Below are positions 1 to 40,533 of a stretch of DNA of 40,533 nt, one piece after another. Source of the DNA: an uncultured archaeon (lineage in GTDB: Archaea > Nanobdellota > Nanobdellia > Woesearchaeales > ARS49); the NCBI GenBank assembly GCA_902385765.1, contig CABMGU010000080.1, positions 1-40,533 on the forward strand. The letters are read 5' to 3'. The notes beneath the pieces were generated by a model. The model made no database searches. It was not told the DNA's origin and saw only the letters and a program-made list of their open reading frames with translations. Positions within the stretch are counted from its first letter, which is position 1; each line of letters begins with the position of its first letter. The position numbers and the translations under genes are program-made.

Positions 1-1
1 C

Positions 2-736
2 CGTGTCAGGCAGTATGAGGATTTGTATTACGCGCCTTCTACTCAGGTTTCTGATGCGTATCAGAAGAAGATGCTGTTCAATGCAGGGATTGTTCATCCG
101 TTCCAGAAGGTGCTGATTGAGAATAATGGCTCTCTTGATTTTGTGCCTGAAGAGGGTCTTGAGCTGGAGTTCTGGAGGTTTACTGACTGCATGTTCCAGT
201 ATGCTCTGGAGAATCATCGTGTTAGGGAAACCAGGGAGATTATGCGCCATTTGTGCGCCGTGTATCATAAGGCTCCTCACGCCAGTGCTGCTGTTTTGAA
301 GAAGAAGGGTTTTGAGGCAGAGCCAGAGGTTGTTATTCCGGTCTATCCTGACCTGATTTTTGGTACGATTGCGCCTCTTGTTGAGGGTGTTGATGCTGAT
401 GAGCTTTCAGTTTATTATAAGGCTTGGAAGAATCCGGATTTTCAGCACAAATTAGAGGCTGAAATTGCCCGCAGGAGCGGTCTTCCTGAGCGCCATATTA
501 TTGTTGCTGGTGTGCCTAATCTGGAAAAGCTGTCTTCAGAATACGCTCCTGTTCGCATTGGCAGTGAGATAAAATCGCTGTTTGAGCTTCGTCCTGAGTA
601 TTCAAGGAATTTTTCAGAAAGGGCTGACCGGATAGCCTGCCTGCGTGTTGCTGTGCATCCGCAAATGTATGGCCTTGCAAGGGCGTTCTTTGAGGAGAAT
701 TCTTTTGCCAGAATTGTTGAGGAAGTTCTTAAATAG
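2..736 (+). CDS. hypothetical protein, 5'-truncated by window edge
   Basis: The frame is open from nt 2 with no upstream stop. The track 'start' at 23 is TTG. TAG stop at 734-736. Composition looks protein-like, but I recognise no diagnostic motif. Confidence 0.55.
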   Translation, partial: RVRQYEDLYYAPSTQVSDAYQKKMLFNAGIVHPFQKVLIENNGSLDFVPEEGLELEFWRFTDCMFQYALENHRVRETREIMRHLCAVYHKAPHASAAVLKKKGFEAEPEVVIPVYPDLIFGTIAPLVEGVDADELSVYYKAWKNPDFQHKLEAEIARRSGLPERHIIVAGVPNLEKLSSEYAPVRIGSEIKSLFELRPEYSRNFSERADRIACLRVAVHPQMYGLARAFFEENSFARIVEEVLK

Positions 737-741
737 TAATA

Positions 742-749
742 CTTATATA
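742..749 (+). promoter_or_regulatory. TATA-like box (cttatata) about 26 nt upstream of ATG 772
   Basis: AT-rich octamer at the spacing seen repeatedly in this window for leaderless archaeal genes. Confidence 0.4.
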
Positions 750-771
750 CTTGTATTACTTTATTACCTTT

Positions 772-1017
772 ATGGGCGAAGTTAAAACTATTAAGGGAAT
801 TGATGATGAAACCTGGGCTGATTTTAAGGGTCTTGCTGTCAGGAACAGGATGAAGGCTGCGACGATGTTCAAGGTTATGGTCGATGAATATGAGAGAAAA
901 ACATCGAGTTTCTGGGATGACATATTCAGGCATAAGTCTATTTTTTCTCCTAAGGAGTACGAAGAGATTGAGGCGCGGATGAAAAAAATTCGCAAGGAGT
1001 ATGGCTGGAGAATATGA
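772..1017 (+). CDS. VapB-like antitoxin (ribbon-helix-helix-like small protein)
   Basis: First ATG is at 772 (track start 751 is TTG); 81 aa. KTIKGIDDETWADFKGLAVRNRMKAATMFKVMVDEY fits a strand plus two helices pattern. Its stop overlaps the PIN gene start in ATGA (1014-1017). Confidence 0.6.
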   Translation: MGEVKTIKGIDDETWADFKGLAVRNRMKAATMFKVMVDEYERKTSSFWDDIFRHKSIFSPKEYEEIEARMKKIRKEYGWRI

Positions 1018-1406
1018 CTCTTTTGCTCGATAGCTCGGTTCTTTTTGAGTTGGAAAAAGATAACAAAACTATTGTGAATAGGTTAAAAGAAATGTCTGCT
1101 GGGCATCCGGCAAGAGCGTGTATTTCATTTATGTCCTCGGTTGAATTTTTGTATGGTATAGAGGAAAAAAGTGATGAGGAGAAAGCCGAGGCAAAGGAGT
1201 TTTTGTGGAAATTCTGTGTTCTGCATACTACTAATGAGACTGCGGCGTGGCTGGCTTATTTGAAGCACAAATACGATAAGCTTGGAAAGCCCAAATCGAT
1301 TTCCGGCCTGTTCATCGCAAGCCAGGCGCTCGAGCATAAACTGACCTTGGTCACAAAAGACCGTGACTTTGAGGACATTTCAGAAATAAAGAAAATTATT
1401 GTTTAA
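1014..1406 (+). CDS. vapC: PIN-domain protein (VapC-like toxin)
   Basis: 130 aa with N-terminal LLLDSSV (first acidic residue), VEFLYG (Glu) and LVTKDRDF (last acidic residue). It has a 4-nt overlap with the upstream small ORF. The third canonical Asp position reads Gly (SGLFIASQA). Confidence 0.8.
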   Translation: MTLLLDSSVLFELEKDNKTIVNRLKEMSAGHPARACISFMSSVEFLYGIEEKSDEEKAEAKEFLWKFCVLHTTNETAAWLAYLKHKYDKLGKPKSISGLFIASQALEHKLTLVTKDRDFEDISEIKKIIV

Positions 1407-2077
1407 TCTTCGCCGAATATGAATTCTTTTGCCCAGCGGATTAGGAAGAATCCTCTGCCCTTCTTTGGCTTTTCAATAGTTGACTGTTTTTGTTTTGTGG
1501 CTTTTGGCTTTTCAGCAATTTCTTCAGCCTTGGCTTTCTGGACTTTTGGCTTTCTGGCGATTTTGATTTTTTTGACAGGCTCTGCCTTGACTGGTTTGAG
1601 TTTAATCTCAGTCTTTACAATTTTCTCTTCATCAGGCTCTGGCTCTAATGGTTCCGGTCCTGGCATTGGCTCTGGTCCTGGAGCAGGGAATGGTTCTGGC
1701 ATTGGAGGATGTGGAGTTATTGGTTCTCTGTATGATGCAGGTATGAATTCGGCTCCGAGCTCTTCTGATACTCCTTTTACGAAATGCCTTGTTTTTGCCT
1801 CTACTTCGTCGCATTCGTTTGGGAAAGCGTCCATTGAAAGCTCGAACAGTTCAAGTGTTCTTTGTACTTCCTTTGAGAAGTCTGATTTTGATACTCCTAG
1901 TATGAATCTGGCTCTCATAGTTGTTGCCAGGTATTTTACCTCTTTGAGGACGTTTTTTTGGACTGAGTCGCTTTGCTCCCAGCCTCCTTCTATTTTGCTT
2001 TCAAGCCAGGAAAAGTACGGTCCTATTCTTCTTGAATAGACGTCCATGTCGATCTCTGTTACTGCTTCTTGTGGCAT
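1403..2077 (-). CDS. hypothetical protein with Pro-rich and Lys-rich C-terminal half
   Basis: Long ORF. Track start 2149 is GTG only 3 nt from the divergent adk ATG, so I prefer ATG at 2077 (MPQEAVTEID...). Contains a PHPPMPEPFPAPGPEPMPGPEPLEPEP tract, then a KPK-rich tract, and ends GRGFFLIRWAKEFIFGED. Confidence 0.5.
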   Translation of the reverse strand: MPQEAVTEIDMDVYSRRIGPYFSWLESKIEGGWEQSDSVQKNVLKEVKYLATTMRARFILGVSKSDFSKEVQRTLELFELSMDAFPNECDEVEAKTRHFVKGVSEELGAEFIPASYREPITPHPPMPEPFPAPGPEPMPGPEPLEPEPDEEKIVKTEIKLKPVKAEPVKKIKIARKPKVQKAKAEEIAEKPKATKQKQSTIEKPKKGRGFFLIRWAKEFIFGED

Positions 2078-2121
2078 ATTCTCGGGTTGCAGAAAGCCCG
2101 TTTTTAAATCTTGCGCTAAAA

Positions 2122-2129
2122 TTAATATA
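2122..2129 (+). promoter_or_regulatory. TATA-like box (ttaatata) about 27 nt upstream of adk ATG
   Basis: Its position relative to ATG 2153 matches the leaderless spacing. Confidence 0.4.
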
Positions 2130-2152
2130 GAGAATATATATTCAAGCACAAA

Positions 2153-2770
2153 ATGGCAAAAGATTCCAGGATTCCGTCTGTTTTATTGTTTGGTATCCCC
2201 TGTGCAGGGAAAGGAACTGTCGGAAAAGCTATTGCAAAAGAACTGCCAAGGCATTTTTTCTATCTTTCCTCAGGCGATATGGTTCGTGAAACCTCTAAGC
2301 TCCAAAGCCGTATTGCAGACGAGCTTAATGATTATCTCAGGCGTGGCGAGCTTGTTCCTGACAGTATTATGGTTCCGATGTATAAGGAGGGCGTTATTTG
2401 CAGAAAGATTTACGGAAATATCAGTTCAGACCATACTTTGCTTGTTGACGGCATGTGCCGTACTGCTGAGCAGGCAGAAGAGTTGGCTGATTTGCTTGAT
2501 TTTAAGGAGGTTTTGCATCTTGATAATGTTCCCAAAGCCGAGGTGCTTGAAAGGTGCAAAAAACGGGGTGAAGGCAGGATTGATGATACGCCAGAGGCAA
2601 TGTCGCGTCGTATTAAAGAGTACTGGGATGTTACCTGGCCTGCTTTGGACTATTTCCACAGGAATCACATTTCCATACACCCATTGAACGCACTGCTGCC
2701 GAAAGATATGGTTGTCAAGAATGCTGTTGATTATATGAAGGCGAGGTATCGCATAACAAGCGAGTGGTGA
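2153..2770 (+). CDS. adk: adenylate kinase family protein (short form, no zinc LID)
   Basis: P-loop GIPCAGKGT. SSGDMVRE resembles STGDLLR. LVDGMCRTAEQAEEL resembles DGFPRT..QA. RIDDTPEAMSRRIKEY resembles R.DD.EE.I..RL..Y. Confidence 0.8.
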   Translation: MAKDSRIPSVLLFGIPCAGKGTVGKAIAKELPRHFFYLSSGDMVRETSKLQSRIADELNDYLRRGELVPDSIMVPMYKEGVICRKIYGNISSDHTLLVDGMCRTAEQAEELADLLDFKEVLHLDNVPKAEVLERCKKRGEGRIDDTPEAMSRRIKEYWDVTWPALDYFHRNHISIHPLNALLPKDMVVKNAVDYMKARYRITSEW

Positions 2771-2923
2771 TTATCTTTTTAGTCCGTCTTTTGTGCTTGG
2801 CACTTCGCAGGTGCAGAAGTCTTTGCCAAAACCGCATATCGGGCATACCTGTTCGAGTGCTTTTTTGCAGCATAGCCCTTTTTTGAGGTATATCTTTCCG
2901 CAGGTGTGGCATTTGAAGTTCAT
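2771..2923 (-). CDS. small zinc-ribbon protein (50 aa), not in ORF track
   Basis: My translation is MNFKCHTCGKIYLKKGLCCKKALEQVCPICGFGKDFCTCEVPSTKDGLKR. It has CxxC, CPxCG and CxC motifs. A TATA-like tttatata lies about 27 nt upstream on the minus strand (2945-2954). Its stop codon abuts the adk stop. Confidence 0.5.
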   Translation of the reverse strand: MNFKCHTCGKIYLKKGLCCKKALEQVCPICGFGKDFCTCEVPSTKDGLKR

Positions 2924-3042
2924 AGCTGCCTATATAATAAAGTCCTATATAAACCCTTCTTCAGCCTAAAATAACCACTCCTTAGTGACTACAAAACCGA
3001 AAGATTTATAAAGATAGAAAGCTATATGTTTATCGACTGAAA

Positions 3043-3771
3043 ATGGCTAATGATTACACTTTGATAAAGGAGATGAAAATGAGTCCTGGAAAGGCTCTTG
3101 AGCTAGCTACCCAAGCAAATCTTTATGCTGACTCTCCTGCAGGTCGCGATTCCTTTTTTGCTGATTTGAATGCTCGCACTGCTGACGGCAGTCTTTCTCC
3201 GAGACAGCGCCAGCTTGTTGATATTGCAAGAGAGCATTATGTTCCTTTTGCTCAGAACAGGTGGGGACAAAAAGCCGGCTGGTACATAATGGGTGCCGCA
3301 GGTGTTGCCTTGGCAAGTACTTTAATGGTCGGTAGTATTACCTCATCCTCTTGGCAGGTTAAAGAACAGCAGCACAGGATGGAGCAGAAGTATAATCGAG
3401 CCGTTTATCTCACCGGTCATACCCCTTTTAATTATAACAGCAATAAATCTCTTGAAGCAAATCTTAAAGACGTTCAGACAGACGCTCAGAAAGACCGCGA
3501 AGGCGGAAGAGGAGTATTGTACCTTTTAGGCGGTTTGGGCTTGCTTGCAGGGCTTTTAGGACTTACGGGTTATAAGCTTAGAGCAAGAGATTTAGCTCAG
3601 CGTGCAAATCGAGCTGCAGGCGCAGGTCCTAATCCGAAACCAACAGCCCCAGTTCCACCGGCTCCAGCATTACCAGCACCAACTCCTGTTCCAGTTTTAC
3701 CAGCTCCAGCAGTTCCGGCATTACCAGGACCAGCTCCTAATCCATTACCTCCTTACGGCGCCAATCCTTAA
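3043..3771 (+). CDS. hypothetical membrane protein with Pro/Ala-rich tail
   Basis: 242 aa with two hydrophobic segments (WYIMGAAGVALASTLMVGSI; VLYLLGGLGLLAGLLGLTGY). The C-terminus is PAPALPAPTPVPVLPAPAVPALPGPAP. Confidence 0.6.
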   Translation: MANDYTLIKEMKMSPGKALELATQANLYADSPAGRDSFFADLNARTADGSLSPRQRQLVDIAREHYVPFAQNRWGQKAGWYIMGAAGVALASTLMVGSITSSSWQVKEQQHRMEQKYNRAVYLTGHTPFNYNSNKSLEANLKDVQTDAQKDREGGRGVLYLLGGLGLLAGLLGLTGYKLRARDLAQRANRAAGAGPNPKPTAPVPPAPALPAPTPVPVLPAPAVPALPGPAPNPLPPYGANP

Positions 3772-3777
3772 GATACC

Positions 3778-3786
3778 TTTTTAAAT
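3778..3786 (+). promoter_or_regulatory. TATA-like box (tttttaaat) about 26 nt upstream of ileS ATG
   Basis: It lies in the 36-nt intergenic gap; no Shine-Dalgarno-like sequence is present. Confidence 0.4.
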
Positions 3787-3807
3787 CCGTTATTTCTTTT
3801 CTTAATC

Positions 3808-6800
3808 ATGACTTATGACTTTAAGGTTATAGAGCCTTCAGTCCTGGATTTTTGGAAGGACAGCAAAATCTATGAAAAGGCTGTAAAGAGGAATAAGGGA
3901 AAGAAGCGTTTCTATTACTTGGACGGTCCTCCTTATACTTCAGGCAAGATTCATATCGGTCACGCTTGGGGCAAAGCCCTGAGGGATGCTGTTCTGCGTT
4001 ACAAGCGTATGCAGGGTTTTGATGTTTGGGACCAGCCTGGTTTTGATATGCACGGAATGCCTATTGAGGTTGCAGTGGAAAAAGAGCTTGGCATTAAGAA
4101 CAAGAAGGAGATTCTGAACAAGTTGGGTCTTTCCAGATTTATTGATGAGTGCCAGAAGTTTGCTCTTTCGCAGTTGTGGCCTATGGTTGCCGAGTTTAAG
4201 CGTTTGGGCGTTTGGATGGATTGGGAAAACCCGTATATGACTATTAAGAACGAGTATATTGAGGGTGCCTGGTGGGCTTTGGCTAAGGCTAATGAGAAAA
4301 ATCTTTTGTACATCGGCAAGAAAGTGATGACTTGGTGCCCAAGGTGTGCTACTGCTTTTGCTAAGCACGAGTTGGAGTACGAAACAAGGAATGAGGATTC
4401 TGTTTTTGTAAAGCTTCAGGTCGAGGGCAAGCCTAATGAGTTTTTGATTGTGTGGACGACTACTCCTTGGACTTTGCCTTTCAATATGGCTGTTATGGCT
4501 CATCCTGATTTTAATTATTTGAGGGCAAAGGTAGGCAACGAAGTCTGGATTCTTGCAGAAGCGCTCGCAGCAGGCGTTATTGGCGCTGTTGCTGGCAAGC
4601 AGTATGTGGTTTTGGAAAAGATTAAGGGCGAGAAATTAGCTGGCACGAAGTACGTCCATCCGTTCAGGGACGAGGTTAAGTTCCATCAAAATAATAAGGA
4701 AAAGAATGCTCACCGCGTTATCTTATCCGAGAAGTATGTTGCTACTGATGCTGGCTCTGGTCTTGTTCATTGCGCTCCTGGCTGTGGTCCTGAGGATTTC
4801 GAGGTTGGCAGGGAGTATGGTCTTACAGCATTTAATGAAATTGATGAGCACGGTTGTTTTTCAGATAGTATGGGTCCTTTTGCCGGCTTGGTTGCAAAGC
4901 AGGATGATGACCGTTTTGTGCAGGCTTTGAAGGACAAGAACGCGATTATTGATGTTGTTAAGGTTGAGCACGAGTATGCTCATTGCTGGCGTTGCAAGAC
5001 GCCTGTTATTTTCAGGGCTACTGCTCAATGGTTTTTGGCTGTTGAGAAATTGAAAGATGATATGATTGAAAAAAATAAGAAAGTGTATTGGGTTCCTGAC
5101 TGGGCTGGCAATAAGTGGTTTGACAGCTGGCTGAAATCTTTGCAGGACTGGTGTATTTCGCGTCAGCGTTTCTGGGGTATTCCTTTGCCTATTTGGACTT
5201 GTGTTTGCGGAAAGCACAAGGTCATTTCATCCCGTGCTGAGCTGAAACAACTTTCAGGAAAAGAGCTTGAAAACCTGCACCGTCCTTGGGTTGACCAGAT
5301 TAAGTTAAAATGTGATTGCGGAAAAGAGATGTCTCGTGTTCCTGATGTTCTTGATGTCTGGCTTGATTCTGGTGTTGCGCCTTGGGCTACTTTGAATTAT
5401 CCTTCTGATGAAAAAACTTTCAAAGCGATGGGCTTCCCTGAATTAATCCTTGAAGGCAAGGACCAGATTCGAGGCTGGTTTAACAGTTTGATGTGCATGA
5501 GCATGATTAGTTTTGGTCAGGTTCCTTACAAGGCGGTTTATATGCACGGTTTCATTAATGATTCTCAGGGCAGGAAGATGTCCAAGTCCCTGAAGAATAT
5601 TATTTCTCCTGATGAGATTATCAGCCAGTATGGCGCTGATACTTTGCGTTATTATCAGATTGGCGCTGCCCAGCCTGGTCTGGATTTGAGCTTCAATCAC
5701 GAGGACGCAAAAATCAGGCACAGGAACCTGATTGTTCTTTGGAACGTGCAGAATTTTGTGCTTAGTCTTGCCAAGGAGCTGGACTGCAATCCTGCTGACT
5801 TGGACCCTGTTGTTATGAAGTCTTTGGGCAGTGTGGAAGAGCGTTTTATGCTTTCAAAGCTTAACAGCGCAATCAAGACAGCAACCCGATTGTTTGATGA
5901 GTATCATCTTAATGATATTCCTGCTGTTATCGAAGACCTGTATCTTACTTTGAGCAGGAGTTATATCCAGATGGTTCGTGATAAGGCTTCTGTTGGCGAG
6001 GAGAACGAAAGAAAAGCCGTTCTTTTCACGTCTTACAGATGCCTGTCAAATATCTTGAAATTGTTTGCTCCTATTGCGCCTTTTATTTCTGAGCAGATTT
6101 GGCAGAATTTGAAGAAGGAATTCGGTGGAGAAGAAAGCATTCATTTCTGTGCTTGGCCTAAGGCTGAAGAAAAGGATATTGACGTAAAGCTTGAGAAGCA
6201 GATGACTGTTGCTGACCAGGCTGTTCAGGCAATCCTTGCTGCAAGGGAGAAGGCAAAACTTTCTTTGCGCTGGCCTGTCAAGAAGGTTGAAATCGTCACC
6301 CAAGACGATGCTTTGCTTGTGGCTTTGGAAGAGCTTGAAGACATAATTAAAGTCCAGTCTAATTGCAAGGATGTTCACGGTCATAAGGAGTTTGCTGAGA
6401 TTAAGACTGTTATCAAGGCGAATGCCGGTCCGTTGGGCAAAGCTTTTGGCGCGAAAGCTCCGAAGATTATGGCTAAGATTGCTGAGTTAAGCACGGGCAG
6501 TGTTTTGTCTCAGCTGGCAAAGGATGGAAAGTTTTCTGTGAAGATTGATAAGGAGACTGTTGAGCTTAACAAGGACCACATTATTGTTGTGCGCGAGGTT
6601 CCTAAGAAGTTTGTTGAGGTTGAGTTCCCGCTCGGAATCATTTACCTTAACATCGAACGTTCTCCCGAGCTTGATGCAGAGGGTTTTGCAAGGGAGATTA
6701 TGCGCCGTGTTCAGCAGCTTAGAAAGGAAGCCGGTATGATGAAGGCTGATAAGGCTCACGTTTACGTTCAGTCTGATGCTAATACTGTGAAGATGGTCGA

Positions 6801-6939
6801 GAAGTGGAGTGAGAAGATTTCTGAGAAGTGCGGTGCTTCTGTTAAGATTGGTTCTGCTGAGCCTGCGCGCAAGCACGCGTTTACTGCTGAAGAGACTATT
6901 AAGGATAAATCCTTCAAAATATATCTGGATAAAGCATAA
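3808..6939 (+). CDS. ileS: isoleucine--tRNA ligase
   Basis: 1043 aa. HIGH motif PPYTSGKIHIGHAWGK, KMSKS motif GRKMSKSLKN, editing-domain WTTTPWTLP, and Cys clusters CPRC / CWRC. Confidence 0.97.
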   Translation: MTYDFKVIEPSVLDFWKDSKIYEKAVKRNKGKKRFYYLDGPPYTSGKIHIGHAWGKALRDAVLRYKRMQGFDVWDQPGFDMHGMPIEVAVEKELGIKNKKEILNKLGLSRFIDECQKFALSQLWPMVAEFKRLGVWMDWENPYMTIKNEYIEGAWWALAKANEKNLLYIGKKVMTWCPRCATAFAKHELEYETRNEDSVFVKLQVEGKPNEFLIVWTTTPWTLPFNMAVMAHPDFNYLRAKVGNEVWILAEALAAGVIGAVAGKQYVVLEKIKGEKLAGTKYVHPFRDEVKFHQNNKEKNAHRVILSEKYVATDAGSGLVHCAPGCGPEDFEVGREYGLTAFNEIDEHGCFSDSMGPFAGLVAKQDDDRFVQALKDKNAIIDVVKVEHEYAHCWRCKTPVIFRATAQWFLAVEKLKDDMIEKNKKVYWVPDWAGNKWFDSWLKSLQDWCISRQRFWGIPLPIWTCVCGKHKVISSRAELKQLSGKELENLHRPWVDQIKLKCDCGKEMSRVPDVLDVWLDSGVAPWATLNYPSDEKTFKAMGFPELILEGKDQIRGWFNSLMCMSMISFGQVPYKAVYMHGFINDSQGRKMSKSLKNIISPDEIISQYGADTLRYYQIGAAQPGLDLSFNHEDAKIRHRNLIVLWNVQNFVLSLAKELDCNPADLDPVVMKSLGSVEERFMLSKLNSAIKTATRLFDEYHLNDIPAVIEDLYLTLSRSYIQMVRDKASVGEENERKAVLFTSYRCLSNILKLFAPIAPFISEQIWQNLKKEFGGEESIHFCAWPKAEEKDIDVKLEKQMTVADQAVQAILAAREKAKLSLRWPVKKVEIVTQDDALLVALEELEDIIKVQSNCKDVHGHKEFAEIKTVIKANAGPLGKAFGAKAPKIMAKIAELSTGSVLSQLAKDGKFSVKIDKETVELNKDHIIVVREVPKKFVEVEFPLGIIYLNIERSPELDAEGFAREIMRRVQQLRKEAGMMKADKAHVYVQSDANTVKMVEKWSEKISEKCGASVKIGSAEPARKHAFTAEETIKDKSFKIYLDKA

Positions 6940-6971
6940 TCTTTTTATAATCTTGATACACAAGCGGTATT

Positions 6972-7733
6972 ATGAAAAAGGTTGTGATATTGGTGGCTTT
7001 GCTTCTTATTCCAGTAGCGTATGCCCAGTTGGATTGGGGTATTACTGATTTCCGTTGTGGCAACAAGATTTTGAACGAGTTTGAGTTGTGCGAGAAGGGC
7101 GTTAATGTCAGTTTTTGTGATGCATTAGGTACTATTCTTAAGATTGATACTGCCTGTGATACAGACCATTGCACGTGCCTTCCAAGGGTTAACAAAGCGT
7201 ACTGTGGCAATAATATCCGTGAGGGTGTTGAAGTGTGTGACGGCACTGGTGATGATAAGTGTCCTGAGTTTGGCGCTGCGATTAATCTGTCTTTGACCTG
7301 CAATCCAAAGACTTGCGGTTGTAATATTAATGAGACTGTTCCTGCAGAATACAATCCTGCTGTTCTAGACCAGTATGCCAATCTTTCCCAGTCTGCTTCT
7401 GTTTGCGGTGACAAGAAGGTTGAGCGTGATGAGGATTGTGACCCTCCTAATACGTTGTGCATCAGGGCTACGAAAGAGACTGGAATTTGCAATGACGAAT
7501 GCAAGTGTGTTCCTCCTGAACTGCTTGGTGTTGAGGAAAAGCCTGTTGAGAACGCTACTTTGCCGGCTGATAATGCTACAGGGAACGTGGCTTCAAATGT
7601 TACTCAAAATGTGACAACAGAGAACGTCACTGCTCCTGAGAATGTTTCAGAAAATGTTACAGCTCCTAAATCTACTGAAGAGCCTGGTTTTTTTGCCAGA
7701 TTGTGGGCTTGGTTCACGGCGTTGTTTAGCTGA
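6972..7733 (+). CDS. secreted Cys-rich repeat protein with sequon-rich linker and hydrophobic C-terminus
   Basis: Signal-like MKKVVILVALLLIPVAYAQ. Three CG(N/D)xxxExxExC... repeats resembling the Myxococcus-type cysteine-rich repeat. Seven N-x-S/T sequons fall within 39 aa. Ends EEPGFFARLWAWFTALFS. A TATA-like element at 6942-6950 lies 26 nt upstream. Confidence 0.7.
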   Translation: MKKVVILVALLLIPVAYAQLDWGITDFRCGNKILNEFELCEKGVNVSFCDALGTILKIDTACDTDHCTCLPRVNKAYCGNNIREGVEVCDGTGDDKCPEFGAAINLSLTCNPKTCGCNINETVPAEYNPAVLDQYANLSQSASVCGDKKVERDEDCDPPNTLCIRATKETGICNDECKCVPPELLGVEEKPVENATLPADNATGNVASNVTQNVTTENVTAPENVSENVTAPKSTEEPGFFARLWAWFTALFS

Positions 7734-8650
7734 TGAGAACGCTTGTTTTTCTTCTGATTTTGCTGGTTGCTTGTAGTTCAGCGCCTGTTGAAACTAAAGA
7801 GCCAGCGCCTCAGGTTGTTTCCCAGCCGAATGTTACTCCTCCTGTTGTACCGCCTCAGAAGCTTCTTGAGGATCCTGTTACGAGAACTGTGAAGCAGTCC
7901 GGCAGTCTTGGCACTTTTGTTTATGGTTTGTCTGAGGACAATCGTCTTTTGCGTGTTGAGAAGACCGGTGCTTTGTGGCAGTACCATTATGAGAATGGTA
8001 AGTTGTCAGCGATTACTGGTCCTCAGAATTATGAGTTCATTTACCTGCACGACCAATTGTCTGAAATCGAGTCTGGTCCTAACAAGTTGTTTTTCAAGTA
8101 TGATGACCGTGGCAGGCTGATTGAAGTTAAGGGTTTTCAGGAAACGCTTTACATGCAGTATGACAGTTTGAACCGTTTGCACGGCGTGAAGCGCGGTGTT
8201 GCCGGAGAAACTGTTTTTGATTATGATGATAAGGATCGTATCGAGCGCATTACCCGCGGTCCTGCAATCAACGTTTTCTATGATGATAAGAATAGGATTC
8301 GTAATTTTGATGCTGATGACACCAAGTTCATTATTGGTTATTGGCGTGATGACAAGGTTATTGCCCTGTCAGGAAAGACTTTCGGCATAGGGCTTTCAAC
8401 GAGTTATGGTCCTGATTATCCTCCTTTTGATGCAAAGCTGATTTTTGCTGAGGATGACAGTGATTTTACTGCAGCTTACACAGATACTTTGTACAAGGTG
8501 GTTGATGATTACATTTATTGCAAATACGTGCGCCGTTTGAAGGATGTTTCTTTTGACGGCACTAGTTATGCGTTTTTCAATAATTATTTCAAAAAGGGGT
8601 TGCCTGAGTATCTGGCAATGCAGTTTGAGTGTATTCCGTATGAAAACTGA
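7733..8650 (+). CDS. YD-repeat lipoprotein-like protein
   Basis: Lipobox-like LLVAC|SS. About six YD/RHS-type repeats (FKYDDRGRLIEVKG, FDYDDKDRIERITRG, FYDDKNRIRNF...). TGATG overlap with the upstream gene. Confidence 0.7.
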   Translation: MRTLVFLLILLVACSSAPVETKEPAPQVVSQPNVTPPVVPPQKLLEDPVTRTVKQSGSLGTFVYGLSEDNRLLRVEKTGALWQYHYENGKLSAITGPQNYEFIYLHDQLSEIESGPNKLFFKYDDRGRLIEVKGFQETLYMQYDSLNRLHGVKRGVAGETVFDYDDKDRIERITRGPAINVFYDDKNRIRNFDADDTKFIIGYWRDDKVIALSGKTFGIGLSTSYGPDYPPFDAKLIFAEDDSDFTAAYTDTLYKVVDDYIYCKYVRRLKDVSFDGTSYAFFNNYFKKGLPEYLAMQFECIPYEN

Positions 8651-8664
8651 TCGTGAATTAAAGT

Positions 8665-8748
8665 CCGCCGCGCCTGAGCAAGCTCAGGTTCATTTTGTCT
8701 CCCCTTGCAAGGCGTGGGGAGAGAAAATGAAGTCGAAGACCGCGGCGG
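8665..8748. other. GC-rich structured intergenic element
   Basis: An outer 8-bp pairing, ccgccgcg (8665-8672) with cgcggcgg (8741-8748), encloses two hairpins: cctgagc/gctcagg at 8673-8688 and tctcccc/ggggaga at 8698-8722. Confidence 0.3.
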
Positions 8749-8763
8749 GAATGAGGAATTATT

Positions 8764-9255
8764 ATGAATCATAAAGAAAAACCGCTGGCAGAGCTTACCT
8801 TGCGCAAGTACGAGAAGCCATATCGTTTGACTGGCAGGGAATTGGTCAAGAAGCTCTGCCTGAGTATTGGTCTTTTGCAGCCTGCTGATTCCAGAGATGC
8901 TGTTGTGGACGTGTTTATGTCGGTTTTGAAGGCTCCTGAGCCGGTTTCCTTGTCAGATATTGAAAAATATGTTAAAGTATCAAGGAAGACCTATAATTTG
9001 TCTATGAGCGGCATTGCTTCTTCTAATATCAGGAGGCAGTTAAAGCGTTTGAAGGATGCTTTTATTGTTGAAAAGCTCGGAAACGCTTATCGTATTGCTG
9101 AGGATACTCCTTTGCACGAGTTGTTTGCTGAGAAAATTGAAAAGTTTTATTTACCTGTTATTGTAGCAAGGGTGAAAGAGTATTGTGAAGCAGTTGAGCA
9201 AGAGAGGTGGAAACATGGATGTTCTGTGTCCGAAATGCAAAAATCCGATGAATAA
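8764..9255 (+). CDS. winged-helix-like DNA-binding protein (putative regulator)
   Basis: 163 aa. The segment SLSDIEKYVKVSRKTYNLSMSGIASSNIRRQLKRLKDAFIVEKLGNAYRI has a helix-turn-helix plus wing pattern. No specific family recognised. Confidence 0.5.
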   Translation: MNHKEKPLAELTLRKYEKPYRLTGRELVKKLCLSIGLLQPADSRDAVVDVFMSVLKAPEPVSLSDIEKYVKVSRKTYNLSMSGIASSNIRRQLKRLKDAFIVEKLGNAYRIAEDTPLHELFAEKIEKFYLPVIVARVKEYCEAVEQERWKHGCSVSEMQKSDE

Positions 9256-9352
9256 GTCTTTCGCTACCATCAGTGGCAATTCAAAGTATGTTACTTGGGA
9301 GTGCGAGGTCTGCAATCATAAGGAGATGAAGTGTACTGGTGTGCTGAAATAG
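9215..9352 (+). CDS. small zinc-ribbon protein (45 aa), not in ORF track
   Basis: My translation is MDVLCPKCKNPMNKSFATISGNSKYVTWECEVCNHKEMKCTGVLK, with CPxC...CxxC. It overlaps the 3' end of the preceding gene by 41 nt in another frame. Confidence 0.4.
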   Translation: MDVLCPKCKNPMNKSFATISGNSKYVTWECEVCNHKEMKCTGVLK

Positions 9353-9535
9353 TTATGTGAAGTCTTTTCTAAAATGCTCAAAATAGGCAGTTTCTGCACC
9401 TCTTAGCCAAGCGCGCATCATTGACAGTATTATTTCGTTTGGAACGCCTTGATTGAAGACTGCCGGATGGAATGAAGACTTTCCATCTCTGGTTATAGAT
9501 TGTATTCTGAATTCAAAAACTAGTTCTTTTTCCAT
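9353..9535 (-). CDS. hypothetical small protein
   Basis: 60-aa ATG ORF with no recognisable motif. Confidence 0.35.
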   Translation of the reverse strand: MEKELVFEFRIQSITRDGKSSFHPAVFNQGVPNEIILSMMRAWLRGAETAYFEHFRKDFT

Positions 9536-9654
9536 TTTGTGTTAAAGAACGGAGAATTGTCTAAAGGACGGCACAAATTCTTTATCAGTTCCCAATCATA
9601 ATCAGTATTAATGATTCCTTTGCAGTTCATCCAGTCAATTCTCTTTTTTGCCAT
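9520..9654 (-). CDS. hypothetical small protein (44 aa), not in ORF track
   Basis: My translation is MAKKRIDWMNCKGIINTDYDWELIKNLCRPLDNSPFFNTKWKKN. A TATA-like aaatataaata lies about 25 nt upstream on the minus strand. It overlaps the next ORF by 16 nt. Confidence 0.25.
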   Translation of the reverse strand: MAKKRIDWMNCKGIINTDYDWELIKNLCRPLDNSPFFNTKWKKN

Positions 9655-9721
9655 TAAAATGATATAAGTAGAACTTATTTATATTTCTATCGTCGAGAAA
9701 ACCGTAAACTTTCCGATTTTA

Positions 9722-9940
9722 CTAAGAGAGTTTGCTTAAATCAACCTTATATTCGTTATTCTTGCAGCTTACAGCGTAATTGTTTCGGAGCTTCCGTCGG
9801 ACTCGTTTTTCAACCTCACCATTAACCTTCACTTCACCTGACCTTATCAGCACTTTTGCCTGTCCGCCTGTTGCTGCCAGTCCTAAAACTTTCAAGAAGT
9901 CTGCAAGTTCTATGTATGGTCCTGTTTCATCTGTTTTCAT
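9722..9940 (-). CDS. S4-domain RNA-binding protein (YbcJ-like)
   Basis: IELADFLKVLGLAATGGQAKVLIRSGEVKVNGEVEKRVRRKL matches the YbcJ/S4 pattern. ATG is at 9940 (track start 9949 is TTG). It overlaps the Nudix 3' end. Confidence 0.75.
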   Translation of the reverse strand: MKTDETGPYIELADFLKVLGLAATGGQAKVLIRSGEVKVNGEVEKRVRRKLRNNYAVSCKNNEYKVDLSKLS

Positions 9941-10367
9941 GAAGTTCAAACGCTCTTAATGCCGTGTGTCGTACGTCTTCAGGCACTCTTTCCTGTTGTA
10001 AGTCTTCTTTTGTGAACCATTCTGCATTGTTGAGCTCGTCTTTTTTTATTTCTATTTTGCCCGTTAATAGTTTGCAAATGTAGAATAGACAGCAGTGGTC
10101 GTGGTCGCCTACTGAATGAACGTTTGCGTGGAATGGCAGTGCAAGGCTTTTTTTAGCATTTCCTGCTATTGGGATATTGCTTTTCTGGATTAGTTCTGCG
10201 TTTAATCCTGTTTCTTCTTTTATTTCGCGGATTATTGCTTCGTCAGGCGTTTCGTCTTTGTCTATGTGCCCGCCTACTGGAAGCCAGAGATTTAGTTTTT
10301 TGTGGTGTATTAGCAGGACTTTTCCTTTGTTAAAGACGTATGCCGCAACCACCAAGTCTGTTTTCAT
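9927..10367 (-). CDS. Nudix hydrolase
   Basis: Nudix box GGHIDKDETPDEAIIREIKEETGL. I prefer ATG at 10367 (MKTDLVVAAY...) because the longer form would run into the divergent promoter. Confidence 0.85.
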   Translation of the reverse strand: MKTDLVVAAYVFNKGKVLLIHHKKLNLWLPVGGHIDKDETPDEAIIREIKEETGLNAELIQKSNIPIAGNAKKSLALPFHANVHSVGDHDHCCLFYICKLLTGKIEIKKDELNNAEWFTKEDLQQERVPEDVRHTALRAFELHENR

Positions 10368-10388
10368 GTTCGTATTAATTGCAAACGC

Positions 10389-10401
10389 TTTTAAATATTT
10401 A
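10389..10401. promoter_or_regulatory. shared quasi-palindromic TATA element between divergent leaderless genes
   Basis: ttttaaatattta is centred about 28 nt from the minus-strand ATG 10367 and about 23 nt from the plus-strand ATG 10418. The whole intergenic gap is only 50 nt. Confidence 0.4.
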
Positions 10402-10417
10402 TGCATACTCATTTGTT

Positions 10418-11551
10418 ATGGTCTATGAGCCTCAGGAAGATAGTTTTTTGTTGAAGGAGTTTGTGAAGCGTTTTGCTAAGGGAGTTGTCCTTGATATGGG
10501 CACTGGTTCTGGTTTGCAGGCAAGAGAAGCAGCGCATTCTCAGCGTACATCAAAGGTTTTTGCTGTTGATGTTGATAAGAAATCAATCGCTTTTGCAAAA
10601 AAATCAGCAGACCACAAGCATCACAAGAAAGTAACCTGGCTTGTTGGTGATTTGTTCAAGCCGTTTAAGTCAAAGAAATATCTGCATTTTTTTGACACGA
10701 TTATTTTTAATCCTCCTTATTTGCCTCAGGACCATAAAGTGAGGGATATTACATTAGAGGGCGGCAGGCGCGGTCACGAGACTATTGAGCGTTTCTTGAA
10801 TGATGTTAACAATTATTTGAAGCCTGATGGAATTATTTTGCTTGTTTTCTCAAGCTTGACTCCTGAAGTGCATAATATTTTGCAGAGCCATCTGTTAATC
10901 AGCAAAGAATTAGGTAAAATTCATTTGTTTTTTGAGGATATTTTTGTTTGTTTGCTGAAGCGCAGCCCTGTTCTTAATCAGCTTGAGAAGAAAGGCGTCT
11001 GCAACATCAAGTTTTTCGCTAAAGGCAAGCGCGGTCTTGTTTTTACAGGCAGTTACAAAAATAAAAAAGTTGCGATTAAGATTAAGCACCCTGAAAGCAC
11101 TGCCAGGCTAACGATTGTAAAAGAAACCAGTATGCTGAAAGAGCTTAACAAACACGGTCTTGGTCCTAAGTATTTATTCCATTCTCCTCATTTCCTCGTC
11201 TATGAGTTTGTGGAAGGCAAATATTTGAAGAACTATTTGAAAGCAAAAAATATCAAACTCATCTGTAAAAAAGTCTTTGAGCAGTGTTTCCAGTTGGACC
11301 TTTTGCACGTCAACAAGGATGAGATGACCAGACCATTTAAGCACATCATAATCAAGGGCAACAAAGTTACTTTGATTGATTTTGAGCGTGCGAGAAAAGT
11401 CGAGGAAGCTCATAACGTCACCCAGTTTTGCGAGTTTGTCTGCAATACTTTTTTCAAGAGGAAAAAGAAGGAATGGATTGAGCTTGCGAAAACCTACAGC
11501 CACAATCCTTCCAGGCAGAATTTTCAAAAAATACTGGCGAAGTTGAACTGA
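10418..11551 (+). CDS. fusion: Mtq2/HemK-related N5-glutamine methyltransferase domain plus small atypical protein-kinase-like domain
   Basis: N-terminal half: VYEPQEDSFLL, VLDMGTGSG and IIFNPPYLP. C-terminal half: FAKGKRGLVF...KKVAIKIK (Gly-loop plus Lys), HVNKDEMTRPFKHIII and LIDFERA (DFG-like). ATG is at 10418 (the track start is upstream). Confidence 0.75.
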   Translation: MVYEPQEDSFLLKEFVKRFAKGVVLDMGTGSGLQAREAAHSQRTSKVFAVDVDKKSIAFAKKSADHKHHKKVTWLVGDLFKPFKSKKYLHFFDTIIFNPPYLPQDHKVRDITLEGGRRGHETIERFLNDVNNYLKPDGIILLVFSSLTPEVHNILQSHLLISKELGKIHLFFEDIFVCLLKRSPVLNQLEKKGVCNIKFFAKGKRGLVFTGSYKNKKVAIKIKHPESTARLTIVKETSMLKELNKHGLGPKYLFHSPHFLVYEFVEGKYLKNYLKAKNIKLICKKVFEQCFQLDLLHVNKDEMTRPFKHIIIKGNKVTLIDFERARKVEEAHNVTQFCEFVCNTFFKRKKKEWIELAKTYSHNPSRQNFQKILAKLN

Positions 11552-11587
11552 ATCTTACAGGTTCGTTGTTTTTGACCGAAAACTTTA

Positions 11588-11607
11588 AATATATCAATTG
11601 ATATATT
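11588..11607. promoter_or_regulatory. perfect 20-bp palindrome (operator-like) overlapping the TATA region of wHTH paralog 1
   Basis: aatatatcaattgatatatt equals its own reverse complement. It ends 8 nt before ATG 11615. Confidence 0.6.
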
Positions 11608-11614
11608 ATTAAAT

Positions 11615-11893
11615 ATGAAACAAGTGCTGGAAAATCCGTTTGTAAGGTCGCCCACTCTCGACACTGTCTTGATGGTGGAAAGAACTATTGAAGAGCACAG
11701 CGGAGAATACAATCGGACAGAATTGTGGAAAAACTTGCCAAGAAAAGTCATGTGGCAGACATTTCTGGTTATTCTGGACTATCTGGAAAGCATCAATAAG
11801 ATAGCTGTTGACAGAGAAGGCAGAATCGGCTGGATATGGAACCCTGAGTTAGTGAAAAAATACTTGAGCAAGCCGCATTTGAGGGCAAAGTGA
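11615..11893 (+). CDS. small winged-helix-like protein, paralog 1 (antitoxin-like)
   Basis: SPTLDTVLMVE...LPRKVMWQTFLVILDYLESINKIAV is shared with the ORFs at 28416 and 30617. Its stop overlaps the next ORF's start (GTGA). Confidence 0.7.
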   Translation: MKQVLENPFVRSPTLDTVLMVERTIEEHSGEYNRTELWKNLPRKVMWQTFLVILDYLESINKIAVDREGRIGWIWNPELVKKYLSKPHLRAK

Positions 11894-12219
11894 AATCTGT
11901 AGTCCATTTTGGCGATGAAAGAATTAAAGAGACCTATGAACAGCTTAAGAACTCGAAATTTGAGGATAAAAAGCTTTATGAATGGATATCCAGGGCAATA
12001 GATGATTTGTAACAAAATGCTCTTTGCGGAACACACATTCCTAAGAAATTAATTCCTACAGTATACTTTGATAAATTTCAAATAGATAATTTGTGGAAGT
12101 ACGACCTGCCGAATGGCTGGAGGCTGATTTATTCTATTGCTAATGGAGAAGTACAAATCATCACCATCATCCTGGAATGGTTTGACCATAAGGAATATGA
12201 AAGAAGATTCAAATATTAG
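11890..12219 (+). pseudogene. RelE/ParE-superfamily-like toxin homolog interrupted by in-frame TAA (12010-12012)
   Basis: It reads VKSVVHFGDERIKETYEQLKNSKFEDKKLYEWISRAIDDL*QNALCGTHIPKKLIPTVYFDKFQIDNLWKYDLPNGWRLIYSIANGEVQIITIILEWFDHKEYERRFKY. This is colinear with the intact 117-aa paralog at 30880-31233. Confidence 0.6.
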
Positions 12220-12529
12220 TTTCGCTGACAAGGTCTACGCGTTGTGCAAGAAGATTCCTAAAGGCAGAGTCTCCACTTACAAGGATATTGGCAATGCCTT
12301 GGGCGGTTATGGTCAGGTTTACCGTGCAGTTGGTGTCGCATTAAACAGAAATTCTCACGCTCCAATTGTTCCGTGTCATCGTGTCGTGAACTCTAACGGC
12401 AATGTTGGCGGTTTTGCCCACGGCACTAAGAATAAGATTAAGCTGCTAAAAGCTGAAGGCATTCAAGTTGTGAATGGAAAGATTAAAGAATTCAAGAAAG
12501 TGTTTTTCATAATTACTACTTCCAAGTGA
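12197..12529 (+). CDS. ogt: methylated-DNA--protein-cysteine methyltransferase, short single-domain form
   Basis: Active-site motif IVPCHRVV and helix-turn-helix segment GRVSTYKDIGNALG. ATG is at 12197 (the track start is upstream). Confidence 0.85.
   Translation: MKEDSNISFADKVYALCKKIPKGRVSTYKDIGNALGGYGQVYRAVGVALNRNSHAPIVPCHRVVNSNGNVGGFAHGTKNKIKLLKAEGIQVVNGKIKEFKKVFFIITTSK
12465..12508 (+). repeat. left copy of 44-bp imperfect direct repeat (within the ogt 3' end)
   Basis: aagttgtgaatggaaagattaaagaattcaagaaagtgtttttc matches 14004-14047 at 39 of 44 positions by my alignment. Confidence 0.8.
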
Positions 12530-12573
12530 TTAAAAACAAAAGATTTAAATAGTATTCAAATATAACAAGAAGA

Positions 12574-13317
12574 ATGGCAGAATGTTTTTCCGCAATAGAT
12601 TTGCAGGAAATAAGACGCCATGCTCACAATCTGATAACTCGCGGTTACTTTACCGGGTTCAATATTGTTCGTTCATCAAAATCTCTGCCTTCTGCCGCAA
12701 TTATGCTGCATTTTTTGCACGATGCTCAAGACCAGATTGACTACATAACTAGAACCTCGGGTCTTGTTGGTTTTCAGGTTTTGCCGAGAGAAACGGCATA
12801 TTTGTTTGACCTCATTTATGCAAAGAAAAAAGACTTTGAAAAAGAATATAAAAATGCGGTTTTCATCGGAACAGATGGCTCTCAGATTCCTTTGTCAGAA
12901 GTTGGAAATCAGAAAACAGCACCTCTCGTAGTCTCGGATGAACTGGATTTAATGGCGACTTTAGACGTTCAGACATTGGAGCAAATTGTGATGAAGCTTG
13001 AATCTGCAAATAGGTCAGGTCCACAGCCTTGGATTCACCCCGTTATCATTGTTAAGTCAGTATCACCTCTTGACAGGATTCCCGGGTTCGTTGACAGAAT
13101 CAAATATGTATGTATCTCCAAGAATAATGAGGAAGCATATGCCTTGGTTGAAGATGACAAATGTTTGTCATTGCAGAAATACGTCGATAAATTTGTGTGT
13201 GTTCAGGATTTGGGAAAAACAAGAAGCAACATTGTTGTTTTTCATCCTTCACAGATAAATCAAAAATTTTTTGAGTATATGCTCTCTAATGCACGCACGT
13301 TTCTTCCCACGCAATAG
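12574..13317 (+). CDS. hypothetical protein
   Basis: 247-aa ATG ORF with a TATA-like gatttaaatag about 27 nt upstream. No motif recognised. Confidence 0.6.
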   Translation: MAECFSAIDLQEIRRHAHNLITRGYFTGFNIVRSSKSLPSAAIMLHFLHDAQDQIDYITRTSGLVGFQVLPRETAYLFDLIYAKKKDFEKEYKNAVFIGTDGSQIPLSEVGNQKTAPLVVSDELDLMATLDVQTLEQIVMKLESANRSGPQPWIHPVIIVKSVSPLDRIPGFVDRIKYVCISKNNEEAYALVEDDKCLSLQKYVDKFVCVQDLGKTRSNIVVFHPSQINQKFFEYMLSNARTFLPTQ

Positions 13318-13579
13318 CTTCGAGTTCTTTTCTTGATGATACATTAGTCAACCAGGGATTTCCACCTCTTACGCCTCTTTTGTGCAGGGCTTTGAGTAAT
13401 TCTCCCTCATCACCGTGCAGGCGATATTCATATCTCACCGTTCCAACAACGTGTTTCCATTCGCTGACATATTTCACTTCAGGATTTGCCAATTGTGCTC
13501 GTGCTTCTGCCGGTCCAAGTATTGTAATCGGCAGAACTGGTGCTTTTAATGCAATTAAAAGTGTATCGTAATCAGTCAT
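13286..13579 (-). CDS. hypothetical protein
   Basis: ATG at 13579 (MTDYDTLLIALK...) with a TATA-like tttatatact about 27 nt upstream on the minus strand. The 3' end overlaps the convergent gene by 32 nt. Confidence 0.5.
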   Translation of the reverse strand: MTDYDTLLIALKAPVLPITILGPAEARAQLANPEVKYVSEWKHVVGTVRYEYRLHGDEGELLKALHKRGVRGGNPWLTNVSSRKELEAIAWEETCVH

Positions 13580-13663
13580 AAAAGATAGTATATACTCCAG
13601 TATATAAATAATTTTCGCTGTTTCAGGATACAATTAAATATATTGCTTGCTTAGACTACTGAT

Positions 13664-14005
13664 ATGGGGTACACATCATTTGTAATGGAAGACGTGGGAA
13701 CAAGCAAATATTCTCGTTTAGAGATGCAGCTGAGATTAAACGGAAATAATGGGACATTTCTCGTCAATGTTCCGAGAACGCGTTTGCCAAAAGGATTTAA
13801 CCTGATTGATATGGATGGAAGTATTGATATCATTTTTAATGGAGATTTGAAAAAACTGGAAGATATGCTGAAACGAGCAGGTATTCGCTCAGCTGGTGTT
13901 GTAAAATATGACGGTCAGCCAGTAACTCTTGCTCATTCTCAGGCTCTGACTGCACGTGATATCGCGGAAGAGTCTAAACAACCATATGTTATTTATGAAA
14001 AGTAA
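13664..14005 (+). CDS. hypothetical protein
   Basis: 113-aa ATG ORF with a TATA-like ttaaatatatt about 25 nt upstream. No motif recognised. Confidence 0.55.
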   Translation: MGYTSFVMEDVGTSKYSRLEMQLRLNGNNGTFLVNVPRTRLPKGFNLIDMDGSIDIIFNGDLKKLEDMLKRAGIRSAGVVKYDGQPVTLAHSQALTARDIAEESKQPYVIYEK

Positions 14006-14047
14006 GTCGTGAATGGAAAGATTAAAGAATTTGATAAGGTGTTTTTC
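14004..14047 (+). repeat. right copy of 44-bp imperfect direct repeat
   Basis: aagtcgtgaatggaaagattaaagaatttgataaggtgtttttc. See 12465-12508 for the left copy. Confidence 0.8.
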
Positions 14048-14052
14048 TCTGT

Positions 14053-14463
14053 ATGCGGTGCTCACTGATTATTCCTGTTGCTGATGGCGGCAAGTTTTTA
14101 TTCTCTCGCAGGGCCAAGGATAAGCTTCCTTTTCCCGGCACTTGGGTGTGCGCTGTTGGGGGCAAGGTTGAGGAAGGCGAGTCTTTTGAGGATGCTGCTA
14201 GAAGAGAAATGCGGGAAGAAGTCGGCATTGAGATGCCGTTAAGGAAGGTTTGTTCTTTTGAGTACAATGTTGAATTTAATGCAGTCTTTACTATCTTCAC
14301 TACAGATGCTCCTTTACCAAATGAACTTAAGCTTGACCCGTCAGAAGTCCAGTACGTGAAGGCTTTTTCTCTTGCAGAAATGAAAGAGATGATAAAAGAA
14401 AGTCCTGATGATTTTGCTCCCACTTTCAGGGTTGCGCTAAAAGAGTTTGAGAAGAATCTTTGA
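14053..14463 (+). CDS. Nudix hydrolase
   Basis: Nudix box GGKVEEGESFEDAARREMREEVGI. Confidence 0.85.
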   Translation: MRCSLIIPVADGGKFLFSRRAKDKLPFPGTWVCAVGGKVEEGESFEDAARREMREEVGIEMPLRKVCSFEYNVEFNAVFTIFTTDAPLPNELKLDPSEVQYVKAFSLAEMKEMIKESPDDFAPTFRVALKEFEKNL

Positions 14464-14498
14464 AAAACTTTATTAATCACCTCTTGTATTGATGAGAT

Positions 14499-15020
14499 AT
14501 GAATGAGATTCCGAACATATTGGAGCCGAAGGAGAAAGTGGTTTATGACGGCAAGCCCGAGTTTGCTCCTTATATCACCAGTACCATTTTCGGAAGTATC
14601 GTGGCAGGTGCTGTGATTGGAATCGTTATTGGCGCGCTTCTCAAATCCGTTATTGTGGGCAGCGCAGCAGGAATTGTTATTCTTGTTTTGGGAATCGTTT
14701 TGGCGAATATGTCTTATACGCGCACTCATTATGCTATTACAAACAAGAGAGCCATCATTCAGTCAGGCATTATCGGTAGAGATTTCAAGTCTGTTGATTA
14801 TGATAGGATGCAGAATGTTTCTGTTGATGTTGGCATTTTGGGGGTTATTTTCAAGGTTGGCACCATCAAGATTTTTACTGGAGAGATTGAAACGATTAAT
14901 ACAGGAAAGACTTCTTCTATGCAGTCAAAGTATGACAAATTCCATTATGTTAGTTCTCCTTACGAGGTTTTGAAGAAATTGCAGACTGAGTTGTCTAAGA
15001 GAAAAGAAGCTTTGGCTTGA
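14499..15020 (+). CDS. membrane protein with bacterial PH-like (bPH_2/YdbS-YdbT type) domain
   Basis: Two hydrophobic helices are followed by YAITNKRAIIQSGIIGRDFKSVDYDRMQNVSVDVGILGVIFKVGTIKI. Confidence 0.7.
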   Translation: MNEIPNILEPKEKVVYDGKPEFAPYITSTIFGSIVAGAVIGIVIGALLKSVIVGSAAGIVILVLGIVLANMSYTRTHYAITNKRAIIQSGIIGRDFKSVDYDRMQNVSVDVGILGVIFKVGTIKIFTGEIETINTGKTSSMQSKYDKFHYVSSPYEVLKKLQTELSKRKEALA

Positions 15021-15070
15021 GTGGGGTTTTCTTGGTTTCTACATTTATTTGATAAGAAGATAATAAAAAA

Positions 15071-15370
15071 TTAAACTTTTCCGATTTTTTGTGAACAAAA
15101 CCAGTCTGATCGCCAGATGTCGCTCATTCGGCGTTTGATTTCGGCTAATGCTTCAGCCACTTGTCGGGCATCGTCTGCACTCATGACTTGTTTTTTGCAT
15201 TCATACCATTTTTGAACGTCTTGAAGAGTTTTTAGAGCTCCGTCAAAGTCTGGTTTTGGCATTATTAACCTGCGCGGTTCTTTTATAAAAGTGTAATCAG
15301 CAGAAAGTATCTTTATGATTCGGTCGCCGGAATCACACCCGCCGATATTACTATCATACGCGTCTTTCAT
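15071..15370 (-). CDS. hypothetical protein
   Basis: 99-aa ATG ORF lying 13 nt downstream of tfb on the same strand. Confidence 0.5.
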   Translation of the reverse strand: MKDAYDSNIGGCDSGDRIIKILSADYTFIKEPRRLIMPKPDFDGALKTLQDVQKWYECKKQVMSADDARQVAEALAEIKRRMSDIWRSDWFCSQKIGKV

Positions 15371-15383
15371 TTTCTTTTCTCCA

Positions 15384-16307
15384 TCATCGCTTTCTTTTCT
15401 TCTGTTTCTTGAGTTCTTTCTCGAGTTCCAGTTTGTCTAGAAGTTCTTTGTAACGATTTCGGATTGTGACTTCAGTAACACCAGCCACATCAGCTACTTC
15501 TCTCTGTGTTCTTTTCTCGCCGTGCATTAATGCAGCAACGTAGAGCGCTGCAGCAGCTATTCCTGTTGGTCCTCTTCCTGATGTCAGCTCTGCGTGTTGT
15601 GCTTCCTCAAGGATTTCTACTGCTTTTGACTGCGTTTCTGCTGTCAACTTCAATGAGCTTGCGAATCTTGCTATGTAGTCTGCAGGATTGCTCGGCAATA
15701 TTGTGATTCCTAATTCTCTTGTTACGAACCTGTATGTTCTTCCTATTTCTTTTTTCTCGATTCCGGAAGCTTCAGAGAGTTCATCGAGTGTTCTTGGGAC
15801 TTCGTGGCGTCTGCACGCAGCATATAAAGCGCCGGAAACAACTGATTCCATTGATCTGCCTCTTACAAGTCCTTTCTGGACTGCTTGTGTGTATATCATT
15901 GCTGCTTCTTCTTCTACCATTTTTGGCAGTTTCAGGAAGCTTGATACTCTTTTGAGTTCAGCAAGCGCGAGTTTCAAATTTCTTTCTATTGCTGTTGAAA
16001 TTCTGTATTGCCATTTTCTTAATCTGAAGAATTTGTTTCTGTCCTTGCTTCCGAGCTGGAACAGGTCTGCTTTTTGCCCGACTTCTGTTCCGAGTCCCTG
16101 GTCGTACTGTGTGTACGTCATTGGCGCTCCTGTTCTTCGCAAACTCTCTCTTCCGCTGTCTTCTTCGTGTTCGCGCCATTCAGGGCCTGATTCTACCATC
16201 TTGTCTTCTATGACGAGTCCGCAGTCTTTGCAGATAATTTCCCCTTTATCACGGTTTACAAATAGGTTTATGCTTCCGCACTCTGTACACTTTTTGACGT
16301 AGTACAT
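15384..16307 (-). CDS. tfb: transcription initiation factor IIB (TFB)
   Basis: Zinc ribbon CTECGS...CKDCG, B-linker and two cyclin-like repeats. ATG is at 16307, preceded by aggtgggtgaa (SD-like); track start 16316 is GTG. Confidence 0.95.
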   Translation of the reverse strand: MYYVKKCTECGSINLFVNRDKGEIICKDCGLVIEDKMVESGPEWREHEEDSGRESLRRTGAPMTYTQYDQGLGTEVGQKADLFQLGSKDRNKFFRLRKWQYRISTAIERNLKLALAELKRVSSFLKLPKMVEEEAAMIYTQAVQKGLVRGRSMESVVSGALYAACRRHEVPRTLDELSEASGIEKKEIGRTYRFVTRELGITILPSNPADYIARFASSLKLTAETQSKAVEILEEAQHAELTSGRGPTGIAAAALYVAALMHGEKRTQREVADVAGVTEVTIRNRYKELLDKLELEKELKKQKKRKR

Positions 16308-16427
16308 TTCACCCACCTAAAGCCGCCATCCCCTCGTCGGAGAAAGCCAAAGTATATTTTCCACCACAATTAATTTTATATACTAGTGTTAGAAGTCATA
16401 TATAAAGCTTTCGGTTGTTTCAGTCGA

Positions 16428-16913
16428 TTAAACTGCTTGGCTTATGTCTCTTTCGTAGCTCTTTCCTTTGCAGGCTTCGTATGCTGTTTTTCCTACGCCT
16501 ACAAAGTATGTTGTGGTTATTTCTGATTGCGGCTGTACGTTTTCGCAGTAGTATTGGCATACGCATTCATTGTTGAATGTGGGGCAGTATGTTTGGACTT
16601 CTTCTGCATAATCTTCATTTCCTATTCTTGACCCGCTGATTGTGAATGATACTGGAGAGCTTGACATTCTGCCTCCTCTTTGTTGTGTTTGTTTTTCGCA
16701 GCAGCAGTATTCAACTTTTGACTGCACTACTTTTAGTGCTGCGCATTCTTCTGATGATAATCCTGCTTCTATGCAGGCAAGTGAGCGTGTTCCTGCCACG
16801 CTCATTCCTATTTTTCCTGTATAGATTAGATAGAATAATACTAGTGAGAGAGCAAATACTATGATGAATGCCGGCATGGCATATTTCTCATAGTTTATGG
16901 ATTTTCTGCGCAT
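16428..16913 (-). CDS. N-anchored Cys-rich small protein (CCC motif)
   Basis: ATG at 16913 (MRRKSINYEKYAMPAFIIVFALSLVLFYLIY...). Contains VEYCCCEKQ and CPTFNNECVCQYYCENV. Confidence 0.55.
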   Translation of the reverse strand: MRRKSINYEKYAMPAFIIVFALSLVLFYLIYTGKIGMSVAGTRSLACIEAGLSSEECAALKVVQSKVEYCCCEKQTQQRGGRMSSSPVSFTISGSRIGNEDYAEEVQTYCPTFNNECVCQYYCENVQPQSEITTTYFVGVGKTAYEACKGKSYERDISQAV

Positions 16914-17176
16914 GACCCCACCTGCGAGAAAATTTTTCCTTGGCCCGCGTAATTGTATTCGCATGCTGACTGGCAGTCAGGTGCTGTTCTGCTCGCAAAT
17001 GTCTGCAGTTGTGAGCGTACCAGTACTTGCATTCCGTTTTGTGCAAGTATGTTGCAGCAGCAGGTCATATAGGGCTGTACAGCAGCTCCTGAGCTTCCTG
17101 ATGTTACAACGAAATAAGCTGTAATAGAAATAGCAGCTATTATCAATATTCCGATTATTGCTTTTGTTTCTTCCAT
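16895..17176 (-). CDS. N-anchored Cys-rich small protein (CCC motif)
   Basis: 93 aa with an N-terminal hydrophobic helix. Contains YMTCCCNIL and DCQSACEYNY. It overlaps the next gene by 19 nt. Confidence 0.55.
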   Translation of the reverse strand: MEETKAIIGILIIAAISITAYFVVTSGSSGAAVQPYMTCCCNILAQNGMQVLVRSQLQTFASRTAPDCQSACEYNYAGQGKIFSQVGSCAENP

Positions 17177-17198
17177 ATATTGCTTCTATAACCGTTAT

Positions 17199-17208
17199 CT
17201 ATATAATT
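17199..17208. promoter_or_regulatory. shared TATA element between divergent leaderless genes
   Basis: ctatataatt is centred about 28 nt from the minus-strand ATG 17176 and about 29 nt from the plus-strand ATG 17233. Confidence 0.4.
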
Positions 17209-17232
17209 TGTATGTCCTTACAGTACGTTTGT

Positions 17233-17364
17233 ATGGAGCTTTTTGACGTTTTGGTGTGTCCTGATGACCGCACTAAATTAATATGCATGATTAACGCCCT
17301 GCATTGCCCCAAGTGCAAAAAGGTATATGAAATTAAAGAAAATATTCCTGTTTTAATTTCCTGA
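17233..17364 (+). CDS. trm112: Trm112-family small zinc-knuckle protein
   Basis: MELFDVLVCPDDRTKLICMINALHCPKCKKVYEIKENIPVLIS matches the L.CP......L.C..C...Y.I..GIP.L pattern. The track start upstream is not ATG. Confidence 0.7.
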   Translation: MELFDVLVCPDDRTKLICMINALHCPKCKKVYEIKENIPVLIS

Positions 17365-17796
17365 GCTGTCCGTGTAATTGCCTGGCAGGTTTATTACGTC
17401 TCCGCTTGAACTGTGGTATTTTGCTCCTGTGTCTCTTATTACTTTGTCCACTGTTGGCACGAATCCTGCCTGCCTCATCATTGCCGTGGTTCTTTCTGCA
17501 AGTGCGTCCTTTCCTGTTGCTGTTGTGTTTATCTGCGGGTATAGGTTTCCTGTTTTAGGTCCTGTTGCAGGTATTGCTTCTGTTCCTGTTGTTTGGATTT
17601 CTTTTAGCATTTCTGCTGCTGTTTTTCCTGTTTCAACTGTTGCTGGAGCTGTTGTTGGCACTCCTGCCACTGCTCCTGTTGGTCCTGATAGTTTTGGCGC
17701 CGTGTCTGGTATTGCAACTCTTTTTCCTGTGGTTTTTGAACCGCAGGCAACCAGTAGCATTAGAATCATGACCGCAATTATCAGTTCTTTTTTCAT
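17353..17796 (-). CDS. lipoprotein-like secreted protein, Thr/Gly/Ala-rich
   Basis: MKKELIIAVMILMLLVAC|GS contains a lipobox-like sequence. A TATA-like ctttaaatac lies about 27 nt upstream. Confidence 0.65.
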   Translation of the reverse strand: MKKELIIAVMILMLLVACGSKTTGKRVAIPDTAPKLSGPTGAVAGVPTTAPATVETGKTAAEMLKEIQTTGTEAIPATGPKTGNLYPQINTTATGKDALAERTTAMMRQAGFVPTVDKVIRDTGAKYHSSSGDVINLPGNYTDSSGN

Positions 17797-17849
17797 ACGG
17801 CGTTTACTGTCGCGGTAGTATTTAAAGATTTTGGGTTTTGAGTAGATGT

Positions 17850-19487
17850 TTATGAGCGCCTGGATTTTGGCTTTTTGCTTAGTTTTCTCACTGCTTTTTT
17901 CAGATTTTCGGTTTTCTTGAGTATTTCCTGCACTTCATCCATGTTGATTACAGGCTCTTCAGGCTTTGATGTTTTCCCGTTTTTTAATTGTGAGAACATT
18001 GCCTTGAAGATGAGCAGCAATATTACTCCGAGCGCTATCAGCATTGCAACTAATGAGGACGTGTCGCAGGTCATTTTGTTTAGTAATATCACGGCAAGCA
18101 CTGCTATGACCAGCACCCAGGTCATGAATTCCTTTGACCGCTTTCTCGAGAAATAATCTCCTATGTTTCTGAATATCGTATGGATTAACAGCAGTGCTAT
18201 AAGCATTATCGTGAGCAAATAAGTGGCGAAGCATACATAGCCCATCGGTTCGCTTTGTTTGAATATTGCATATATTTTATCGAATACTGCCGGCATTCTT
18301 TGTACCGGCGCTGGTGTTTGTCTTGACACTGCCGGAGTTTTTCTTGGACTGGCCGGAGGTGATTTTATCGGTCCTGTTTCGTTTGTTTTGTTTACTTCAG
18401 GTGGTACGAATATCAGTCCTCTGCCTCCGCTTCCTCCTCCTTTTCCTGGTCCGGCGCCATATGCTATTATCATGTCCGATTGATTTTGTGCTGTGTTTCC
18501 GTTGATGTCGTATGCTGTTGCGTATATGTCGTCGTGTCCTAATTCTGTTGTGTTTGTGAACAGAACTTCCCACAGTCCGGATGTTGCGTTGAATGTGGTG
18601 TTTAATTGGTAGACTGTTGGTCCTCTGGTGACGTTTATGAGCACCTGTGTTATTATTCCTGTTGCATTGGCTTGTATCAGTACAGGAGTGCCCGGCACGA
18701 ACTTTTGTCCTGTTGGGTAGACAATCGTGACTGTTGGGAAGAATATTCCAGGGTCGTCTATGTTATTGATGGTGATTATGTATGTCCCATTTGGTCTGTC
18801 GAGTGTTACTGGGTTGTCGAATGTGGTGATTTCTGAGTCAACAACGTCATACGAGGAGTTTCTTACGCCTACAATGATGGGTTTTTTGTTGTGGTAGTCA
18901 ATTGCGTATGTGTTGTTGTTCTGGTCAAGCGGGTATCTTACGTTTATCGTCAAATTAGTTGGTGTTGAATTTACAGGGTCTATTGTGAAGTTTCCTTTTA
19001 AGAAACCCGTGGCGTTTGTTAAGTTGTAAAATGCTACGCCAGTCATGTTTGAGTTGTTTGACACGCCAAAGTCTATTATCGCAGGATAGAATGATGTGAA
19101 CAGGCTAAAATCAGCGTCTACAACTGCGCATCCTGCGTTTATTTTTGATGCGACCATTTGCACTGGCTGGACTCCTATGCTCAGGTTGTTGGCTCCTACA
19201 AGTATGTACAGTGACAGGTAATTGTTCAGTAAATCATTCGAAGGGTCTCCTGAGCACAGTTCTGCGTAGACGTTGTCATTTGTTACTGAGTTGTCGACGT
19301 ATGCGGTTGAATAATTGTCCAGGAATACTTTTGCGGTTGTCCCGTTTGGAAAGACGAGTCTTCCTGATGTGATTGCGTTGAATCCGAAAGCTCCTGTTAT
19401 CTCATTTGAACGCAGGACAAATACTGCAGCTATCGCTATTGCGAGCGCGATGACTGCAATTATGTGCTGTTTTCCTATTTGAGCCAC
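17850..19487 (-). CDS. surface/membrane protein, sequon-rich, with C-terminal multi-TM region and Lys-rich tail
   Basis: 545 aa with a GTG start that overlaps the upstream gene by 13 nt. It has an N-terminal hydrophobic helix, many N-x-S/T sequons, and three C-terminal hydrophobic helices. Confidence 0.7.
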   Translation of the reverse strand: MAQIGKQHIIAVIALAIAIAAVFVLRSNEITGAFGFNAITSGRLVFPNGTTAKVFLDNYSTAYVDNSVTNDNVYAELCSGDPSNDLLNNYLSLYILVGANNLSIGVQPVQMVASKINAGCAVVDADFSLFTSFYPAIIDFGVSNNSNMTGVAFYNLTNATGFLKGNFTIDPVNSTPTNLTINVRYPLDQNNNTYAIDYHNKKPIIVGVRNSSYDVVDSEITTFDNPVTLDRPNGTYIITINNIDDPGIFFPTVTIVYPTGQKFVPGTPVLIQANATGIITQVLINVTRGPTVYQLNTTFNATSGLWEVLFTNTTELGHDDIYATAYDINGNTAQNQSDMIIAYGAGPGKGGGSGGRGLIFVPPEVNKTNETGPIKSPPASPRKTPAVSRQTPAPVQRMPAVFDKIYAIFKQSEPMGYVCFATYLLTIMLIALLLIHTIFRNIGDYFSRKRSKEFMTWVLVIAVLAVILLNKMTCDTSSLVAMLIALGVILLLIFKAMFSQLKNGKTSKPEEPVINMDEVQEILKKTENLKKAVRKLSKKPKSRRS

Positions 19488-21184
19488 CTCACTGCTGTTG
19501 CGAGTGACCTGTATGCGAGGTCAAGTGCTTCTTTTACGAGCAGGTTTTGGTTTATTACGGTCTTGCTGTTTTCTTCTGTGGCGTTGGGGCTTCTTGGCGT
19601 CATGTTTACGAGCACGAAGCTGAAATTGCTTTGTTTTGAGTTGTTGAAGTACATTTGCAGTTCTGCCCCTGTTGTTATGTTGTATATTTTGAAGTAGATT
19701 GAGTGGTTGCCCACGTATGATGACAAATTCAGGTAAGAGTATTCCGGCTCATATAGTTTTGTTCCTGTTGGCACGACTGCGAATGTTATGTATCCTGTGT
19801 TGTCTGTTGTGACGACTGATGTTGATTTTGCTATGACTCCGCTTTTTCCTGTGTTCAAAGTGTACAGCTGTGTCGGCGAGAATATGCTCATTCCGTTTTC
19901 TTCTGTGAGCCTGAGCTCTACCGGCGGTGTGAGCCCGTCGCTGTCTACCATGTAAACTGTCAAATTGTATGGTTCTCCCGCGTCAGGGAAAATGTTTGTC
20001 TCTACTCCATCTATCCATACTTTCGGTATGTAGACAAGTTCTGTTGAGAATGTTCCTGTGCCGTTGTCGTTTCCGTCGTCGCAGTCTGCTATTCCTGCTT
20101 CAACGTCCAATGGGTGTCCGATGATTGTTGTTGTTCCTGAAGGTATTCCTGTTGTGTTCCAGAGGCAGGTTGATGTGTATTTTGATGCTCCTGCCGCCAA
20201 TGGCGCTGTCAGCGTGACGTTGCATAAGTTTGTTGCTCCTACGAACATCTGGACATCGAAATTGGTTGTTATGTCTACTGTGTTGGTGTTTGTCACGAAT
20301 GCTGACAGGTTGACTATTGTGCCTTTTGGTGCGACGCTCGGGACTACTGAGACATAAGATACATCCGCGTCTGGTCCGATGCAGTACGGGACTCCGAATC
20401 CGTTTATGACTGAGTATCTTGTGAAGTTCACGCTGTCTGACGGTCCTATGATTCCTGTGAATACGCTTACTCCTCCTGCGTCAACGCTTGTTCGTACTGC
20501 TCCGCTGCAGTTTGCTCCCTGGTCGTCTGTGCACGAGCCTACGAGCAGTTTTGTGCTTGCTGTCTGGCTGACTAAAGGGTTTGTTGCTGTTGCATCTATT
20601 GTGACGTTTCCCGTGGCCGGGTTATAGGTTGACTGCACGTCATTTCTTGAGTACCCGTATGGGAGGTAGCCGTTTGTTGATGGGACTGCTACGACGGTGT
20701 CGTTTGCGTCAATAATTTCGCCGTCGTCTCCGTCTTCGTCGATTCCAACGAATATTTTTGCAGGGTACGGGCTTCTTCCCGCATAGAATTCGAAGTTGGC
20801 GTCAGCGCAGAATTTTCCTGCATACGCGAACGGCGCTCCGAATGAAACGTATCGTGCAACTGTGTCTCCTCCGAGTATGTCGTAGATGAATATCGTGGCG
20901 TTGTTTGGCGCCATCACGTAGAATGCTGCTGCTGCTTTTCCTGCAAGGTCTGCTGCAAGGTCTGCGCACACTCTTAGTTTTGTGTCAGGCGTTATTCCAA
21001 CGTTGTCTTTGTATCCGCCTCCTTTATCATAATAATACACGTTTTGTGTTACGTTGTTGTCAACTCTTACTATTGATGCGTTTATGTATCCTGCTTGAAC
21101 GCTGAAGGAGAGAGCTATCGCTAGGACTGATGCAATGCAGACTGCAAGCAATAATCTTTTGTATGCAGTCTGCGGTTTTTTCAT
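19475..21184 (-). CDS. secreted surface protein with CARDB-like Ig-fold segment
   Basis: ATG at 21184 is preceded by taaaggaggc (a strong SD). Signal-like KRLLLAVCIASVLAIALSFSVQA. The segment VSVVPSVAPKGTIVNLSAFVTNTNTVDITTNFDVQMFVG...LAAGASK looks CARDB-like. Confidence 0.7.
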   Translation of the reverse strand: MKKPQTAYKRLLLAVCIASVLAIALSFSVQAGYINASIVRVDNNVTQNVYYYDKGGGYKDNVGITPDTKLRVCADLAADLAGKAAAAFYVMAPNNATIFIYDILGGDTVARYVSFGAPFAYAGKFCADANFEFYAGRSPYPAKIFVGIDEDGDDGEIIDANDTVVAVPSTNGYLPYGYSRNDVQSTYNPATGNVTIDATATNPLVSQTASTKLLVGSCTDDQGANCSGAVRTSVDAGGVSVFTGIIGPSDSVNFTRYSVINGFGVPYCIGPDADVSYVSVVPSVAPKGTIVNLSAFVTNTNTVDITTNFDVQMFVGATNLCNVTLTAPLAAGASKYTSTCLWNTTGIPSGTTTIIGHPLDVEAGIADCDDGNDNGTGTFSTELVYIPKVWIDGVETNIFPDAGEPYNLTVYMVDSDGLTPPVELRLTEENGMSIFSPTQLYTLNTGKSGVIAKSTSVVTTDNTGYITFAVVPTGTKLYEPEYSYLNLSSYVGNHSIYFKIYNITTGAELQMYFNNSKQSNFSFVLVNMTPRSPNATEENSKTVINQNLLVKEALDLAYRSLATAVRWLK

Positions 21185-21197
21185 TCTTTTGCCTCCT

Positions 21198-22370
21198 TTA
21201 TTGTATGTATTTTGTGACGCGGTCATATAATACCAGCACTTTTTCGCTGAATCCTTCCACTTCTCCTTTGTTGTAGACTATTTGCACAGGTGCTGGTGGT
21301 GGAAGGTCTCTGTCGACATTGAACACTTTTGTGAATACAGCTGTGCCGTTTGGCAGTGTTGCCTGTATTGTTACTGAGTAGTTTCCGATTGCCTGCTCTA
21401 CTTGAATGTCAGGGAATCCTGATGTCGGTACAATCGTGAACAGCACGTTGCCGTTGCTGTCTGTGTATGTTGTGCCCAGGATGTAGTTTGATACGTTTGT
21501 TGTTGCGCCTGTTGCAGTGTATTGTATTAATGCCCAGTGCAGCAGTCCTGATACTTCCTGCAATTCAACCGTTGCATTTGGTATTCCTGCCAGTGTTGTG
21601 CTGTTTTTTACTGTGATATTGAATCCTGTTGGCTGTCCGGAGGACAGGTTCACGTTTGCTCCTACAGATGTGCCGTTGCTGTAAATTATTATGTCGTGGT
21701 TTATTCCTGCTGTGTTCGTGCCGATTCTTGAGCGTGATATCCTGTCGAATACTGTGAGGATTCTTTCGTTTGTTCCTTCAACGTTTGGCTTGTTTACTGT
21801 TATGTTTCCTCTTGGGAATGCTGGTGGGGGCGCCCTGTTTATTACTGTGAATGTTTTTGTGCCTTTTACTACTCCTGCTACAACTGCGTAAAAGTTGATT
21901 GTGTAATTGAATGGCGCTCCGTATGATGGTTCTCCTCCTGTTGGAACGTGCGTGTACGAGATGTTTCCTCCTGGTCCTGTTCTGACTGTTGAGTATACGC
22001 AGTTAGTGACGTTTGACTGTATTGACTGTATTAGTGCGAATGGCGCTATGCCGTTGCATTCTTCTCCGATGATTTCAACTCCTGGCGCTGGTGCGTTGTT
22101 TATTCTTACTATTGCTGTGACGTTGTATGTCTCTCCTGCGTTTGTCATATTGTATGTTTCTACGCCGTCTATTAGTATGATAAACTCGAATGCTCCTTCG
22201 AAATTTATTACTCCGTACCCGTATTGGGTGTCGTGCATTCCTGTGAGGTTTTGTTCTTTTGGTGATGTTAGATAGAGAGCTCCGCCTACTGCTAACGCTA
22301 TTATAATCGCTATTACAGCCTGTCGTTTAGCCGTGACTCTACTTTTAGTCACGTGTTTGTGTTTCTTCAT
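21198..22370 (-). CDS. secreted surface protein (shares a domain with 19475-21184)
   Basis: ATG at 22370 (22373 is GTG). N-terminal helix AVIAIIIALAVGGALYL. IDGVETYNMTNAGETYNVTAIV parallels IDGVETNIFPDAGEPYNLTVYM in the next gene. Confidence 0.7.
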   Translation of the reverse strand: MKKHKHVTKSRVTAKRQAVIAIIIALAVGGALYLTSPKEQNLTGMHDTQYGYGVINFEGAFEFIILIDGVETYNMTNAGETYNVTAIVRINNAPAPGVEIIGEECNGIAPFALIQSIQSNVTNCVYSTVRTGPGGNISYTHVPTGGEPSYGAPFNYTINFYAVVAGVVKGTKTFTVINRAPPPAFPRGNITVNKPNVEGTNERILTVFDRISRSRIGTNTAGINHDIIIYSNGTSVGANVNLSSGQPTGFNITVKNSTTLAGIPNATVELQEVSGLLHWALIQYTATGATTNVSNYILGTTYTDSNGNVLFTIVPTSGFPDIQVEQAIGNYSVTIQATLPNGTAVFTKVFNVDRDLPPPAPVQIVYNKGEVEGFSEKVLVLYDRVTKYIQ

Positions 22371-22438
22371 CACGTCTTTTCGCGTATGCTATTGTGACGC
22401 AACTGCTATTAAAAAGATTTCGCTTTTTTATATATGAA

Positions 22439-22768
22439 TTATATCTCTACGAGAACGTGGCTCTTATCTTCAGGTCTGATGCGTACTTTGCCGCCTTTTT
22501 TTAGCTTTAGGAATTCAGCTAATGGCTTGTGAATGCGGACTATAAGGCTGTCTCCTGCTTGCCCTATTGTGGTTTCTGCTTCCAGCCCCCACAGGCCTTT
22601 TTGTTTTGCCACAACGTCAATTTCTTCAGATGCCTTTTCATCAAAGAACTTTTCGTGGCAGATATTGCAGATTTCTGCATCAAACATTCCAAGAGGCACG
22701 CCGTATAAAGAGAATTCTGTTTTTTGCTTCTTAAGCATTCCTTTCCCGCATAAATAACATTTTGTCAT
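22439..22768 (-). CDS. antitoxin-like protein: YgiT/MqsA-type zinc finger fused to AbrB/SpoVT-like domain
   Basis: CYLCGKG...CNICHEKFF forms the zinc finger. The C-terminal DSLIVRIHKPLAEFLKLKKGGKVRIRPEDKSHVLVEI looks like a swapped-hairpin domain. It has a 1-nt overlap with the upstream toxin-like ORF. Confidence 0.65.
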   Translation of the reverse strand: MTKCYLCGKGMLKKQKTEFSLYGVPLGMFDAEICNICHEKFFDEKASEEIDVVAKQKGLWGLEAETTIGQAGDSLIVRIHKPLAEFLKLKKGGKVRIRPEDKSHVLVEI

Positions 22769-22962
22769 TATCTCACTTTTACGGTTTTTATTATGTATTT
22801 GCCGCCGCGCACCGTGTATGCGACTTCCAGGTACGCATAGACAGCCAAAAAGCCGTCGGTTTGCCTTACTGTTGCTCCTTGTTTGATTGCGCGTTTTATT
22901 TGTTCGCAGGTAATGGCTTTTTCTGCCATTCGTATTTTTGCGTGTTCCGTGAGAATGATCAC
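22768..22962 (-). CDS. DUF4258-like small toxin-like protein
   Basis: IILTEHAKIRMAEKAITCEQIKRAIKQG...YIIKTVKV fits the HA..RM..R.I pattern. The GTG start is preceded by aaggaggg, with tttatatat further upstream. Confidence 0.6.
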   Translation of the reverse strand: MIILTEHAKIRMAEKAITCEQIKRAIKQGATVRQTDGFLAVYAYLEVAYTVRGGKYIIKTVKVR

Positions 22963-23086
22963 CGCATTCTCCCTCCTTGATAATTATGCATAATCATATA
23001 TAAACCTTTCCTTCGTTTGGAAAAGAATCCTGCATTTATATATCTTTTTGTGACGTTTGTAAACTTTTCACAAAAAACTGAAAGAA

Positions 23087-23539
23087 TTACGCCGTCTTTT
23101 TTCTCATCAGCAAATAACTTGTTCCCAATAGTGCGATTATTGCGAGTATTGTCTGCCACCAGGGGAATTTGGTCTTGTTCTGTATTTGTATCACTTGTAC
23201 TGTTGGCTCCTGCATCGGGTATGCGATTTGGCGCACTTGTGCTTCAGGATAAGCGTATTGTGTTTCTTGCCGTATTGGGCTTTCTTGTTGTATTTCAGGT
23301 TGTTGTATCGGCTGTCTATCGTATTGTGCGTCTCTGTAGTATCTGCCTCCTGACCCTCCTCCGCCCGCTGGTGTTGGAGTCGGTGTTGGCTGGGGGCTTG
23401 GTATGAATCTTATTGTTGCAACTCCTTGCTGCGTGTTATAGCCCGTATAGTCCGGTTCTTTTGGCAGCGAGAGAAAGTACATTGTTGCAATTAGGACTGT
23501 AAACAAAAGTAGTATGAATGCTGTTTTGTTGTGCGTCAC
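23087..23539 (-). CDS. bitopic protein with Pro/Thr and Gln-rich middle and C-terminal helix plus basic tail
   Basis: GTG start. N-terminal helix AFILLLFTVLIATMYFL. Ends KFPWWQTILAIIALLGTSYLLMRKKTA. Confidence 0.6.
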   Translation of the reverse strand: MTHNKTAFILLLFTVLIATMYFLSLPKEPDYTGYNTQQGVATIRFIPSPQPTPTPTPAGGGGSGGRYYRDAQYDRQPIQQPEIQQESPIRQETQYAYPEAQVRQIAYPMQEPTVQVIQIQNKTKFPWWQTILAIIALLGTSYLLMRKKTA

Positions 23540-23547
23540 GTCTTTTT

Positions 23548-24054
23548 TTATGGGATTAAGTGTACTTCGAGTGTTCCTCTTTGCTGTCCTGCTGTCAAAT
23601 TCTTGCCTATTGGTAGTTTCATTGTTAGTTTAAGCGTGATGTTTTCTCTTGGTCCGAGTGTCGTTTCTGCTGGTTCGATTGTTAAAAATTGTGCTATGTA
23701 TCCTGTGGCATTGGCTTTCATTGTTACTGGAGCATTCCATATGTTTTCTACACCAAGCTCAGTTGTCAGGTTTAGTCCTGGTGATAATTGGTAGAAGTAT
23801 ATTCCTCCTGTAGGATATATTATATATTTTGCTGCTTTTGTAGTGTTGCTGTATCCGAGTGCTTCCTCCATTGTGAGGTTTCTGTCGGTTACTATGTCAA
23901 GGTATAGCCAGTGGCTTGCTACGATTGTTCTTGGCGCATACCAGTATTTGTATCCTTGGTATGCTGTATAGCCCGCGGTTATTACCAGTAATGCTATTAA
24001 GACTATTAGTGCTTTATTGCCGTGTTTTTGGTGGTGTTGGTTGTGGGATTTCAT
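23548..24054 (-). CDS. N-anchored secreted protein, sequon-rich
   Basis: 168 aa beginning MKSHNQHHQKHGNKALIVLIALLVITAGY, with several N-x-T sequons. Confidence 0.6.
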   Translation of the reverse strand: MKSHNQHHQKHGNKALIVLIALLVITAGYTAYQGYKYWYAPRTIVASHWLYLDIVTDRNLTMEEALGYSNTTKAAKYIIYPTGGIYFYQLSPGLNLTTELGVENIWNAPVTMKANATGYIAQFLTIEPAETTLGPRENITLKLTMKLPIGKNLTAGQQRGTLEVHLIP

Positions 24055-25249
24055 TTTGTGGCTCCTTTGGTCTTTTTGCCAAAAAATTTCCTAGCGCGAA
24101 TGCAAATACTACAAAGCTGGCGATTAGCAGGAGTATTAAAAAGATTTCGCTTCTGGACTTCTCAATTTGTGCTGGCAGTGGTAATTGTTCTTCCGGTCCT
24201 TGCTGTTCTTCTGTTCCTCCTAATATCTGTCTGAATGTTGATTTTTTCGTTGTTATCGGAGAGCCTTCGATTTCTGCATGTATGTGCTCTGTTACTCTTA
24301 TGTTCTTGGCGTCTATCTTCAGCAGTCCTGGGTATGTTCCGCTGCCTCCCTCCTTTGCTGTTGTCTTGAATGTCAGTGTGTTTTCTCCCGGGTATATCAT
24401 TATCTGCTGTTCAGTTGATAATAGTTCTAATAGTGAAATTCCCACTGTTGCGTTTATTGGTGATTCCCAGTTGGTTATGTTAAACGTGACTGTTATATTG
24501 TTTTCCTTGTTTGCCTTGATTTTTGTCGGTATTTGCACTGCTTCTATTTTTGGCGTGCCTACTGTGATTTCTGTTTCTCTTGTTTCTTTTTCTATTCTTG
24601 TTTGCAGTTTATAGTATCCTGATTGGTTTGTTATTCCTATTTTGTCATTATATACTGTTAGCGCGTATGGCTGCAGGTTTCCAAGGTCTTTCTTGGTGCT
24701 GTTGACGAATTCGTCATTGAGGTAGACTGAGGTTATGATTTCCGCGTTTTTCAGTATTTTTTTCCCTATGTTTTGGATTGTTGACCTGTATTTTATGCTG
24801 TCTTTTTTTTGTGCGCTGTCCGTCATTAATTCGAGATAGGGATGTCCTTCAGGGTATGGGCTTATTATTTTTATTGAGTCCTGCGCTCCTGTTGTTCCTG
24901 ACATTCCTCCTTCCTCATTTTTCTGTTTCACAAAGACCGTTATTCTGTATACCCCGAATGGCAGTGAGTCCGGCATTGTCAGGTTTATGTAAAAGTCTCC
25001 TGTTGCGAATGGCGCTAATTTTATCTGTTCTGCTGACTTTTTTAGGTATTTTTCCAGCTCCTTGTTCGTGTTTATTACTATGAGTATTGTTGCTGGTTGT
25101 GATGAGGCGCTTCCTGTGGAGTATTTGAATGTAATGTTTTTTCCCGGCTCATATATGATTTGGTTGTCTCTAACTAGTGAGAGGCTTATTGCTGTTACTG
25201 TTGGAATTAGTAGAATGAAGAATAATGTTAGCAATAAGACTTGTTTCAT
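24014..25249 (-). CDS. secreted protein with C-terminal hydrophobic helix
   Basis: Signal-like MKQVLLLTLFFILLIPTVTA. C-terminal IFLILLLIASFVVFAFALGNFLAKRPKE is followed by a Pro-rich tail. Confidence 0.65.
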   Translation of the reverse strand: MKQVLLLTLFFILLIPTVTAISLSLVRDNQIIYEPGKNITFKYSTGSASSQPATILIVINTNKELEKYLKKSAEQIKLAPFATGDFYINLTMPDSLPFGVYRITVFVKQKNEEGGMSGTTGAQDSIKIISPYPEGHPYLELMTDSAQKKDSIKYRSTIQNIGKKILKNAEIITSVYLNDEFVNSTKKDLGNLQPYALTVYNDKIGITNQSGYYKLQTRIEKETRETEITVGTPKIEAVQIPTKIKANKENNITVTFNITNWESPINATVGISLLELLSTEQQIMIYPGENTLTFKTTAKEGGSGTYPGLLKIDAKNIRVTEHIHAEIEGSPITTKKSTFRQILGGTEEQQGPEEQLPLPAQIEKSRSEIFLILLLIASFVVFAFALGNFLAKRPKEPQNEIPQPTPPKTRQ

Positions 25250-25287
25250 AGAATATAAGAAAAAAATAAAAGAATAAAAATGTTTGC

Positions 25288-26121
25288 TTACGAACAGTCT
25301 GCTGAACTGCTGTAGCTGTTGTTATACATTGTCTTTGTTATCTCAAAGGCTATTGTTGAACCGTTTCTGAGCTGGTGCAGTACGTCTTCATTGTTTACGA
25401 GTATCTCGAAGCACTCGCAGAGGCATTGTCCTGATGTGTCGAACCATTTGCATTCTGTTATTGGTCCGCCGGCTATAGTCTTCTCACATTCGTCAGTGTT
25501 TTTACAGTTGTTGCAGTCCGGTTGGCATCCTTTTCCTGCGTCGTTGTCTGTGCAGTTGAATAACTGGTCAAATATGCGGATGCTGGTGTTTGTTACTCCA
25601 TCAAGTGTCATGTTGTTCAGTGTTGCGTTCAGTGCTCCTTCTGCTCCGTAGTTGTATATGACAAATGCTCCGTCATTAGCGCCTGTTGACGCACAGGATG
25701 CTGCATCTGTTACAGCTCCTTCGTCGCAAGTGATACCTGCTCCTTCACCAGTCTGGTTGCAGGTGAACAATACTATGTCGCTGACGTTTTGTTCTAGTGT
25801 TGCGTTGCATACTATTGTGCTTTTCATCATTCTGAGGTCAAAGACTCGTTGGTTTGTGATTGTTCCTGTTCCTGTTTGTGATGTGTCCATTCCTGTGATT
25901 CCTCTTCCGATTATTCTGAATGGTTTTGTGACTTCTGCAAGTTTGCTGAAGAACGGTGGTGTCCACGCGGTTATTTGTGGTGCGCTGTAACCTCCGCCTA
26001 CGTATACTACGCTTGTTTCATTGCCTGCCATTGATGTAAAGTAGAGTCCTACTACGCCTACCAATACAACGGCTAACAATACTCCGTATATTCCTACCGT
26101 GTGTGAATCCATTTTTTTCAT
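25288..26121 (-). CDS. N-anchored Cys-rich secreted protein
   Basis: N-terminal helix VGIYGVLLAVVLVGVVGLYF and C-terminal Cys cluster CQPDCNNCKNTDECEK...CKWFDTSGQCLCEC. ATGA overlap with the upstream gene. Confidence 0.65.
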   Translation of the reverse strand: MKKMDSHTVGIYGVLLAVVLVGVVGLYFTSMAGNETSVVYVGGGYSAPQITAWTPPFFSKLAEVTKPFRIIGRGITGMDTSQTGTGTITNQRVFDLRMMKSTIVCNATLEQNVSDIVLFTCNQTGEGAGITCDEGAVTDAASCASTGANDGAFVIYNYGAEGALNATLNNMTLDGVTNTSIRIFDQLFNCTDNDAGKGCQPDCNNCKNTDECEKTIAGGPITECKWFDTSGQCLCECFEILVNNEDVLHQLRNGSTIAFEITKTMYNNSYSSSADCS

Positions 26122-26345
26122 TCCTCCGTTTTTTTGAATCTTATTATTCCTTTTCCTACAGCATCTTGTTCTGGTTCTGCTGGTTTGAAGCCGAATGCTT
26201 GTTCATAGAATTTTTCTGCTGTTTTTGGCTTTGCTAAGTTAAAGGTCAAAAAGCCTGCCACCAGTAATGCCGTTACTATTAATATAAAAAACGCTATTGT
26301 GTATTTTCTGTTTGTCTCCATTATTCGACCTCTTTGATTTCTCAT
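26118..26345 (-). CDS. small N-anchored membrane protein
   Basis: 75 aa (or 67 aa from the second Met), with helix YTIAFFILIVTALLVAGFLTF. Confidence 0.5.
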   Translation of the reverse strand: MRNQRGRIMETNRKYTIAFFILIVTALLVAGFLTFNLAKPKTAEKFYEQAFGFKPAEPEQDAVGKGIIRFKKTEE

Positions 26346-26363
26346 TCAATATAGTTTTACTAT

Positions 26364-27254
26364 TTAAAGCTTTCCATCATACTTTACTGTCATTTTTGGA
26401 TACGTTATCCAGAAATATACTAGGAAATACATTACGAACAATATCCATCCTGCGTTTGTGTGGAATCCTTTCATTGCGAATTCTGGCGACCAGTTTGCTC
26501 CTATGTAGAATAATAGGTAAAGTCTTAGGAAAGCAACTATGAACATTCCTACTGCGCCTAATAGATACACCCACAGCATTGTTTTTTTGTTGATTTTTTT
26601 CCAGTCAAGCGCGAGTACGAATATGAATAGTCCTGTGAATAGTATTAGTGAGGTTATTCCTGTGCAAGGCGGTCCTATTACTGCGCTGAAACTGTCTGCA
26701 GTGACTGATGGCGCATTATTTATCGTTATTGTTACGTTGTTTGTCAGCGACAGTAGCATTGTCAGTGGTTTTGCCAGTGCTCTTGTGAGAGGGTAGCCTG
26801 CAAGGCTTAGTGCTGTTGAGCCTGCACCGTACAGTACTATTATTACTAAGGAGAGTACGATTTGTTTTATGTGCGTTTTGACGAATTTTGTGTTGAATAC
26901 TGCCAGTAGCAGTAAGATGCCTCCAACTGCGTACAGAGCAAATCCTGTCAGCATATGCGCCAGCCCGCTTGTCCAGTATTGTTTTTGTTGCAGTATGTAT
27001 GCTGTGAAGAAGCTGTATGCCAAAATTCCAAATAGTATTGTTTGTTTCCAGTTTGTTGTATAGTTGAACTTTTTGAGCTCGTCTCTTTTTATTAAAACAA
27101 ATGTTGCGAGCATTCCTGCGAATATTATTGGTATGTATAGCACGCTTATCGTCATTTGAGGTTTTGTGCCGATTCTGTAGACTGCCAGTGGCACTATCAT
27201 ATACAGTAGAACGAGAAATATTGTCAGCCGTGTTATGAATGGTTTCCAGCTCAT
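26364..27254 (-). CDS. archaeosortase/exosortase-family-like polytopic membrane protein
   Basis: 296 aa, hydrophobic throughout. Three motifs occur in order: VIGPPCTGITSLILF (Cys), FIVAFLRLYLL (Arg) and KGFHTNAGWILFVMYF (His), as in the catalytic triad of this family. Confidence 0.6.
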   Translation of the reverse strand: MSWKPFITRLTIFLVLLYMIVPLAVYRIGTKPQMTISVLYIPIIFAGMLATFVLIKRDELKKFNYTTNWKQTILFGILAYSFFTAYILQQKQYWTSGLAHMLTGFALYAVGGILLLLAVFNTKFVKTHIKQIVLSLVIIVLYGAGSTALSLAGYPLTRALAKPLTMLLSLTNNVTITINNAPSVTADSFSAVIGPPCTGITSLILFTGLFIFVLALDWKKINKKTMLWVYLLGAVGMFIVAFLRLYLLFYIGANWSPEFAMKGFHTNAGWILFVMYFLVYFWITYPKMTVKYDGKL

Positions 27255-27421
27255 TCTCTTATCTTGCTGACCTGTTCTTTCGTCAGTTTTACTTTTTTTG
27301 CGTTTTGTATTTGTGCGTTGATGAATTTTGCCTGCATTTGCGACCAGTCATTATTGTTCACTACATAGTTTGCCCACTTGTCAACAAAGAATTCTTTGAG
27401 CGAGTATGGTTTGCCGTGCAT
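27251..27421 (-). CDS. hypothetical small protein (56 aa), not in ORF track
   Basis: My translation is MHGKPYSLKEFFVDKWANYVVNNNDWSQMQAKFINAQIQNAKKVKLTKEQVSKIRE. It starts 1 nt after the upstream stop and overlaps the sortase-like ATG in ATGA. Confidence 0.35.
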   Translation of the reverse strand: MHGKPYSLKEFFVDKWANYVVNNNDWSQMQAKFINAQIQNAKKVKLTKEQVSKIRE

Positions 27422-27422
27422 T

Positions 27423-28001
27423 TTAAAATTCCTCTCTGAATAATTTTTTATATTTTTCTATTTTCGTCTTGTCAAGATTCTCGAATACTGTGCTTAAGTG
27501 TTTTGCATCTAATAAATCTTTTTCGGATTTCGCGATTTCTTGTTTGTATGCTATGGTGCTTTCAATGCTTGCCATCCATAAAATGTGGGTGTTGAAAATG
27601 ATTTTTATTTTGTCATCGAACAGTCTGCGCTGGCTCATTTTTTTGGGCAATTTCATGTCCAGGCGCAAAAGCGGGAATTCCTTTTCCCAAACGCTGATTG
27701 GAGTTCCCTGTTGCAGGTATTCGCGGTAAAGTTCTTCTGGATTGTCTATGTTCCATTCGAAGCCTTTTTTCAGGAAATCTTCATACATTTCCCTGAATTT
27801 GTCCAGGGTGATTTCTTTGATGAACATATCCACGTCTTCGGATGCCCTGCTTCTTCCGAAGAATATTGCCACATAACCGCTCACAATTACATAGTCTGCG
27901 TATTTCGAGATTATTTCTGTTGTTTTCAGGACAAATTTGTCAATGTCGTTCAGTTCTTTTGTTAATTTTAGTTCTCTGTTTACTATCTGGAATTTGACCA
28001 T
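27423..28001 (-). CDS. nucleotidyltransferase-fold protein (minimal NTase/AbiEii-like)
   Basis: VSGYVAIFFGRSRASEDVDMFI fits the G[SG]-x(10-14)-D-x-D signature. A TATA-like tttatatat lies about 27 nt upstream. Confidence 0.5.
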   Translation of the reverse strand: MVKFQIVNRELKLTKELNDIDKFVLKTTEIISKYADYVIVSGYVAIFFGRSRASEDVDMFIKEITLDKFREMYEDFLKKGFEWNIDNPEELYREYLQQGTPISVWEKEFPLLRLDMKLPKKMSQRRLFDDKIKIIFNTHILWMASIESTIAYKQEIAKSEKDLLDAKHLSTVFENLDKTKIEKYKKLFREEF

Positions 28002-28062
28002 GTGTCCATTATGCTTTTGCAGCTTTATATATCTTGTGCGGGCTTGTCCAGTGAGCGCAAAC

Positions 28063-28072
28063 GTTTTTAAAG
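28063..28072 (+). promoter_or_regulatory. TATA-like box about 28 nt upstream of tRNA-Ser
   Basis: The element gtttttaaag lies at the expected spacing upstream of the tRNA 5' end. Confidence 0.4.
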
Positions 28073-28095
28073 CAGGCAGATAGAATTTATTGCAT

Positions 28096-28192
28096 GCGGC
28101 AGTGGCACAACCTGGTTACTGCGCGGGTCTCGAATGTCCGAGAGCTAACCCGTTTCCGCAAGGATATCCCGGTTCAAATCCGGGCTGCCGCG
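28096..28192 (+). tRNA. tRNA-Ser(CGA) with about 12 extra nt in the anticodon arm (probable intron at 37/38)
   Basis: Acceptor stem gcggcag/ctgccgc plus discriminator g. D-loop contains GG. Anticodon stem cgggt/acccg encloses ctCGAa + tgtccgagagct + a. The 15-nt variable arm indicates a class II tRNA. T-arm is cccgg-ttcaaat-ccggg. A TTTTT run follows. Confidence 0.75.
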
Positions 28193-28208
28193 TTTTTCAA
28201 GAGCTATG

Positions 28209-28378
28209 CCCTGTAACTTATATCTGACAGGGATTTGAACCGGATCTCCCGGTTCATCGCGCAGAACAAAGTTCTGCGGGAATCGCGAAGACCTTGATCT
28301 TCGGGAACTCAGGGAAGCTTTGCTTCCCAGAGTCTTGGCAAACGCTGCGCGTTTGTCCAAGTAATCCGGGTCGCGGCG
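28209..28378. ncRNA. candidate structured RNA or degenerate tRNA-derived region (strand unresolved)
   Basis: Five hairpins with perfectly paired 6-8-bp core stems (the 28334-28361 arm is a longer composite stem with one bulged nt): 28209-28232, 28260-28278, 28286-28303, 28312-28328 and 28334-28361. They are closed by cccgg (28248-28252) pairing with ccggg (28366-28370). The local GC content is far above that of the flanks. Confidence 0.3.
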
Positions 28379-28388
28379 TAACATTTAT

Positions 28389-28417
28389 ATATCAGCTGAT
28401 ATTATATCAACTGATAT
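28389..28417. promoter_or_regulatory. two tandem operator-like palindromes upstream of wHTH paralog 2
   Basis: atatcagctgatat (28389-28402, perfect) and atatcaactgatat (28404-17, one mismatched pair). The second overlaps ATG 28416. Confidence 0.55.
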
Positions 28418-28727
28418 GAACACCATTCAAATAACTGAAAGAGAGTATTCTGAGCAAAGGTCACCTACACTAAACACCGTTCTTATGGTTGAGGAAACTT
28501 TGATGAATGTTGGAGAAGTTATCACCGTAGCAGAGCTTAAGAGAAGATTGCCGAAACAGGTGATGCATCAGACTTTGATTAAAATTCTTGATTACCTGTT
28601 TTACAGCGGCAAGATTGTTTTTCACGATGACAAGGTGCTATGGACGTTCAATCCAAAAAGCAAGCTGAGAAGACAGAGGGGTTTGGTTTTAGAAAAAAAT
28701 AGTTGTGAGCGTAACCCTTATATATAG
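28416..28727 (+). CDS. small winged-helix-like protein, paralog 2 (solo, no toxin partner)
   Basis: SPTLNTVLMVEETL...ELKRRLPKQVMHQTLIKILDYL matches the other two paralogs. Its extended tail runs into the tkt TATA box. Confidence 0.65.
   Translation: MNTIQITEREYSEQRSPTLNTVLMVEETLMNVGEVITVAELKRRLPKQVMHQTLIKILDYLFYSGKIVFHDDKVLWTFNPKSKLRRQRGLVLEKNSCERNPYI
28717..28726 (+). promoter_or_regulatory. TATA-like box (cttatatata) about 25 nt upstream of tkt ATG
   Basis: Leaderless-type spacing to ATG 28747. Confidence 0.4.
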
Positions 28728-28746
28728 TAATCATTCACAAAAGCTT

Positions 28747-30555
28747 ATGCAAAAAGAGGAGTTGTTGGAGAATATAGCGAAGCGTTTGCGTATTCACGTC
28801 CTGAATATGTGCACGCGCGCTGGTTCTGGTCATCCTACTACCTGCGTGTCCTCGGCAGATTTGGTTTCCTGCTTGTTTTTTGATGAGATGCGTTATAATG
28901 TCAGGGACGCGTTTGATCTTGCGAATGATGAATTTATTTTAAGCAAGGGTCACGCTTCTGCTTTGCTGTATGCTGTTTATGCTGAAGCAGGAATTATTTC
29001 TTTTAAGAAATTAGAGGATTATCGCCAGTTTGGTTCTCCGCTTGAGGGTCATCCTGTTCCTGATATGCCCTGGATTAAAGTCGCTACTGGCAGTCTTGGT
29101 CAGGGCTTGTCTGCCGGTGTTGGAATGGCTTTGGCGATGAATATGCGAAAGCTCGGTGCAAGGGTTTTTGTTTTGATGGGCGATGGCGAGTGTGCTGAGG
29201 GCAGTGTTTGGGAGGCTGCTGCTCTTGCAAGCAAGCTCGACCTCTCAAATATTATTGCTGTGCTTGACTGTAATCGTCTTGGACAGTCTGGTGAGTCTTT
29301 GCACGGATACGAAATAAAAAAGTGGCAGCAGAAGTTTGCTTCTTTTGGCTGGAATGTTTTTGTTGTTGACGGTCACGACGTGCATATGATTTTGGAAGCG
29401 CTCTCAGCTTCAAGAACTTCTCACGGTCCTTCAATTATTATTGCTAAGACGGTAAAAGGCAGGGGTGTTTCTTTCCTTGAGAATAAGGAGGGCTGGCACG
29501 GAAAGGCTTTGAAGTTTGACGAATTGCAGAAAGCTTTGCAGGAGCTTGGTCCTATGCCTGAAGTTGACGCTTCAAAATTAGTGGCTTCTCCTCCGAAAGC
29601 AAATCCTGAAAAACTTGCTGAGAAATCTCCTGCTTCTCCAAAGTACAAGCTTGGTGATTTGGTTGCGACAAGAGAGGCTTTTGGCACAATGCTGGAAAAA
29701 CTCGGAGTTAATGAGAGAATTGTTGCTTTGGATGGCGATGTGAAGAATTCCACTTTTTCAGAGAAATTCAGGGAATTTTATCCTGAGCGTTTTGTTGATT
29801 GTTACATTGCTGAGCAGAATATGGTTGGTATGGCTGTTGGTCTTGCTTCAAAAGGTTTTATTCCATTCGCATCGACTTTTGCTGCTTTTCTGACAAGGGC
29901 TCACGACCAGTTGAGGATGTCTGCAATCTCCCGTTCAAATATTAAATTGTGCGGTTCTCACGCGGGAATTTCCATCGGCGAGGACGGTCCGAGCCAGATG
30001 GGTTTGGAAGACCTGGCATTGTTCCGTTCTTTGCCTAACAGCATTGTTCTTTACCCGTGCGATGCAGTTTCTGCTGAGAAATGCACCCAGCTGCTCGCAA
30101 ATAATGAAGGCATTGGTTATTTGCGCACTTCAAGGCCCAAAACGCCGGTAATTTACGAGAATAAAGATAGTTTTGTGATTGGCGGTTGTAAGATTGTCAG
30201 GAGAAGCTTCCGTGATAAAATTGCAGTAGTAACTGCAGGGGTTACTGTTCACGAGGCGATTAAGGCTTCTGATGTTTTGAAAAAACAGAAAAAGTTTGTG
30301 CGCGTTATAGATGCTTATTCAGTCAAGCCTTTGGATGAGAAAACCATTCGTTCTGTTGCAAAGAAGATGAAAGTTATTGTTGTTGAGGATCATTATCCTG
30401 AAGGCGGTCTTGGCGAGGCTGTTGCCTCTTTGGGCATTCCTATCGCTCATTTGTGCGTGAAAGAGATTCCGCGTTCGGGAAAAGCTGAGACGTTGATGCA
30501 CGTTTACGGCATTGATGCTGATGCGATTGTGAAGGAGTGTAGAAAGCTGACTTGA
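28747..30555 (+). CDS. tkt: transketolase (N- and C-terminal halves fused in one ORF)
   Basis: GSGHPTTCVSSADL, GSLGQGLSAGVGMA, GDGECAEGSVWEAA, EQNMVGMAVGLA and GEDGPSQMGLEDLALFRSLPN. ATG is at 28747 (the track start is upstream). Confidence 0.9.
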   Translation: MQKEELLENIAKRLRIHVLNMCTRAGSGHPTTCVSSADLVSCLFFDEMRYNVRDAFDLANDEFILSKGHASALLYAVYAEAGIISFKKLEDYRQFGSPLEGHPVPDMPWIKVATGSLGQGLSAGVGMALAMNMRKLGARVFVLMGDGECAEGSVWEAAALASKLDLSNIIAVLDCNRLGQSGESLHGYEIKKWQQKFASFGWNVFVVDGHDVHMILEALSASRTSHGPSIIIAKTVKGRGVSFLENKEGWHGKALKFDELQKALQELGPMPEVDASKLVASPPKANPEKLAEKSPASPKYKLGDLVATREAFGTMLEKLGVNERIVALDGDVKNSTFSEKFREFYPERFVDCYIAEQNMVGMAVGLASKGFIPFASTFAAFLTRAHDQLRMSAISRSNIKLCGSHAGISIGEDGPSQMGLEDLALFRSLPNSIVLYPCDAVSAEKCTQLLANNEGIGYLRTSRPKTPVIYENKDSFVIGGCKIVRRSFRDKIAVVTAGVTVHEAIKASDVLKKQKKFVRVIDAYSVKPLDEKTIRSVAKKMKVIVVEDHYPEGGLGEAVASLGIPIAHLCVKEIPRSGKAETLMHVYGIDADAIVKECRKLT

Positions 30556-30582
30556 AATAGAAACGCTTATATATTAGTAAGT

Positions 30583-30606
30583 TATTGTTATCAATTAATA
30601 ACAATA
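30583..30606. promoter_or_regulatory. inverted repeat (9-bp arms, 6-nt spacer) upstream of wHTH paralog 3
   Basis: tattgttat-caatta-ataacaata, lying between the TATA-like cttatatatt and ATG 30617. It contains a ttatcaattaataa core related to the other two operators. Confidence 0.5.
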
Positions 30607-30616
30607 GGTGATTGAA

Positions 30617-30883
30617 ATGTCGCTTCAAGAATTGAAACATGCGCCCACACTTAATACTGTTTTAATGGTGGAAAACGTGCTTAAGAGTATGGACGAGAGT
30701 GTTATTTCCATTGCTGAACTGAAGAGGCGTTTGCCGAAACAGGTCAATCATAATACTTTGATGGTTGTTCTTGAGTATTTGGAAGAAAGCAATAAAATTG
30801 CTGTGAGTTTGAAAGGCATTACTTGGATTCATAATACTAATCCTTTTTTGAAAAAAGCGGTTGCTAGAGGGCTGGAATTATGA
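30617..30883 (+). CDS. small winged-helix-like protein, paralog 3 (antitoxin-like)
   Basis: APTLNTVLMVENVL...ELKRRLPKQVNHNTLMVVLEYLEESNKIAV. Its stop overlaps the next gene's ATG (ATGA). Confidence 0.7.
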   Translation: MSLQELKHAPTLNTVLMVENVLKSMDESVISIAELKRRLPKQVNHNTLMVVLEYLEESNKIAVSLKGITWIHNTNPFLKKAVARGLEL

Positions 30884-31233
30884 AGAGTGTGCGCGTGATT
30901 TTCTCGCCTGAAGCCGGGGAAGTTTATAAGTATCTTAACAGAGAGGCGTCTGATTCCAAAAAAGAGCGTATGATTCTTAAGGCAGTTAATCAAAAAATAG
31001 GATTGATTAAGGCTAATTTTCATTACGGCGATCCTGTTGCAAAAAAGCTTATTCCTGAGGAATATAAAATCAAGTACGATATTTCTAATTTGTTTCGTGT
31101 TGAATTGCCTGATTTTTGGCGTATGCTTTATACTTTGACAGATGGAGATAGCGAAATCGAGATTGTCGCTTTTGTGCTGGATGTTATTGACCACAAAGAG
31201 TATGATAAAAAATTTGGATATAGAGGAGATTGA
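30880..31233 (+). CDS. RelE/ParE-superfamily-like toxin-like protein (intact copy)
   Basis: 117 aa. C-terminal FRVELPDFWRMLYTLTDGDSEIEIVAFVLDVIDHKEYDKKFGY resembles the RelE-fold beta-sheet plus C-terminal H..Y. It is translationally coupled to the upstream wHTH gene. Confidence 0.6.
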   Translation: MKSVRVIFSPEAGEVYKYLNREASDSKKERMILKAVNQKIGLIKANFHYGDPVAKKLIPEEYKIKYDISNLFRVELPDFWRMLYTLTDGDSEIEIVAFVLDVIDHKEYDKKFGYRGD

Positions 31234-31237
31234 ACTT

Positions 31238-31759
31238 ATGACAAGAAAACTTCCAGATTGGCTTGAAAGCATTGAATATTTTGTTGACAGGGCTATTCCG
31301 TTTGTGCTGGTTTTGCTTGCCTTTATGATTGTTGCAGAGTTCACGAAAATTGCCGTTGATTACCAGCAGTATTTTGTTTATCTAGACACGGCAATCATTA
31401 TTTTCTTTATTGCTGATTTATGTTTCAAGTGGTATCACGTTCACGACTTGCTGAAATTCATCAAGTTGTACTGGATTGATTTGATTGCAGTGTTTCCTTT
31501 TTATGCTGTTTTCCGTACTTATTTTGCAGCGTCTGAACTGCTTGCTTCAGGATAATCCGTCCAGCAGGTGCTTCACGAGTCTGTTTTGCTGAAGGAAACA
31601 AAGCTGTTGAAAGGAGCAGAATATCTTAAGTTCACGAAAGAGACAAGATTTGTCGAGGTATTTGCCAGAAGCCTGAGGGTTTTGCGAGCCCGCTGGTATG
31701 TCACCCACTGGCATCTGCATAATGTTTCAAGGGGCTACAGAAAAAAGCACAAAAAATAA
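31238..31759 (+). pseudogene. voltage-sensor-domain-like membrane protein split by in-frame TAA (31553-31555)
   Basis: The upstream part has S1-S3-like helices (AIPFVLVLLAFMIVAEF; YLDTAIIIFFIADLCFKWY; WIDLIAVFPFYAVF). The downstream in-frame part has an S4-like RFVEVFARSLRVLRARW. The 5' part alone (31238-31555) could still be a 105-aa CDS. Confidence 0.45.
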
Positions 31760-32206
31760 TCAGCGTTTCCAGATGACTTGTTTTCCCTTGTGCACTCTTG
31801 ATATTCTGTGCATTGGTATGAACTGCTCGTGCCCTTTTTCATCGATTACAATGTAATCGTGCTCTATTCTTTTTATTTTGCCTGGAAGCAGTTTGTGGTC
31901 GTGCTTGCCGACTTCATCGTAATAATATATCTCGTGGGGCTGTCCCTGCCTTGTCAGGCTTACGACATTGTGGATGAGTTTTTGTATTTTTCTGTATCTT
32001 TGTGAAAAGGGGTCGAATTCTTTGTACATGTATCCTGTTAAAGTGAGGATAAGCAGTCCTACGAAGAAGCAGAAGTACACGTTTTTTAGGAGTGGTGTGA
32101 AGTCTGCTATGCCCCAGATTCCTCTCCAGAAAAGAATGATTCCAGTTGCGTAAAGCAGTGAATACAGGAACTGTATGTCTTCCTCTCTCAGCGTGTAAAA
32201 GCTCAT
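31760..32206 (-). CDS. membrane-anchored DUF504 (MJ1316-like) domain protein
   Basis: N-terminal hydrophobic helices, with a C-terminal ...YYYDEVGKHDHKLLPGKIKRIEHDYIVIDEKGHEQFIPMHRISRVHKGKQVIWKR (IP.HRI....G..IW.R signature). ATGA overlap with deoA. Confidence 0.6.
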   Translation of the reverse strand: MSFYTLREEDIQFLYSLLYATGIILFWRGIWGIADFTPLLKNVYFCFFVGLLILTLTGYMYKEFDPFSQRYRKIQKLIHNVVSLTRQGQPHEIYYYDEVGKHDHKLLPGKIKRIEHDYIVIDEKGHEQFIPMHRISRVHKGKQVIWKR

Positions 32207-33696
32207 TTCATAATCACCCCTCCCATTTTTTTCAGGGCATCGACAGCGTATTTTAGTTTGCGGCTGCTTCTTGCGTATATCGTCAGTACCGGTTCTCCTT
32301 TTTTTACAAAGCAGTTGCAGTGCTGGTGTAAATAAATTCCTGAATCAGGATCTACCGGCGCTCCTGCGAGCCTTGCCACTTTTGCAATCATTTCATTCTC
32401 TATGTTTTTTATTTTTCCTGTTTTCTCGGCGTGCAAGGTGTATGTTTTTTTTGCCGGCTTTAGTGTTTCTGGTGCAGGCATTTTTCCACCCTGCGCTTCC
32501 ACTATTCTGCACATTGCACCATATGCCGCTCCTGTATGCAGTATTTTGTAGGCCATTTGGTATCCTTTTCCTTTTCCTGCTCTGCCAACCATTTCCAGAA
32601 GCATTCCTGACATTTGCAGGCTTTTTTCCACAAGATCCTGTGGCGCGTGCTCGTGGCTCTTTAGTGTGCAGATTACGTCTTTTGCCTCAAGCAGTGGTCC
32701 TATTCCCCTACCCACTGGCTGTCCTCCGTCCGTGATTATTGTCTTGATTTTGATGTTCAGGAAGTGTCCTAATTCTCCAAAGTGCAGTGCGAGGTGTTTT
32801 GCTTGTTTGTGGTTTTTTACTTTTGTTCCTTTGCCTACTGGTATTTCCATCAAGAGGTGTGTTGCTCCCACGCTTGCTTTTTTTGCCATGATGCTGGCCA
32901 GCATTTGTCCTTCTGCGTCAATGCTCAACGGATGCTCAACTCGTATTATCCTGTCGTCTGCTGGAGCTAAATTTACCGCTCCTCCCCAGATGATGAATCC
33001 TCCGACTTCCCTGATTATTTTTTTTAGCTTGTCAACTGGTAAGCTGACCGGGCATAGCACTTCCATCGTGTCTGCTGTTCCCGCAGGCGACGTTATTGCC
33101 CTGCTGCTTGTTTTCGGTACCGTGCATCCTGCTGCAACGAGTATCGGCACGATTATCATTGTTGTTCTGTTGCCTGGTACTCCGCCGATTGAATGCACGT
33201 CCACTATTGGCTTCCTGTCAAATTTCAGTTGTTCTCCTGTTTCTGCCATTGCTTTTGTGAGTTCTGCGATTTCTTTTCTGTTCATTCCTCTCGTGTAGCC
33301 CGCAATTACGAAGCTCGTGAGCTCTATGTCTGTGAGCTTGTTTTCCACGATATCCTGCACAATCGCTTTTATTTCTCTTGACCCTAATTTTTCTCCGTCA
33401 AGTTTTCTTTTGATGTATGCTACGCTTTCCGGCTTGTCTGCTATTTCTATTTCGACTTTGTCGTTGTGTTTTGCGTTTAATGCGTCTAAAACTTCTTCGA
33501 ACAATCCTATGTGTCCTGGCGGTACTGCTTTTTTGCTTTCTGCAATGTCAAGGACTGCTGTTGTTTTTTTGCCGTCTTTTTTCACAATCAGCCTGTCCAT
33601 ATGGTGAAGGTCCAGCTCGTTTGCGTCTTTTTGGTTAAGTAGAACTATTTGTATGTCTCCTGTTGCGATATCCACATCCTTTACTATTAAGTTCAT
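32203..33696 (-). CDS. deoA: AMP phosphorylase (archaeal thymidine-phosphorylase family)
   Basis: 497 aa. An N-terminal extra domain (MNLIVKDVDIATGD...) is followed by a glycosyltransferase-3 core: DVHSIGGVPGNRTTMIIVPILVAAG and KTSSRAITSPAGTADTMEVL. Confidence 0.85.
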   Translation of the reverse strand: MNLIVKDVDIATGDIQIVLLNQKDANELDLHHMDRLIVKKDGKKTTAVLDIAESKKAVPPGHIGLFEEVLDALNAKHNDKVEIEIADKPESVAYIKRKLDGEKLGSREIKAIVQDIVENKLTDIELTSFVIAGYTRGMNRKEIAELTKAMAETGEQLKFDRKPIVDVHSIGGVPGNRTTMIIVPILVAAGCTVPKTSSRAITSPAGTADTMEVLCPVSLPVDKLKKIIREVGGFIIWGGAVNLAPADDRIIRVEHPLSIDAEGQMLASIMAKKASVGATHLLMEIPVGKGTKVKNHKQAKHLALHFGELGHFLNIKIKTIITDGGQPVGRGIGPLLEAKDVICTLKSHEHAPQDLVEKSLQMSGMLLEMVGRAGKGKGYQMAYKILHTGAAYGAMCRIVEAQGGKMPAPETLKPAKKTYTLHAEKTGKIKNIENEMIAKVARLAGAPVDPDSGIYLHQHCNCFVKKGEPVLTIYARSSRKLKYAVDALKKMGGVIMK

Positions 33697-33705
33697 ATCA
33701 AAAAT

Positions 33706-34827
33706 CTACTTCTTGTGAACGTGATTTTTTCTTCCAAGTATACAGGGTTCGTCTTCTTTGACGTGCGGTTTTTTTTCGCGTTCATATATTTGTAGAAGTG
33801 TCTGGAAGAGTGCTAACACTAACGGTCCAAGTATCAGTCCTATGAACCCGAAAGCGAACAATCCGCCTATTATTCCGATGAAAATCAGCATTGGGTGTAC
33901 TTTTGCCCTTCCTGCCACTATGACTGGCTTTATGATGTTGTCGATTGATGATATGATTAGCAGTCCGTAAAAGAACAGTCCTATTCCTTTCCATATCAAT
34001 GCTGTTTCTCCTCCGAGATAACCGCTCACTCCCAGCATCACGCTTGCCGGAAGCCATACGAGCCACGTTCCGACGAAAGGTATTAGCGCGAACAGAGTCA
34101 TAACTGCGCCCCATAGCAGAAATCCTTGTATGCCGAAGAGCCAGAATCCGAATGCTCCCAGCGCTCCCTGTATTAATGCAACTACAAAACTGCCGTAGAT
34201 TACTGCGTATGTTACGTCGCTGAACTGCTTGAATATCTCCTGCTGGTGATGGACTTTTAACGGTGCCACCTGTGTCGCCCTCAGGAGAATCTCTTTTCCA
34301 TCTTTCAGCGCATAGTATGTTGTGAATAGTACCAGCACCAGATTGATGACAATTGATGGCAGGGACAGTAATATGCTGCTAACTTTTTTCGTGATGAAGA
34401 CCAGGATGTCATTTAATCTGTCCATAATGTATTGCTTGATGTTTTGATCGCGCATTAAGCTGTTTACTCCGTTTACTGTCGTGCACAGGAAATTGTTCTC
34501 ATAGCATCTTGTTTCAATTACTTCTCCTGTTGCTATGTGCTGTTTCGCTCTTATGTACAGGTAGCTTGTTTCTGCCGTGATGTTTTTTATCAGAAGGGCG
34601 GACGGTATTGCAACAATCAAAATTATGAGGGTGGCCGTGATGAATGCCGCCAGTCCTTTGTATTTTATTCTTTTTCTCATCCAGTTGTAGAACGGGTAGA
34701 AAAGGTATGCGAGAATCATGCCTGTTATCACGCTTGTGATGAAAGGATAGATTATGATGCTGGCTACTATTGCTGCAACTGCAATCATTCCTAAAAAGAA
34801 ATATTTGCTGGTTCCCTCTTTTAGCAT
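33706..34827 (-). CDS. AI-2E family transporter (PerM/UPF0118)
   Basis: 373 aa and polytopic, with the family-typical ...YYALKDG... and C-terminal IIGGLFAFGFIGLILGPLVLALF. Confidence 0.85.
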   Translation of the reverse strand: MLKEGTSKYFFLGMIAVAAIVASIIIYPFITSVITGMILAYLFYPFYNWMRKRIKYKGLAAFITATLIILIVAIPSALLIKNITAETSYLYIRAKQHIATGEVIETRCYENNFLCTTVNGVNSLMRDQNIKQYIMDRLNDILVFITKKVSSILLSLPSIVINLVLVLFTTYYALKDGKEILLRATQVAPLKVHHQQEIFKQFSDVTYAVIYGSFVVALIQGALGAFGFWLFGIQGFLLWGAVMTLFALIPFVGTWLVWLPASVMLGVSGYLGGETALIWKGIGLFFYGLLIISSIDNIIKPVIVAGRAKVHPMLIFIGIIGGLFAFGFIGLILGPLVLALFQTLLQIYEREKKPHVKEDEPCILGRKNHVHKK

Positions 34828-34873
34828 ATTTTTATTATTGTTGCTTTTTATTTATAAACGTTGTGTTGTGCGC

Positions 34874-34884
34874 AATATTTATAA
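34874..34884 (+). promoter_or_regulatory. TATA-like box about 30 nt upstream of tRNA-Val
   Basis: The element aatatttataa lies at the expected spacing upstream of the tRNA 5' end. Confidence 0.4.
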
Positions 34885-34910
34885 GCCAGTAGATTGCGGG
34901 AATAGTTCAA

Positions 34911-34983
34911 GAGCCCGTGGTCTAGCGGTTATGACGGCTCGTTGACGTCGAGCAAGTCCCCAGTTCGAATCTGGGCGGGCTCA
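34911..34983 (+). tRNA. tRNA-Val(GAC)
   Basis: Acceptor stem gagcccg/cgggctc. D-arm gtct-agcggtta-tgac. Anticodon arm gctcg-ttGACgt-cgagc. 5-nt variable loop. T-arm cccag-ttcgaat-ctggg. Discriminator a. Confidence 0.9.
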
Positions 34984-35044
34984 TTTACTTGTCTTTTAGA
35001 ATCAGTTCTAATAAAAACTAAAATGAAAAATAAAATTTGAAAAA

Positions 35045-35215
35045 TTACTTCTTGAAGCTTAATAACGCTACTATGACTGATAGTGCTCCTACTACAATCT
35101 GTATGTAGGGATATCCGCCTGTCAGGGTTGCCAGCCAGGTGTATAGTCTTGGCACCAGGTGTACTAGTCCGCCAATCAATAGCAGATAAGGTGCATATTT
35201 TTGGATGTCTTTCAT
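35045..35215 (-). CDS. small two-helix membrane protein
   Basis: ATG at 35215 is preceded by ggaggtaataaaa (SD). The protein reads MKDIQKYAPYLLLIGGLVHLVPRLYTWLATLTGGYPYIQIVVGALSVIVALLSFKK. Confidence 0.5.
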   Translation of the reverse strand: MKDIQKYAPYLLLIGGLVHLVPRLYTWLATLTGGYPYIQIVVGALSVIVALLSFKK

Positions 35216-35647
35216 TTTTATTACCTCCACGAATGATATGACCTTATAGGAGAACCGTTGTTATTATTGTTGGGTGTATACTGTACGAATGTACGGCGCC
35301 GAAACCTTTATAAATTCACTATAATTATAGTGTGTTGAGCTGTTAAAGAGGGGGTATTTATTTTAACTAAAAAGGGGGTCATATCTATACAAAAAGTTGG
35401 CATTTTCCTTAGTAGAATTCTCGCTTTCCTATTCATTCCTCGTTTGGTCGCCGCGCTGTTTGGGCTTTGCTCAGGCGCGGCGAACTTTATTATCAGTAGT
35501 ATTTCATATGGGGTCGGGGGGTTGAAAGGCGCTCTAGTTGCTTTTTGTTGCACCCTCAGTGTAACAGCTCACCAGCTGGAGCGCTCTTCCCGGCCTCTTT
35601 TAAACTTCTTAAAAAGAGTGCCTTCTAAAGCCCAGGTTAAGGCGTAT

Positions 35648-38600
35648 ATGCTGTTGGCATTGCTTGTCTTGCTTTGTGCCGGCGTTCTTGTTTTCCTTTC
35701 AGGAAGCCCGGGTCCTACTGGTTTTGCTGCTGCCGGAGTCAATCAGGTTACGATTTACGATGACCAGACTGCTGCTGTTTATCTTGGCAAGTATTTTGCG
35801 AATGCTGAACAGCGCTCCTTCAAGGTTATGTACGCAGTGGATTTGACTGTTGATGTTGAAGGTGCGATGATGTACATCACGCCCAAGACCGGTTTTGAGG
35901 GCAAGGAAACTATTGAGCTCGTGTCTGATGCTGATAAGCAGTCTTTCGTGATTAAGGTGATAAAGAAGGACGTGCCTGAAACTCCTGTAAGTCAGGAACC
36001 TCCTGCTGAAGATATAATTCCGCCTGAAAATATCACGGAACCAGTGAATGAGTCTGAGAGTCAGCCTGAAGAGAATATTACACAGCCGCCTGAAGAACTG
36101 ATTAATGAAACAGAAGCTCCTGAAAAAGCTGAAATCAGGCTCGGTAGCAAGAAGCTCGGCGAAAAGATTGAGGATGAGCCATTGTTTGATGTGAACTTTA
36201 CCGAGACTGTTCTTGGTGATGATGTCTTGACGCTCGTATTTTATCACAACTCAACCAGCAATGAAAGAGTCTATGTTAACACCAGCGCCACCTACGACCT
36301 CAGCACGAATATTGCAGCCCCGTTTGAGAATGTTACGCTTTCAGTAATGCTTGATGACAGCATTGTTCCAGAGTTTGAACTGCACGTCGGCAATTCTTCT
36401 GAGACTTTCAGGTTTGGCAAGAAGATTCCTGGTGTTGATATTGAGGGCAAGAAGATTAAGAAGTGCAAGAATAAGAGCAAGGATGACAGGGAGTGCTTCA
36501 GCATTATTGACCGGGATGATGATTTTGTTGACGTCTTTATCAGCAAGGAGAATGCTTCTGTTTACATAAGGGGTGTTAATTCTACTGATATCAGGGCTTT
36601 GTTCAACTGGATTTCCAGTACTGTTCTTACTACTGAAACTTTCGCTGCAGAGCCGATTGATATGGAAAGCGCAACGATTACCCTGCCAAGGACTGATGAT
36701 GTTACTGCTATTGTTGAGTGCACTGATTTTGATTTAGATTTCAAGAATTGTATGGGTGACTGGGTTGTTACGGGCATTCCATTCAATAAGACTGATAAAA
36801 ATATTACTTTTACTGTAACGCACTTTTCAGGTTATGGTGGCGGAAATATTGCGGTTATTAACGTGCAGAGTTATCCTGCTGTTGGTGACCAGTGGACTGT
36901 CAGGTTTAATACCACAGGCACTGCCAATCTGACGATTACTGCGATTGACGGCACTTCTTGGACTGATTATGCTGATTCGGGTTATGATTTGAAATTCCTG
37001 GAGGTCAAGTGCGGCGATCAGACTTTGAATTACACCTGGATTAACAATTCCGTCTTTATCGAGAATTATTATTGTAATGAGACTGGTTATGAGGTTAGCC
37101 AAGTCATTACTCAGGGCAAACACGCTTTTGAGTTCCGTTTTGGTGATGATGTTGATTACGCGTACAACTGGGCAGCGGAATGGTATAGGTCTGTCTCCAT
37201 CAGCGGTTCTGGCGGCCTGGGTCAAACAGCGCATGCAGTTGCAACTGATTCTTACAACAACGCAATAGTGGTTGGTCAAACTAATTATGGGGGTTTCGCT
37301 GTTAAGTATGATACAAATGGCAACGATTTGTGGAATTTATCCATTAACAACACATATCCTAGTGATGTCGCTGTTGATTCCCAGAATAATTTCATAATGC
37401 CCGCAAATGTTGTAGGCGTGAATAATTTAATTATGAAGTTTAATAGCTCAGGGTCTCAATTATGGAATAAAACAGTTCATTGCTTAAACAGCACCACTTC
37501 CATAGGTTCTGTTGCAGTCGATTCTTCAAGAAATATTATTGTTGGCGGCTCTGAATCACCGAACCGTGCAGGGTATTATTGCACTGTTAAACTTGATGAG
37601 AATGGGACTTATTTATGGAACGCGACTTATACTTCAGGAAATAATAATATTCCTACGAATGGCGTTACTGGCATAGCAACGGATTCTTCTGGCAATGTGA
37701 TAGTGACTGGCTGGCTTTTGAATACTACACTGACTCCTGGCTTAATTACGGACGTTACTTGGCTTACATTCAAATATGATTCTAATGGGAATTATTTGTG
37801 GAACAGAACGTATTTCAATGGTACACATTTTTGTTATGCTAATGCTGTGGCTACTGATACTTCTGGGAATGTTATTGTGGTTGGAAGCGGTGCTTGGACT
37901 ACGAATCTTAATTATTTTATGATTAAGTATGATTCAAGTGGGAATCATCTGTGGAATCAGAGCCTCTCTGATCTGGGCGCGGCATACGGCGTGACAACCG
38001 ATTCTTCAAATAATATTTTTGTTACAGGCGACCACTATGGAACTTCGCAATACATATTAACTTTTAAGTTGAACTCTGGCGGTTCTCAACAGTTTAATCT
38101 CTCTTTTACTGGAAATGCCCCGATTGGTTACGATGTTGCTGTTGATTCGCCTGGCAACATATTTGTTGTTGGAGTCAACGGCAGTGATTTCTTCACGATT
38201 AAATATGCTTCAAACGTCCGTCCAACACAGCTCAAGCCTATCTTGAACTCTACTGACGGCACTAACAGGACTTCTCAGGATTTGACTGTTTACCCGCAGA
38301 ACGCCACAGACCCTGATGGCGGCACACTCACCAATATCACTAACTGGTACAGGAACGGAAGTTCTTATGATGTTTTGAATATGCCGTTTGATTTGAATAG
38401 CACGACCAATGTAAAGGATTATTCTTCGTATCTGAATAATGGAACGGTTACCGGTGCTGTTTGGAATGCTTCAGGTATTTCTGGTGGAGCTTATACTTTT
38501 GATGGTATTAATGATTATATTACTGTGAAAACTGATGCTTCGCTTGACTTTTACAATAAGGTGCCTATGTCAATAGAAATGTGGGTGAACCCGGGCAAGC

Positions 38601-40533
38601 AAAATGACAGTAATAGGGTGCTTTCCAAAGCGCAGGCAATGTCAGGCAGCGGTTACGCTGTGGAAATAGATGAAAATCAGTATCCGTACTATTTCAGGTA
38701 TACAACTCCTTTCACTGTAACCAGCACCAACCAGGTGAATCTTAGTCAATGGAATCATATAGCAGTTTCATTCAACGGAAGTCTTGCAATAATCTATGTA
38801 AATGGAGTAAACTCTGGAAACCAGACATACCTCAACTTTATGAACGCCAATACTTCGAATCCTTTAGTGATTGGCGCTCACGTTCTTGATAATGGAACAA
38901 AAACTTTGTTGTTCAACGGCACTATTGATGAAGTTCGCCTTTATGACCGGGCGTTGTCAGCTCAGGAAGTATCTGCCAATTACAATTCCGGCGCTCCAAA
39001 ATATGACAAGATGGTTTCTCAGGAGTTGTCTTACGGTGACGTCTGGTATTGTGAAGCCACTCCAAATGATAACACATTTGACGGAACTACGTTGATGTCA
39101 AATGGAGTTCAGATTGGTACTGCTCCTACTCAAAGCACGCCTGTTTTGAACAGTTCTGGCCTTGACGTCATTAGTTCGAATATTACGGTTTACCCGCAGA
39201 GTGTCAGCGATATCGACGGCAATCCTGTTACTAATATTACCAACTGGTATAGGAATAGCGCCTCAATAACTCTTTTGAACCTGCCGTTTGATGGCTTGCT
39301 TAACCGTCATTCTGTTGCTGACAGCAATACCGTGCTTTCTATGTACTTCGAAAATAATATGAAGGACTTTTCTGGAAATGGGAATGATGGTAATTGCACT
39401 AATTGTCCGACCTACACAACTGCGGGAAAGGTTGATGGCGCTTACAATTATGATGGCATTGATGATAATGTCGCTTTATCAGAACCGCCCGCATCTTCAA
39501 CAAGCATTAACACTGGAAGCGTGTTTGCCTGGATTAAGACAACAAAGCCAGGAAGCTCGTATAGAGGAATTGTTGTAAAACAAAATGCGTATGGTATGTT
39601 CCTCACCGATGATATCTTGACACTTTATGATTGGGGTACTGCTAATGCCCGCAGTACTGGCGCAAATCTCTCAGACGGCAGATGGCATTTTGTCGGCTTG
39701 ACTTTCCAGAGCGGTGTTGCCAGCGTAACAAAAGTGTATATTGATGGCAAGCTTAATCTTACTACCTCAATAACAGTCAACAGCCAAAATGAAGGCGTGG
39801 TTGTGGGTGCGGGAGATAATCCGGCAACACAGCAATACTTCAACGGCACAATCGACGAAGTCCAGATTTTCAATACTGTTTTGAGTGATGCGCAAGTCCG
39901 TTATTTGTACAAGAAGGGCGCTCCACCGAATTACACTATTGATTATTCGCCTTATTTCAACGATGGACTGGTTAATGGTTCAACTTACACGAGTTCAGGC
40001 ATATCAGGCGGTGCTCAGGTGTTTAATGGTGTCAACAATTACGTTGATGTCGCCAACAGCACGAGTTTGAACCCGACTGATGCGATTACGCTGGAAGCGT
40101 GGATAAAGATTGCAGGAAGCACTAATGATTACCAGCACGTCATTAGAAAGCTTTGCTTTAATATGGGCGGGTATGGAACTATGCTTAATACTTCTGGTAC
40201 TGGTTTCCAGGCATTTTTATTCAATAACACTGGAACTCTATTGTATGCAAATGCTCCTACGATAACATTGGGCTTCAATAACTGGATTCATGTTGCCGTA
40301 ACCTATAGTAAGACTGGAAGATTGGTGACGTACATCAATGGCACTGTGGACCAGAATCTGTCAGCTATCGGTCCGATGGGAATTGATCCTGGAAATCTGG
40401 GAATTGGCGGTTATGCGAATGTCTGTCCTGATTCAGATTGGCTTGACTTCTTCAACGGCACTATTGATGAAGTCCGCATTTACAACAGGAGTCTTTCCGC
40501 TCAGCAGATTGCTGCTGATTATAATGCTGGCGC
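35648..40533 (+). CDS. giant secreted surface protein (3'-truncated): N-terminal region, 7 SBBP-like beta-propeller repeats, at least 3 LamG/concanavalin-like domains
   Basis: I read the frame by hand from ATG 35648 to the window end without meeting a stop (more than 1628 codons). Signal-like MLLALLVLLCAGVLVFLSG. Repeats of the type VATDSSGNVIVTG...KYDSNGNYLWN. LamG hallmarks LFNGTIDEVRLYDRALSAQEV, FNGTIDEVQIFNTVLSDAQV and FNGTIDEVRIYNRSLSAQQI. The start is uncertain (GTG at 35618 is also possible). Confidence 0.85.
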   Translation, partial: MLLALLVLLCAGVLVFLSGSPGPTGFAAAGVNQVTIYDDQTAAVYLGKYFANAEQRSFKVMYAVDLTVDVEGAMMYITPKTGFEGKETIELVSDADKQSFVIKVIKKDVPETPVSQEPPAEDIIPPENITEPVNESESQPEENITQPPEELINETEAPEKAEIRLGSKKLGEKIEDEPLFDVNFTETVLGDDVLTLVFYHNSTSNERVYVNTSATYDLSTNIAAPFENVTLSVMLDDSIVPEFELHVGNSSETFRFGKKIPGVDIEGKKIKKCKNKSKDDRECFSIIDRDDDFVDVFISKENASVYIRGVNSTDIRALFNWISSTVLTTETFAAEPIDMESATITLPRTDDVTAIVECTDFDLDFKNCMGDWVVTGIPFNKTDKNITFTVTHFSGYGGGNIAVINVQSYPAVGDQWTVRFNTTGTANLTITAIDGTSWTDYADSGYDLKFLEVKCGDQTLNYTWINNSVFIENYYCNETGYEVSQVITQGKHAFEFRFGDDVDYAYNWAAEWYRSVSISGSGGLGQTAHAVATDSYNNAIVVGQTNYGGFAVKYDTNGNDLWNLSINNTYPSDVAVDSQNNFIMPANVVGVNNLIMKFNSSGSQLWNKTVHCLNSTTSIGSVAVDSSRNIIVGGSESPNRAGYYCTVKLDENGTYLWNATYTSGNNNIPTNGVTGIATDSSGNVIVTGWLLNTTLTPGLITDVTWLTFKYDSNGNYLWNRTYFNGTHFCYANAVATDTSGNVIVVGSGAWTTNLNYFMIKYDSSGNHLWNQSLSDLGAAYGVTTDSSNNIFVTGDHYGTSQYILTFKLNSGGSQQFNLSFTGNAPIGYDVAVDSPGNIFVVGVNGSDFFTIKYASNVRPTQLKPILNSTDGTNRTSQDLTVYPQNATDPDGGTLTNITNWYRNGSSYDVLNMPFDLNSTTNVKDYSSYLNNGTVTGAVWNASGISGGAYTFDGINDYITVKTDASLDFYNKVPMSIEMWVNPGKQNDSNRVLSKAQAMSGSGYAVEIDENQYPYYFRYTTPFTVTSTNQVNLSQWNHIAVSFNGSLAIIYVNGVNSGNQTYLNFMNANTSNPLVIGAHVLDNGTKTLLFNGTIDEVRLYDRALSAQEVSANYNSGAPKYDKMVSQELSYGDVWYCEATPNDNTFDGTTLMSNGVQIGTAPTQSTPVLNSSGLDVISSNITVYPQSVSDIDGNPVTNITNWYRNSASITLLNLPFDGLLNRHSVADSNTVLSMYFENNMKDFSGNGNDGNCTNCPTYTTAGKVDGAYNYDGIDDNVALSEPPASSTSINTGSVFAWIKTTKPGSSYRGIVVKQNAYGMFLTDDILTLYDWGTANARSTGANLSDGRWHFVGLTFQSGVASVTKVYIDGKLNLTTSITVNSQNEGVVVGAGDNPATQQYFNGTIDEVQIFNTVLSDAQVRYLYKKGAPPNYTIDYSPYFNDGLVNGSTYTSSGISGGAQVFNGVNNYVDVANSTSLNPTDAITLEAWIKIAGSTNDYQHVIRKLCFNMGGYGTMLNTSGTGFQAFLFNNTGTLLYANAPTITLGFNNWIHVAVTYSKTGRLVTYINGTVDQNLSAIGPMGIDPGNLGIGGYANVCPDSDWLDFFNGTIDEVRIYNRSLSAQQIAADYNAG
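37225..38215 (+). repeat. seven tandem beta-propeller-type repeats inside the giant ORF (protein-level repeat)
   Basis: A unit of about 45 aa recurs: (A/V)xDSxxN(I/V)(I/F)V(T/V)G ... (K/F)YDxxGxxLWN. Boundaries are approximate. Confidence 0.6.

Follow-up and report, generated by a model that had tools for sequence, protein, structure and literature searches.

The window, by which we mean the whole stretch of 40,533 nucleotides that was analysed, probably encodes a cysteine-type archaeosortase of a DPANN archaeon that acts mainly on substrates with PEF-type tails and heads a conserved surface operon, next to which an NTase-like gene and a gene for a 56-aa protein have been inserted. Because the enzymes of its relatives adjoin PEF-type tails, the window enzyme can be regarded as a divergent member of a known system, combined with a lineage-specific surface-glycoprotein operon.

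The eight minus-strand ORFs of the preliminary description were all recovered at its positions, between 23087 and 28001 (Table 1). From the first to the last ORF, gaps of 1, 18, 38 and 8 nt occur at junctions 1, 3, 5 and 7, ATGA overlaps at junctions 2 and 4, and a 41-nt overlap at junction 6. The short gaps and the ATGA overlaps are as described before, while the 41-nt overlap had gone unmentioned.

Table 1. Features of the archaeosortase locus, with positions in the window
Feature	Position	Strand	Remarks
tRNA-Ser(CGA)	28095..28193	+	conserved upstream boundary of the locus
Inserted two-gene module	27251..28001	-	192-aa NTase-like protein and 56-aa protein
Archaeosortase, 296 aa	26364..27254	-	about 8 transmembrane segments; TIGR04178 and PF09721 matches
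Cys197 of archaeosortase	26664-26666	-	within VIGPPCTGITSL
Arg244 of archaeosortase	26523-26525	-	within VAFLRLYLL
His265 of archaeosortase	26460-26462	-	within KGFHTNAGW
Cassette gene 1, 75 aa	26118..26345	-	one N-terminal helix; conserved C-terminal ...GKG.I.FKKTEE
Cassette gene 2, 277 aa	25288..26121	-	N-terminal helix; 10 sequons; Cys-rich C-terminal domain
Cassette gene 3, 411 aa	24014..25249	-	signal peptide, three Ig-like beta-sandwich domains, linker; model pLDDT 79
C-terminal helix of 411-aa protein	24071-24145	-	conserved; residues 369-392, then KR
Cassette gene 4, 168 aa	23548..24054	-	N-terminal helix; 6 sequons; conserved last strand ...G.L.V.LIP
Cassette gene 5, 150 aa	23087..23539	-	N-terminal helix, Pro/Gly-rich linker, motif + helix + basic tail
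FPWW tail of 150-aa protein	23087..23167	-	FPWWQ-TILAIIALLGTSYLL-MRKKTA, then stop; preceded by K
Second inserted pair	22439..22962	-	64-aa DUF4258-like protein and 109-aa zinc-ribbon protein
Further surface genes	17353..22373	-	391-, 583- and 545-aa glycoproteins (15-21 sequons each); 147-aa lipobox protein

Judged by its sequence, ORF 26364-27254 is a genuine archaeosortase from a Woesearchaeota-like DPANN archaeon. The enzyme call made earlier was borne out by two curated family models, TIGR04178 (45 bits, cut-off 23, E = 1e-11) and PF09721 (34.9 bits, cut-off 25.7, E = 1.4e-8). Hydropathy scans gave 7-8 hydrophobic segments for the 296-aa ORF, which agrees with its description as hydrophobic throughout, and likewise for its orthologues. 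In the exosortase/archaeosortase superfamily, Cys, Arg and His are nearly invariant and occur in that order (10.1101/2023.06.07.544157), and the three motifs that had been proposed to carry them are all present in the window enzyme in this order. The columns of these three residues (Cys197, Arg244, His265) show no variation, either among 17 relatives or among 59 distinct archaeal and bacterial relatives, the relatives' loci having been fetched with search patterns that included the Cys and His motifs and not the Arg.

For the substrates, the preliminary description had expected an undescribed class of sorting signal. The relatives do not support this expectation. In them a large secreted protein with a PEF-type tail is encoded immediately upstream of close-clade enzymes (L004/L005, L006, L009, L120), and a new class of cognate signal is improbable. 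In four relatives the upstream protein has about 540 aa and ends with VPEFS-TTLLLA.LLAGGLVLFVV-RRR, while the closest MAG carries a PEF-type tail on a different contig from the enzyme (L126). Among the fetched loci, PEF tails are nearby in about 25 of DPANN relatives and in 0 of bacteria. We scanned 185,579 species genomes with a DNA pattern of the helix end (AGG..FVVRR) and obtained 10 matches, 7 of which are true C-terminal VPEFS tails. All seven are in four MAGs that also carry a related archaeosortase, with four tails in one MAG and two in another; one of the four is JAPLZR01, whose enzyme is 81% identical to that of the window. Only one archaeosortase locus was seen in each of these MAGs; as they are incomplete, a second archaeosortase paralogue may have been missed. 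The link between enzyme and tail is one of neighbourhood and co-occurrence.

The VPEFS tails are 85% identical, while nearly all pairs of protein bodies have no detectable similarity (blastp E > 0.01). Every tail keeps P-E-F-S and ends 2-5 residues past RR, and signal peptides are visible on the proteins that carry the tails. Of the eight published attributes of a tripartite signal, the tails combine a C-terminal position, several copies per genome, at least three invariant motif residues, a hydrophobic helix, a basic cluster, a signal peptide and otherwise unrelated proteins. In a rough neighbour-joining tree without support values, enzymes associated with PEF tails occur throughout the DPANN clade, inside which the clade of the window enzyme is nested. 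No PEF-tail ORF was found in the 40.5-kb window, and in the subclade to which the window belongs (window, L007, L008, L121) the ancestral site lacks the pair of a kinase and a PEF-tail protein.

Among curated models, ArtC is the only archaeal subclass matched by 9 of the 11 DPANN enzymes tested (35-67 bits); of the ten relatives other than the window enzyme, two are unmatched at E <= 0.001 and eight score 35-67 bits. ArtC is the PEF-CTERM enzyme (PMC5244752). The ArtC/PEF-CTERM system of methanogens and ANME archaea (TIGR03762, TIGR03024) and the present one share the superfamily with its Cys, Arg and His, tails with P-E-F right before the helix followed by a C-terminal Arg/Lys cluster, and signal peptides on the tail-carrying proteins, the tails and signal peptides being those of the relatives. 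They differ in several respects. The window enzyme reaches 34.5 bits against the ArtC cut-off of 100, and the relatives' tails reach 10.6-11.9 bits against the PEF-CTERM cut-off of 23, with no match at all for three of the large tail proteins. Besides, the tail helix of the close clade is almost fixed (TTLLLA.LLAGGLVLFVV), the host is a DPANN archaeon, the window enzyme heads a conserved five-gene surface cassette, and the window itself holds no PEF tail. Of the NCBIfam models, exosortase E/VPEID-CTERM (TIGR04162) scores highest in raw bits, with 48 across the core region that both enzymes have, but this is far under the cut-off of 150; exosortase E is a fusion protein of bacteria whose profile spans 516 positions, and none of the loci examined showed a VPEID tail. 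For archaeosortases A, B, D, E and the other named subclasses, no model matched the window enzyme at E <= 1. It is still new that the window enzyme and the relatives' tails stay below every curated subclass cut-off.

To our knowledge, ArtA of Haloferax volcanii is the only archaeosortase studied by experiment. It is polytopic and needs a conserved Cys and Arg for activity; its PGF-CTERM signal is tripartite, it acts on a major surface glycoprotein, and this processing is connected with lipid anchoring (PMC9263693; PMC6098224). The window enzyme is likewise polytopic with a conserved Cys and Arg, but it is not matched by the ArtA model at E <= 1, and its relatives have a PEF motif instead of PGF. 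Neither PssA and PssD nor other lipid genes were seen in the 40.5-kb window. By analogy with ArtA, we suggest that cleavage would take place at or near the motif through Cys197, with Arg244 and His265 assisting, and that it would remove the helix and the basic tail and probably leave the substrate lipid-anchored. Going by the relatives, the main substrates would be secreted proteins that end in V-P-E-F-S, the helix given above and RR(R/K).

It had also been stated that none of the neighbouring proteins ends in a recognisable sorting signal. This is right for PGF-, PEF-, PIP- and VPXXXP-type signals, but the 411- and 150-aa proteins do end in a helix and a basic tail. The enzyme might belong to a dedicated system with a new signal, whose real or additional substrate would be the 150-aa protein with its FPWW, helix and basic tail, a reading that we regard as unlikely. 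FPWW, which stands directly before the helix, is identical in all 6 orthologues despite very different ectodomains (150 to 257 aa); the helix is conserved too and is followed by a basic residue. The tail is 65% identical, against 45% in the ectodomain, and among 120 loci a tail of this kind occurs only in the 150-aa gene family, while a paralogous cassette in L010 ends with VPKWY, a helix and WKITRKKA. Of the published attributes of tripartite signals, the 150-aa protein has the motif, the helix, the basic residue and the leader, to which the constant operon position is added as the attribute of a one-to-one system. A dedicated system is recognised by an enzyme gene in one operon with its substrate (bioRxiv 10.1101/2023.06.07.544157), and the 150-aa protein, with its N-terminal hydrophobic leader and its constant place in the enzyme's operon, fits this one-to-one rule. 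The 411-aa protein, which is laid out like a sortase substrate (signal peptide, Ig-like domains, linker, helix, basic tail), might be a further substrate, and in such a system the operon would serve to build a surface structure that depends on the archaeosortase. As in Gram-positive sortase-pilin operons, the enzyme is co-operonic with secreted Ig-domain proteins ending in a helix and a basic tail.

Several observations speak against this, however. The stretch after the helix is 24-32 residues long and K/R/P-rich in three orthologues, as is commoner in stable type-I anchors than in cleaved signals, and aromatic residues are common at membrane interfaces. No Pro- or Gly-containing motif precedes the helix of the 411-aa protein, and the enzyme's lineage already has a clear, many-target PEF set, unlike a one-to-one system. 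The tails of the 150- and 411-aa proteins are only candidate signals, and the FPWW tail may be either a second signal for sorting, dedicated to this enzyme, or a stable anchor. We think it doubtful that the enzyme serves two kinds of target, a genome-wide PEF-tail set and a dedicated co-operonic target with an undescribed FPWW (P-x-W-W/Y) signal, possibly joined by the 411-aa Ig-domain protein. If it did, the operon would assemble an archaeosortase-dependent structure on the surface of the DPANN cell, which would be the archaeal equivalent of sortase-built pili and might serve for attachment to a host.

In the preferred reading, that of an enzyme with mainly PEF-tail substrates, the enzyme gene also stands at the head of an operon that is conserved throughout the small clade of the window. 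The predicted products are five membrane-tethered, heavily N-glycosylated surface proteins (75, 277, 411, 168 and 150 aa), two of which (411 and 150 aa) keep unusually conserved C-terminal helices, and the operon may be a single cell-surface module in which the proteins act together with the enzyme, either as its partners or as additional substrates. All five proteins begin with a basic stretch and a single hydrophobic helix, as had been noticed. The reported richness in N-x-S/T is real as well: sequon density is 3.1 per 100 aa in eight surface ORFs (the five cassette proteins and the 391-, 583- and 545-aa proteins) versus 0.24 in six soluble enzymes, one transporter and the archaeosortase, all encoded in the window and taken for comparison. 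The counts of the 277-aa and 168-aa proteins are about 4 SD above composition shuffles, while the 75-aa protein has no sequon and the 150-aa protein has two.

To describe the conservation of the cassette, we compared its genes in the close-clade loci. Gene 1 has orthologues of 62-72 aa directly after the enzyme (L001, L004, L006, L007, L010, L121), and gene 2 is kept in all loci. Orthologues of gene 4 are found in L001, L004, L006, L010, L119 and L121, and those of gene 5, with 151-257 aa, lie at the same position in L001, L006, L010, L119 and L121. The 411-aa protein ends in a basic, Pro-rich tail after its conserved helix; this tail is 74% identical among orthologues versus 40% in the ectodomain, and Foldseek with the model gave only generic Ig, ASH, macroglobulin and WxLIP matches. 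For the 277-aa protein, the AlphaFold model has a pLDDT of only 38. If started at the second Met, this protein would have 274 aa.

Wherever a close-clade locus extends far enough, it shows the syntenic order enzyme, 75, 277, 411, 168, 150, and the presence of this five-gene surface cassette always after the enzyme in the close clade is still new. The genes could nevertheless be mere neighbours in a variable surface-protein island, uncoupled from the enzyme. Such an island would accord with the several inserted toxin-antitoxin-like modules and lineage-specific glycoproteins of the region, with the ability of the cassette to duplicate without the enzyme (L010) and with the enzyme's more distant relatives, which have no cassette. 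We consider it very improbable, as the cassette order is kept in relatives with 47-81% identical enzymes and the junctions are short or overlapping, whereas the upstream side changes freely. Besides, the 277-aa family, with only 17 representatives among 1.84 billion proteins (clustering at 50% identity), has roughly the same rarity as the close clade of the enzyme, which has 14 clusters at 90% identity. As for ORF 26364-27254 being an unrelated polytopic membrane protein with Cys, Arg and His in place by chance, its hydrophobicity, the unreached subclass models and the absence of a solved structure matching the 296-aa protein by sequence would suit this, but it is refuted by the two family models (E-values 1e-11 and 1.4e-8) and by the three residues in invariant columns common to bacterial exosortase relatives.

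The eight genes had been taken as one unit, with the NTase-like and 56-aa proteins as partners of the enzyme. The downstream order is indeed kept in relatives, but the first two genes are not conserved together with the others, and this module is not part of the archaeosortase system. It is absent from the closest relatives (L007, L121), where the archaeosortase directly follows tRNA-Ser, and in L004 a kinase gene and a gene for a PEF-tail protein separate it from the enzyme. In L007 the distance between the same tRNA-Ser(CGA) and the enzyme is 80 nt, and the L004 locus starts with this tRNA; other relatives have HicAB, PIN or HEPN modules, which are toxin-antitoxin-like, at the site. The two genes form a small module inserted between tRNA-Ser and the enzyme. 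The 192-aa ORF, a tentative candidate for a minimal nucleotidyltransferase of the toxin-antitoxin type, matched DUF2204 weakly (E = 0.075, 13.1 bits, cut-off 20.3) and had no match in PDB or PADLOC. Its sequence contains a G-x-S...D-x-D-like stretch, GRSRASEDVDMF.

Downstream of the cassette, the 64-aa protein of the second inserted pair scores 24 bits against DUF4258, just below the cut-off of 25, and the pair is present in L121 and half present in L119. Conservation of the 391-, 583- and 545-aa glycoproteins does not extend beyond the subclade of the window (L119, L121), while the 147-aa lipobox protein is additionally found in L001, L006 and L010.

The 296-aa ORF had been proposed as an archaeosortase in the preliminary description, and the profile search bears this out, as the ORF passes the family cut-offs with 45 bits against the family profile TIGR04178 (cut-off 23) and 34.9 bits against Pfam PF09721 (cut-off 25.7). 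It reaches none of the named subclasses: ArtC scores 34.5 of 100 and XrtE 48 of 150, and the ArtA, B, D and E models do not match it at E <= 1. The ORF contains 7-8 hydrophobic segments, and the three motifs first singled out as catalytic in type are present and correspond to Cys197, Arg244 and His265. These columns are invariant in 17 database relatives and in 59 distinct relatives from the fetched loci, including enzymes of Acidobacteriota, Pseudomonadota and Planctomycetota; the patterns used to fetch the latter loci included the Cys and His motifs, not the Arg motif. Cys, Arg and His form the suspected triad of the exosortase/archaeosortase family (10.1101/2023.06.07.544157), and Cys173 and Arg214 are essential in Haloferax ArtA (PMC9263693). 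Judged from profiles and conserved residues, the assignment as a real archaeosortase stands. The host is an archaeon, as its TFB gene (Table) shows, and it is placed in the Woesearchaeota/Nanoarchaeota group because the nearest public enzyme (81% identity) was found in a Woesearchaeota MAG. Searching all PDB chains with the sequences of the enzyme and the neighbouring NTase gave nothing usable.

To identify candidate sorting signals, ORFs near the enzyme relatives were scanned for a C-terminal helix with basic residues after it, and it turned out that classic PEF tails were among them. In the close clade, whose enzymes are 47-81% identical to that of the window, a secreted protein of ~540 aa is encoded immediately upstream of the enzyme and has the C-terminus VPEFS(L/I)TTLLLA.LLAGGLVLFVVRR(R/K). 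It was found in L004/L005, L006, L009 and L120 (the last from the same species as L001 and L002), and the same kind of protein stands beside more distant enzymes in L014 and L023. With a stop-anchored scan, PEF tails turned up in about 25 loci of DPANN relatives, often in tandem arrays of small proteins, and in none of the bacterial loci scanned. Four of the large PEF proteins share 21-28% identity overall, while the final 27 residues hardly differ. The PEF tail is absent throughout the 40.5-kb window, and the ancestral site has lost the kinase and PEF-protein pair in the window's subclade. The tail scan also picked up an 'SPEF' within the enzyme itself, a false positive that lacks conservation. 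In L004, L009 and L120 the large PEF protein is always preceded by a Ser/Thr kinase of 937-997 aa (Table), in which TPR repeats were recorded for L004 and L120; the window has no such pair.

Besides, we ran a DNA pattern for AGG(L/F)(V/I)xFVVRR, a part of the helix that excludes the PEF motif, over 185,579 species genomes and obtained 10 matches, against about two expected by chance. Three are bacterial and spurious, while the other seven are true C-terminal VPEFS tails in proteins of 415-567 aa; two of these ORFs are cut by contig ends, and signal peptides are present in the full-length ones. The seven tails are confined to four MAGs in which a related archaeosortase is also encoded, namely JAPLZR01 (enzyme 81% identical to the window's), JAHWHB01 (two VPEFS tails), JBFYLW01 (four) and DATDPK01, each showing one archaeosortase locus. 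The tails are 85% identical, whereas for nearly all pairs the tail-less bodies have no detectable similarity, and the tails show the published attributes of a tripartite sorting signal. Among curated models, ArtC is the enzyme paired with PEF-CTERM (PMC5244752), and it is the only archaeal subclass model matched by DPANN enzymes (9 of 11 tested). A rough neighbour-joining tree has PEF-associated enzymes all across the DPANN clade, with the clade of the window nested between them. On the VPEFS tails the curated PEF-CTERM model reaches only 10.6-11.9 bits against a cut-off of 23, and therefore they represent a lineage-specific flavour of the signal.

The best reading of these data is that the enzyme is a divergent DPANN archaeosortase of a lineage that probably acts on PEF-type tails. 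An undescribed signal class had been proposed because the view was confined to one window; this proposal is not supported, since relatives carry PEF-type tails next to the enzyme or in the same MAG. To our knowledge, experiments on archaeosortases are limited to haloarchaea, and we know of little work on the DPANN cell surface. No paper linking archaeosortases to Woesearchaeota or other DPANN was found in the searchable literature, and the lineage-specific enzyme and tail pair, together with its operon, is modestly new. The locus delimits an archaeosortase clade within DPANN together with a PEF-type tail variant overlooked by the curated models now available, so that new profile models could annotate many surface proteins of these genomes. 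It also points to the ~540-aa PEF-tail proteins as candidates for major envelope proteins, and provides a compact operon suited to asking whether the enzyme acts with dedicated partners.

The preliminary statement that no sorting signal was recognisable overlooked two C-terminal helices with basic tails, in the 411-aa protein (helix, then KR) and in the 150-aa protein (KFPWWQ-TILAIIALLGTSYLL-MRKKTA). These helices are more conserved than the ectodomains (74% vs 40% for the 411-aa protein, 65% vs 45% for the 150-aa protein). That the 150-aa protein is a dedicated substrate of the enzyme is unlikely in our estimate: FPWW is unchanged in six of six orthologues although their ectodomains vary (150 to 257 aa), and a paralogous cassette in L010 ends with VPKWY, a helix and WKITRKKA, both of which fit such a role, but a K/R/P-rich stretch of 24-32 residues follows the helix in three orthologues, which rather resembles a stable anchor. 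On this tail, weak matches to the PGF and PEF models span the helix and basic part only.

Relatives of the locus came from protein look-up and from scans of genomes and metagenomes, of which the metagenome scan yielded two short close-clade loci only. For every close-clade locus that is long enough, the same five genes follow the enzyme in the same order, with sizes of 62-75, 277-300, 402-413, 158-172 and 150-257 aa. L121 matches the window layout to its contig end, including a small inserted gene pair and a 388-aa protein. In L010 the first cassette is directly followed by a second, diverged one (67, 204, 376, 140 and 143 aa), which is supported by gene-by-gene profile matches and has no second archaeosortase with it. 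In the best reading, the archaeosortase gene heads a clade-specific surface glycoprotein operon, upstream of which an unrelated small module has been inserted. As for the eight-gene unit first described, the downstream synteny is real, but the unit as a whole is not supported, the NTase and 56-aa genes not being conserved with the rest.

The content upstream of the enzyme varies by locus. In L007 the tRNA-Ser(CGA) is separated from the enzyme by 80 nt without any gene, and in L121 the NTase is absent. Other relatives carry PIN, two NTases and HEPN (L002 and L120), HicB and HicA (L006), or a pair of 189 and 154 aa, while the order in L004 is tRNA-Ser, NTase, 56-aa gene, kinase, 549-aa protein and enzyme. 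The NTase and 56-aa genes are therefore an insertion next to the tRNA and not partners of the enzyme, and the gap between tRNA-Ser(CGA) and archaeosortase is, by gene order in the window, L002, L004, L006, L007, L009, L120 and L121, an insertion hot spot. In L007 and L121 a TATA-like TTTAAAAAT stands about 55 nt ahead of the enzyme start codon; in the window the end of the 56-aa gene has taken the place of that stretch, and the stop codon of this gene overlaps the enzyme start (ATGA). The tRNA itself is 98-99 nt long in the window and L007 against 86 nt in L004, which may reflect a short intron or insertion.

The eight minus-strand ORFs were all confirmed in position, with junctions of a 1-nt gap, an ATGA overlap, 18 nt, an ATGA overlap, 38 nt, a 41-nt overlap and 8 nt. 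The short gaps and ATGA overlaps agree with the preliminary description, but the 41-nt overlap was not mentioned there, and the second ATGA overlap hinges on the first Met of the 277-aa ORF, for which public gene calls begin three codons later. A basic stretch and one helix were seen at the N-terminus of all five downstream proteins. The richness in sequons is also borne out: eight surface ORFs (the five cassette proteins and the 391-, 583- and 545-aa proteins) contain 3.1 N-x-S/T per 100 residues, against 0.24 in six soluble enzymes, the archaeosortase and one transporter of the same window, and the 277-aa and 168-aa proteins lie ~4 SD above composition shuffles.

Neither the cassette proteins nor the 56-aa ORF nor the small inserted pair matched any family significantly in Pfam, NCBIfam or PADLOC. 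For the 411-aa protein, the model (pLDDT 79) shows a signal peptide and three Ig-like beta-sandwich domains, then a disordered linker and the C-terminal helix; its Foldseek matches are only generic (Ig, ASH, macroglobulin and WxLIP folds, TM-scores below 0.4), so no function was assigned from them. For the 277-aa protein, a very rare family with 17 representatives among 1.84 billion proteins, AlphaFold with 10 sequences gave no usable model (pLDDT 38). The idea that the cassette N-termini are of type IV pilin kind (class III signal) was dropped because the K/R-G cleavage motif is not conserved in orthologues. The 391-, 583- and 545-aa proteins were also considered as a third cassette copy and rejected, with a weak N-terminal match only (150-aa profile against the 391-aa protein).

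Coordinates of features in the window and in fetched loci with enzyme relatives (L numbers)
Feature	Sequence	Position	Remark
TFB gene	window	15384-16316	
147-aa protein	window	17353-17796	lipobox
391-, 583-, 545-aa glycoproteins	window	17850-22373	15-21 sequons each
64-aa and 109-aa ORFs	window	22439-22962	1-nt overlap; between 150-aa and 391-aa genes
G-x-G-x-(I/V)-x-F, 391-aa family	window	22200-22260	just after N-terminal helix
G-x-G-x-(I/V)-x-F, 150-aa family	window	23400-23450	just after N-terminal helix
G-x-G-x-(I/V)-x-F, 75-aa family	window	26118-26160	C-terminal end
Archaeosortase	window	26364-27254 (-)	
Replaced TATA-like stretch	window	27225-27310	
NTase and 56-aa genes	window	27251-28001 (-)	
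Insertion hot spot	window	27251-28193	
tRNA-Ser(CGA)	window	28095-28193 (+)	
tRNA-Ser(CGA)	L004	128-213	
tRNA-Ser(CGA)	L007	1447-1544	
TATA-like stretch	L007	about 1545-1623	
Ser/Thr kinase	L004	1338-4151	
Ser/Thr kinase	L009	137-3130	
Ser/Thr kinase	L120	1-2788	
Second cassette	L010	3960-6720	
100-125-aa protein	L026	9592-9969	
100-125-aa protein	L027	9421-9798	
100-125-aa protein	L031	9080-9457	
100-125-aa protein	L034	9129-9428	
100-125-aa protein	L038	5212-5529	
(I/V)PEFG/S array	L022	11081-15279	
(I/V)PEFG/S array	L072	about 8096-9079	
(I/V)PEFG/S array	L074		
(I/V)PEFG/S array	L078		
(I/V)PEFG/S array	L088		

Other DPANN archaeosortase loci have neighbours of their own. In another subclade, a 100-125-aa protein with TGG(I/L)N..N(V/I)W, a helix and basic residues ends at or overlaps the enzyme start codon and may be a dedicated partner of the enzyme. 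Around distant relatives, (I/V)PEFG/S tails occur on small proteins encoded in tandem, three to seven to an array, no more than a few kb from the enzyme; these proteins are about 140-260 aa long, with one of 374 aa in L022. DPANN-type archaeosortases, some with PEF tails, also appear on contigs labelled Patescibacteria, Kerfeldbacteria and Methanosarcinales (L021, L039, L050 and many 'uncultured Methanosarcinales'), for which mis-binning or mislabelling is likely, gene transfer being the alternative.

Several further features were observed within the cassette and downstream of it. The 64-aa ORF is DUF4258-like (24 bits, cut-off 25) and the 109-aa ORF is a zinc ribbon; the pair also occurs in L121, with half of it in L119, and looks like another toxin-antitoxin-type insertion. 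The 391-, 583- and 545-aa glycoproteins are kept in the window's subclade only (L119, L121), and the last has three C-terminal helices and a weak PrgI-like match (E = 0.0045). A strand-like motif, G-x-G-x-(I/V)-x-F, recurs in the 75-, 150- and 391-aa families (Table) and may conceivably serve as a donor strand. The 147-aa protein, with its lipobox (LLVAC, then GSKTTGKRVAIP), also follows the cassette as a conserved gene in L001, L006 and L010 and is a candidate archaeal lipoprotein.
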